From: Selaginella moellendorffii
Lineage: Eukaryota; Plantae; Lycopodiophyta
Reading direction: 5' to 3'
DNA length: 64,000 nt
Assembly: GCF_000143415.4 (NCBI RefSeq)
Contig: NW_003314286.1
Location: 263,766-327,765, forward strand
Below are positions 1 to 64,000 of the stretch, in pieces. The translations under genes and the position numbers were made by a program. How positions within the stretch are numbered: the stretch's first letter is position 1; the number at the start of each line of letters is the position of its first letter. The notes under the pieces are model-generated. The model did not search any database and was not told where the DNA came from. It saw only the letters and a program-made list of their open reading frames with translations.

Positions 1-2055
1 CCTGTGAGCCGAGACAATCGTCATCTACGCACAAACGACTTAGCTAGAAAAACGGCATACTAATTCACAGACCTGGTACTTTACACCAAAAAGATCAAGA
101 AGTTTTCCGGCGTGTCTCATGGTAGAAAGATCTGAATCCGAACCCATGATAATTCCCACTGCCGGTTTTTCTAGCTTTGAGAAAACTATATATTAAGTGA
201 AACAGGGAAACGAAAACAAAAAACCGATGTTACCTGTCGGATGTTTGCATTCAGCTTCTGAACCATCCGTGATTTGACGCATTCTTTGTTTCACGGTGGC
301 CATCGATGGCCCCACAACTGTGACATGACCCATTTTTCGTTGTCTCCGAAACTCTACGCTCAGTGTGAAGCCTAAGTCGCACTACTCAATAATGATAGCA
401 AACCTCGCTTGTGGTACCAATGTACACTAGCACCTGGAATGCTAAATGCCTTGTTCATTATCTTTTGTGCGATAGATGCACCGAGCTCACCCTGAATGCT
501 CGCAAACAATGAGCTACAACACGAAGAAATAAGAACGTTACCTCTTCAGCCAAAATGTTATACATTCCTGCTGCTGAAACTTTCATGGAAGTGTCACCGA
601 GTGGCAAGCCTAGGACAGCACGAAGGTGCTGTTCAAACTGCGAAACGTAGCATGCTTCGATAGTAAGATGGCCACTGTTATGCGGTCGTGGTGCAACCTC
701 ATTCAGCAAAATCTACAAGAAAAGTTAGAAACAATCAAGAGGCAAAAAATGTATACCAGATTATCAGAAGCCAAAAACTGCTCGACGCAAAAAAACTCCA
801 GCGCCACCAAATGAAGCGACAGCTTTTGCTGCTAGGTCCAGTGCTGTCTTCTCGGCAGCTTTCGGAATCAGGGCCGGTGATAGCACTGTATGGCAGATGC
901 TCCTCCTGGACGAATCAGAGAAGTTCTGAATACAAAGGAAAACGAGTAAGCTAGCCTTGCCTTTGAGTAGTCTCCACCAGTTGATAGCACCGTGTTGTTC
1001 CATCTATGCCACGGGCAACCATCACTGCTAGTTCCTAAAAGAATGGATCAGGCAAACGCAGAAAAACTACAAACCTTCTCAAAAGACACCCACTTCTCCG
1101 CAAACAGACCTTGCTCAAAACCTCCCAATGCTGCGGTGACAAGAGAAGAACCACTTAGCGAGCAGTGAACACGGAAGGGCTATCTTACCTTTCACAGACG
1201 GAAGCAAGTCACTTCTGCTTCTCACTGCGATGTTCCCGCGGCCATCGTAAGCAAACCGGCGGCATTTTAGCATGAACGGGTATCCCAGAACAGAAGCTGC
1301 ATCCTCCAAGCTTTCTAAGCCAGTAACCTGTGAACTAATGTCGATCAAACATTTCAAAACTGTAGAGCTCTAGACAAACCTCCACGAACTCAGGAACTGG
1401 AACACCATACTTTATAAAATGCAGCTTCTGGCGATACTTGTCCTGCAAGAAGGAAACAACGATTACCTACATTTGCTCGGAAACTGCTAACCTGAATCGT
1501 CTTAATAGTACTCGAGCTCGGTTCCACGCGAACTCCCTGCTTTTCAAGCTCGTCAAGTGTTCCCGCATCAACATGCTCTATCTCCATAGTCACGACTTCA
1601 CACCTGAAATGACGAAACGAAGTTTAGCAACGAAAGAACAAGAAAAGCTGGTATACGCTTTGGCGAACTCCAAAACAGCATATCTATCGTCAAACTCCGC
1701 AACAACATGACGATGAGCAAGAGCACTGGCAGGACAAATCGCCGAAGGGTCCAGAACCGCGACTTTGACACCCATCGCCGAGCCAGCTTCGCACAGCATT
1801 CGGCCCAATTGCCCCCCTCCCAGGACTCCCACCACAGCATCGTCTAGCCAAAACCTCCTGCCAGAGCAAATTCTTCTTCTAGAACGAAAGAAAGACTAAG
1901 AGGATTTACCCCGATGAAAGCTGCTGCTGCTGTAAAGCCGCTTCGTTCAGCGCTCTCGCAAAGGAGATCCGAGCGGCAGTGCTCGCCTCGCCGATCCGGA
2001 GACGGCATTGGTTTGCAAAGCATCGAGAATGCGGCGGCACGGCTGGCGCTGCCAT
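1..2055 (-). CDS. PURKE: Phosphoribosylaminoimidazole (AIR) carboxylase, PurK-PurE fusion; multi-exon, 3' end runs off the window
   Basis: Exons encode [48 protein letters not shown] and the start of PurE ([11 protein letters not shown]). ATG at 2055 begins a transit-peptide-like exon. Short introns separate the exons. Confidence 0.93.
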
Positions 2056-2173
2056 GAGCTAGAACCCTAATTTCACTTCTAGGGTTTTAGGGAACCGTTA
2101 CCTTCGCTTGAGGAGTGGACACACAAAACGAGGAAACTAACTGATACAATGACTGCTCTCCCTATCAAAGCTA

Positions 2174-2863
2174 TCACTCCGGCACGAACAGATCGGTCAC
2201 TGCGACGAGAAGTGGGCGATCGAAGCCGAGACCGCCTTCTCCTTCCTGGCATCGCTTGTGCCCGACGGTGCTCGACTTGGGCACGATGATGCGTAGAATT
2301 CCCTTCCCGGCCTGCGCGGTGACGCCCTCGGTGCATGCATTGCGCGGGAGAGCAAAGCGGAGCTCGAAGAGCCAGTTGAGAGCCGAGCCGGGGAGCTCGA
2401 GCGCTCGGGGGACCGCGGCGCTGTAGCGAGCTCGGACGCTGATAAAGCCGTGCTGCACCACGACCTCGAGCTCCTCCTTCTCGAACCCGCCCGCGACGGC
2501 GCGGATTTGCACGGCCTCTGCCTCGCGGAAGTACTGCCGCACGAACAGATTCTTGCGGGGGCGCAGCTCGCCGGTGAGATCGATCACCATCCAGCTCACC
2601 CAACCGCCGCTCCCGTCGTCGTCGTCGTCGTCGCCAACTGCGCGCACAGATCGAGCAAAGGATTAGCGGAGGAGGAAGAAAGAAAGAAGAAAGAGATAGA
2701 GACAAGGGAAGTCGATCGGATCGGCGAGCGCGGATGGAGGAACTAGAGCTCGCGAGCCGCTGCGCTTGATCTTGATTCTCGGACTGAGCTCCTCCTTGCG
2801 CACCCCTGGCGCCTTGACAAAGCCAGCGCCTTTGGCTGCCGCGGTGGTCGCCGCCATCGCCAT
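2174..2863 (-). CDS. Alpha-crystallin-domain / HSP20-like protein, 2 exons
   Basis: Exon 1 (MAMAATTAAAKG...DPIDFP) splices in phase 1 to exon 2, which has ACD motifs GFEKEELEVVV, FELRFALPRNA and AQAGKGILRIIVPK. Confidence 0.7.
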
Positions 2864-3104
2864 CGCAGAGACGCCGCGAAAAACACCGGCATTCCCCAGC
2901 AAACGATCCATCCCACCTCGCCAGAAACATGGAATGATGGATGCTTAAATACGTACTACTGGCGATACGGTCGTGAAGCGAGACATGCTAGCATATTCCG
3001 TTCCGGCAGTGGTGCTATTGTATATTCTACTAGGTAAATAAAACTCATATAAAATTTTGCAAAACTTCGTTTGTAAAGAATTTAAGATGAACCTTCCATA
3101 AATT

Positions 3105-3313
3105 CAAGCTTTCTAAGCCAGTAACCTGAGAACTATCGTGAGCGATTCAACATATCAAAATTGTAGAATTCTAGACAAACCTCCACGAACTCAAGAACTG
3201 ACGATTTTGTCCTGGAAGAAGGAGACGAAGATGAGAACCGCTAATCTGAATTGTCTAAATTGTGGTAACTCCCTGCTTTTCAAGCTCGCCAAGTATTTCC
3301 GCATCAACATACT
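3105..3313 (-). pseudogene. Decayed duplicate fragment of the AIR carboxylase gene (copy of ~1307-1577, introns retained)
   Basis: Matching blocks caagctttctaagccagtaacctg, ctagacaaacctccacgaactca and aactccctgcttttcaagctcg, with internal deletions. Confidence 0.85.
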
Positions 3314-3320
3314 AACATAG

Positions 3321-3558
3321 GTTTAAGATTTTGCTTCCAGAAGTTCTCGACGGCGCGAACCTCAAAAGTCAGCTTTATATTCAGAAAAAATCACTCAAAC
3401 ACGAGACCTTGTAGCCGCTCTTTTTTTGCAAAGCTTTGGTGGAATGACTCATGCTGTAGATGTAGAGCGGCTGCTTGCTCGAAAATCCTCGCTTCCAAAG
3501 CAAAAAGACGCTAGAAACTCTTACACTATGGTAGAACCGCGCCCAGATTTCTCCAGGG
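3321..3558 (-). pseudogene. Relic of a U4 snRNA 3' end followed by a relic of the DUF829 gene 3' exons
   Basis: ttaagattt..cttccagaagttctcgacggc matches 8761-8813. acgagaccttgtagccgctctttt, tgctgtagatgtagagc and gtagaaccgcg match 9191-9473. Confidence 0.75.
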
Positions 3559-3661
3559 CGAGAGAGGAATCTCGATCGAGGAGGAAACGAGGAAGCACGA
3601 AGAAGAAGGGGAGGGTGGCAATTCTTCTTTCTTCTTGAGATAGGGTTTAGGGCTTCTTGCC

Positions 3662-4548
3662 ATGGGGGGACTGCCCGTTTAGAAGACCGCAGCACACTGG
3701 AGGTGGTGAACCACGTGTTCGCGGGCTCGGATCCCGAAGAAAAGCAAAGAATTGTGGAGGTGCTGCATTGTGTCGGTGTCCGTTTTGGCAGGGACATTGC
3801 TCGCCCCCTTGACGAGCCAGAGGAAGTGCGCAAGGTACTTGGACGCCCTCTTTCGAGCTCCATCGCCAAGCCGCTGATAGCTCACAAGCTGCTCAATCAA
3901 TGTAAGTAGCTTCTATGATTCCACTAATAACTGCCTAGTATCTTACTTGTCCCTTTGGCAGTGTCGCCTGGGAAACAATGCGTACGTGCGCTTGATCTTG
4001 ATCGCAAGGAGGACAGGCAATCTAAGATCACTGGGCTCGTGATTAGACAAATGTTCAAGGGAGTTACGGTTCCCAAGCACATCTACAAGCCTTTGTTATT
4101 GCCCCTGATTGATGGAGTGGACCAAACCTTTGATAATTCAGATGATGCTTACGATGCATACGAAGCCATGGTGGAGAAAATGAAGCAACGTCTTGGCACT
4201 GCTGTGACATTCGACAAGGTGGATGTTAAGAGGCCGGACGAACCATGTGACAACGATTCCGAAGTCTTCCGCTTTTGTTCCCAAGAAGCCAAGTTGTTAT
4301 GGGTGATGAGAGCCGGCTCTGAGAACACTGCATGCGTCGGGGCACTCATGTACGATTATGGACCAGGTTTTCAGCTCAGAAGCTTTGCGATCGGCGTGGT
4401 TCTGATCCAGGATTTCATCTGGGTGTTCAAGTTCATTCCGGAGAGCTTTGATCCCGTGGCATGTCTCTACGTGTTGCTCCGGGAGGGTGGACTGAAGATG
4501 CTCACCAAGCTCATGTGCGCCCAGCCGGGTCTACTTGGAGTTCTCTGA
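3662..4548 (+). CDS. Uncharacterised two-exon orphan gene; the ATG is out of frame by 1 nt in a G6 run (possible pseudogene or sequence error)
   Basis: ORFs 3703-3909 and 3955-4548 are joined by a phase-1 intron (gtaagt 3902 ... ggcag 3961). No family recognised. Confidence 0.5.
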
Positions 4549-4654
4549 ACCTTCATCGTGTTCTTTGCTTGATGCTTCTGAAGCAACAAAACATATGGAG
4601 TTTTATAGTTAGTCCATTGTGTTTAGATTTATCCTCAACTAAAGATATATTACA

Positions 4655-4945
4655 TTTGTCAACTGATTTTCGTCAACTTTCATTTCTTGGATTATATAAA
4701 GGCCTTCCACAAAGAAATTCTCTTCTAGCTATCATTGTGATTGTTTTTGCTTGTACTTTTGTAAATGTGCATTTAGATAGAACATGGAATACTTTGCTGC
4801 TAATTGCTAAATACCATGCCAAATGCCAAAACATTAACCACACTGAAGAGAACACAAGCAACTCAAGTGTTTATACTTTGCATCATGAGTTAAGGCATAG
4901 TGATTGATCTTCTTATTTTTTCTCCATCTTCTTGTTCTCAAATGC
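4655..4945 (+). pseudogene. Relic of the upstream region and signal-peptide start of the LRR receptor-like gene
   Basis: 4851-4944 aligns with 6557-6661 (aacacaagcaactc..atactttgc..atgagtt..attctcaaatgca..agagga). 4655-4765 resembles 5832-5960. Confidence 0.75.
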
Positions 4946-5397
4946 AAAAGAGGATTTCCATTTGTCCTATTTTGGCTGGTTTGATAGATCGAATGAGGTT
5001 TCCGTCCAGCAAGCGATTTGGTAGGCGCCGAATATTTGGGTTTGGCACGCAACTTATTTTTGTCAGCCCGGAACAAGCGCAGATAGATGCCAGATTTGAA
5101 ATTCCATTTTTTCATTGATCATGGTCGCCTCGACTCACATAATGGTGTTTTGTGTTTCCGCCCGTTCTTCCTGCTTCTTTAAGTAGGTATTGGATAAGTG
5201 TGGTTTCATTCCCTGTTCCTCACATCGATTGGCGCAAGGCTCAAAAACATGCTCAATGCATTCTCTTGGAAAAAGAAGGCCATGGCAGAGGTGTGCCTTG
5301 GTGTCCTGGGAGTCCTTGAGACAGATAAGGTGGTGCCGTGGTAATATTCCATTCTCAAATAAAATTTGAGAACTTATTCAACTTAGATTTGAGATTT

Positions 5398-5547
5398 GTA
5401 GGCCCGAGCCTAGGGCGGGCCTTCCAGAAATTCTCGACGGCCTCCCTAAGGAGACACGAAGAGGGGGTTTGGAAATAGTTTTCAACCAGCAATTGACGCG
5501 TCTCGGTAAAACCTCATAAACTGCGTCATTGCCCCAAGCGCAAAGAT
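5398..5547 (-). ncRNA. U4: U4 spliceosomal snRNA, copy A
   Basis: Minus strand reads ATCTTTGCGCTTGGGGCAATGACGCAG...GCGTCAATTGCTGGTTGAAAACTATTTCCAAACCCCC...AATTTCTGG (Sm site), then a 3' hairpin; 150 nt. A plant 3' box CA-N6-AGTTGAA follows. Confidence 0.95.
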
Positions 5548-5572
5548 AAAACAAACCTCCATCCTAGCTTGG

Positions 5573-5620
5573 TTTATATACCCGCGGAGTGGCACGATTT
5601 CAGTCCTTGGCTCGTGAAAT
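5573..5620 (-). promoter_or_regulatory. snRNA promoter of U4 copy A: TATA at about -33 and a degenerate USE (ATTTCACGAGC)
   Basis: TATATAAA at 5580-5573; USE-position element at 5620-5610. Confidence 0.65.
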
Positions 5621-6590
5621 GGGGCTGGCTGGCGCAGCATATTCCTAGAAGTCAAGGTCACGAGACCTTTGTAGCCGCTCTTTTTTTCTGCTGTTATGTG
5701 GAAACCAGGAGACTTGCAATAAAGCAAGCAGCTGATGACAGTCCGAACCGGACTGACCGACACTGAGCGAACAAATCATGGGCTTCTTTCAAAATTCTTG
5801 GCGCATGAATGCATTTTTCATGATTCTACTGTTTGTCATTTTATATCAACTCTATAGTTTATATAAACCTTCATTTATAAACCCCTTGCACAAGAATTGT
5901 TATGGAATTTGGGCAATCCCTTCTAGCTCATTGTGATTGATTTTGCTTGTACTTCTACAAAGACATACTCTTACAGCATTGAAATGCCTAGGAACATTTC
6001 ATACTGGACTATAGAAGAGTTTTCTAGGTTTGCATCTTTCTTTCTTCTTGTTACTAATTGAAAATTGTATAGTGCTTGAGTTGGACCAGATCTTATGATT
6101 GCTCTCAAGAAGCAATATTCCCCATGTAACCCATAAAATGGTCTGGGCATATGCCACATGACAGTCGTGGCCAGTAACACACCATGCTCAAAATATATCT
6201 GAATAAAAAAGTTTTGAAGTGTCATAACAAAAAGGAGAAAAAAAAATTAAAGACAAAACAATGGAATTTATAATAAAAGTAAAAGATAAACCTCTTACTT
6301 TAAAGAAAGAAAAGTTTAACACAATTTTTTCTAACAAAAAGTCAAGGCTCTAAAAGTTAATTAAAAGCAAAGACTTTTGGCCTCTTCAGAAAGAGAATAT
6401 TGCTTAAAACTTCACTGACCACATTTAATTTTTTCTAGGGACTCCAAGTGCACATATGCTACATTGGCATTGCCAATTGCAAAGGAAGTAGGGGGGGTGC
6501 AGGTGATCGGGGGAAGGGGCTACTGACTACTACCACCCAGGGTTTAGGGGTGCAGAAACACAAGCAACTCGAGTGTCTATACTTTGCTTC

Positions 6591-8654
6591 ATGAGTTCAA
6601 GCACAGTGATTGTTTTTCTTATTTCTTTCTTCATCTTCTCATTCTCAAATGCAAGAGAGGACTCATCTGTGCTTTTGAGCTTCAAAAACTCCGTGGAAGA
6701 TCCATCTAAAACTTTATCCAGCTGGAATATAAGTGATAACTTCTGCCAGCACTGGAATGGCGTAGCCTGCACGACAAAAGGCCGAGTTTCCGTTCTTGAG
6801 CTTGAGCATTTAACGTTACCGGGCTCGCTCTTGGTTTCCACAATCAATGCTCTACCTTTCTTACTGGAGCTATCTGTCTTGGGAAGCAACTTCACTGATG
6901 CCATGAATTCCTCTGAACATGCCTGCTCACTTGAGATGATCAAGCTGTCAAGTAACCAAAACATGACCTTCACGAGCAGTTTTGATGCTATGCTCGGCTG
7001 CCAAGGTCTAAAGGTTCTCAATCTTTCAAACAATCAGATTGATGGTAAGATAGAAGTGCCAATAGGCAATGCTTTGGAGGTATTAGATGTTTCACATAAC
7101 TTATTTAGTGGTGAGGTTCCCCTCTTCCTGTCTTCACAGTGCAAGAGGTTGAGATATCTAGACCTCTCCCACAATCATCTCACCGGAGAACTTCCAGTGG
7201 ATCTTCTTAAAAATTGTACTAATCTGCAACAAATCTCTCTGGCCTACAACAGCTTCCATGGCACGTCATTTCCCTCTATTCACTCCTTGCCATCGCTGGA
7301 ATTTCTCGATGCTAGCTTCAATAACTTCACAGGTCCAGTTCCCGCAATTCATGAGAACCTCAAGCATCTTAATCTCAGCTCAAACAGTTTCAATACAACC
7401 AGGGAAAACTTATGTCCATCGCTCAACTCCTCGAGGCTGGAGAGTCTGATCCTGGTCAACAACAAGCTCACCGGAAGGGTATTGGACAGTGTCTTGAATT
7501 GCTCCAGCCTTAAGATGTTGGATTTGAGCTTCAACTTGTTAGCAGGAGAGATTCCAAGCACTATCTGCAAACAAGTTCCCAAGCTCGAGCATTTCCTCGC
7601 GTGGGTAAACAACCTCGAAGGGCAACTTCCCCCAAACTTGGCCTCATGCAGCAACCTCACCAAGATCATCCTCACTTTCAACAATCTCAGTGGAAACATT
7701 CCACCTGAGCTGTTATCCAACACAAAGAGCCTCCAATGGTTAAGTTTGAGTAATAACAGATTGAGTGGAGAGTTTCCTGATTCATTGGAGCATGCAAAGG
7801 AGATGCTAGTGCTTCAGTTGAGCAACAACAGCCTGCAGGGCAAGCTGCCCAGCAACATGACCGTCCAGACAATAAATCTCCGCGGAAACAGCTTGAGCGG
7901 GAGGATTCCAGCCTCTTTGAATGGTTTCCAAGGCAGCAAACTTGCCAAACCCAACGTTGCGGGGACGAGCTTGAAGATAGCCTCAGGGATCAAGACATGT
8001 GGGTGCATGGACAGCATTTTCATGCTACAAGGAATCTCTTTGGAAGAAATGGAGAGTCGACTCACAGCCAAGAGTGGTGGCTGCAAATGCTCCATAAGTT
8101 TCCTTCCAGCAAGCTTTTATGGTTTCTCCGCTTCCAGCCCTTCCTTCATCGATGTTTCATTCAACAAATTGGTGGGAGGCATCCCTCGCGAGCTTGGGAG
8201 CATGCAGGACGCCTCTTACATCAGCCTTGCGCACAACTTCCTCTCGGGAACAATCCCAGTGGAGCTCGGGGATCTCAAGAACATCATAGGGATGGATTTG
8301 TCATTCAATGGTCTCCAAGGAAGCATTCCAGGCTCGTTTTCCTCGCTCCAGTCCCTGACAGGGTTGAATGTGTCTCACAACAACTTGTCCGGTCCGATTC
8401 CACAGGGTGGCCAGCTTGCGACACTTGATGCCAGTAGCTACGCAGGAAACGCCGGTCTTTGTGGCTTCCCTCTAGCGTCGTGCATCACATCGCCACCAAC
8501 AGCGACAAATCGTGCTGACCATGGCTATGGTGGATTTGGAGCGGTTCTTGCGGTGAGCTTTGCAATTGGGGTGGTGGTCTCAGTTATCTGCTGCACAATG
8601 GTAGTCACCATTGATAGTAAGAAACGCTTTGTGGAGAGAGCTTGCTATGGATGA
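6591..8654 (+). CDS. Intronless LRR receptor-like protein with signal peptide, BRI1/BRL-type island domain, transmembrane helix and a very short cytoplasmic tail (no kinase)
   Basis: N-cap LLSFK..DP..LSSW...C..WNGVAC; many plant LRRs; island VAGTSLK...CGCMDSIFMLQGISLEEM...C; four further LRRs; IPQGGQL...YAGNAGLCGFPLASC; TM; stop after a tail of about a dozen residues. Confidence 0.92.
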   Translation: MSSSTVIVFLISFFIFSFSNAREDSSVLLSFKNSVEDPSKTLSSWNISDNFCQHWNGVACTTKGRVSVLELEHLTLPGSLLVSTINALPFLLELSVLGSNFTDAMNSSEHACSLEMIKLSSNQNMTFTSSFDAMLGCQGLKVLNLSNNQIDGKIEVPIGNALEVLDVSHNLFSGEVPLFLSSQCKRLRYLDLSHNHLTGELPVDLLKNCTNLQQISLAYNSFHGTSFPSIHSLPSLEFLDASFNNFTGPVPAIHENLKHLNLSSNSFNTTRENLCPSLNSSRLESLILVNNKLTGRVLDSVLNCSSLKMLDLSFNLLAGEIPSTICKQVPKLEHFLAWVNNLEGQLPPNLASCSNLTKIILTFNNLSGNIPPELLSNTKSLQWLSLSNNRLSGEFPDSLEHAKEMLVLQLSNNSLQGKLPSNMTVQTINLRGNSLSGRIPASLNGFQGSKLAKPNVAGTSLKIASGIKTCGCMDSIFMLQGISLEEMESRLTAKSGGCKCSISFLPASFYGFSASSPSFIDVSFNKLVGGIPRELGSMQDASYISLAHNFLSGTIPVELGDLKNIIGMDLSFNGLQGSIPGSFSSLQSLTGLNVSHNNLSGPIPQGGQLATLDASSYAGNAGLCGFPLASCITSPPTATNRADHGYGGFGAVLAVSFAIGVVVSVICCTMVVTIDSKKRFVERACYG

Positions 8655-8769
8655 TCGACACACCGAAAAGAAAAAAATGCCCAGCCACGCTTAGTCAAAC
8701 AATTTTAAGCGTTTTTCCATGTGTATGTTACTTTATAAGAAAATCTTATTCAACTTAAATTTAAGATTT

Positions 8770-8919
8770 GTAGGCCCGAGCCTAGGGCGGGCCTTCCAGA
8801 AATTCTCGACGGCCTCCCGAAGGAGACACGAAGAGGGGGTTTGGAAATAGTTTTCAACCAGCAATTGACGCGTCTCGGTAAAACCTCATAAACTGTGTCA
8901 TTGCCCCAAGCGCAAAGAT
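8770..8919 (-). ncRNA. U4: U4 spliceosomal snRNA, copy B
   Basis: Same 150-nt U4 sequence as copy A with a few substitutions. Sm site AATTTCTGG and 3' box are present. Confidence 0.95.
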
Positions 8920-8944
8920 AAAACAAACCTCCATCTTAGCTCGA

Positions 8945-8992
8945 CTTATATACCCGAGGAGTGGCACGATTTCAGTCCTTGGCTCGTGGGAT
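8945..8992 (-). promoter_or_regulatory. snRNA promoter of U4 copy B: TATA plus USE-like ATCCCACGAGC
   Basis: TATATAAG at 8952-8945. ATCCCACG at about -73 resembles the plant USE RTCCCACATCG, with Pol II-type spacing. Confidence 0.72.
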
Positions 8993-9065
8993 AGGGCTGG
9001 CTGGCGCAGCATATTCCTAGAACTGATTGTCCCTAAAAGTAAAAAATATGCATTTATTCACTCGC

Positions 9066-10505
9066 TCATGCTTCATGGGCTAGAGTTTTCTCGGGGAGGA
9101 TCTCCTGGAAAAATTTCTCGAGCTGCTCGTGGTAGAGCGCCGGAAAGCTCCGCAAATGATCTACGTGAGGAGAGATCCGCATGTCGAAGCACGAGACCTT
9201 GTAGCCGCTCTTTTTCTGCAAATCCATGAACTCTTCGACGTAGCTCGCTGGGATGACTCGGTCGGCGCTGCTGTAGATGTAGAGCTGCGGGCATCGCGGC
9301 TGCTTGCTCGACAAAATGGAGATGATTCTTGCAAGTCTCCTGGTTTCCACAGCAGAAAAGGAGAGCCGAGATGTTAGAAACTAGCGCCGCAGGAAAAGAT
9401 CTAGCGAGGAAAGAGCACCTCTTACAGTTTGACAGCGGGAACCGCGAGTAGAACCGCGAAGAACTTCTCCAGGACTGCCAGGAGCAGAGTCTCGGACGCG
9501 CTCGGCTGCGCAAGGATTGCTCGCTCGGCGTCGGTCAGTCCCGCCAGCGACTGCGTCGAGAAGCTTTGCTTCTTGAGAAATGCTGTTGCGAACCCCGAGG
9601 CCCAGACCTTGCCAAAACGTATCAGCTCGATGTAAGAACACGACCAGGATCACGTAAAACTTCGTCGGCTTACCTGGGGACTGAGCTCGGCAGCAGGCCC
9701 CGAATCTACAACGCATCCTTTTATTCTGCTCGTGAGGTGCTGCTGCCCTTGCTGCTGGAGTTTCTCGAGTAGAGCTCCATAGCTGTGAAGAAGGAATCAA
9801 ATCAACACCATTGCTTTGACAACTAGGAAAAAAATAAGAAGACCACTTTACTAAGCTCTAGAAAAACCATTAAAAAAAAATAAAAAAATAAAAACCTGAC
9901 TGCTAGAGAAAACTTACTCTGTTGGGAACTTACAAGAACCAGCCGGTGTTGCTAAAGGTGTGGAACAGCACCGATTTTTCCTTTCTTCCACCGCTCGCTA
10001 GCCACTGCTTGATTTCCGCGTAGAGCAAATCGACATGCCTGTCGGCCTTCCCAATGACGCCGAGGCTCAGCAAATCCGGCATTGGCATCACGAAAGTCAT
10101 AGCACTGATCCCTCTCGAGTTATACCACTCGGCATATTTCTTCAAGTGCTTGTGTTGAGCACCCAGCCATCCCAGGAGCACTACCACCAGATCTCCCTCT
10201 CCATCTCCAAGCCAAGAATCTCCATCGCGGGCATTTTTCCTGTCCGAGACCCCGTGCATGACGATGCTTTGCTTCGCGGGATCCGGAGACACGCGATCTG
10301 TGACGAACGGGAGCTGGAATTTGATCCTCGCCGGCCAGAAGACATGGAAATGCGCCCGCTGCGAGCTGGAGCACGAGATTATCGGCCGCGTTTGGCGACG
10401 CGGAGGAGCTACACGAGCCACACTGGCGACACTGGATCTCGTGGAGCGCGCATTCTTGCCTGTGATGCGGCCCGCAGCAGGACGCGCCAGGGAGTGAAGA
10501 TTCAT
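9066..10505 (-). CDS. DUF829 / TMEM53 family protein, multi-exon
   Basis: Motifs VVLLGWLGAQHKHLKKYAEWY, LFHTFSNTGW, PQLYIYSSADRVIP and SPHVDHLRSFP. Confidence 0.88.
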
Positions 10506-10787
10506 GGCGGAGACCGGCCGATCGTGTGGCAGAAGCCCTAAACCCTGTTTTAGGGTTCTTCGTTTAACATCCTTTTAGGGTTCTTCGCTAACATCAAGAG
10601 ACATAAAAGAATCCTTTGCACATTATTGTGTGAGGCAACCAAACCCATCACCGAGGAAGAAGAAAGAAGAATCGCCACAGCCCAGCCAGCATTGTCCTGT
10701 GACGCCCCAAATCTCTACAAACCCCTGCCCCCCTTCTTCTTCGTTCTTCCTCGTTTCCTCCTCTATAGACCCGCCCAATTCTGCGAA

Positions 10788-12392
10788 TCAAGAGAAATCG
10801 TAAACCTCTGGAATCGCCACCGGGAACTGGTCGATGCAATCCGCCCAGGGCCCCTTCTCGCTCGCCTTGATCGTCCGCAGCGCCCGCCACACGGCGCTGT
10901 TACACTTGAACCCGCTCCCAAACGCGATCTGCCACACGCGGTTCCCCTTCCTCATCCTCCCCTTGGCCTCGATGTACGCGAGCTCGTACCAGATCGAGGA
11001 GCTGGACGTGTTCCCGAATCGGTACAGCGTCATCCGCGACGCCTCGACGTGCTCCGCGGTGAGCTGCAAGTTCTTCTCCAGCTCGTCGATCACCGCGCGG
11101 CCGCCCGCGTGGATGCAAAAGTGGTGGAACGCCAGCCGGAAGTCCGGGATGTATGGCTTCACCGCGCGCTTGAACACCTTGCGCGCCACCAGGAAGCTGA
11201 AGAAGATGATCTGCTCGGACAGTGGCAGCACCAGCGGCCCCATGGTCGTGATGTTGGTCTTGAGCGCCTGCCCGGCGATGGCCATGAGATCTTTGGAGAG
11301 CGACACGCCCATCTTGGCGTTCTCGTCCTCCTCCTGGTAGACGCAGCGGAAGGACTTGTCGTCGGCGCCCTTGTGCGTCCGCACGGTGTGGAGGAGCTCG
11401 TACTTGGCGCGGCGGCGGTCGGATCGTCGGTTGCTGAGCAGCATCGCGGCGCCGCCGACGCGGAAGAGGCAATTCGGGATGAGCATCGAGCGGCGGTTGC
11501 CGAAGTACCAGTTCTGGGTGATGTTCTCGGTGCTCACCACGATGGCGTAGTCGTTGCCGTGGACCTGGAGCATGTCCTTGGCGAGGTCGATGGCGATCAC
11601 TCCCGCGCTGCAGCCCATCCCTCCCAGGTTGTAGGAGCGGATGTTGCCGCGCATCTTGTACTTGTTGACGATCATCGCCGAGAGCGATGGCGTGGGGTTG
11701 AAGAGGCTGCAGTTGACGACCAGGATCCCGACGTCCTTGGGCTTGACGCCCGTCTTGTGGAAGAGCTCGTCCAGCGCGCTAAACATGACGGTCTCGGCCT
11801 CCTGCCGCGCCGCATCCATGGATGGTCGCGGCGGGAGGTAGTGCATCGCGGGCGGGAGCGCGGTCTGCTCGCCCAGCCCGGAGCGCTCCAGGATCCGGCG
11901 CTGGAACTCGAGGCTCTTGTCGTCGAAGCTCCCCGACAGCTTGGAGTGCTCCATGAAGGAGGCGAAGGGGACGCGGATGTTGGGCGATGGCTTGTGGCAC
12001 GCGTAGTCGACGAGGAAGACGCTGCGCGGGCGGGACATGAAGTAGACGGTGGCGGCGAAGACGAGCAGCGCGGAGCACGTCATGACGCTGACGAGGTTGA
12101 ATTTGAGGTGGATCCAGAGCTGGTGGATGTCCTCGGGGCCCAGGCGGCCGACCTCGATCGCTACCCCGAGCATCAGCGGGACGAGCGTGAGCGTGATGAG
12201 ATGCGTCACCAGGTAGTGGTAGCCGAGCTTGACGTACTTGAGGTTGACGCTCTGGAGGAAATCCGGGAGCGGCAGCCGCCGTGATCCTCTGGACCCGCTG
12301 CTCCTCCGCAGCAGCCTCCCGCCTCCATCGCCAATTCCGATTCCTGAGGAGGCGCTAGCAGTGGCAGCGGCGCTGGGTCTCTCGTCGGCCAT
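10788..12392 (-). CDS. KCS: 3-ketoacyl-CoA synthase (very-long-chain fatty acid elongase), intronless
   Basis: Motifs [48 protein letters not shown] and [15 protein letters not shown] at 12392. Confidence 0.97.
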
Positions 12393-13034
12393 CGTTGGGA
12401 TTGTTTCGCGAGCTCCTGTGATACTCTGTTCGACAAAAGCCACGAACTTCTTGTTCTTGGATGAGATTTTTTAGGGTTCTTGGGAGTGAGGGAGGAGAGA
12501 GGCGTGGGTGGCGATGGCGATGGCGATGGCGATGGCGCGACGCATTTAAGGCAAAGCGAGGCCGGATCAGTAGTGCAGTTAAAGGGGCATTCAATGGCAA
12601 CACCAACCTCCACTTTCGGTGAAGAGAGACAGGGCAAAACACACGAAAGAGTTTGGTGCTTTTGTTTTTCTTTCTTGGGCGATCGCTCGCTCGCTCTCTC
12701 GCTCGCTGGAGAGGAGGATTGGGGAGGAATCTCGTTTTCTAGCTGGGATTAGGATGGTGTGTTTGGGATGCTCTCGAGTTCCTAGTGAAATGAAAAAGGT
12801 GGTACATTGGTGGTAATAAGTCGCTCCTTCATTGACTTGGCCGCTCCTCATTTATATCGGGTCTCTTGCGTACAGTGGATGGAGAGAAGAAGAGAGCAGC
12901 GCAGCAGCCATGCCAGCCAGCAGCAACAGGGGAGCAGCCGATTGGTGTGAATTTGATTCAAGTCGGTTGAATTTACAACCCTCTGGCAGGATTCAATCGT
13001 GTTCTTCAATGTCCCTCATGGAGCAAATGCCACC

Positions 13035-13321
13035 GGTCAAGCATTTGCCTCGCCGCTAGATTCCTCGTGAACATAGTCAAACCGAGAACCTTCATGGTCA
13101 GTCCCAAGTCAGTCAACCCATCAGTCAACGCGGTCGCTGATTGCTTCGATGAGTCAACGACGTCAGTAACATGAAAGTACACATGCTGACTGTAGTGTAC
13201 ATCTGGACTCTGGACGCTACGTCGGCGGCAAAATGGCTGACGCGTATCACTTCCAAGTCACAAGTCAACCATCAGTCAACGCACAATGACCCCCATTGGA
13301 TACGAAACAATATCCAGTCAA
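13035..13321 (-). promoter_or_regulatory. Cluster of eight co-oriented W-boxes (TTGACY) upstream of KCS
   Basis: RGTCAA on the + strand at 13035, 13075, 13111, 13123, 13152, 13263, 13274 and 13316. Confidence 0.55.
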
Positions 13322-13368
13322 CATGCTGACTGTAGTGTACATCTGGACGCCACGTAATCGGGCACGCG

Positions 13369-15444
13369 TCACTTCCTCAGGTTCCAGTGGAGCCGCTCGC
13401 GCACGCTACACAGGAAGTGGTGCGTTGCCTCTTCCAGGGACGCTGTTGGGACGGGCCAGGGGGCCATTTGGCATATAAGCTGGTCGCCCGGGGAGAGCTC
13501 CACTCGGTCCTTGCCATCAAACGAAGCCCAGGCGTTTTGGAGCGGGACCTGGACTTTGAGCGTCACGTAGCCGGGAAGGATGAGAGGCCTGAAGGACAGC
13601 GAATGCGGGCATATCGGCGTGAAGAGAATTGCTGGAACCTGAAAGACATGGAGCTGTAAGTCGTTTGGATCCAGAAAAACAAAGAAAAAAGAGGTTTTTG
13701 CAAAGCTTACGTGAGGATGGACCATCGAGCCTCCGGCCGCGAGAGAGTACGCCGTGCTGCCCGACGTTGTGGAGAGGATGAGGCCGTCCCCTTGCACCGA
13801 GGTGAGGAAGACGTTGTCGCAGTAGCACTCGAGGTTCGTGAGGCACGACGACATGCCCCGGTCGATGGAGACTTCGTTGAGAACCAGGTGCATCTCCGAC
13901 GCCGAGCTCTCCCCGTTCCTTACAATCTGGCACTGCATGCGGTGCCGCAGCGTGATGCAAACCGGGCCCTTCATCACGTACTCGAGGCATTCCTTGTAGC
14001 GCTCGCTTTCTGTGAGTTTAGTTAAGTCGAGCAAAAAGAAGATAAAACTTGGAAGGATACGGAATGCCGTCATGAATCCCAAGGAGCCCATTGAAAACGA
14101 AACCATGGGAGGGACGGGTCCTTTGAACAGCGACGCAGCCTGCAAAAGAAGCATAAGTCCGCCAATAAAAAAGCGCTGGTTGTGCTTACCCACAGTACAG
14201 TGCCATCTCCACCCAGAGTGATAACAAGGTCGACTTTGGTGTGTAAGAACAATAACTCTTCTTCTGCAAAAAGCAGACGGCACAGTGAAGAAAATGCTTC
14301 GCTGCAAAGCTTTCAGCCTACCAGAATCCCATGTTTGTACATAAGTGCAGTCCGAGCTTTCGTCAAGCTCATCCTTCACGCGCTGCTCAACGAACACAGT
14401 GATATTTTTCACCTCCTTCAGCCACCTGAAGGCTAGTTTTACATCACGAACAAAAATAAATAAATTTATTTTCCAGGTACCTGATCATTTTCTTGCACAG
14501 CTCTTGCACAGCAGAAGAATTTGGTCGGGTAAAAATACAGACCGCTCGCGGTGTGGATTCCCAAACAAGTATAATCTGCAATGTAGAGAAACCAAGGCAT
14601 CAGATTCCACAGACGATAGTCTCAATTGCAATCAACCTGTTTGTTGCTACTGGTAACGGCACTAATGTTCCCAGAATCGTAGGACACAATGTCATGCTTG
14701 TGCCTTCTATGCCTGTCACCATTATAACTCCATAGCAATTTGAAGGAAGCCTGGAGTCGAAACAATGTAAAACTTTTTCTTTTCCGAAAAACTGCGTACC
14801 TTGTGGCTTGGATGTTGAACAAGAAATTTACAAGACCCGTTTTCTTCCTCTAAAACATCATGTTGCGGTGTTTCAAGCTCACAGCCTTTGACTTCCCGGT
14901 TCTCGACACCTGAGAACTTCCATTAGCAACGAGCCAAGAAATTTAATTTAAAGTGTACAAGTACCTGGAAGATCTTTTTCCTGTAGAAGACTCTCATATT
15001 TTCTTTTCCACTCGGCCGCCTCCAATTGAAGCTGAACGTTACGCTCGGCAACTCTTTTCATCGCATTCGACACAGCTGTTCAAACAGAAAACGAGAGAAA
15101 AGATGTCAGCAGTTCTCACGAAATTCAAGGAGATCTCACGCACTCTGCAAACTGTTGCTAAAGTCGAAAATTTGACGACTAGCGTCCATGGCGGATTTCT
15201 CCGGGCGCGCAAACGTTTGCCATCCCTCGATGCCAAATCTGAGATTTTCCTGCTCCATCCGCGACAGGCTCGCCGACGAATCCTCCCTCCCCAGCGAGCA
15301 CTGCCAAAAATCGAGAATGCAAGTTAGAACAATGCCGAGCACTGGAAAAGGAAAAGGGAAATCACGAGCGCAAACCTGAGTGATCAGCTGGCAGCATGGC
15401 GCCAGAGGCCCGGCATCGGGGGCGCCGGACGCGCCTTGCGCCAT
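13369..15444 (-). CDS. NADK: NAD(H) kinase (NADK1-like), multi-exon
   Basis: Motifs [50 protein letters not shown] and [12 protein letters not shown]. Confidence 0.92.
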
Positions 15445-15595
15445 GAAAAACCTAATCGCCACAACGCGAACACGCAGCACGAGCCCGCTTTCACCATCCA
15501 CACAACACACACACTCAAAGCGTCTCCCGCGAATATCCTCTTTTTACACGTCTCGGTTCGAATCCACCTGTCAGCAGCCCATGGTTCAAATCTCC

Positions 15596-17266
15596 TTACA
15601 AGCAAAATTCCTCTAGGTCGTTGAGAATATTCTCCGTCTCCCTCCTCCAGAGCCCAGCGCCCGCGCAGGCGCCCTTGACGAGCACCGGCGTCGCCAGATG
15701 CCCGAGCTCCAGCGCACGCGCCGCGCAGGACGCCGCGCGGCGCACATCGCCGTGGATCTTGCAGGAATTGAGGAATGTGATCCAGGTGAGGGCGTCGGGC
15801 TCCCAGGGCATGAGATCCATCACCTCCTCGGCGCGGGGGAGCTGCCCGACTCGCCCGAACAGATCCACCAGGCACCGGTAGTGCTGTGCCTCCGGATCAA
15901 TGCCGCGATCGCGCCACATTGACGCGAAGAACTCGCAGCCCTCGTCCACGAGCCCGCCCTGGCTGCACGCCGTGAGGAGATTGACGAATGTGACGCCATT
16001 AGGGCTCACGCCGTGGAGATCCATCGCCCGCGACAGTGCCGCCGCCTCGCCGCGGTGCCCGCTCTGGGCATTTGCCGCCACCATCGCCGTCCATGACACC
16101 ACATTGCGCTCCGGGAGAGAATCGAACACCCGACGTGCGTCCCCGACGCTCCCGTACCTTCCGTACGCGGAGATGAGGGCGTTACCGACCGTACAGTCGC
16201 CCGCGAGGTCGCAGTCACGGGCGCAAGCGTGGCACAGCCGCGCCTCTGCCACGTTGCGACACGCGTCCAGTACGGCGCAGAAGGTGACGCGGTTTGGCCG
16301 AAGTCCCTGGGCGTCCATTGTACGGAAGAGGAGCATCGCCCGCGACAGCTTCCCATTCAGGGCATATGCGCCGATCATGGAGTTAACCGTAACAAGGTCG
16401 CGCGACGGCATATTCCTGTACGTTTGCTCAGCGTCTTCCACGCTCCCGGTGCGTCCGTACGCGTCGATCATGGCGTTCCAGGAGAAGAGATTCGAGACGG
16501 GCATCTTTCGCAGGAGCTCCTTTCCCTCGAGAATATGCCCGTTCTGGGCATATGCTACTAGCATCGCGGTCCACGATACCACATCCCTTTCCGCCAGGGA
16601 ATCGAATACCATCTTGGCCCGCGGAATTTCACTGCATCTGGTGTACATTACGAGGATTCCGGTGGCGATCCGGACGTCCGATTGGAACCCACATTCCGCG
16701 ACCTTGGAATGCATCTCCCGTGCCAGGCCGGGGCAATCGATGCACGACAGAATGCCCACGAATGTCACGCTGGACGGCTTGTGGCCGTCCGATTCCATGA
16801 GCCTTAGAACGCCCACGGCGTCGCGGGACCGCCCAGCCCTGGCGTAGAACGCGATCATCGCGTTCCAGGCGACGTGATCGCGCTCCTCGCGCATCTCATC
16901 GAAGATCCGCCGCGCCTCATCGAGGTGTCCGCTCTGGGCGAGGGCGACGAGCATGAGATTGGAGGAAAAGAGATTGGGCACCGGGATCGCGCGGAACGCC
17001 CGCCGCGCATCGTCCACGCTGCCGCACTTGCCATACATCTGGACGAGGAGATTGGCGAGGAATGTGCTCCTGTCCAGCCCGATTCGAGCCAGGTGATCGT
17101 GGAGCCACTTCCCCTCGTCCAGCGCGCCCAGCTCCCCGCATCGCCGCAGGAGCGTGGCGTACGCCTCCGGATCGAGCGCAGAGCCAGCGAGATTCTCCCT
17201 GCTGAACGCGCCCCTCAAGACGATCGAGCTCTCGGCGGCGAGGATCCCCCTTCTCGCCGCGCTCAT
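15596..17266 (-). CDS. PLS-class pentatricopeptide repeat protein with a partial E domain and no DYW
   Basis: Repeated motifs (MYGKCGSVDDAR, DVVSWTAML, PNGVTFVNLLTACSQGGLV, HYRCLVDLFGRVG, MPWEPDALTW); intronless. Confidence 0.92.
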   Translation of the reverse strand: MSAARRGILAAESSIVLRGAFSRENLAGSALDPEAYATLLRRCGELGALDEGKWLHDHLARIGLDRSTFLANLLVQMYGKCGSVDDARRAFRAIPVPNLFSSNLMLVALAQSGHLDEARRIFDEMREERDHVAWNAMIAFYARAGRSRDAVGVLRLMESDGHKPSSVTFVGILSCIDCPGLAREMHSKVAECGFQSDVRIATGILVMYTRCSEIPRAKMVFDSLAERDVVSWTAMLVAYAQNGHILEGKELLRKMPVSNLFSWNAMIDAYGRTGSVEDAEQTYRNMPSRDLVTVNSMIGAYALNGKLSRAMLLFRTMDAQGLRPNRVTFCAVLDACRNVAEARLCHACARDCDLAGDCTVGNALISAYGRYGSVGDARRVFDSLPERNVVSWTAMVAANAQSGHRGEAAALSRAMDLHGVSPNGVTFVNLLTACSQGGLVDEGCEFFASMWRDRGIDPEAQHYRCLVDLFGRVGQLPRAEEVMDLMPWEPDALTWITFLNSCKIHGDVRRAASCAARALELGHLATPVLVKGACAGAGLWRRETENILNDLEEFCL

Positions 17267-17546
17267 CCACCAAGACCCAGATTTCGAATCCAAAGAGCCC
17301 GCGAGAATCCAACGGCCGAGAGCGCAGTAAGCCCTAGCATTTAAATCCGGCCGATCGTGGACGTTGAAGCGCCAACGGCTAGGATGCGCTGGGCATGGCG
17401 GTGTTTCCCAGGCTCATGTGAAGGGCGCGCCCTGGCGGCAGCGCAGGCTGGGCATTTGCATCGATCGCTGGGCGGCAGAGTGTAGCATAGCTAGGGCGAG
17501 AGGTTTTTAGGTCTGGGCGATCCAGGGGGCGTCGGCGAGGACAGCA

Positions 17547-18334
17547 ATGCAGGCGCCGCAAATGGGCCCTTACACGGGCACTATGATCACGACTGAGCTC
17601 ATCCAGAAGGTATGTGTGTACTTTGGGGGCTAATCTTCGCGATTTTGCGCGAAATTTTGGTTCCAGTGAGTCTAAGCGCTGCTCCAAGATTTTCTTTTGT
17701 TCTTACATTTCTTTAAGGTTATTGATTAAGGCTTACTTTGTTTTCATTGTTTAGTACCTGGACGAGAACAAGCAACTTATCCTGGCGATTCTAGACAACC
17801 AGAACCTGGGAAAGCTTCATGAATGCGCAGCGTAAGCGTCGTCTCCTTTTTTTCTTCCAAAGCTTGATTGTTTTTTCTATGGATTGGAAATTCAGCTACC
17901 AGTCCAAGCTGCAACAAAATCTTATGTACTTGGCTGCCATCGCCGACGCGCAACCTCAAAACCCTCTTCCGGGTGCTCAGGTGTGTTTTTCACTTGCATT
18001 CTTTTTCTTTTCTCAAGAGAAAAACGTCTCGCATTCTTTTCTTGTGTTTGTCTGAAAAGTCTTCTTTTGTTTCCGTAGAGCTTTTTCTTACTTGCATTGT
18101 TTTTCCTTCTATGCATTCCTTGTTATGTCATCAAAGCAGACTCCAGAAAAGGTTTTGCATTTAACTTTGGCATTGTTTTCTTGTGGTTGCCTGAAAAGTC
18201 TTCTTTTGTGCCCGTAGAACTTGCTGATATGATTTCTTCTCTTCACTCCCTCTCTCCAGGTTGCGCAAGCCTCCATGCTCCAAGCAACTCCTCAGTTCAT
18301 GCAGCAGTCCCCGCAGCAAATGGGCATGATGGAT

Positions 18335-18370
<36 letters not shown>

Positions 18371-18751
18371 AACTACACACAAATCCAAATGGCTGCGCTC
18401 CATGCTCTCCAAGCCCAGCAGCGCCAGCAGCAGTTCCAGCAGCAGCAGAGGCTCGTCACCGCGGCGGCATCGGCAGGGATGCTCTTGCAGCCTCCACACT
18501 CGGAGCTAGAGCTGGGTGGCGCTGGAAACGTGAGCAACGGAAACAACATGACGGGCATGGGAGGAGCTTTTCCAGACTACGCTGGCAACGCTGCCAATGG
18601 AGATCTCATGAGGAACTCTGCCGCAGCCGCCGTGAGCGGCGACGCCTCCAAAGGGACCAGCGCCGTCGCCGGATCGTCTGGAGCTACTGCTGCCGATGGT
18701 ACGGGAGACGACGCTGGCTCTACGTTTCTCAAGTCATCAGAGGAAGAGTAA
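17547..18751 (+). CDS. GIF: GRF-interacting factor (SSXT/SNH domain), 4 exons
   Basis: Spliced ITTELIQK/YLDENKQLILAILDNQNLGKLHECA/YQSKLQQNLMYLAAIADAQP, followed by a Q/G-rich tail. Confidence 0.93.
18335..18370 (+). repeat. (CAG)11CAA microsatellite encoding poly-Q in GIF
   Basis: Directly visible in the sequence. Confidence 0.95.
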
Positions 18752-18981
18752 AAAACACCAGGGAGGATTGCAGTAGAATCAGCTACATTCCTTTCTTTAA
18801 CTATGTTTCTTTTCTTTGCTGTTAGTAGGATCATTTGTCACACTTCGGTCTCACACTTGTGCTAGATCTTTTCTCCCGGCGTTACACCCGTTATAATACT
18901 TCCCACTCATTGCCGATCTACATATAAGTAAAGAGAAATGAGGCCTGCCAAGCTCAAGTCTCGTTTTTCAAAGTTTTTTCC

Positions 18982-19500
18982 ATGGATTCCAAGCTGATGA
19001 TCGTTCTACTTCTTGTAGCAGCCACAGCGGCAAACAGTCTCCAACTTCAAAGAAAGGTGGTCGAGAAAAACTCTTGCTTCCTCAAACTCTCTTGCTTGTC
19101 TCCGCAGATATCTTTCTTCGTTCGTCGCAACTGGGAGAACAATCCACCGCCATCTTCATCCCCTCTATCTTCCGGCATGGGGATCGTCCGTGTCATCGAT
19201 AGCCCGATCCATGGCACTCGAAGCAACTCGTCCGAGTGTATAGGCCGGCTCCAAGGATACTCCATCACGGACGCTGCTGGATCGTCGACTCTCTTCTATC
19301 TTACGAGCTCCTTTAATGGAAGTACCATCAAAGGGAACCTCATCTACCAAGGCCGAGCCTCGAGCAGCGCCAGAACACCCGAAGTTTCGGTCACTGGCAC
19401 CTCCGGAGTCTTTCGCTTTGCCAAGGGATACTCGCTCCTCTACATGGACAGCCAAGGGATGCCCGAGAGCGTTGAGAGCTACCTCTACAAGACACTGTAG
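18982..19500 (+). CDS. Secreted dirigent-like protein, probably with a 51-nt in-frame intron at 19057-19107
   Basis: Signal peptide; GIVRVIDSPI, IGRLQGY and EVSVTGTSGVFRFAKGY resemble dirigent motifs. Confidence 0.72.
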   Translation: MDSKLMIVLLLVAATAANSLQLQRKVVEKNSCFLKLSCLSPQISFFVRRNWENNPPPSSSPLSSGMGIVRVIDSPIHGTRSNSSECIGRLQGYSITDAAGSSTLFYLTSSFNGSTIKGNLIYQGRASSSARTPEVSVTGTSGVFRFAKGYSLLYMDSQGMPESVESYLYKTL

Positions 19501-19637
19501 GCGCTGCAAATCTCTTGAATAAATCTGCTATGTGAATTTCGTCGTCGTCATCTTCCTGGAACAAGGAAGAACAAAACCCAGGCGTTATACAAAAACCTTC
19601 GCGTGCTAGCTACCAAGGCCGTAGAGGTGTGCGTGTG

Positions 19638-20572
19638 TTAGAGGAGCTTTAAGCTGCCGGTTACTTCGTCCACGAGTTCGTCGGGACCTGAGAGAACAAG
19701 ATACAATCAAGTTATCTGCAAGCTTTGAGATGGATCAAAACATACCGAGCACGGTCAGGACTGTTCTCGAGTCTGCGTGAAAATAGTAGCATCGTAAGCT
19801 GGAGTCGCCACTTGGGAAAAAAAAAGCATTCAAAATAAAAAACTCACTTGCGGCAATTTGCGTTCTGCCAGCATCGATGGTTATGTGGGTCGGCAACTTC
19901 AGACTCTTGGCTCTACTCTGTAAGGGAGACAACAAAAAAATCTGTAAGCTTACTCGGAAGAACTATTAGTACCTGAAGAAACAATAGCTCCTCTTCGCTC
20001 TCCGTCTTGGTGACGACTTTGACGCTTCCACACATCTCCCACCTTGCAAAGGAAAGAAAACCAGTAAGAATCCAGTAAGAACAAACAAGACAGGCAAATG
20101 CATACCTTTGAAGAGCTTTCGGAGCTCTAAAGAACAGCTTTTTGTACAAACCGAGACTAGAATGGCTGCCAAAGAAATGGAAAGGAAAGTTAACTTAGAC
20201 CAATCAAATAAATCTCTCACCTGCATTGAGCGGCAATCTTCCCTTTCCCCATCTTCAAATCATTCCTCACGACCAAGACCTGGAAAGAATCCACACTGAT
20301 CTTCAGCGGCATTGCCCCCAATCCAAGCGAATCATCCCGCTCACCATCTTGAAATCCTCGTGCTTGTCCGCCAGAACCTCGACTGGATGTAGATCCTTCT
20401 TGCCATCGTACTGGTGAACCGTGGATCTCTTCCCCGCCTGCTTCTTCATCCTGGGAGGCAAGAGAGCCGGCCAGCGTCGGCACAGATAGTAGCCAGCGAT
20501 CAAGCAGCCCGTCCCGACAAGGACAAGCTGCAAATACCCGTGGGAGCACGCGTCCACCGCGTCCTCCATCAT
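19638..20572 (-). CDS. PTH2: Peptidyl-tRNA hydrolase 2, multi-exon
   Basis: N-terminal hydrophobic segment; motifs VLVVRNDLKMGKGKIAAQC, IDAGRTQIA and VDEVTGSLKLL. Confidence 0.93.
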
Positions 20573-20796
20573 CGCCTTGTTAGGGCGCCCGCCATAGCCA
20601 TGTAGCCCTATGAATACGTGGCAGCTATGACATGGGAAAGAAAAAACCCTCCATTTATGACATGAGTCAACCTGAAAAGCACCTAAAACGAGAGGTAAAG
20701 CGGAAAAAAACTCCAGAATCCCCTCCAATGTCATAACGGGTGTGAGCTAAAACCCCTCCATGTCATAAGGGATCCCTCCTAGCAAAAGAGAGAAAA

Positions 20797-22559
<1,763 letters not shown>

Positions 22560-22992
22560 TTACGCGGCCGCGCGAACCATTCACACCATTTCCACGGAAC
22601 AGACACAACCGGTGAGTCGTCCATGTCACCAAGAATATTCTCGCTTTACAATGAACTCGATCAAAAACTAGACAGATCTTGGATCGCTATGGTTTTTTTT
22701 TTCTTCTCCTTCTTCTTCGTTTGTCCTTGCGAAGATCAAGTGTCAGCATTCATGAACAGTGATTCAAAGATTTGTGGTCTTCAGTAGAAAAGAAAAGGAA
22801 GGTTTCACACGTTTTTTAGGGAGCTACTTTGTGGAGCATGCCAAAATGGCGTGAAGGGCGCTCTCCTGGATCTGGGGAAGGAAGAAACAAGCTCGCCCAG
22901 ATCAAACTCCAGCGCCCAACACATTCTCTCGCAAGTTTGCTAGGCCTAGTGCTAGATCATAGATTTTGTTTTCCAAGTTTCTTGGGATCCAG

Positions 22993-25427
22993 ATGGGTCG
23001 AGGACTCCAGCGGAGCCGATGGATGGGACTTTGCGTGGGAATGTGGATGCAAGCCTGCGGCGGGATCTCGTACGCCTTCTCGCTCTACTCGGCGGATTTG
23101 AAGCAAGTCATGGGCTACAACCAGGAGCTCATCGACGCGCTGGGCACCGCCAAGGATATCGGAGGGAATGTAGGCATTGTTTCTGGGCTCTTGATCGACA
23201 GGACCTCCGCGTCTTTCGTGCTCCTCGTCGGTGGCTTGATGCACTTGAGTTTCTACTCGATGGTATGGAGATTTTCTTTTGTGTTCTTACGTGTTTGTCT
23301 CACGTGTTTTTTTGTTTTTTTTTGTTTTTTTTGTTTTTTGTTTTCTCTCCTGGTTGGAACTTGGATCTTCCAATCCAGCTCTACCTTGCATCTACAAAGC
23401 AGATCTTTCCTACACACTGGCAGGTATGATTCCAAGCGAAAGTTTGGATGAATTTTTAAAGGACTTGCTTGGAAGTTCTTCTTTTGTCTGTTAGATGTGT
23501 GGGATTATCATGCTCGGCACTAACGGAGCAACATGGTTTAACACGGCTGTTCTCGTCACCTGGTAATGCTTTCTTTCTTCTTTTGATTTTGAGCATAGGG
23601 AGTGCGTTTCGCTAAAAACTTGGTGGCAGCATGAGAAACTTTCCGTCGGACAGGGGCGTGGTTGTAGGCCTTCTCAAAGGATTTATTGGCCTCAGTGGTG
23701 CCATCTTCACTCAGGTTTGAAGAGCATTCTCGTTCTCAGTCTTAAGTTTTTGTTTCGTTCTTCGTTTTTGCTAAAACGCAGGTCTATACTGCGATTTATG
23801 CACCACACACTGGCCCGTTTCTTCTATTCTGTGCGACGTTTCCACCAATGGTAGCACTCGTTTCCATGCTTTATATTCGTCCTATCGATCCTCCAAGGAA
23901 CAAGGACGAAGCAGACGATCACAAGTTTACAATGCTGTACGTAAGTTTAGGCCAGTGGTAAGCTACACTTTGTCTGGAACGATTCTTAGGCTTTCTTGTT
24001 TATCCCAGATCACCGGTCTCGTATTGGCATTCTACCTTATGTGCATCATATTGCTCCAGGTAACCTTCGTCACTTTCGAGTTAGTGGACCTCTGTTTCTC
24101 TTCTTCCAGGATTTCTTTGTCGTCAGGAAAGCAGCCAGCCAGTTTTTCATGTTTATCATGCTTCTCATTCTTTTGGTTCCTGGTGCCATCTCTGTAAGCA
24201 TACAGTGCTCCCCGCTTTGCTGTTTTCTAAGCTTTCTAGCCTCTGCGTTCTTCCAGCTTCATCCTGCGGATGGAAGACAGAAGATCCATCCTGATACTGA
24301 TAGTCTGTTCGTCAAGACACCGAAAATGCTGAAGAACTCGATAAGAAATCCGATAACTGTAGACGTTGGACACAGGATAGCGGAGCTCCGGAATGATGGA
24401 GCTGTAAATAATGGCGGCTTGCCCGGCTCTCCTTCAAAGTCCAAACTCCGCCTTGGTAGCGATTATACCCTGACTCAAGCTGTGAGGACGGAGGACTTCT
24501 GGTACGTAATTCTCTCCTTCGTTTATCTTCTCTATTCACGTAGTGTTTTTGAGCTCGTTTCTTTCGTAGGCTTTTGTTCTTTGCAATGGGATGTGGCACT
24601 GGCAGTGGTCTCACTGCAATAAACAACTTAGCGCAGGTGTGTATGAGCTATCTTCACACCCACAAAGTTTTGCTCGCAGAACACTACTAAAGCCTCCTGA
24701 TACTTTCAGATGGCCGAGTCTCTGAATTCCAAGAGCATAGGAGCATTTGTCGCGCTGGTTAGCGTGTGGAACTTCCTCGGCAGGCTAGGATCGGGGTAAT
24801 GCTTTTAGATTCCTTTGTCTCCTCTGATTGTTCTGCCGCAGTTATATTTCCGAGTTCTTCATGAAACGGTCCGGAACTCCAAGGCCGGTTTTTCTTCTGA
24901 TTGTTCAAGCGCTCATGGGATCTGCGCATTTGCTCTTTGCTTCCTCGGGTAAAAAGTTTCTTCTCGATTCTCATTGTGATTCTCATGGGTTATGAAAACG
25001 CAGTTCCTTCGTTGCTCTACGGAGCATCGATACTCGTCGGGCTTGCTCACGGAGCTCACTGGACTCTGATGGTGGCAACATCCTCAGAGCTCTTTGGCCT
25101 CAAGAACTTTGGGGCTCTCTACAACACACTCAGGTACAAAAAGCTTCCTTTCGTTTCCTCTTTGTAACAAAAACCAAGAGTTTCTCTCGCAGCATTTCTT
25201 CCACTATTGGATCCTACGTACTATCTGTGAAGTTGGCTGGCTATTTGTATGACCAACAAGCTGCTGCTGCCAACGTGAGGAGGTGCAAGGGACCACAGTG
25301 CTTTCGGCTCACGTTTCTTATCATGGCCTTAGTCTGCTTGATCGGTTGCGTTGCTCTTGTCCGCCTTGTGTCCCGGACGAGGCTAGTCTACCGTGATATT
25401 CAGAGGCTCAAGGCAGCTAGCCGATGA
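22993..25427 (+). CDS. Major facilitator superfamily nodulin-like (NFD4-like) transporter, many short introns
   Basis: Motifs WMQACGGISYAFSLYS, AKDIGGNVG, NFPSDRGVVVGLLKGFIGLSGA, SELFGLKNFG and CKGPQCFRLTF. Confidence 0.92.
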
Positions 25428-28275
25428 TCAGAGCTTGGAATTCAGAACTGCGGCATACATTCTTCCAAATGCAAGATGTCTAAAGCCTGGCGTATGAAAA
25501 CATACCTGGGTTCTAATTCATTGCTTTTTCCTACGGGGACCATGTACTGTGAAAGGCCATTGGGTCACCAGTAAGACTATTGTTTTTTACATGAAAAAAT
25601 ATGTATTGGAATGGAAACTATATTTTTGGGCATGGTACCAAGTAAGTATTGGGAGAATAACCAGAGTGAACAAGCTGGTCAGGATTTCTAATGAGGGTCT
25701 ACTCAATTGACTTAGATGCTGTAGTTCAAGATATTGAGTTTAGTTCTTAGTTCAAAACAAATAAATGTTAAATTATATTTATAAGGTTTATATATATTAC
25801 CATGCTTATATATTACAAACTATTTATTTGGGACTAATCCATTTTTATATAAGTAGGGGTCTAAACCCCAATTAATATATTTATTCTCATATCTCAAGCA
25901 TTTATCATTGCAAATTGTGCTTGCAAGCCAAAGTTTTGCTTAGTGTTTGGGATTGTGGTTTCTTTTCTTCTCTAGATATGTTATACCTTTTTACAAGATT
26001 TAGGATTGTAACTATTATATATGTTCTTTCTTTCTACTATACCATGTTGTTGTTAATTGAAGTGTGTATTATTAAAGGTTGTAGTTGATGCCTTATAATT
26101 GTCATTTAGTCCTACTGTTATGTCCTTTTGAGATTAAGTTTTTGGTATTGTGAGGCATGATCATGTTAATGCTACTCCTTAGTGTTTTGCCATTTTCAAC
26201 TTTGTAGGACGTAATTACATAACTTGTTATATTTTCAATATCTTGTATCTCCCATTAAGGTGGAGTGTGATTGTGATATTAATTAAAGAGTTATGGATAA
26301 TGTAGTCTAGTTTTTGGAGGGTGTTTCGAGGATTGAGTTTATGGAAAGATAATGTTTACAAGTTTGAATAAATTTTTGTTGACAAGGAGTTTGATTATTT
26401 TAAAAATAGCTTTAAAGATAAGTTAAAGAATTCAGTTAATCTTTTATTTTACCATTTTATTTTTGGAGGAGGGAGTAGAGGGGACAAACAAGAATCCACC
26501 CCTGATAATAGAGTGAAAATGAATGGATATAATAGTGAAATGAGGACAAATGGCATGAATTGTCGAGTGAAAACAAACATAGCAAATCTAGATGAAATAT
26601 TTATATAAACGACTAAATTTTCTATTTTACTTTAGTCCTTTAATTATACTTTTGACCACTTGAGGAAATCTCACTCACAACCTTCATAAATTCTCATCCT
26701 AATATAAGAAAAGATACTTGCTAAAACTATCAACTTTACATTTGGTCCAAGTGTTTTATGTGTCTATATCCCATTTCAAACACTCTAAAGGTACCACTGA
26801 TGTACTAGCCTATTACATTAAAGCCACATGATATCTATTATTATTATCTCATTAGTAATCTAAAAGAACCATACCACATATCTATTTTTCTGAGATTGGA
26901 TTGTAATTCCATTTATGACATGTAATTAATGCTTACTTCTTAGCATCCTTAAGATGTCCTAAAACTTAGAGAAACACGACTACCTCCACTATCCTTTCTT
27001 TGATCCCCGCAAGTATTTACCAACATGTTTATTGGGTCAGGGCTTGTAAGCCCATCTATCAAGTTTTCGGACTTCTTCACTATGTAACCATATATTTAGT
27101 TACAAAATAAAAAGAACATTCCTTTCCTTTCCACAATTAAGGACTTTGAGACAACATTTCAAAATACTACAATCAAACGCAAATCTTATATATACTCCCA
27201 CCACCTTTAACCACTAAAGTTTTTTAGTCACATGACTAGAAAAAGGTTTTAATGAGCCACAGAAGGTATTCAAATAAGTAGTGTTACCCATATTTACATC
27301 AACTATTTGATCTATTGAAGGAGCTAGAGTCAATTTCTAAACACTTTACCAAGTCACCCCATTTGTCTATTCATGTTTACTATAACTTTTGGATTCCCCA
27401 ATGTTCATATTATCACCCACTATAAGAGTATAACCTTTTTTGATCACACTAATTCTCTTAAAGTATTCGCCTTATTATCCTGTAGGTTTACTAAACCCCC
27501 TAGGGTTTGGAAGACAATTACAACTAGCTGGGAGACCGATTCATCAAAGCCACAAAAGATTGTCGCGTTTGAGCCTAGAACTCAAGTTGAGCAGCAAATC
27601 ATACAGCAGCAAATGGGTGATTCCCTACTAGAAGTGGTTGTTGCCATTATTCTGCACATCACGTGGCACTATGGGATGAACTTCCATTAGATATATTTAG
27701 CTTTAGATATGTCTACCCTTCATACAATCTAAATACCCCACCACAATGAACCATGGACACTGTACTTTCAAAATGCCGGAAATGTGTGGCTTGGTTGATA
27801 AACTTTTGTCAATGCCATTGGCATACCTTTTGACTCCACTTTAGGACTTAAGGATTTATGTTTTATAATCCAACTCTAACATAATAAAGCTAAATAAATA
27901 CAACAATTGAAGCAAAACATAAATAGCAAAGTAAGGACAAATAGAAATGATATTTCAAAATTTCTTTTCCTTTATGAAGGGGATAAAAAGGAATATAAAA
28001 GATGAACAGAATGAATTTAACTTCCTATATGCAATGTTAAACAAAGATAAAGTGAATCCAAATTAATGTGGGTCAAAAGTTGAGCAAAGGTAAGATACAA
28101 AGATAGGTTTTGTTATTAGTCATAAGTCCGAGTTAATAATAATCTCAAATGGTGGCCAATCATCAAATTTAAAGATAAGATATATCATTTGATGTTTGAG
28201 TGGCTTTGGTTCAAAATTATCACTTTGAGATTAGTTCAAGCATTTGACAATTGTATACAAAGTTGTAGCTAGTAA

Positions 28276-29219
28276 TGTCTTGATGAACAGACTATCAGCG
28301 TCAAGATGAACCTTCTGTCTCCCATCTGCAGTATGAAACTGGAAGAACGCAGAGTTTAACAAACTTAGAAAACAGCAAAGGGGTGAGAATTGTACGCTTA
28401 CAGAGATGACACCAGAAACCAAAAGAATGAGAAGCATGATAAACATGAAGGCTGGCTGCTTTCCTCACGGCAAAGAAATCCTGGAAGAAGAAGAGAAAGG
28501 AAGCTCTATATACTAGAAAGAGACGAAGGCTACCTGGAGCAATATGATGCACATAAGATAGAATGCAAATACGAGACTGGTGATCTCAGATAAACAAGAA
28601 AAGCATAAGAATCGATCCAGACAAAGTGTAGCTTACCACTGGCCTAAACTTACGTACAGCGTTGTAAATTTGTCATCGTCTGATTCGTCCTTGTTCCTTA
28701 GGACGAATGAAAAGCATGGAAACGAGTGCCACCCATGGTGGAAACATCGCACAGACAAGAAGGGATGGGCGTGTGTGGTGCATACACCGCAGTATAGACC
28801 TGAGTTTTAGAAAACAACGAAGAACGAAAACAGAAAGTTAAGAATGAGAGTACCTTGAGTGAAGATGGCACCACTGAGGCCAATAAATTCTTGGAGAAGG
28901 CCTACAACCACGCCTCTATCCGAAGGAAAGTTTCTCATGCTGCCACCAAGTTTTTAGAAAAACGCTCTCGCTATGATCAATCAATCTTATGGAAGATCCA
29001 ACCAAGAGAAAAAAAACTTACAAAAAAAAGTGAGACAAACACGAAGAACACAAAGGAAAAGAAAAGCATCGTGTGGAAACTTAACTGCATCAAGCCACCG
29101 ACGAGGAGCACGAAAGGCGCACAGTAGAAACAATGCCTACACCCCCTCCTGCTTCAAATCGCCCAAGCAGAGCGAGAAGGCGTACGAGATCCCGCCGCAA
29201 GCTTGCATCCACATTCCCA
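28276..29219 (-). pseudogene. Inverted, deletion-riddled copy of the 5' half of the MFS gene (23036-24318), introns retained
   Basis: Reverse complement matches exon and intron blocks of the parent gene, e.g. GMWMQACGGISYAFSL and MFIMLLILLV. Confidence 0.9.
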
Positions 29220-29395
29220 GTGACGCAAAATCGGCTGCGGTGGATCCCAAGTAACTTCGAGAAAATCCATCTAGTTCCCGAGAGACCTGCGCGTTTCGGC
29301 CCATAGAGTTGCGAAAGAGATCTCTAGGAAAACATTTGTAAAGAAAAAATAAATCTCTTCTGTTTTGGACAAGCTTCTGCCCTAGGAACTTAGCG

Positions 29396-30593
29396 ATGGA
29401 GCTGCGGTGCGTGCTAGACAACGTCCAGGGGCTCGTGGATTCGCTCAGCGCTGTGCGATGGAAGAAACAACAGGTGATCGATAGTTTCCTCCCCTCCTTA
29501 TGGCTATCTAGAAAGCTTTCTTCTTTTCACTCCACAGGACGCTATTTGCGAGGTCTCGGAGCATGGACTGGTGATCATCGTAGAAGAATGGGGATGCCTC
29601 CAAGCTCGAGTTTACTACAGGAAAGAAGTAAGCGCCCCAAAGTTCATTGTTTCTCATTGTTGCATCAATGTTCTTCTGGGTTTTACAAGCTCTTTGTTTC
29701 ATACGAGTATTCGGCAGAGTCGAGGCCGAGATTTGGCGTCAGCCTTGGCTTGCTCGTTGACACCTTGAGCACATTTTCTTCGACTGGTACCACTGGGCTT
29801 GAGCTCTCGTATCCCGGATCGGACATGCAGCTTCTCCTCAAGTAAGTTAACTGGTTCGATCGAGTGAAAGGCTTTTTGATCCATTCTCAGGCTCACGGAC
29901 GCTGATAATACGTGCATCTACGCTGAAATTCGAACCAAAGTCACGGACACTGTCCCGAAAGAGTACAGTGTAGACGGCGATGGTGGTCGCCGAGCAGTCT
30001 TTGCAGTGAAGGTTATCACTGATCGCACCTCCTTTTTGTTTTTGATAACTTCCTTGTTGTGTAGTCGGCGGCGTTGAAAGAAGCCATTGACGATCTCGAG
30101 TGGCCGGGCTCGAGCATTTCCATCACCATATCTCCCGATCCAGCCGGGGTGATTCTCAGAGGGGAAGGCCATCATGGAGACCTGCAGGTCGATCTCTTAT
30201 CCTCACTTTCAGTTCCCCACTAAGACTTCTTTTGTACTTGTTTAAGATCGACTTCCCGTATGATGCTCACAACGAGCTCTTTGCCGCGTTCCAGTGCCAA
30301 AGCGAAGTAAGCTACAGGTATGCTTTCCAGATTTCAGTAGATCTCGCAAAGTTGCTACGATGTTGCCCAGCTACAAGTATAAGTTTCTGCGAGCAACCAC
30401 AGCCAACGTTCCAAACAGCGTGACGAAAGACAACAGGGGCAGCAAGCTAACCATTGGAGCCGGGGGCCTCCTCAAAGTCCAGCATTTAATCTCCCTCCGC
30501 CAGGCGCAGCAGCACAATATGGATCCAAATCCCACACAGCAGGGCCGCGTTTCTTACGTCGAGTTCTACCTAATGCCAGACGAAGAAGCGTGA
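29396..30593 (+). CDS. RAD1: Cell-cycle checkpoint protein RAD1 (9-1-1 clamp), multi-exon
   Basis: Motifs LRCVLDNVQGLVDSLSAVRWKK, CLQARVY, RFGVSLGLLVDTL, YKYKFLRAT and GLLKVQHLIS. Confidence 0.9.
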
Positions 30594-30830
30594 GTACAGC
30601 GCTTGATTAATAAGAAGATCATAAAGGAAAATATTTTGTTTTAAGGGTAAAGTACTACTTAGTATAGGTTTAATAACTATTGATGAACACTAAAGTGTAG
30701 GCTTAGAGTCACTTTCTCACATCGCCGTACCTGCAGGATTCCAAAAAGGCTCGTCTTGCGGAGCGCATGGATGAGCTGAGAGCATTAACTCGCACCACCA
30801 AAGACACCAAAGATAAGGGCTTTTCGCCTC

Positions 30831-31550
30831 TAAACACCATCCTGATTCACTCTCTCTCCGCTTACCTGGTGATGACGTGGCATCAGGCTTTTTTTTTGTT
30901 TTATCTCCAGCGCACTCCCTCTCCCGTCCGTCGCCGCTGCGCACTCCCGCCCGCGGCTATCGCCCGCCCGCGGCTCCCGCCCGCCCGCTCGCCCTCACGG
31001 CTCCTACCCGCAGTCCCACCCGCCCCCGCACGCCCAGCGTGCGCCCTAAAATTACTTCCACGTGGCCACAGCCCCAACACTTAGCCAAATTTCAATCAGC
31101 GCGCCTTAGTCCGCCGGTTTCTTTTATGATCAAGCATGGCAGCAGCACATCAATTTCCAGAGGTAAGCAATCAATTCAACTTCATATTGATTCAAGAAAA
31201 TTATTTAGGATCCCCCATGGCTTGATGAGGTGCAAGAATTCCATGAAAAGGATTATTTTTGTGCAGATGATTTAGATTGGAATTTGTCTAAATCAAATGA
31301 AATTATACCTCCTATTGTGTATATATTACAGAAGGATGTGAACAAGTTTCTAGATGGTGAGAGGATAAGGGGTGATAAAGTGGATTTCTGGCGATTTTCT
31401 AACAAAAATTGTGATCCTGGAGATTTGAAACGACTCAAAAACACAAGCTTTTTATCATTAATCAGGTATATCTTTTTAACAAAATATAATTACTAACTTC
31501 TTGATACAGGTATTAGTGTGAATATGGAAAACAAGATGCTTGTGAAACAT
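30831..31550 (+). repeat. Left inverted arm of the MULE, including a copy of the promoter and first transposase exons
   Basis: Mirror ORFs 31230-31496 (+) and 33629-33895 (-) both read QEFHE.DYFCADDLDWNLS. Confidence 0.92.
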
Positions 31551-31959
31551 GAAAAGTTCATATCAATATTTAAAATTTATTTACCTCTATACTAGTCCTT
31601 AGCTGAATTTCTTGTTGATGCTGTATATTTTGATGCATATCTTCTTGCTTAATATTCATATATATTAGTATATAAAATATGCTAGTTTACCTCTAACGTA
31701 ATTTCCAACTGAATTTCTTGTTCATGATAAACATTTTGATGAATGTTTTCCTGCTCAAATTTTTATAAGTATTTCAAAAGTTTAATTAATAAGTGAATTA
31801 CCTCTGTCATAGCTTCCAAGTCAAGTGCTTCAAAATCTTGATGATGATAAAATAAATCATCTGATCCAGGTTCTAAGATTGTATGTGATTGTGATGGTTG
31901 AACCTTATAACTAGTTGTAGTCCAATCAGTTTTTTCTCCTTGTTTTAACATAATAATTT

Positions 31960-33989
31960 TTGCTTGATACTTGCAAAAGTTTCCTTTGGTTGCCTATGGA
32001 CAATTACACTAAGTCGAAAAAGCCCAATCACTGTGTCCTTCACTTCCAACAACAAGATACTATATAATTGGATCTGAAGAAGATTGTACATAGGATTTGT
32101 GAGGATTGTCCTTATCGAATTTTATTTGAGAGTTGTTAATATTTCTTGCTTTAACAATTGCACCATCGATTAGTTTTTCATATGCATCGTTTCGGATAAA
32201 ACCATGATCTTTGCAATAACTAGTAAACCAGTATCTTGCATGAACCTTAGTAGTAAGTTGATGAATTGCCCAATCCATCCTTCGATTGCGAGCATGTTTT
32301 TTTTCGGATGAGAGTATAGCTTTCATATTTGTATGGAATGCCTCAATCAAACTATTTGTCTCTTTGTTAGCATGAGGGAAATTTCGAGCATCAACAACCC
32401 ATATATCTATCAAATATAAATTAAATTAAATTATAAAAATTAAAATATTAATTCACTTACCAACTTTGTCCTTCCATTCATCTTAAAAATACTTGATAAA
32501 GGCTACTTCATTTTGAAAATCCACTTCAAAATGTTCAATAAGTTGTTTAATCTCAGCTCGCATAATATTATCATCATGAAAAAATGCATGAATTGAATGA
32601 TATATAATATCTCTGAGACGTTTATTTCCATCCTAATATCCCAAGATTTCATCTTACAAATAATAGGTTTGAGCCAATTCCTCCTCACATGCCAAATATA
32701 TAATAAAATTTGACAATCAAATGTAGCTCTATATAGAAGAAAATAATTAAATTATTTCATATCAAATTAATTACTTTATAGCATTAATCTCTGTTTCAGC
32801 ATCATCAATCATTATTGCCCGTGGTTTCTAATTTGGCATGTGTTCTAAAACTCATTTTTTAAGAGCTATCATCTAATTCTTCATATATTCTCCTTTCTCA
32901 CTAAAAGTTAAAACCGATGCAATTGAAATACCATTTCCATGATAATCAAATTACCTTGTAGTGATTAGTTCCAAAAGTTGCATCAAGACTCAATAAATTA
33001 TTATTTGAAAATTCCACCATCTTTTGTAGTTGCCAAGTTGTCTGAATCTCAATAGTAAAACAATCTTTACCTCGATCACCTTCCTGATAGAAAAATATTT
33101 TCTCGGGATTTGTGTTTTTCCAAATACGTACACTCTATGCGTCATTCTCATGTAATCGATAAGTTGAAAGCAAATACTTCCTATGCAGATTATTGATATC
33201 CTGCATAGTTAGAAAATCATCTCAATGAAGAGGTTCACCAGCTGACTTGTTCCTTCCCACAATCTGTATATGCTCATTATAAATCTGATTTGATGTGAAA
33301 TCCTACTAAATCATATGAATCACCCAATGTCAAATATCTATTGAAAGCTTCTGAGGAAATAATGACTTTCCTCCAGTCGGATCAAGTTGACCATGATAAA
33401 GAATCCCATTCTTATCACAATGCTCTCTATGATAATACGTAATCTGCATATAATCAGGCCATTTGTAAAACTGTTTGACCAAAAAATTGCAAAGGCAACC
33501 TCACTTATTAGAACTTTGACCTGATCTACTTCTAAGTCTTGACTTTGGTGTAAATTCAGCAATCATAATAGAGGATGTTTCACGAGCATCTTGTTTTCCA
33601 TATTCACACCAATACCTGTATCAAGAAGTTAATAATTATATTTTGTTAAAAAGATATACTTGATTAATGAAAAAAATCTTGTGTTTTTGGGTTGTTTCAA
33701 ATCTCCAGGATCACAATTTTTGTTAGAAAATTGCCAAAAATGCACTATATCACCCCTTTTCCTCTCACCATCTAGAAACTTGTTCACATCCTTCTGTAAT
33801 ATATACACAATAGGAAGTATAGTTTCATTTGATTTAGACAAATTCCAATCTAAATCATCTGCACAAAAATAATCCATTTCATGGAATTCTTGCACCTTAT
33901 CAAGCCATGGGGGATCCTAAATAATTTTCTTGAATCAATATGAAGTTGAATTGATTGCTTACCTCTGGAAATTGATGTGCTGCTGCCAT
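31960..33989 (-). pseudogene. Degenerate MULE transposase with a SWIM-like finger
   Basis: Motifs SLDATFGTN, IMIDDAETEINA, WHVRRNW, ETNSLIEAFH and C*CP..TKGNFCK; many stop codons. Confidence 0.75.
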
Positions 33990-34321
33990 GCTTGATCATA
34001 AAAGAAACAAAAACGTTTTTAGGTCAATTATGGGGCAACCATCTGGCGGACTAGGATTGAAATTTGGCTAAGTGTTGGGGCTGTGGCCACGTGGAAGTAA
34101 TTTTAGGGCGCACACTGGGCATGTGGGGGCAGGTGGGAGTGCGGGTGGGAGCCGTGAGGGCAAGTGGGCGGGCAGGAGCCGCGGGCGGGCGATAGCCGCA
34201 GGCGGGAGTGTGCAGTGGCGACAGACGGGAGAGGGAGTGTGCTGGAGATAAAACAAAAAGAAGGCCTAATGCCACATCATCACCAGGTAAGCGAAGAGAG
34301 AGTGAATCAGGATGGTGTTTA
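33575..34321 (-). repeat. Right inverted arm of the MULE
   Basis: Reverse complement of the left arm, with scattered transitions and one indel. Confidence 0.92.
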
Positions 34322-34461
34322 ACGGGAGGCCAAAGATAAGATCCATGGAGCACCCATTGATTATATAGTTTAATTTTTTTACATTCATTACTAATGACAT
34401 ATTTCTAAAACTATGTCCATTGTACAAATACATATGGAGCAAATTTAATAAGATTGTTGTT

Positions 34462-34740
34462 TTGCGAGCAAAACTTTGTGGCGGTGTGATAGTACTTCAG
34501 ATGTAATCGTTGTCACACAGATACTCGGGCATGGTACTCGTCCTGATACTTCCAGATGGCCGAGTGTCTCAAGGGTTAGCGTGTGGAACTTCCTATGATC
34601 GGGGTATTGCTTTTCGATTCCATTTTCTCCGAATGTTCTGCCACAGTTATATATTCGAGTTCTTCATGAAACGGTCCCGAACTTCAAGGCCGGTTTTTCT
34701 TCTGATTGTTCAAGCTCTTATGGGATCTGCATGTTTGCTT
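34462..34740 (+). pseudogene. Fragment of the 3' part of the MFS gene (~24660-24935)
   Basis: YI.EFFMKRS.T.RPVFLLIVQALMGSA block; a ~20-nt intron piece at 34462-34481 is inverted. Confidence 0.85.
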
Positions 34741-34989
34741 TATTTATGATTATGCAGATCTATGGAACGTTCCTCAAATTCACTGTCAGTACCATGCTCT
34801 AGCAACATGGCTAGATATACCACCCACTGCTGGACTGGGAGTAACACAAGCAAACTCTCCAACTTGCGCTAACGAGATTCCATGGACAGTTCAATGAGTT
34901 TGCTTCTAAACACTTCTACTATGTGAACATTAGAAGTGTGGTTTAATCCACATGGCAGTTGATGTGGAGTGTAGCAAAAGATCTTTATA

Positions 34990-35460
34990 AAGTGGTAAGA
35001 TGAGAATTATAATACTATATTAAATTTGTTCTAACAAATCAAGGTGAATAAGAACATTTTTATTGTGCCATGAGGACTGATTGCATGCAGCCACACACCA
35101 TTCCTATTTAGGGTGAGAATATAAATACATGTGGTTGTTCTAATAAATCTCATTTTCAAGGCGAATAAGAACAATCTGCTAATGATTGTGTGAGCACTGA
35201 GAGCATGTGGCCACACACCATTTACATTGTTGGATGAGAATGAAAAGATGCAGCAAGAGTCTTTATAACGCAAGTCTAATGTTATTTTATAACTTTCATT
35301 TTTAAGGTGAACAAGAAGAATATAAAGAGTGAGCCATATGTCATTCCTATCTAAGGTCAGAATTATAAATACCAAGTTCTTAATATATTTCATTTTTAAA
35401 GTGAACAAGAATAATTTATTGATGATAGTGAGGAGTGAGAGATAGCAACAAATATGTGAT
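34990..35460. repeat. Degenerate ~120-bp tandem repeats resembling the 3' end of the Sola-like transposase gene
   Basis: Recurring ggtgagaat.ataaatac...ttctaata.at.tcatttt.aaggtgaa.aagaa, similar to 58092-58157. Confidence 0.5.
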
Positions 35461-37849
35461 TGAACATGGAAATATTATATATTTACATATGTGTAGATTT
35501 ATTTTTTTATTTTGAGTTGCATGCAAAAGTATTATACACACAAACACTTTTCGATTATTATATAAGCAATCAAAATATAATTGTGTGTATAATATTTTTA
35601 ATTAGGGTATAACACCTTAAACCATACAAGACAAATATCACATCATCTTAGATAACATGATGTCACCACAAATATAGTAAAGGTATTTTATTTATCTCAT
35701 TCTTATGTCATTGAGTACAAATTTATGATCTCCCAATTGTGATCATCTCTCTCCTCCTTTGTGTGCATTCCATTTGCCTCTCATTTCATGTGTCTATGCT
35801 TTATTTCTCATAGTTTGGAAGCATATTTCAATTGTAAAATATACTAATGTAAGCATGGTGGTTCAATTGGCAAGTATTTCTTATTTCTCACAGCTTGTTT
35901 ACGTTTCAACACCTTAATCTAGGTAATAATTGATTGACCTAGAAGTGAGTGCAATCAATTAGAATGTAGAGGTGAGTGCAAAACCATTTTATGAATGTTT
36001 AGGGTGTTGAGTGTTGTGACTTTCTGTGAGCAAGTGGATCTTACTGTAGCCACAGTAATTTCTCGCATTCCTAGTTTGTTGTTCTTGGCCTTAATGTGCA
36101 AACACGCCCAATAGTAATGCTAAAAATATATATGTATGATAAGTGTTTTCGATTACCCTTACCAAGGAGAGTGCCTCAAGTACACAATGGTGGCAAACTC
36201 AACTTGCAACATCTAAAAAACATGTAAAATCCAATTTGTGCACACATATATGTTTTTTTTTCATATATTTTGCAACCTTACACATTTTTTTATCAGGTCA
36301 CCCACCCCAGGTACACCTCTCTCCCCCCAAAACTACCATCACAAATTTCTTGCTATAGTGGCTATGGACTATTTTTATTTAATCTTGAAATAATATAAGT
36401 TGAGAACTATATATTAAGTGTTAATTTTCTAACAAAACTTATTTTTAAGATAAAGAAAGCACTAATAGTCCTTAAGGGTCATAATATATAACCTAAAGAA
36501 GTGAAACCACTTAGGCACACTAGTGTATTTTTCTTGAATTGATGTACGAAATCTAAATTTTATCAATGACAATATGGTGTTTGGCCATATGCAATATGTG
36601 GCATGTGTCTATAAAGAAGAAATACATATTTTCATAATTGTTTGTGTCATGAAAATTGAAGTCATGCCATACAAAAAATGCAGGGAGATCATTTATAAAC
36701 AGACGTGAGAACTATATATTTACTAGGACCTGATTGTTTTGAAACAATTCATTAAAAAAAAGAACAAAAAAATGGCAGTGGGCATACACCAGCCTAACTA
36801 GTGAACACTTCTTTCATTGTGCTCTCAGTAGTAATTTCGAGTCAAATGTCTTACTTTGGAGTGTGGCTACTTGGCAAATGCCAACATCACACAGTGGAAA
36901 AGGGGGGAGAGGGAAGTGATCACAGGAGTTAGTAGATGGTAAAAAAACTTTATATTGTAGAATAGCTTGCTGTGCCACACATTGGTAAGTTGTATCCTTA
37001 GCATTCAAACAACTTGTTAGGAGCCAAAAGCTCTTCTAGCCACCTTTTCAGTGCTTCTGTCCATGTGTTCTCCACTTTCTGCCTCTAATCAAATAAGTAG
37101 AAAGGATCTCAAGGCATTCATTTTCTTAAGTAATGGCCACACAAAGAGATAGAAAAGCTTGTGAAGAATCCATGATTGCAAATAATCCAACTTCGCACCA
37201 AAGCACCAAAGAGAAAGAGGGAATGGGGCCAGGGAAGACAATATTGATATCTCTGAAGTTCTATGTAATAATTTGTTGTGTGATGCATGTAGCAATGTTT
37301 GGTTTGTTTAATATAAGTGTTATTCCTATTTAATATTTTTGAATAATCTAATTGATCAATAATTATAAACATGTTGTCAGTTTATAGATCAATGGTAGAA
37401 CATACTAGGAAGTGTTTAAGAAAATTTACAAATTATAAATATAAGATTAATATAAATGAATAATAGCAGTTAGATGATATAATATCCTAGAATATCTAAG
37501 CATATTCTAAGTATAATGGTAATTACACATATGAAATTCATAAACACATAGTGTGACATTATTCACCTCATAACACAATTATTACATCTTACATAGTATT
37601 GATTTAGATATTTACATAAACATGAATTCCATCTTATGTGTATATCCAAAGGTTCTATTTTAGTGGTAAATTTTATGTAAATAAGATGGCCATGCCAGAC
37701 AAAAATGAAGTTACAAAAGTCCTGGTGTTATGCAATAACTTCATAATGAGGTGTGATGCTTGCAAATCCTGTGGTATAAGATTGGTAATGAAATAAACAA
37801 ATCAAAATATTAACACCAATATTGAGTTCATTAAGGCATGGAAGTGTGC

Positions 37850-38680
37850 ACATATGCTATCAAGTGACTGACCTGGCACTTCTGGCTCTGATCCTTTGCA
37901 CCATCTTCCAGACCATCAAATACACAGGCTTCCTGGTTCCATGGATGACTAATCGCATCATTCCAATCCATAAGGATGTTCCTGACAAACTACTGCTGTA
38001 TTATGGTCAGCAGCATTTTCTCGAAACTCTACGCACACATGCTGGAGAGAAGACTCTCCCAGTGGGCAGAACAACTCCAAATGCATACTTGGGGGCAAGC
38101 CGGATTTCGGCCCCGACATGGTGTCGATCATCTGGTCACGTTGCGGACAATTATGGACTGAAGGCGGACAAGGCAAGGCCTACTAATCTGTTGTTTGTGG
38201 ACTTCACCAAAGCTTTTGATACAGTCCCCTGCAATCTTCTATTTGAGCACCTCTGGGATCTGAACACACCTCCGTCTCTCATCACAGCTATCTGCCACCT
38301 CTAGATTCAAGCCGAATTGGTAGGATGAGCAGCGATCAATTCCTGGAAAAGTGCCTCAATGGTAAATTCCGAACAAAGTCGGAGACAAGGGGGCAGCCCT
38401 GCTTAACCCTGTTTGATGTCCAGATGGCGGGACTGTTTCTCCAATTACTTCTCTACACCAATGACTTGCTCTTGCTTGCCAACTCCCATGGGCAAATGCA
38501 AAGACAGCTTGATGCGCTCGCGAGATTTTGCACACCAATACAGCTCTCCATAAAACTTAGTAAGACACAGCTGCTGGCTTCGGGAAGGGATGGAAGACCC
38601 TCCCCCCTCTGTTCTATTCAGGCCATGAGGTCATGAGAGCAACACAATACAAGTACCTTGGCATCACCCTGCATCAGCAA
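37850..38680 (+). mobile_element. Degenerate non-LTR (LINE) reverse transcriptase relic, interrupted at 38680 by a Gypsy element
   Basis: Motifs IIPIHK, QAGFRPRHG, FVDFTKAFDTV, LLLYTNDLLL (YADD position) and KYLGITLH. Confidence 0.8.
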
Positions 38681-39051
38681 TGTTAAGACCCCCAACAAGA
38701 TCAAAACTAGAAAATGCTAAAGACAAAGAGAAAAGCTAGTGGAAACAAAGAAGAAGCCTTAGACTGGTGTTGATTCAGATTGTGGAGAAATGGAACAAGG
38801 CTAACCTATATATACTATAGGTTGATGAAGCTCCACCACTCTTGGATCGAGGACGGCTTAAATATAGCTGAGGTTGAGGAGGCGCCACATCAATATCAGG
38901 AATGTGGCTCGAGACTCAGGAATCGGGAAGTGTCTTGAGAGTCAGGAATAGGGAAGTGTCTCGAGAGTCAGGAATAGGGAAGTGTCTCGAGAATCAGGAA
39001 TGTGGTCTGCAGGTCAGGAATCCGGCATCAAGAATTGGGGGATTCCTGACA
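38681..39051 (-). repeat. 3' LTR of the chromovirus
   Basis: Nine substitutions versus the 5' LTR by manual comparison; contains three ~26-bp internal tandem repeats. Confidence 0.96.
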
Positions 39052-39062
39052 GCACCCCCTCC

Positions 39063-42000
39063 TCAAGAACGAGTGGAACGAGGATGTGAATGAGAACGAT
39101 GAGGAGGATGAGATGAGCGGCGAGGGATGGGAGATGGAGAAAAAGAATGAGGACTGGGACAACTAGGATAGCGGCGGTGGAAGTCCTGAACAAGGTCAGG
39201 AGAATGAATCAGGTTGTCTGCAGGTTCCCAAGTGCGTTCTTCAGGCCCGTAACCCTTCCAGTCGACCAGATAGTAGAGTTTAGACCGTGAAATCTTGGAA
39301 TCAAGGATGTCCTGAACCTCGTACTCAGACCCATCCTCGAGCTGCACTGGTGGAGGTGGAGGAATGACCCGATTGGGAATAGGACTGGGAATATAAGGCT
39401 CAAGGAGAGAGGAATGAAAAACGGGGTGAATTTGATATGAGGAGGGAAGTGCAAGGCGATAAGTGACAGGATTAATGATGGCAGTGATAGGGAAAGGACT
39501 GAGGCGTTTGAAATCAAGTTTTGGACAGGGCCTGGTGGTGGAGATATTTCGCCTGAGGAGCCAAACTTTATCCCCGATATTGTAAGGGGGACAATCCTGA
39601 CGATGGACATTGGCAAATGTTTTGTGAGATTCCTGAGCACGATGGAGGTGGAAGGAGATGGAGTTGTGGATTTCTTGGAGGTTGGAGACAAATGCCTCAG
39701 AGCGGGGATTTGAATGAGAGGATTCGGATGGAGAAGGAAGTGAGAGATTGAATCGGGGATTTCGGCCAGAGTTTGCAAAGAAGGGGGAAATTTGAAGAGA
39801 GGAGTGAATAGAGTTGTTATAGGAGAACTCAGCAAGGGGAAGGATATCGAACCAGTTATCTTGATGATAGTTGATGAAGCACCTTAAGAATTGTTCCAAC
39901 GTCTGAATCGTTCGCTCGGACTGCCCATCAGTTTGAGGATGATACGCCGAAGAGAGGTTGGCCTTCACTCCAAGCAGCTGCAAAAACCGTTGCCAAAAAT
40001 GAGAGATGAACTGAGGCCCCCGATCCGAAACCACATCTGTAGGAATCCCATGAAGTCGGAAAATTTCCCTGAATACCAGTTTTGCCATGTCCTCGCCCGA
40101 AAACTCCTTGGTACATGGCAAGAAGTGCGCCATCTTTGTGAAGCGATCCACCACGACTAAAATGCTGTTGAAGCCTCCAGAACTCGGAAGATCACTCAAG
40201 AAATCCATGGAGATGGATTCCCAAGGACCTGAAGGGACTGGAAGGGAACGAAGTAAACCTGAAGGAAGGTGGCGAGGTACCTTATTCCGGGCGCAAGTGT
40301 CACAGGAGGTAACAAAAGCTTTGATGTAGTCGTCTATGTGAGGCCACCAAAAGTCCCGTGCAACTAGCTCATAGGTTTTCGCAATGCCGAAGTGACCAGC
40401 AGTCGGGCTATCGTGGCACGCCATTAGGACCAACCTTCGAGCATCACCTTCAGGAACATAAAGCTGCTCCCCACGGTATAATAAGCCATCTAAGAACTCG
40501 AACTCGTCAAATCGCCGGCAGTCGGGAGTCACAGGGTGTCCAGCCTGAAGATGGGGGAAAATGTCGCTGGCGAGATCAGTGGATTGAAGATCGTTTCTGA
40601 TGGCATCCATCAAGGAGGAGTCCTGAGGGGCCAGGGAAATTGCCATAACTTGAAGCCGATCAGGACCGAGGATAATTTGATCCTGTTGATCGAAGGCAGG
40701 ATTACCAGGCCTGAGACTGAGATAGGAGCGCCTTGAAAGAGCATCAGGAAGGCCTTGAAGCTTTCCAGGTCTGTACTTGATAACAAAGTCAAACCGACTC
40801 AGGAATTGTGCCCACCTTGCTTGACGACGGCTTAAAACTCGGGAAGTGGCGAAGTACTCGAGATTTTTGTGATCCATCCAGACTGTTGTTTGATGGCCCG
40901 CCCCCTCCAAGAAACGGCGCCACTCTCCAAAGGAATCCACGATGGCAAGGAGCTCCTTGTCGTGGATTTCGTAATTGATCTCCGCAGGCTGGAATTTCCG
41001 AGAATGGAAAGCGACCGGATGAAGTTCTTGATCCGCTCCGAGTTGAGACAGCACAGCACCGATGGCAAAGTCGGAGGCATCAGCCTCGATGAAGAAAGGT
41101 TGTGAGGAATCAGCATGGATCAACACGGGAGCAGAACTAAAGGCTGCCTTGAGTGTGTCGAAGGCGTGCTGGGCAGCAGTAGACCAAGAGAAGGGAACAT
41201 CCTTGCGAGTGAGATGCGTGAGAGGAAGGACAATGTCAGAGTAGTGATCAATGAATTTGCGGTAGAAGTTGGCGAAGCCAAGGAAAACCTGAACGTCTGA
41301 CATTGATTGTGGAGGCTCTCACTCGAGAATAGTCTTGACTTTGGCAGGATCCATCGTGATACCCTCAGGAGTGACAATGTACCCAAGGAACTCCACAGAC
41401 TGCTGATCGAAGGAACATTTCTTAAGCTTCGCGTATAGGCCGTGTTCTCGCAGCTTCGCCAGCACCTTGCGTACATGTTCGTCGTGCTCCTCCTGAGTTC
41501 TTGAGTAGATGAGGATGTCATCGAGGTAGACGATCACCATCTGATCAAGAAACTCCCAAAAGACATCGTTCGCCATGTGTTGGAAAACTGCGGGAGCATT
41601 TGTCAAGCCAAATGGCATGACAGTGTACTCGAAGTGGCCATAGCGGGTTCGGAACGCAGTCTTCCATTCATCACCAGGCCGGATCCAGATCAGGTTGTAT
41701 GCGCCACGGAGGTCAATCTTGGTGAAGAAGCGGGCACCGCCGAGGCGTTCCAACAGGTCCAAGATCAGGGGCAGCGGATAACGGTTCCGAACAGTCACCT
41801 TGTTCAAACCTCGGTAATCGATGACTAACCGCAAACTCCCATCCTTCTTCTTGACAAAGAAGACAGGCACTCCAGCCGGGGACTGCGAATGCTGAATGAA
41901 CCCCGAGGCAAGGTTCTCATCCACGTACTCTTTGAGGGTTTTAAGCTCGGACGGGGATAACCCGTAGATAGGCCCCCATGGAGGCGACGCTCCTTCCTGT

Positions 42001-42854
42001 AAATCAATGGGATAGTCATAAGGCCGATGAGCAGGCAGTACACTAGCTTTTTTCTTGTCAAACACATCCCCAAAATCATGATACTTCTCAGGAAGACTGA
42101 CAGGAAAAACATGCAAAGCAAAAAGGAAAATAGATTCTTCATGAAGGAGTTCTTTCATAGTGATTGTGGAGATAGGAGGAGGTGTACGACAAAATGGAAT
42201 GATGAGACGAGGATACTGTCCAGTGTAAGATGGAAGAGAGGAAAAAGAAGTGGATGAAAACTTCGTAGAGTCAGGAACAGAACCCCGATTTGAGTTTAGG
42301 GAACTTTTCCTGATTCGGACTCGATGAACACCAGGGGAAGCCGTGGGAGATGGTGATGTGGGAGAGTGGCGCCGAGTGGGAGAGATGAGCTGTAAGTCCT
42401 TCCAACAAATCTAAGGCTAATGTAGTTGGAACCAAGGAAGACCGAGCACCACAGAGGAGGACTTGCTGTTGATGATGTTGAAGGTGATATCGGTGACGGT
42501 GGACCTGATGTGTACTCGAACGGGCAACGTTTCCCTAAGTCCAGAAGATGGAGACACAAAATGCCCGTCGATGCCTTCAACCCTCAGATGCCGTATGGTA
42601 GGAGAAAGAGGAACGTGATGTCGGGCAGCAAAGTCCGTGTCCATGAAGCAGGAAGTTGCACCCGAGTCCAGTAGTGCCAAAGCCTTGAGTCCTGATTGTC
42701 CGGTGAAAGAAAGGAGACATGGGATGCGGAAGTTGCGGGAATTGGTGGTGGCTTTGATGAAAGGTGGTGAGGAGCTTGATAAGGAAGAAAAGTGATTTTT
42801 ATTTGGGGAGTCCAAACAGACAGCTCCTACTCTGTTTGGACAGGGTCGTTTCCC
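39063..42854 (-). pseudogene. pol: Pol (protease, RT, RNase H, integrase, chromodomain) with in-frame stops at 42417, 42411 and 41319
   Basis: Motifs ALLDSGAT, VYLDDILI, ADASDFAIGAVL, HHCC, VSDRGPQF, YHPQTDGQSE and YEVQDILDS..YYLVDWKGYGPEERTWEP. Confidence 0.93.
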
Positions 42855-43798
42855 GACTGCAACAGAGGTGGACTTTGAGGCAGAGTGAACTTGAGCAATC
42901 AGGGAGGCTTCTTGGGACACACAGCTGCTTTGTGATTAGGATCAGCACAGTAGAGGCAAAGATTATGAGATATTCGACGTTGCTTCTCAGCAGAACTCAA
43001 CTTCCCTCTAATGAGTCGGGGAGTACTAGAAATATCCATCGGGACCGGAGCAGTAGGTTCAGGACTATGCCCCGAAGACTCAAGCTGGGATTCCTGAGTC
43101 TGGGACGGAAAAACAGCGGCGCGGCGACTTTCCTGACGACGTTCAAAGAGACGGTTATCACATCGAACAGCTTTGTTGATGGCGTCCGACAGGTCCTTGG
43201 GATCCTCCATGGTGAGCAACAAATCCTTGACACCGTTGTTGAGGCCGAAACGAAATTGGTCAATCAGGGCTCGCTCATCCCACTGAGTGTCCAAGGCAAG
43301 GAGTTGGAACTCTGCAGCGTAGATCGAGGCAGGACGAGACCCCTGAGAGAGACGTCTCATATTTGTGGTAGCAGCCCGAACCCGATCCGTCTCGCCAAAA
43401 CATGCTTCGAGCTTCTCTTTGAACAATTGAAGATCCATCAGCTCCGGAACCACGACCCCTTTCATGCTCTTCTCCAGAAGAGGAGAAAACCATGACAAAG
43501 CTGCACCCTCGAGCAATGTCCCAATCGCGCCGATTTGAGACTCGGGAGTGGGGTACCGCCGATGTTGAAGTGCAAAGATCAGCTCCATTTGGTTAAAAAA
43601 TCCACGAAGCTCCGAACGCTTGCCTGAAAATTTCACCGGGAAACTCACCTTCGGTTCAGGAACTTTGTTGGATCCTTGAGCCGAAAGTGAAGCAAGCTCC
43701 TGCTGCATGCGAAGAAGGGTCGCCTTCAGCTCGGTATTCTCAGACTGGATTTTTGCAAGGACTTCGGCAAAGAAATCAGGATGGCTTGGAGACTCCAT
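42827..43798 (-). pseudogene. gag: Gag with a premature TGA at 42901-42899
   Basis: Motifs PEPKVSFPVKFSGKRSELRGF, LSQGSRPASIYAAEF and the zinc knuckle CLYCADPNHKAAVC. Confidence 0.9.
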
Positions 43799-43895
43799 TG
43801 GCAAGAAGAAAGAAAAGAAAAGGGGGAAAAGACAAAAGCAATCAAATAATCAAAACGAGCTAAAAGAAAAGCAAAAAGCACAATCTGAATCAAAC

Positions 43896-44266
43896 TGTCA
43901 AGACCCCCAACAAGATCAAGACTAGAAAATGCTAAAGACAAAGAGAAAAGCTAGTGGAAACAAAGAAGAGGCCTTAGACTAGTGTTGATTCAGATTGTGG
44001 AGAAATGGAACAAGGCTAACCTATATATACTATAGGTTGATGAAGCTCCACCACTCTTGGATCGAGGACGGCCTAAATATAGCTGAGGTTGAGGAGGCGC
44101 CACATCAATATCAGGAATGTGGCTCGAGACTCAGGAATCGGGAAGTGTCTTGAGAGTCAGGAATAGGGAAGTGTCTCGAGAGTTAGGAATAGGGAAGTGT
44201 CTCGAGAATCAGGAATGTGGTCTGCAGGTTAGGAATCTGGCGTCAAGAATTGGGGGATTCCTGACA
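43896..44266 (-). repeat. 5' LTR of the chromovirus
   Basis: TGTCA...TGACA termini; TATATATA on the element sense strand at 44029-44022. Confidence 0.96.
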
Positions 44267-44476
44267 AGCAACATCCTTGGAAGGTACCATTTGATCTCCT
44301 GGGGTAGTTAGAGGTGGCTTATCACCCAACATGTGGGCATAGCCTTCCTAGGTCACACTGGCTGACAATATGTCAAAGTGGAAAAGATTAGTATATTGCT
44401 TCTTGAGTCGGTCAATTATTATGATACAAAGATTGTCGAAAGGATCTAGAGAGGGAATAAAGGAGAAAAATGGAAA

Positions 44477-45032
44477 TGTGAGGGGGTTCCAAATGTATAG
44501 TAGGAATAGTGGGTAAGTCGGGCATGGTTGACTAACCTGAGGCATAGTTTAACTCCTGCTTGCATGCCTGTCTTTGTTCTGTGTTCGACTTGGGTCTAAG
44601 CTTAAATTCCATTCCATGCTAGTTAGTGGAGTACCCATGTCCTTGCGTTAGGCCATCGGTATGCCGAAATAGTGCCAGACTTCGTTTGGTTTCGTTTTGC
44701 GTGTTGGTCCTAGCATTGGGATGCTGGTTGCTCCAGGACTGTTCCAAGTCGCTCTAGGCTCTTGTCCCTTCGCTCCTTGGGCTGTATGCTCGGGAATTAC
44801 TCTGTGGTCCGGTTCCATCACTTCTTGGCTCCATGCTTGGGAGTTTTGCACCATTCCTTTGTTCAGTGGCCCAAGGCTCTGAACCTCGGGTTCTGCACCA
44901 TTGTCCTTTGGAAACGTGGCATATGACATGTGGCATGTGTCACGTGGCATAAAGAGGATTTAGGTTCCGCTTTGTGGTGTTACCCTATGGTAAATCACCA
45001 TAGGATAAAGGGTAAAAACCACGTGCGCTACA
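44477..45032 (+). repeat. 5' LTR of the old Gypsy element
   Basis: TGTGAGGGGGTTCC...GCTACA, followed by the PBS. Confidence 0.9.
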
Positions 45033-46829
45033 TTTGGTATCAAAGAACTACGTCTCAGTGAGTACTATCCAATGAGATTGGGCAACTAGTCTCGTTGCAT
45101 ACACAAAGATGAAAATAATGATCCAAGTAAGTACATGTTTGGGTGCAAAGACTTCGCAATCGTTCTTTGGGTATGGATTTTGGTTACCTTTTTGTACTAC
45201 ATTGTATAAGTTTGCTCTTGGGCTCATAAGATGGATTTGGGATGTTTCGTTTGCACGAGTTTAAGCTTAGGCTTGTGAGTGAGGCACATTAGCAACTTGA
45301 GGTTATACCTTGAGTTGGCAGGATTAATGAAAGTCTATCAGTGGTTCCATGAGTTGTTCTGTGTACTGTGGGTGAAAGTAAACCTTCCCTAGGTTTGTTA
45401 TGAGTGGCAAATAGGCTGGTCCGTAGCTATTTAGCAAGGCATTAGTGGATCCTTCTTAGGCATGATTATAAGTGAATCAATCAAGACTGTAGGGATTAGT
45501 TTATTGGTTCAAATAGTCATTGCTGTGCTCTCTCATAAACTTTTCTTGGATTAGACTGAAGGTAGTGCAAACGCAAGCTTAAGGTTTAGTCAAGGATGAG
45601 GCCGAAAAGAGAGTTGTCAGGGATGAAGGATCAAACACATAAATCATCTCCTCTTTTTGGATAGATGATTTGCAACATGGTGTTATCTCATTGCTTATGT
45701 TCACATTATGCAATCAAGAGTCCCTACCTTGATGCATGTTGGAAATGATAGTTTTACAAATGGCGAGTTGTGGGATGGATAGTGGTGAAGCGCTAATCCT
45801 TTTTGTCTAGGCTTGCTATTGAAGATTTGGGTTGCAATGCTCAATTCTTTTCTGAGAAACCTTGCTACTGCTCTTTGAATAACTTGGTGTTGGATTAGTT
45901 TTGAGTTTGGTCGGAAAGAGAGTGGCATGAGTTTGTCAGTGTTGTGAACAAAAGTTAGTGGTATTGGGTGTTGTAAATCTCTATCGGTGGAGTGTGGCAT
46001 TTATGTTGCATTTTATCGAATCGAGTTAGCACTTAATATTCACATAAACCTTTGAAGTAATGACATGGGCATTGCTCATGGTGTTGCTCAATTGATGATC
46101 AAGTTATTATGATTATTATATCATATCCATGTGATAATGAGCAATGTGTTTACAAAGTTGTTTGGTTAAATGATGATCAACCCCAAAGTGGTTGATGGTG
46201 AAGCTAGTCTACTTACATGTAGTAGCATTGTAGTAGCTTCAATTGGATTCTCAATAATAATTCATGCTAAGCTAAAATTGGTTCCTTGTTTCTTGAGGGT
46301 TGCCCATTGAGGTGTTAGGAAAGGATTATAGCATTCACTTGCTATGGCTTGTTGGTTTACCTGTTAGCACTTGGAGTAAATTATTGGAAGCTCTATTTCG
46401 TTAAAGTGGGAATTGTCATTATCCCACTTGTAAAATAAGGTTTCCAAACCTTTATATAGTATATAAATATAACAAAATTCAATTGCATTGAGGCACATGC
46501 CATTTTATTTTAAACAAGGAAATGTCTACTCAATCACTTCTCCTCCCCCTGCCACTGCTTCACCTCTCTCTTCTCCTTGTTATCGTCGTCCAATTTCTTT
46601 CCATCCTTTTAATATTGGCTTAGTTGCTCCGAGTCTAGGTGGAGCCCAAGTCCCCATTCAATCTTTACTTTCCCCTTATTAATAAAACAACTTCGTAGAC
46701 TTCCAATAACATGCTGTAACACTTCTAGTATAATGCAAATCGTCTCAAAGAATTGTCTTTTAATATTAATACAATGGCATGGAACCCCATGCCATAATAA
46801 GTTACATTTTTAAATAAATACATGCCATC

Positions 46830-47714
46830 TCAGACTGTTATTTTTTGCCTCCAACGCCTATACAATAATCTTGGAATTTCATCACTCTCCACACTATCAG
46901 GATTTAAACCCAATAGTAATGCTATCTCTTCTCTAATACGTCCACGCTCATGTTCAGTGGTCGAAGAACCCATCCGGTTAAGCAGATTATGGAGATGCGG
47001 ATAGTGCTTGGCTAGACAATATACATGCCATAAATGATGACTGGTGTCTGTCCGATCAAATGGCTTCTGATATACCGTTCCATCTGCCATTTGGTTGATT
47101 TCTGCAGCCACCTCCTGGACTGGCCGGTTCTCTATCACCATCGCTTCAAGCCGTTTTGCAAGGTCCCCCAGAACATACGGTTTCTTCTCCCTAGTTTCCA
47201 TACTGCAAGAGATGGGGTGCACTGCATATGTGTGCGTGTTCGCTGCAGTTTTAATCGGCGAGTCATCGATGATGAGGATTTCACTTGACCTAGCAGTCTG
47301 GTTCATCACTACAGCCTCTGGCTTGACGAAGATGGGCTTGCTACCCCTCACATGGACCATAGTCAAGCAATCCTCCTGCGTTAGGAGAAAGTCAAATGGT
47401 AATATTACTCGCGTCTGATTGTGCATCATCTGTAGCAACGTTAATGCATTGTGGCGCATCATGGATGTCCAAACTCCCAATTGCAAATTGAACCCGGCCC
47501 TCTGTTTTAAGTGTCGCATGGTTATTATTAGATCCCGCAGTTTCTCCCGTGTGATTAATGTGAATCTGTCACTTTTGACCAACTTGCGACCGCAGGCTTT
47601 GGAGGGTGCAGTGACATTCAAGGACGAGCCACGCTCATGGGAGAAAAGGACACCGTTCAGATCAAAAACGATACAGTACTTTCGCCGTGACTTTGAAATG
47701 AAATGCGTCAGCAT
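46830..47714 (-). CDS. FCP1/NIF-like HAD phosphatase-domain ORF (transposon cargo; possibly the last domain of the upstream gene)
   Basis: CIVFDLNGVL (motif I, DxN variant), LGVWTSM (II), KPIFVK (III) and ILIIDDSPIK (IV). Confidence 0.72.
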   Translation of the reverse strand: MLTHFISKSRRKYCIVFDLNGVLFSHERGSSLNVTAPSKACGRKLVKSDRFTLITREKLRDLIITMRHLKQRAGFNLQLGVWTSMMRHNALTLLQMMHNQTRVILPFDFLLTQEDCLTMVHVRGSKPIFVKPEAVVMNQTARSSEILIIDDSPIKTAANTHTYAVHPISCSMETREKKPYVLGDLAKRLEAMVIENRPVQEVAAEINQMADGTVYQKPFDRTDTSHHLWHVYCLAKHYPHLHNLLNRMGSSTTEHERGRIREEIALLLGLNPDSVESDEIPRLLYRRWRQKITV

Positions 47715-50700
47715 AAAAAATGGTACAAGTCAATTTTACCATCTACAATATTAGCGAATGGTGCTCCCGATGGTCGTTCAGAGGGTTTTGGTCGAGGAAA
47801 CGTGAAGGGCGGAAATACTCTCCTCTGCAATGTGGGGTCAATCGCATCCGATGGCGTGTGGGCACATGCCATTTCAGTTGTAGACTCTGGTACAACTGGC
47901 TCAACAGTGGCATGGGGTGGTTCCGATGGCGTGTGATCACACGCCATTTCAGCTGGTGCCTCCGTTGGCAAAGTGGACATGACCGAACAGGCAGCAGAGG
48001 CGGTGTAGGGAGGTTCCAACGGCACGTAGTCAGACGATTGGGCACACGTTGAGTCCGTTGGAAATGAGGATACGACCGGCTCGGCGGCTGGGGCGGCCTT
48101 ATGCGGGTCCAATGGCGCCTGGTCATCGTCAGTTGGATACGTGGACAAGATTGACTCAGTGGTATGGGCAGCATCAAGTGGAGCGTGGTCAGCTTGCTTG
48201 GCGTTGATATGGATAGTAGCCTCCACCAGCTCTGATGACTCTTGCAGGCAAGTAGAGTCCACTGGCGGATCCATATGCATGTCCAAATATCTCCCTTCGA
48301 TTGAGATGGTATCCTCCCTACTGGCTACTAAAAACAAACTCATTAGCACATTGAATCGACTATACTGTATTTACCATCAACTGCTATTGGGCGCACTGCT
48401 GATTCTGAAGGATTGGACATACGTTTCGACCCTTGCTTGGCACTATCCTTCCTCGACACTAAAGGCTAGAGTTTGTATCTTAATTCAACTGAATAATCTC
48501 TACTTACCATTTCTTTTGCGACCTACATGGACAATGTTAGAAATGGTAAAAGGTTAGGAATGGATGTACTATTATTTACCTGATGGTTTGTCTTGTATGA
48601 CCTTCCTCCACTGCTCTTTGGCCACCTCAGGCTGGCCATCGTCGTCATCATCGTCATCGTCGTTATTGTGATCGTCACCATTGTGAGGACCATCCAAGTC
48701 CTCTTCGTCCTCCTCTTCTTCGTCCTCCTCTTCGTCCTTCTGCTCTTCCTGCTCATTATCTTTCTCTGGCTCCTCATCCCCCTCCTGCATTTCTTCCATA
48801 GGCTGCTCAGGCTGGATGGCTTGTTTTTCCAGGACCATCTTGGGAAAATCATCTAGCCGAGTCTCCATCTCAAAATACAAGACATCCATAGCCTGTTTCA
48901 GTGCTTGACCTAGGACCGTATCCTCACCCGACTGTCTTAACATGGTTTCTGCACGTTCTTGCACCCTTCGAAGACGACGAGATGAGAAAAACGTGGCCCT
49001 GACTTGAAAAGCATCCCTCATCCATTGTACCTCTCCATTGAGATTGGGGAAGGGGAGTCCGCCATAGGAATCTGAGTCAGGAGGTGGTGACTGGCTCCTT
49101 TCACTCAGCCCTTGATCTGCAATGAATGGCATGAGCACACACGCCATAACCGCGAGGCATTACCTATCATCTTTTCGTTGCCCTTCTTCCTTTTCGAATC
49201 AAACGCCTCTGATCCCGACGACTGTCCAACGTGCTTTCGCTTTTTATGACCACTGTCAGTTTGAGCTTGGCTGGTGCTTGCCTGTTTTGCCTTTGAAGAA
49301 GTGTCTCCTGCAAGGAATGGCATGAGACCACACGCCATTGCAAATATAATTTGTACCTCCTTTTTTCCTATTGCTTGTCTGTTTGTCCTTCTTCGACGCG
49401 CCACCAGTGCGCTTTTCAGTCCTCATGTCTGAATATTCACAACGATCTATAATCAAAATGGCGTGAGGCCTCACGTGACCTTACCTTGTGTAGGTTGTGA
49501 GCTCGGCCTAACATCAGTAGCTGTTAACGCCGTTTCAGCATCTGGGGGTGGCCACGCTCCTGCATACAGAGCTTGTGAGATAACATTTAAACTTAAAGTG
49601 CGTACTCACCAGGTTTGCAGAGAAGATACTGTTTTTCTTTGGCAACTGTAATTATATGCTCCATTGAAGTCACCTCTTCAATGGAGTTTGTCACCGCAAC
49701 ACACGGGACACCCTTGAGTAGTGCGGCTCGAAAGAATAGTCCGCCGCAGTTGTACTCGACAACGCATTTGCCCTTGGTGTCACCCGCTATTGCGTTGAAG
49801 ACCCAGCTGAGCATTTCCCATGCTGCACCTGGAGCTTTCTTTGGATTCGAAAGTTCCATAGCCGTCTTCAGTTCCTCAGGCACGGGTAAATTGACCTCCC
49901 TCAGATCAATTCGATCGGCCTTGTCGAACGAAGCTGGGAAGTCACTCCAGTCCCACTCTACTGCAGGACCAATAACAAGGGCAAGTGTGAAGATGCGGAC
50001 ATTCGTCGGTATCTTCTTCTTAGCCATTATCCCATGGATCTCCCGCATCTCCTTGCCTTTCAACCGAGCCTTCACCTCGTTCAAGGCCTTCCAGAACTTG
50101 TGATAGGATTCGGAGTCGTAGATCATATAGTGGACTGAAGATTCCACCTCCGCAAGTCCCACCATTAAGTCAATGATGGAGCTGACTTCGTCTGCATGAG
50201 TGATCTCTTCGTTTGTGAAGTCCATCACACAAAAGATGCTCTTGACCTGCTCATCTCCGCGGGAAACGATGCTCCTCCACCTTTGATCCTCATCCGAATT
50301 CACGTATACCCGGTAAGGTTCTCGATAGGCCTCTGCTGCGGGGTCGAGCTGTTTCTGAAGCCGGCGGTCGACATCCCTCTTAATAAAATTTGGATATTGA
50401 TCCAACTTCTTAGCTTTACTTTTCGTGGCATCCCGCAGCAGATCGATGAACTTGGGGGCCCCCTTCACGTACTCGTCGATGTCTTCATTTGACAAGTCCA
50501 GCTCTTCCATCATCTCTTGCGTGGTGTCGATGCTCACCCTCTCCACGGCCACTTGCTCGAAGATCCAATCCTTCAATAGCGCACGAGCTCTCAGAGTCGT
50601 GCACAAGTCCTCGTATGTCACAATATGGCCGGGAGTCATTTTGGTCTTGTTGAAGACTACCTCACCACGTAGAAGAGCATTAGCCACTGTCAGAAGGTCG

Positions 50701-52172
50701 TCGTCGTTTAGAGACCGCGAGAAACGCAAGGCGTTGAGCTTCAAATCATTGGGCTTCCGGCCATCCTCCACACCCATTGAGTTTAGCAACTCCCCGTCAT
50801 GGTACCTCCTCAGCACATCTACCCATTTGTCAAAAACAACTTTTGTTGCGAGTAGAATGTTATGGATGTTGAGTGTGTCATTGACCCCCAGTGTTTTCGA
50901 GAGAAGACTCGAGAATTCCTGCAATGGAAATGGCGTGAGGCCACATGCTATGCCACATGCAACGAGGCTTACCTGCCAGGCGCTAGTTGCTAGTGCACGT
51001 CCTTGTCCTGGTTTTTGTGGCTTCTTCAGTTGAACCCAGAGCTTCCGTGTTCGTGCCAATGTCTCATGCAGACCCGATTTGTAGCACGTTTCTTGCTTGA
51101 CATTCTGCGTGTGGGAGATGTATATGATAGATCGGAGGGGCGAGTTGCCTTTTATCAGGCGGACAACTCTTGTCTTGAAGACTTTCTTCACCTCCTCGCC
51201 CACCATAATATCCAGAACTATCTCTTGCATCGCCAAGCTAGAATGCTGCCCGGAGACGGCATAGAACCGGATGTTCTGATCGTCCAACACCTTCCTATTG
51301 ATCAAGTTTGGAAACCTCGTCTCGCCCTTCATTGTTTGGTAGTAGGGGATCACATCTGCGATGTCGGGTGTTACTGGACTTGCCAGCATCTTCTGCTTCA
51401 GTTTCTCCACCCACTCATCAGATACTAGCCTGTGGTTGTATTTGCTTTGGATGTCGATACGGCTCACGTCGATTGTATATACTTTGTTGGAATAGTAACA
51501 AGTACTATTATCTACGACGATTTTTGCTGCCTCTTCTTGCTCTTTCTGCTCTTTGCGGCTCTTCTTTTTGGTGGGTGTAGTGTTCGAACCCGAGGCAATG
51601 GCATCACCGAGTAGCTTCTTTTTTGGAGCAGAAGAGTCGGACGTCGGCTTGAGCTTGACCACCCTTTTCAGCTTCGGGGTAGTTTCCAGATCGACCCCCT
51701 TCCCCTTCGCTTCGCGAACTGGAGGCACTCTCAACGGCTCAATGTTGGAATATAGTTTTTGAACATCGCCGTAGGTGAGGTCCGTGGATTCCATGTGATC
51801 TTCATAGACCCGCAGCGTCTTTGAAATTGTGGGCCTCCTGGACAACCTCTCCCTAGCTCCCTCTAGGAATTCCTCATAGCCGCTGCCCCCCTCCGGGAAG
51901 CCGCTAGGATGTGCAAGGTGGATCTTGAAGGCGGATGCTGTCTCTACCACAAGTGCCAGTCCATATTCTTGCATGGAACTGCATGGAGTGTCTGTCACTT
52001 GGATGAGGATCCCCATGCATTCTTTTCTCCCACCATCTGTGTTGTACAGCATCAGATCCTCGCCTTCCATCCCGAAAGTCCAACTGGTGAGCTCCTCCCC
52101 CTTCTCTGCATCCACATTGACAATGGCTGGAAGAAGAACGCAATTCCTCGCCTGTTCAGAAATGCACAACAA
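47708..52172 (-). CDS. Multi-exon transposon cargo gene: ParB-like domain, degenerate DNA amino-methyltransferase-like domain, basic and acidic low-complexity exons, repeat region; true start probably upstream of 52172
   Basis: An 859-aa open frame plus downstream GT-AG-bounded exons. YNHRLVSDEWVEKLKQKM...FYAVSGQHSSLA is ParB-like. NPKKAP..WEMLSWV...KCVVEYNCGG.FFRAALLKGVPCVAV resembles a SAM-binding segment. Confidence 0.6.
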
Positions 52173-53089
52173 TTAGAGCTGACAGATGAAAAGCTAGCAG
52201 CTGGAAATAACGTGAGGCCACACGCCATTCACCACTGCATCAGATGTCTTGAGGCTGCATCCTAAGATGGCGTGAGGCTACACGCCATCTGTAACCGGAC
52301 TGCACTCGAGAGCCCAATCGGTGCATGCCAATGTTGCTACTGAATGGCATGTGGCCTCATGCCATTTTCTACTTGGCCTAAAAGACTTACTATTTGAAGC
52401 CGAATGGAGGCCGTGACAATCGAGGCCAGACTCGCTGGCGAATGTGCACTGTGTGTGCAGCGGATCGTAGCAGCAAGGCTACTCTGCCACTTACAGTTGG
52501 AGAGTGGCGCTGAAATCTCCCGGGACGCCAAGTGGGCTGCGTGTGGGTGGCGGAGTGGGCGGCGGAGTTGGCGGCGAAGTTACAAACTGGGTGTGTCTTG
52601 AAGTGGACGCCGATGCACACGAGCGCGATGCGAGCGCGAGTGTGATGCAAGCGCGAGTGGACGCCGATGCACACGAGAAACCTGTAGAGAAGTGAGCGTG
52701 ATCGCGAGTAGGAGCGCGATGCGAGCGGGAGCGCGAGTGTGATGCGAGCGCGAGCGTGAGCACGAAGCAAAATGCAAAACCTAACCTCACACGCGCGAAA
52801 TGTCACAACGGTTGGTAATCCCGCCACGTCATCATTCCTCGGACTTGGGCGCCACCATTAATTTCTGGATTGCCGTGCGCATGCAAGCACGCAAAATCCA
52901 AAAAAAATCCGCAACGTCATCATTCATCGGACTGCATGCACGCGAAATCCAAAAGAAAGATCATGATTGGGATATCATTTAATACCCTCGCTATATTTAT
53001 ACCATGCATGATTGGATATTCCAAAGCATCTTGTATTTCCAAAAATGGCAGATGTTCAGCTAAATAAAGAAATTCTATCTGTTTCTATT

Positions 53090-54430
53090 TTTCTCTCAAA
53101 TCAATATTATAGCGTGTGGGTTCATGCAATTTTGAACCAAAGAAACCCAAAAAACGTTGGACCCAAAATATTTTAAAAAAACCCAAAAAACCCTAAACAT
53201 TTTAAACCCAAAAATCCAGGCGTCCTGTGGCGTTATTCCTTGAATGGCATGTGGGCGCATGCCATTTTCAGGGCCAAATGCTGAATGGAGAAAAATTCCC
53301 TTTCAGTGCAAATGCTGCAAGAGGCAGATGCCGAGCACAAAGGACTGTAACTACCTCACATGACACAGATAAACTTTTCTCTATTTGGGAAAGATAAACT
53401 TTATAGCGTGTGGGCTCATGCAATTTTGAACCCAAAAAATGCACCAAAAAATTCTCGGTGTCATCTGGCGTTATCTCGTGAATGGCGTGGGGCCGCATGC
53501 CATTTTCAGGGGCACATAGGAGTATATTCCTAGGATATTCTGACACGCGCGAGATTTTTTTGAGTTTTCTGGAGATCCAACCGTTAGATCGCAACTAGAT
53601 TTTACAGAATGGTATACAATGTCTTTCTTGATGACCCTGCAAAGAAGCATCTCGATCGGACACCACATGAGACCACACAAGCCTTACAATGTTTCAGGGG
53701 CATTTGCCATAGATCCGACCGTTATTTTGCTCCAAGATTTTACAGTTTGGTGTGCATTGACCTTTCCATCGACACTGCAAAGGGACATCACAATCAGATG
53801 CGGGATCACAAGAAACTAACTTCACTAACTCTGGTTTCACCAAGATCTACGTAAGGAGTTATGAAATGAAAGGACCCTCTCTATTGAAATGTGTTTATGG
53901 TCCTAGGGGCATTGTGACATATCAAAGGATTTTGCATCAAGTTCTATATTTGCATGTTTATCAAGCTACTGAATTGCTAAACCCTAAACCCTAAACATGT
54001 GGCAAATGCTGCGTGAAGAAAGATGCCCTTTCTGGGCAAATGCTGTAAGAGGCAGATGCCGAGCAGATGTATCTCAGGCTAGCGAAGGGGAAAAACGAAA
54101 GCTAGCTATAAACATGACGGGATGCAAATAGATTACTAGGCTGGTCCTGCGAAAATCAAAAACCATAATTGAAAACATTGAAAATGCAAAAAGAAAGGTT
54201 TATAATATTTTTGAATTTTAAGCAGCCAAAGGAATGTAAGTAGGGCATGTGTTTGTAAGTTTAAAAATGCCTCAACCACTTAAATTCCCAAGTAAATAAA
54301 GCTGTTTCTATTTTTGGTACAGATAAACTTTATAGCGTGTGGGATCATGCAATTTTGAACCCAAAAATGCACCAAAAAATGCTCGACTAGCATTATTCTT
54401 TGAATGGCGTGTGGCCTTATATTGCCATAA
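53090..54430. repeat. Three ~140-170-bp direct repeats (53090-53270, 53375-53510, 54300-54430), each carrying two palindrome copies
   Basis: ttatagcgtgtggg.tcatgcaattttgaacc...gaatggc.tg.gg recurs three times. Confidence 0.85.
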
Positions 54431-55290
54431 ATGGACGTACACACAGAGCATAATTATTCCTTTACACGGCGAATAATCTTGGCACGGATCGCTGACATGG
54501 CATGGCAAAGTTCGAATCACTGACATGGCACAGCTGGATCGAGGCAAGGACATGATGTGACAAAGTTCAACCTCCGACAGCAAAGTCTAGAAGCTACTCA
54601 GTTTGAAATTTGTCAAAGGAGTCATAAAATCTGGTTTGTCAGAGGATTTGATGTGACATTCAAGCGTGTGTTATTTTTGAATTCTCGAACTCATTCCTAG
54701 GTCTATCATTTTTGTGCGCCGTGTTCCTGGTTCCGCTGAGCGCAGTGAGCGCTGCTTGTGTAAGCGGCGTTGTGGGCTATGGTTTATGCGTATACGAGCG
54801 GTTGCGGCATTGCGAGCGCCATTGCGAGCGGCAGTTTATGCGAGTGGCAATTTGTGCGAGCGGCGCTACGAGCAGTTGCGGTGTTGCGAGCGGCGCTACG
54901 AGTAGTTGCGGTGTTGCGAGCGGCACTGTCTTTGGTGTGGCTACCGCTTCCTCTTGATATTCGGCACTTGTGCTTCCTGGTATGTTCACCATGGAATGGC
55001 TTAGGACCACATTTAGAAATGGCATGAGGCCACATGCCATCTTGGGCCCTTGCAATTTCATGGCTAGCGTATTGTCATGTATGTTTTTACTTGCCTGCAG
55101 CTGTGTGTATATCAAGATGGCATGAGGCCTCATGCCAATTTTGTGAATGCAAAATTTCACGTGGGTGTCAATAGCATGTTTGAATAATGGCATGTGGCCT
55201 CATGCTATTGAGGTTGTTTGGTATGTTATGATTTAGGCCATTCTCCAATCATTTTTTGTATGGTCTTAACTTCTTTTCTGCACTTTTAGA

Positions 55291-58184
55291 ATGGCCTTCA
55301 GGGTTGGGGAAAAGGTTTACATTTTGAATGGTGGGAAGAGAGTTGCAAAAGGGACCCTTGTGTCTATGGATCGGAACTTTGTTATACACTGTCAAAGGCT
55401 TGGGGAAGGCAATGCTGCTGTATCAGTAGAGACTGTCTTCGATGGGAATGTGGTCGCTATTGAACGAGGAGAGATGGTCGTCGGGGTAAATGTTGTTGTT
55501 GCCTTGAAAAATCTTCAGAAGAAAGTAGATGTTGGGGACAGCGCAAGTGCGACGCATGTTCCCTCCGTGGATCTTAAGAACCGTGCTACATGGATTCAGG
55601 CGAAGGTGTTTCTAAACAACCCCGAGGGGGAGGTGGTAGCTGAGGGCTTAGCCACAGTTGTCGATCCAAGAGATGCGGTTGCTAATCAAGAATTGGGCTG
55701 GGATGATATTGGAGTTGCGATTTTAGAGGTTGTTGACACAGAAGAAAACAGTCTGACTATTGGAAGCATTGTGCGGTGGAAATTGAGGCACTTAGTGTTT
55801 GAGAATGTGAAGGATTCACAATCAAACACCACTACAAGGCATTACGGTCATCTGTTGATGCTTCAGAACATCAGGTGGGGGGCATGGTCTTCCAGAGGGG
55901 TTTGGTCTACATGAAGGCATGGAGAATCATTTATGGAGTCCCTCAAACCACATTCTACAGAATCAAAACTGAGTTCGAGGAACAAAGGGTTCAACAGGCA
56001 GTCCATGGGAACGACAGTACGCACAAAACCAGGGGTCATGTTGTATATGGAGAGGCAATCTTCAAGAGGTTTGTCGAGACATGTAGCGAGCAGCAACCAC
56101 ATAAAACCCGCCTCTTGGAAGATGGAACACGAGACACCCAACGAGTTCTCCCTTCCATGTATACCAAGGGGGCCATATTGGAAGATGTGAATCGGGAACT
56201 CCAGAGTAATGGCTACAGGAAGCTGAGCCAATCTAGATTTAGTAGATTGTGGAGCAACAGGTTCAGGGATGTGAGTATAGGAAAGTACTCCAGCTTTTCA
56301 AAGTGTGACGAGTGCACTGCTATCAAAATGGCTTTGTTGAAGAATTCTTGCAGCGCTCAAGAGCGAGAGACGTTGGTTAGAAGGCGGCTCGACCACAACA
56401 TCGAGCAGAGAAGCTGCAGGACTGCATATTATCATAACAGGATTCTCTCCATGGAGAGACCTGACTCTTACCTCTGCATCATCCACGACAAAATGGACCA
56501 GAAAAAGACATGCTTACCTCGACTCAATCCTGCCCCCAAGGCAATCTCTTCATCCATGCAGCTGCCTGTGTCTCTGTTTGGCATAATCGCTCATGGGCAT
56601 GGTGCCCAGAACTATGGGAACTTCTTTGTACCTCTATGGGGTGGCGGGGGTGCAAACATGATGATTGCGTCCCTAGCAAAACACTTAAGGTCTCTGCAAA
56701 GTGCGCAGACTGAGCTGAACGGCCAACCCTTGCATAAGGCCCTTGTCGATCGAACCCCATACAGGGTTCAGCTGGAGGAGGAGCAAAGGCTTGCAGTATC
56801 GCGTGGGGCCCCATGCCATCCCAGTGAATATGTTGGCCGTCAGATTGTAGGGTTATCACGTGAGGCCTCATGCCATTCCGACGAGGCTGGTCGCCCGGTG
56901 AATGCACAGCCTCATCCAAACGAAGCAGAATCTCAAGGAAGTTCTTGCGGCCGATGTGGCCTTCCACCCCATCTTCTGCTCCAAACAGACAATGCTGGCA
57001 GTGAGAACAAAAACATGTACGTCTTCGCGTACTTGGCGATGCTTGTTGCCAAAGGCATATTTGAAACGGTTACACTTGGCTTTCTCATGGTTGGGCACAC
57101 TCATGAAGACGTCGATGCCATGTTCAGTCACCTGGCAAAGTCCCTCCGGCGATCCAATGTCCTCACCCTCCCACAACTCTACGATGAATTCCAAAATTGC
57201 ATCAAAGGCACTGTTGAAGCTGCACTTCTGACAGAGGTTCCAGACTTTAAGGGGTTTGTAAGAGGCTACATCAGGGACGGATCCGAAACGCTGATTGGCC
57301 ACTCCAAGCCTCTTCAGTTTCATTTCAGCATGTGTGACGGTGCTCAGTGATGAGGTACAAGATGAGAGAATGGGACACAGTGTGGCTGCTAGTGGACGGC
57401 ATTGAACTCTTCAAGAGAGATCCCATAACTGGGGAACCTATGATTCCTCAGGGTTCCCCACGGCCGATGCACCCGGATGGACTCAAAGACCAGGAAAGTA
57501 TAGTGGCCGGGATTAGACAGCATATTGCCTTCTGGAAGAGGGGGTTGGTGTTTGGTGGAGAATCCTATTTTCAGAGGTGCAAGCCTTTGCTCGAATACTG
57601 GGAGAAGATTATATCTGCTATCCAAAATGGGCCGGTTGTATATGAAGAATTGGAAGAGTCCTTTTGGCCAGAACCCAGAGCACCAGATAGTAGCGGAACA
57701 ATGTCGTCTGGAAATGCAGTGACAGATAACGATGTTGAGGATCACTATTATGGGCCGAGGAACAAGAAGCCGGATTCAGCATTCAATCCAGTACAGGTCT
57801 GCAAAGGAATGGTCGTGCTTGTCAGACCCAGTAATAAAAAACAAATGATATGGGTGGGGCGCTGCATCACTGATGCAGAGGAGGACGCGGAAACTAACTC
57901 CTTCAATGTAACTGTGGAGTGGTTCAAGCCAAGTTCCGGATATACGAAGGATTGCCTAGAAAAGAGATGGGTGCTAAATCCAAGGGATCCCAGCATGAGC
58001 ATATCGGTGGATAATGTTGTGCATGGTTGGATGCGGAAGTAGAGTGCCACCATCACCTTGCCAGACCATGCAAGAGCATTCATAACCCGGGTTCAAGGTG
58101 AGATTCATTAATATTCCTTTACTAAGTTTCTAATATATTTTATTTCAAGGTGAACAATCCGAATCTGAATCAGAGGAGGCCTGA
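55291..58184 (+). pseudogene. Sola1-like DDD transposase gene with two frameshifts (~55870, ~57347) and a stop at 58040
   Basis: Motifs KCDEC, CIIHDKMDQKK, LLQTDNAGSENKN and FLMVGHTHEDVDAMFS. Flanked by an N-terminal duplicated beta-rich domain and a C-terminal SH3/Tudor-like segment. Confidence 0.8.
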
Positions 58185-61100
58185 TATAGTGTGTGAGGTA
58201 AAACAAAGATGATGTGACATATGCATTTACCAATCACACGTGCATAAATCTAATAATATGGCGTGTGGCCCATATTAATGGCACATAAACTCATATTGTG
58301 GGCTTACGTACTTTATGTACCATCATTCCCTTGCAGCGTGTGTGTTGGTTTCCTTTTATAACACAACGAACTCCATATTTTAGGGTGAAGAGCGTTCTCA
58401 TGGCAAGCACAAAATCTGTAAGTGAGGCAGAAAAGGAGACGGAGAAGGAGGTAGGTGAAGATGTAGAATATATGTCTTCCAAACTCCCCGTACTATACTC
58501 CAGGTGATCATTTTTCTGAACAAACGGCAATATTAACAACTATCGAGAACGCCCCAGTAACGTCAGAGACAACAATCCAAAGCAAAACAACTGACCCGGA
58601 GAAGGATGATAGTACCGCTGAGAGTACCAAAAAGGAGGTGTCCACTAGCGCTTAGGCTTATAATGGCGTGTGCCCTCATGCCATTTACTTGATCACCAAA
58701 TACCTTTTTCCCTTTGCACTAGTATATCTTAATACCGGTCTGAGAAATAGAATGGCATGTGCCCTCAGGCCTTTTACTAAATCACCTTTGAAAGAAATGC
58801 AAGCCTCTATGTCGTAAAAAAAAGGTACTAGAGAAATTCCTTAATAATATGAATGTTATTTAGTTTCATGAAAATACACTAAGGGTGGTCAAATGAGTTA
58901 AATGACTTCTCCAGACTAGCAATGCCTCTTGCTACACCTTCACAATTAGATTCGTTAGAAAAAGATAACATTGAATAATATCTAAATGTTCTCACCATTA
59001 AGTGATATGTCTGGCTAATAGGAATGATGTTCATCTTGGAAAGCTCACCACACGCTCAATGAACAAACAAATAGTGTGTGCGCGCATGCCATCGCTCTTC
59101 TTTAGCTTCAGATTCGGCTTGTTCACCTTGACAATGAGATTTATTATACAACCAGATGGACTCAGTCTGGACATAAAGTCATCGCACTAGTCACCATGCC
59201 CCAGATATGTCTAGCCCCTGGACAAAAAACATATAATTTCACGTCATTTTCAAATACTTGAAAATTTGTACCTAGTCCCATTTTACTGAATAAATCCCAC
59301 TTTAACGAAATAGAGCTTTTGGATGGAGAAGGTGTGTAGTTGAGGCATTAACATTGATAGCACTTGTGTTAGTGAAAATGACATTGTTGATTCAAGTGAT
59401 GAGGAATTTTCTTTAGAGCTTGATTTTCCATGTCATTTTTCTTGTTAGTGTTTTTGCTTCACATTGGATCTTGAAGGTAGTTGAAAAAGAGTGTTAATGC
59501 AATATGGATATCTGAAGATATAGTCTTCGTGATCAAGCCTTGGATATTCATTTTGCATTTTACAGATGTTAGAAAAATGGGTAAAGATGTTCGTGGCTTA
59601 AGCATACTATAAGTCTTGAGAATTTGTGTTGAGGTGAACCTATGTGAAGTTGTTAATAGAAGGAAATTGGTTGAGTCTTGAAAGTTTATATTCCTAAATT
59701 TAGAGTCATTCTTTCTTTAGGATGGAAAATTTTCCACAAATTTTCTTAGACTTTTCCAATGGTTGATTTGTTGATCACTTTGCCCGAAAACCATCCATTT
59801 TCGTAAGCTAGTACAAACTAGTGAAGGGGTTGGAATTAACTTTGGTTAACTTAGACCTTAGTATGTAGTTTGTATGATACGGCTCGAAAGGGATGCTAAC
59901 TTTTGGGGCTAAAGCAATTAGGTTGGATAAAGTCTGGAGTTGGTGTAGAAAAGTGGCCTTTGCGCTTTTCTAGAAAGGTGACCCTTGTGCCTTTTTTCTA
60001 TAGCATTTTTCTTGGTGGTAAGTTGCACCTTGCATTTTGCTAAGACTCTATGAGAGTAGTAAGCTCTTACTGATCTTGACTTAGTCTTGGTAGCTCTACA
60101 CCTTGGCTGAGGATGGTGATGTCCAACTTAGTTGTTTGAATTTGAGATGTTAGTACCCGTACTATAGCTTTGTTTATGAGGAGGTATGTTTTTTATATGA
60201 GTTCATCTTATGGTCTTCACTTTAGTTTTGACTGGGTGTTGATTATGCATAGCTAGCCTCTTCCATGCTCAAAGCTATTGACTAGATGTGTTAGTCAGCT
60301 TATCGCAATTGAGTTGGATTCGAGTGGTCATTTAGTTTATGCTTGTCCATGAACCTTTATCTCATGCATGGGATATTATGTTCATATTGGACAAGTATAT
60401 GACTCAATAGCATGAGTTTAGTGTTTGGGTCTTATGAAGGCAAGTTGAAAGAGTGCTTGTAAACCTTGTTAAAGAGATTGTTGACACTTACTTCACTCAA
60501 TGATGATTTAGCAGTGATAGGTTTGCTTTACTAGATGGTGTTGCAAAGGATCGTATCGTTAGACTTACATGGTTTTTCCATGTTGGTATATCGACTCTAC
60601 CTTGTCGATATCATTTGGTTGCATTTAGTTCGTGGTGTTGGATTTCATTAAGTCTTGGATGTTGTGATTCACTCCTTGAGGAAGTGTTATCTGTAACTGA
60701 GTATTGTTGGAGGATTAGTCTCAGATATTAACTAAAGTATCTTCGAATTTGGTTAGTTTGGTTGCTAGAGAGCTTTGAGTGGTGATTCACTTTTGCTTTC
60801 TTTTAGCTTTGTTATGGTGTTAATGGCATTGAAGTGATGTTTTGTCATTGACATTATTGATATTGATATCTGAGTGAAATAAGATGTCTCTTGGATTGAT
60901 ATTGAGTTTCATTAGTCTCAATAAAGATAGTATTGATGGTTTAGCTATGGCTTTGTGTTATTGGCATTTGTGCATTTGCTAGTTAGCAACTGTATCGACG
61001 TTCAAATGAACTAAATGGCAAGTTAAGTTAGTTGTGTTCTAAACGAGATTGTTTAGTAGGGGTTGAGCTTTAGCTTTTCCTTGAAAAGTGATTTAGTCGT

Positions 61101-61930
61101 AGACTATGCTAGCTTTACGAGATGAAGAGTTAGTGATCGATATTGAAATGTTTGAATCCTTTGCTGGATTTCAATTGAGATATATCAATTATTGATGATT
61201 CTTCTTATGCTTGTTATGAAATGAGTTACGTTTTGTTATAGATGGATTCATAGAGGATCATTTGGTGATCACTTGTTGAGTATAACTCCATTGTGCTTAG
61301 CTTTTGGATTGATGCAGACATGCTCTTCATTAGCTCTAACATTATGAAGTTTAGTTTATAGATGTGTTGAGGAGGATATTGTGGGTTGTACCATGATTTC
61401 TTTTTTAGCATTCACATTAGTTCATGCAAGACTCATGATCATTGTTAGGCAAGACTTGGTTATAGACTTCTTCGAACTTTTGGTTCTTTGAGTTTTATGC
61501 TCATTGTTCCATTTGTTAGGAGTTGTTGAGAAAGGCATTTTGGCTTATTACCTTTGATGTTGAAGTTGGTTTTTGCATCTAGTAATCATTGATGATGATT
61601 GACTATCATCTAGAATGGTTGATTATCCTTGTCAAAAGTTTTAGGTTACCATGTCTGCCAAACACCTTCCGCTATTATGCCCTTTGTGTTAGTCTCAATT
61701 CAGTCCCAAATGCTATTTATGGAAAGTGTCCACATTTGCTCATTTGGCATATTTACGGAATGTAAAGATTGTCCTAAACACAATGGTGTTCGTTCTGTGT
61801 CTAAATTCGCAATCTAGCACCATTCCATATTTAGTAAGTTTCAAGCTTGTCCCAAAGACTAACTCCTGATACTAAGGGAGGCTTGGGGTGAAAGCCCAAA
61901 GCGTGTGTTCCTCAAGGGGGGAGGGGGGGC

Positions 61931-62481
61931 TGTGAGGGGGTTCCAAATGTATAATAGGGATAGTGGATAGGTTGGGCATGGCTGACCAATCTGAGGCATA
62001 GTCTAGCTCCTGCTTGCATGCCTATCCTTGTTCTGCGTCCGGCTTGGGTTTAAGTCTAAATTCCATTCCATGCTAGTTGGTGGAGTACCCATATCCTTGT
62101 GTCACCGGTATGCCGAAATAACACCAGACTCCGTTTGGCTCCATTTTATGTGTTGGTTCTAGCATTGGGATGCTGGTTGCTCCAGGACTGTTCCAAGTCG
62201 CTCCGAGCTCCTGTCCCTTTACTCCTTGGGCTGTATGCTCGGGAGTTGCTCCGTGGTCCAGTTCCCTCATTCTTTGGCTCCATGCTTGGGAGTTTGGCAC
62301 CGTTCCTTTGTTCAGTGGCCCAAGGCCCTGAACCTCAGGTTCCGCACCACTGTCCTTTGGACATATGGCATATGACATGTGGCATATGTCACGTGGCATA
62401 AAGAGGGTTTAGGTTCCGCTTCGTGGTGTTACCCTATAGTAAATCACCATAGGATAAAGGGTAAAAACCACGTGTGCTACA
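61931..62481 (+). repeat. 3' LTR of the old Gypsy element
   Basis: Preceded by a purine tract; colinear with 44477-45032. Confidence 0.9.
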
Positions 62482-64000
62482 GATAGGAGACCTTTTATTA
62501 TAAGACAAACTTGGAAGTAACACTAGTGCCAAGTGAACCTCTTGATGGTGCTCTTGAAAGAAGGATGGAAGAGCCACTGACTTATGTGTGCAAAGGTTCT
62601 CTATTATTCACGCAACTCATTATTTTTTTGAAAGAATCTCTATGTCAAGAACAATAGCACCAACAAAATGTTATTGATGTCAAAGCCTCCACTCAAGAAA
62701 TGAAGGACATCAATCTGGAAAATGTTGATAACACTAATATGTATAGCCAACCTCATCACATGCCCAACAATAAACATTATGGCCACAACCATGTCCTCAC
62801 TCTTGTCCTTGAATATGGGCAGTAACAACATCAACCTTTATCAAAATAGAATCATTTACTATAAAAAGTGGAGTTGAAGGATATGCAACAATAAAAGAGG
62901 TGATGGTTTATAATATTGTGCCAATCGAAGAACATTGTTAAGGGGAAGCAAGTGCATGCACAAATCCCATAAAATCTTAACAAAGTGAAAGCCACAACAT
63001 TCTTAACTTGATTTGTTTTAATATATTTGGCTCCACATGAAATAAAAGTCTCCAAAAACAAACACCAAATTGCATCATTTACTTATACGCCTCTTGATGA
63101 AGATAGTGCAATTGTTAGAAGGTATCATCACAATTATTAATATGTCCAAATGCATGCTTGAAGATTTCTAAAAGAATGTTTTAATTTACGAAAGTGGTTG
63201 CACTCAAACTATTGTACTATTGCAATGTTATCCCTTGGAAATACATGGAAAACTCACATAGGTGCCAAACATCATCCTAAATATCACCATAAAGTGATCA
63301 AACTAGTGGTACATATCATCCCCAGAATTCCCACAAAAGAACTCTAACCAAATGCAAGGATTGGCAGTAATAGTAGGAAGAGTTGTACTATGCACCATAA
63401 ATACCATCATCAATTGAGTTTAAGTGTTCAACTACAATTGCACCAATTGCTGTTCTAGAGTCAAAAGAGGAGGAGGCTACTACTCTGTCATGAAGATGAA
63501 TGAAAAGGAAAAAAACAATAGAGAAAAAATTAATACAAAATTATAAGGAAAGTGAGATTTAAATAATGTAAAAGCTAAATCTAAACCAAAATCCTAAATC
63601 CAAGCACTCCTTAGGGATAATCAAAGCTGCCTCTCACCTTCACCAATGTGAGTGTATGGAATATAAAAAAATGCATATCAATTAGCCAAAAAACTTTAGT
63701 TTATATAAAAGAGGAAGTGGTCTAGATTGAAACCAATCTAATAGTTATAAGAATCCTGCTACACTAATATTAGTATGTACCTCACAAAAGCTATCAAGAT
63801 ATCTAAAATTAGTGACTAATAATCTGTGCTTGCAAGAAATGTTTACTTTACTTATTTTCTCTTATTTATTTTTAGTTTATTATATTAATTAAGTGCAGGC
63901 TGGGTGATAGTGAATATACCTAGAATAACTTTGGATATTCTTACCATCTATTGGTTGATATGCAAAAATATTGTGCTTATCAATTATAAATAAATATAAT

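Follow-up and report, generated by a model that had tools for sequence, protein, structure and literature searches.

An expressed kinase-less receptor-like protein of Selaginella moellendorffii with a BRI1/BRL-type ectodomain

Gene structure and transcription

The locus lies on the + strand of a 64-kb window of Selaginella moellendorffii, the window being the whole stretch of DNA that was analysed, and all coordinates given here are positions within it. An open reading frame at 6573..8654 (+) with an ATG at 6591 encodes a product of 687 aa, and exactly this protein is on record as P0001. The locus is transcribed in three RNA runs. A Logan contig starts at 6553, with adapter sequence ahead of this start, and the RNA-seq coverage ends within the bin 8510-8703. 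Reads in antisense orientation also occur over 7350-8500.

The preliminary description of this DNA had named splicing to a downstream kinase as the observation that would speak against a kinase-less protein. The RNA reads contain no splice out of the gene and none to any kinase, and tblastn with five full-length BRI1/BRL proteins as queries finds no kinase match in the whole 64-kb window, in which the neighbouring genes encode DUF829, KCS, NAD kinase, PPR and tubulin proteins. A downstream kinase exon is ruled out by this result together with the convergent DUF829 gene, which starts ~440 bp past the stop codon. Allelic variants at the locus comprise 11 synonymous and 17 non-synonymous changes and 0 stop codons, and the frame stays open. 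The rough allelic dN/dS of ~0.5 estimated from these counts is compatible with relaxed constraint and to that extent counts against the reading favoured below.

Domain organization of the protein

From the N- to the C-terminus, the protein consists of a signal peptide, ~16 LRRs, a 76-aa island, four LRRs, a cap, a TM helix and a 15-aa tail. Pfam detects LRRNT_2 and LRRs in the 687-aa protein and no kinase domain. The features are as follows.

6553..8700 (ends approximate), + strand: intronless mRNA, from continuous stranded RNA-seq coverage with 0 joints
6591..8654, + strand: coding sequence, 687 aa and stop codon, from the ORF list
6591..6653, + strand: inferred signal peptide, aa 1-21 (hydrophobic N-terminus, then SNA/RED; model helix 4-32)
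6657..6773, + strand: LRRNT_2 N-terminal cap, aa 23-61 (Pfam PF08263, E 2.1e-9)
6780..7922, + strand: ~16 pre-island LRRs, aa 64-444 (Pfam LRR_1 and LRR_8; regular strands in the AF2 model)
7869-7871, + strand: T427, at the position of BRI1 W564 (residue mapping)
7923..8150, + strand: island domain, aa 445-520 (BRI1/BRL alignments; AF2 model elements)
7998..8084, + strand: island core C470...Q480-G481-I482...C498, equivalent to BRI1 C609...G620-I621...C635 (hhalign)
8151..8438, + strand: four post-island LRRs, the C3 region, aa 521-616 (alignment; model strands at 519, 543, 567 and 591)
8412-8423, + strand: QLAT loop, with Q608 and T611 equivalent to BRI1 Q747 and T750 (residue mapping)
8439..8483, + strand: C-terminal cap GNAGLCGFPLASC, aa 617-631 (N620, L623, C624, G625 and C631 invariant or nearly so in the alignment)
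8529..8606, + strand: TM helix of 26 residues, aa 647-672 (hydropathy window 2.71; model helix 650-683)
8607..8654, + strand: cytoplasmic tail TIDSKKRFVERACYG, 15 aa and stop, without a kinase (translation)

The strings on which the preliminary description had relied, namely LEHFLAWVNNLEG, LQWLSLSNNRLSG, VLQLSNN, VAG..C..MDSIFMLQGISLEEM..C and GGQL..NAGLCGFPLASC, are all found in the translation, and the stop just past the TM helix is likewise borne out, as the reading frame ends 15 residues after the 26-residue hydrophobic helix. The count of four post-island LRRs also holds in the alignment and in the model strands, but it is not specific to BRI1, because an island domain followed by four LRRs (ID+4LRR) is described for PSKR1 and LRR-RLPs as well in the account of PMC10834447. 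No GxxxG motif is detected in the TM helix by a motif scan, and the outer juxtamembrane region (eJM) is near-neutral, with one acidic and one basic residue.

Similarity to the BRI1/BRL ectodomain

In a phmmer search of PDB sequences, the top matches are BRL3, BRL1, BRL2 and BRI1 (E 5e-109 to 1e-103), with a single alignment that spans the island. When residues 436-640 alone are used as the query, the island is crossed only by BRI1, BRL1 and BRL3 chains, and the alignments of other chains begin past it. BRI1 and the BRLs reach 352-369 bits against 191 bits for PSKR1, whose alignment covers only the post-island LRRs. The whole-protein HMMER scores of FLS2 and GSO1 almost equal those of the BRLs.

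The AF2 model of the 687-aa protein has a pLDDT of 85.8, with a confident solenoid and low values (48-63) for residues 450-480 in the N-terminal half of the island, a point that counts against the reading favoured below. The island elements E460-465, E475-479, H484-494 and E501-504 are arranged in the same sequence as the BRI1 island segments to which they align. In Foldseek, the best 22 matches are all BRI1-family chains (E 3e-39 for BRL3 to 5e-34), followed by HSL1 (E 2.5e-30) and then PSKR1 (E 9e-29). These sequence and fold comparisons indicate that the ectodomain shares ancestry with that of the BRI1/BRL receptor kinases. They do not place it with the PSKR type, characterized by a short island and a PSKR1-like ectodomain: PSKR1 scores far lower and leaves the island unaligned, a result that speaks against the PSKR grouping raised in the preliminary description by the ranking of PDB chains, PSKR1 lying outside the tree described below.

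The island domain

The Pfam family PF20141 (Brassinosteroid receptor island domain) does not match the island even at E<=10, whereas the controls, Arabis BRI1 (4.9e-32) and the Diphasiastrum BRL (1.2e-8), are recognized. Because PF20141 is silent on the island, an island-only HMM was built from the islands of 71 BRL kinases, with 240 shuffles as the null, and profile-profile comparisons were added. The island of the 687-aa protein scores 4.5 bits with this HMM, compared with a shuffle maximum of 2.3, and 11 of the 12 Selaginella family islands score above all shuffles and all Cf-type islands. The likeness of the single protein is thus above chance yet weak, which counts against the favoured reading.

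Comparison by hhalign of the Selaginella island profile with the BRL island profile gives a probability of 83.6% and E 8e-6 over 32 columns that contain the Cys..QGI..Cys core; outside this 32-column core, hhalign finds no similarity of the island flanks to the BRL island. All family members have retained both the Cys pair and the G-I pair. Together with the sequence and fold ranking, the profile match upholds the central claim of the preliminary description, that of a kinase-less RLP with a BRI1/BRL-type ectodomain and a homologous island core.

The steroid pocket and the SERK-contact loop

Residue mapping reveals that the steroid contacts of BRI1 are replaced or lost. W564 corresponds to T427, Y599 to I463, K601 to S465 and Y642 to F504; G644 is lost (one alignment puts P506 there, the other a gap), and I563 is a glutamine. 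In the BRL kinases, W564, Y599 (Y/F), K601 (K/R), Y642 and G644 are conserved in 67-71 of 71 sequences, and W564 is a tryptophan in all 71. The mutation W564H by itself gives a bri1-null phenotype, and the BR pocket has also been described as structurally plastic (10.1101/2025.08.08.669299). Several of the replaced positions are still hydrophobic (L461, I463, I476, F504, F519 and V407). With these conserved steroid contacts replaced, binding of a brassinosteroid in the manner of BRI1 is improbable, and the protein is probably a sensor of something other than a steroid. The earlier suggestion of an ancestral-type steroid-binding ectodomain is therefore not sustained by the residues at W564, Y642, Y599, K601 and G644.

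In contrast to the pocket, Q608 and T611 of the GQLAT loop are kept and are nearly invariant in the alignment. PMC10834447 identifies the QxxT/S loop of the last LRR as the site that touches SERK, which suggests that the protein may recruit a SERK-type co-receptor.

Phylogeny and the Selaginella family

Very large fused LRR gene models (1,500-7,800 aa) dominate the homologue search, and only normal-sized matches were used, apart from a few fused RLP models that were split into single units to serve as tree outgroups. The tree contains 41 ectodomains, PSKR, PSY1R and EMS1 not being among them, with Cf-type RLPs (four angiosperm RLP units) and LRR-XII as outgroups. The Selaginella RLPs and the BRL kinases fall together, apart from the Cf-type RLPs and LRR-XII, with a support of 100/99, so that the Cf-like grouping raised as an alternative in the preliminary description is not seen. 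The Selaginella clade itself is supported at 100/100 and lies outside the BRL kinase clade at 95/80 in this tree without PSKR and EMS1. A topology that unites the Selaginella clade and the Diphasiastrum BRL as lycophyte sisters, and that would place the loss of the kinase within the lycophytes, is not rejected by an AU test (p 0.153).

The Selaginella-specific family comprises ~13 gene models without a kinase, of which some are redundant, with mutual identities down to 40-54%. The scaffold is kept family-wide, including the Cys pair, G-I, the S662 equivalent, the LRR asparagines and the cap cysteines. The islands, 70-78 aa in length, are only 25% identical among paralogues, compared with ~50% in the flanking LRRs. 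This variability, which is highest in the island, points to diversified ligand specificities. Neither the Kx5Y nor the Yx8KG motif occurs in the island of the protein or in the nine Selaginella family islands scanned, whereas Kx5Y is present in 3 of 3 angiosperm RLP islands scanned. The eJM of paralogues P0006-P0009, P0188 and P0190 carries 7-10 D/E residues, and paralogue P0013 has two GxxxG motifs. The relative P0003, 85% identical, ends at 391 aa, and no contigs that encode it are on record.

Comparison with known receptors

The protein shares with BRI1 and the BRLs the LRRNT, the LRR solenoid, an island of ~70 aa ahead of the last four LRRs, the island Cys pair and G-I motif, the S662 equivalent and the QxxT loop of the last LRR; these receptors are also its top sequence and fold matches and its neighbours in the ectodomain tree. 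It differs from them in having a 15-aa tail in place of the kinase and ~20 rather than 25 LRRs, in addition to an island that PF20141 does not match, with flanks unrelated in sequence and the steroid contacts replaced or lost.

Kinase-less RLPs whose ectodomains cluster with BRI1/BRL and contain ID+4LRR are described by Ngou et al. 2024 (PMC10834447). By that account, those RLPs strongly resemble BRL1/BRL3 and keep the BR-binding residues, whereas the Selaginella family is old, expanded and lineage-specific, lies outside the BRL kinase clade (95/80) and has a remodelled pocket. With the RLPs of the Cf-9/RLP23/RXEG1 type, the protein has in common an LRR ectodomain without a kinase, a single TM, a short tail, four LRRs behind the island and a Q-bearing SERK loop, and some of its paralogues, but not the protein itself, share the acidic eJM stretch or GxxxG. 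However, its 76-aa island has the Cys pair and QGI and is without Kx5Y/Yx8KG, of which one or both are reported in >75% of LRR-RLP islands (PMC10834447), and the tree separates it from the four angiosperm RLP units (100/99). It also differs from SOBIR1-dependent RLPs in its near-neutral eJM and in its TM without GxxxG. PSKR1 and PSY1R (LRR-RLK Xb, short island) resemble it in ID+4LRR and, by the account in PMC10834447, in the use of SERK; PSKR1 is nevertheless clearly more distant in bit score (191 versus 352-369 for BRI1/BRLs) and in Foldseek (~1e-28 versus 3e-39).

Proposed function and alternative explanations

The locus is an expressed intronless gene for a kinase-less LRR-RLP of shared ancestry with BRI1/BRL, most likely a diversified one that signals via a partner kinase. 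In the proposed mechanism, the island or the inner LRR surface would take up a ligand, the C3 region would bring in a SERK-type co-receptor, and the output would be supplied by one or more partner kinases, since a tail of only 15 residues leaves the output to come from elsewhere. The missing acidic eJM and GxxxG in this member appear to count against the signalling part of this reading. An alternative is that the protein is a decoy or negative regulator that binds SERK or a ligand without output and damps other receptors. The lack of a kinase, the 15-aa tail, the conserved SERK-contact loop and the lack of both elements that link an RLP to the adaptor kinase SOBIR1 would suit such a role; nonetheless, the expansion of the family and its variable island fit ligand diversification better than uniform sequestering, and we regard a decoy as unlikely. 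A gene that has lost its kinase could also be a decaying remnant of a BRL gene that is drifting to a pseudogene, as might be suspected from the lost pocket residues, the 17 non-synonymous against 11 synonymous variants and the truncation of P0003 at 391 aa. This is highly improbable for an intact reading frame of 687 codons that has no stops in variant reads, is transcribed in three RNA runs, retains its scaffold residues despite identities of 40-54% within the family and is modelled with confidence across the solenoid.

A different question is whether the protein could still sense a steroid. A remodelled pocket that binds a Selaginella steroid, with SERK as the partner, would replace the BRI1/BRL kinases reported to be missing from S. 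moellendorffii, and this plant might thereby sense a BR, one of its precursors or some other sterol via at least one kinase-less BRL-derived protein. Selaginella is BR-responsive and has CYP90 genes, with no BRI1 homologue found (PMC3862569; PMC9223546), and the top 120 relatives found for the Diphasiastrum BRL include no named Selaginella BRL kinase; the partly hydrophobic pocket replacements, the retained QxxT loop and the plasticity of the BR pocket (10.1101/2025.08.08.669299) are also in keeping with this idea. It is very unlikely, however, in view of a threonine at the position of W564, which is invariant in 71 of 71 BRL kinases and null-like when mutated to histidine, the replacement or loss of Y599, K601 and G644, the change of I563 to Q, and the absence of detectable similarity in the island flanks, which bear most of the steroid contacts. 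The island identity of 25% among paralogues is also unlike a receptor of one conserved hormone. A milder relative of this very unlikely reading would have the Selaginella clade branch off early, as sister to the BRL kinases as a whole, with the pre-steroid state of the BRL-type island preserved. Least credible is a generic LRR-RLP, already disfavoured, in which the BRI1 likeness would stem from the LRR repeats and the island match from chance. Although PF20141 gives no match, FLS2 and GSO1 are nearly level with the BRLs in whole-protein HMMER and the single-sequence island score is just 4.5 bits, this explanation is contradicted by the island-only profile-profile match (E 8e-6), the 11 of 12 family islands above all shuffles and Cf-type islands, the crossing of the island by BRI1/BRL alignments only, the 22 best Foldseek matches, all BRI1-family, and the split from Cf-type RLPs in the tree (100/99). 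A diversified RLP of shared ancestry with BRI1/BRL is the reading that we retain.

Lycophyte BRLs and earlier surveys

BRI1 and the BRLs belong to LRR-RLK Xb, of which BRL2 is the oldest branch. In the homosporous lycophyte Diphasiastrum complanatum, a BRL2-like kinase of 1091 aa carries the Pfam island and an intact pocket, and the statement in the preliminary description that canonical receptors are absent from lycophytes is accordingly too broad. This complete kinase indicates that the BRL receptor is older than the lycophyte/euphyllophyte split.

S. moellendorffii has been said to be without a BRI1/BRL homologue (PMC3862569, PMC9223546), and island domains were said in an older survey, which included only proteins with a kinase domain, to be confined to seed plants (PMC4926431). 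Other surveys started from similarity to AtBRI1/BRL (PMC3862569, PMC10671120). RLP counterparts of BRLs have already been described by Ngou et al. 2024, the main text of which does not mention Selaginella (PMC10834447). This locus and its paralogues show that Selaginella does have BRL-type ectodomains in which the island core can be recognised, in kinase-less form, and this locus alone leaves brassinosteroid sensing in Selaginella unexplained. The family provides a test case for the switching of ID+4LRR receptors between kinase and kinase-less forms, as modelled by Ngou et al. 2024, and for the change of an island pocket once the steroid ligand has been given up. The old JGI model of the same gene wrongly treats half of the island as an intron, and this may have made the gene easier to miss.

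Gene structure and transcription

The gene, from Selaginella moellendorffii, and its nearest neighbours are as follows; the exact protein and its relatives are publicly recorded under this species.
6573..8654, + strand: open reading frame, ATG at 6591, 687 aa encoded
9096-10640, - strand: DUF829 gene, the next gene, convergent, three introns
10788-12443, - strand: 3-ketoacyl-CoA synthase (FAE1/KCS) gene, intronless

All strings quoted in the preliminary description are present in the 687-aa translation, in which an LRRNT_2 cap and LRRs are the sole Pfam matches, with neither a kinase nor a PF20141 island match. A hydrophobic C-terminal helix of 26 residues (aa 647-672) is followed by 15 residues and the stop codon; this TM helix and the signal peptide are assigned by inspection and hydropathy. 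The protein does end just past the TM helix, as had been described, and its kinase-less nature is borne out by this end and by tblastn, in which five full-length BRI1/BRL proteins of seed plants match through ectodomain residues only, at 6573-8687, and no kinase segment is matched in the whole 64 kb.

Three stranded RNA-seq runs and one assembled contig provide continuous cover from ~6553 to 8700, with no joints within the gene and none leading out, in data in which the introns of the next gene are clearly visible. Because tblastn finds no kinase segment and the RNA cover is joint-free, the gene at 6591-8654 is intronless and transcribed, without the splicing to a downstream kinase that had been considered earlier. 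The old JGI model SELMODRAFT_30948 (P0002) reproduces the ORF in full but for aa 445-485 (window 7923-8045), which make up the first half of the island domain and are cut out as if an intron. Because the reads and the contig traverse 7923-8045 without any joint, this intron is an annotation error, which may have kept earlier surveys from detecting the island.

Over the 3' half of the gene, at ~7350-8500, a considerable fraction of the read pairs in the stranded libraries is minus-strand-oriented, with a depth that reaches the sense depth in runs X16 and X17, and a dip at 8510-8700 parts this signal from the neighbour's 3' end. Either natural antisense transcription across the island-coding region or read-through from the convergent DUF829 gene may account for this RNA.

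Relationship to BRI1/BRL receptors

A comparison of the protein with PDB sequences by phmmer places BRL3, BRL1, BRL2 and BRI1 at the top (369-352 bits), with RLP RXEG1 at 244 bits and PSKR1 at 191 bits. BRL3, BRL1 and BRI1 each give one alignment from residue 133-136 to 632-644, island included, and the single BRL2 alignment, which starts at 273, likewise spans the island. With residues 436-640 alone, for which total scores are governed by repeat number, the island is crossed by the BRI1, BRL1 and BRL3 alignments only, and other chains begin past it. The AlphaFold2 model (pLDDT 85.8, pTM 0.82) is a confident solenoid of ~16 LRRs, the island, four LRRs and a cap, with low confidence at island residues 450-480. 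The first 22 PDB chains matched by Foldseek are all BRI1-family (E 3e-39 to 5e-34), followed by HSL1 (E 2.5e-30) and PSKR1 (E 9e-29).

Word-based and exhaustive searches reveal a family of ~13 gene models in S. moellendorffii, 510-940 aa long and with identities of 36-48%, which NCBI auto-names 'BRI1-like 2/3', 'BRL2' or 'BRI1'. None has a Pfam kinase domain, and all that reach the C-terminus stop shortly past the TM helix. Among the S. moellendorffii relatives, P0190, probably a fused gene model, has 222 residues past the helix with a weak GDSL-lipase match; P0252, either an island-less member or mis-modelled, has ~30 residues in place of its paralogues' 70-78-aa island; and P0003, a 391-aa protein from another scaffold, matches the N-terminal half at 85% identity, stops short of the island and may be either a broken gene copy or a truncated paralogue.

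A 1091-aa protein of Diphasiastrum complanatum (P0224/P0270) contains LRRNT, LRRs, a Pfam Island (1.2e-8) and a kinase, is closest to Ginkgo, Cryptomeria and angiosperm BRL2, and has a BRL2-like pocket (W564, F599, R601, Y642, G644). Because island, kinase and pocket occur together, Lycopodiaceae do possess complete BRL-type receptor kinases, and the earlier statement that lycophytes lack canonical BRI1 kinases is too broad.

An IQ-TREE tree of 41 ectodomains and 697 columns, with PSKR, PSY1R and EMS1 left out and with four angiosperm Cf-type RLP units and two LRR-XII-type kinases as outgroups, has the Selaginella proteins and all BRL kinases on one side of a 100/99 branch and the outgroups on the other, which separates the 687-aa protein from the Cf-like RLPs named earlier as a possible alternative grouping. 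Support for the Selaginella clade is 100/100, and that for the clade of BRL kinases, to which Diphasiastrum belongs, is 95/80. A tree constrained to unite the Selaginella clade with Diphasiastrum is 2.9 log-likelihood units worse and is not rejected (p-AU 0.153); because of this, kinase loss within lycophytes and an older split would both be compatible with the tree.

A kinase-less BRL-type protein is an already known kind, because LRR-RLP counterparts within the BRI1/BRL clade, with BR-binding residues retained, were reported by Ngou et al. (PMC10834447); the Selaginella family differs from these in age, expansion and its rebuilt pocket. A BRI1/BRL homologue has been stated to be absent from S. 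moellendorffii (PMC3862569, PMC9223546), only EMS1-like proteins were found there (PMC10671120), and island domains have been stated to be exclusive to seed plants (PMC4926431). No prior description of the Selaginella family was found in literature of incomplete coverage.

Island domain

The islands of the 687-aa protein and its Selaginella relatives, 70-78 aa long, share with BRI1/BRL the Cys pair (BRI1 C609/C635, here C470/C498), the G-I pair (BRI1 G620-I621, here G481-I482) and an acidic helix downstream of the latter. Under an HMM trained solely on islands from 71 BRL kinases, the Diphasiastrum island scores 48.5 bits and the Selaginella islands 4.5 to 11.9 (4.5 for the 687-aa protein; 0 for the relative P0004); the maximum among 240 shuffled islands is 2.3, and Cf-type RLP islands have negative scores. 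In the profile-profile comparison, the Selaginella and BRL islands match with a probability of 83.6% (E 8e-6) over 32 columns, exactly the Cys..QGI..Cys core. No similarity is detectable in the two flanks, of which one holds Y597, Y599 and K601 and the other Y642 to S647. The Cf-type RLP islands of the outgroups are 40-55 aa long with Kx5Y or Yx8KG, both of which the Selaginella islands lack. Among the Selaginella paralogues, the island is 25% identical versus ~50% in the flanking LRRs; the corresponding values in BRL kinases are 50% and 56-61%.

Steroid pocket and probable function

BRI1 residues were mapped via two independent alignments, with 71 kinase-bearing BRI1/BRLs as the reference.

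Table. BRI1 pocket positions (BRI1 residue; 71 BRL kinases; 687-aa protein).
W564; W in 71/71; T427
Y642; Y in 71/71; F504
Y599; Y or F in 71/71; I463
K601; K or R in 71/71; S465
G644; G in 67/71; P506 or gap, by alignment
I563; I in 58/71, V in 11; Q426
Y597; Y 33, F 30, L 8; L461
M657; I in 53/71; S518
F681; variable, Q in 33/71; S542

W564H binds ~100-fold more weakly and phenocopies a bri1 null, and the ligand is positioned by Y599 and Y642 (10.1101/2025.08.08.669299). None of the Selaginella paralogues has Trp at the W564 position. The replacement of W564, Y642, Y599 and K601, with P506 or a gap at G644, argues against the steroid-binding ectodomain proposed in the preliminary description, and brassinosteroid binding in the BRI1 manner is improbable.

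Most likely the protein serves as a receptor subunit of the island-plus-four-LRR kind, anchored in the membrane and binding a ligand; rival readings would make it a remodelled steroid sensor, a decoy, a decaying remnant or a generic RLP that resembles BRI1 by chance. The QxxT/S loop of the last LRR, the SERK-docking site in BRI1, PSKR1 and RLPs (PMC10834447), is intact as GQLAT (Q608/T611, corresponding to BRI1 Q747/T750). Variant reads at 6591-8654, apparently a second allele, carry 11 synonymous and 17 non-synonymous changes and no stop codons, so the frame stays open; the allelic dN/dS (~0.5) is a rough estimate based solely on the listed variants. For a receptor subunit, the post-island LRRs (C3 region, aa 521-616) would probably recruit a SERK, and any output would probably rely on partner kinases. 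The marks of SOBIR1-dependent RLPs, an acidic juxtamembrane stretch and GxxxG, are both absent from the 687-aa protein, whereas several Selaginella paralogues carry one or the other.

Neighbouring genes

Beyond the DUF829 gene lie KCS, NAD-kinase, PPR and tubulin genes. One DUF829 intron runs from 9338 to either 9418 or 9425, and this 7-nt difference shifts the frame in the minor form. A few reads on the KCS gene skip 119 nt at non-canonical borders (10942 to 11062, TC..TG) and have long loose ends at 11062; their probable source is a paralogous copy of KCS, not splicing.
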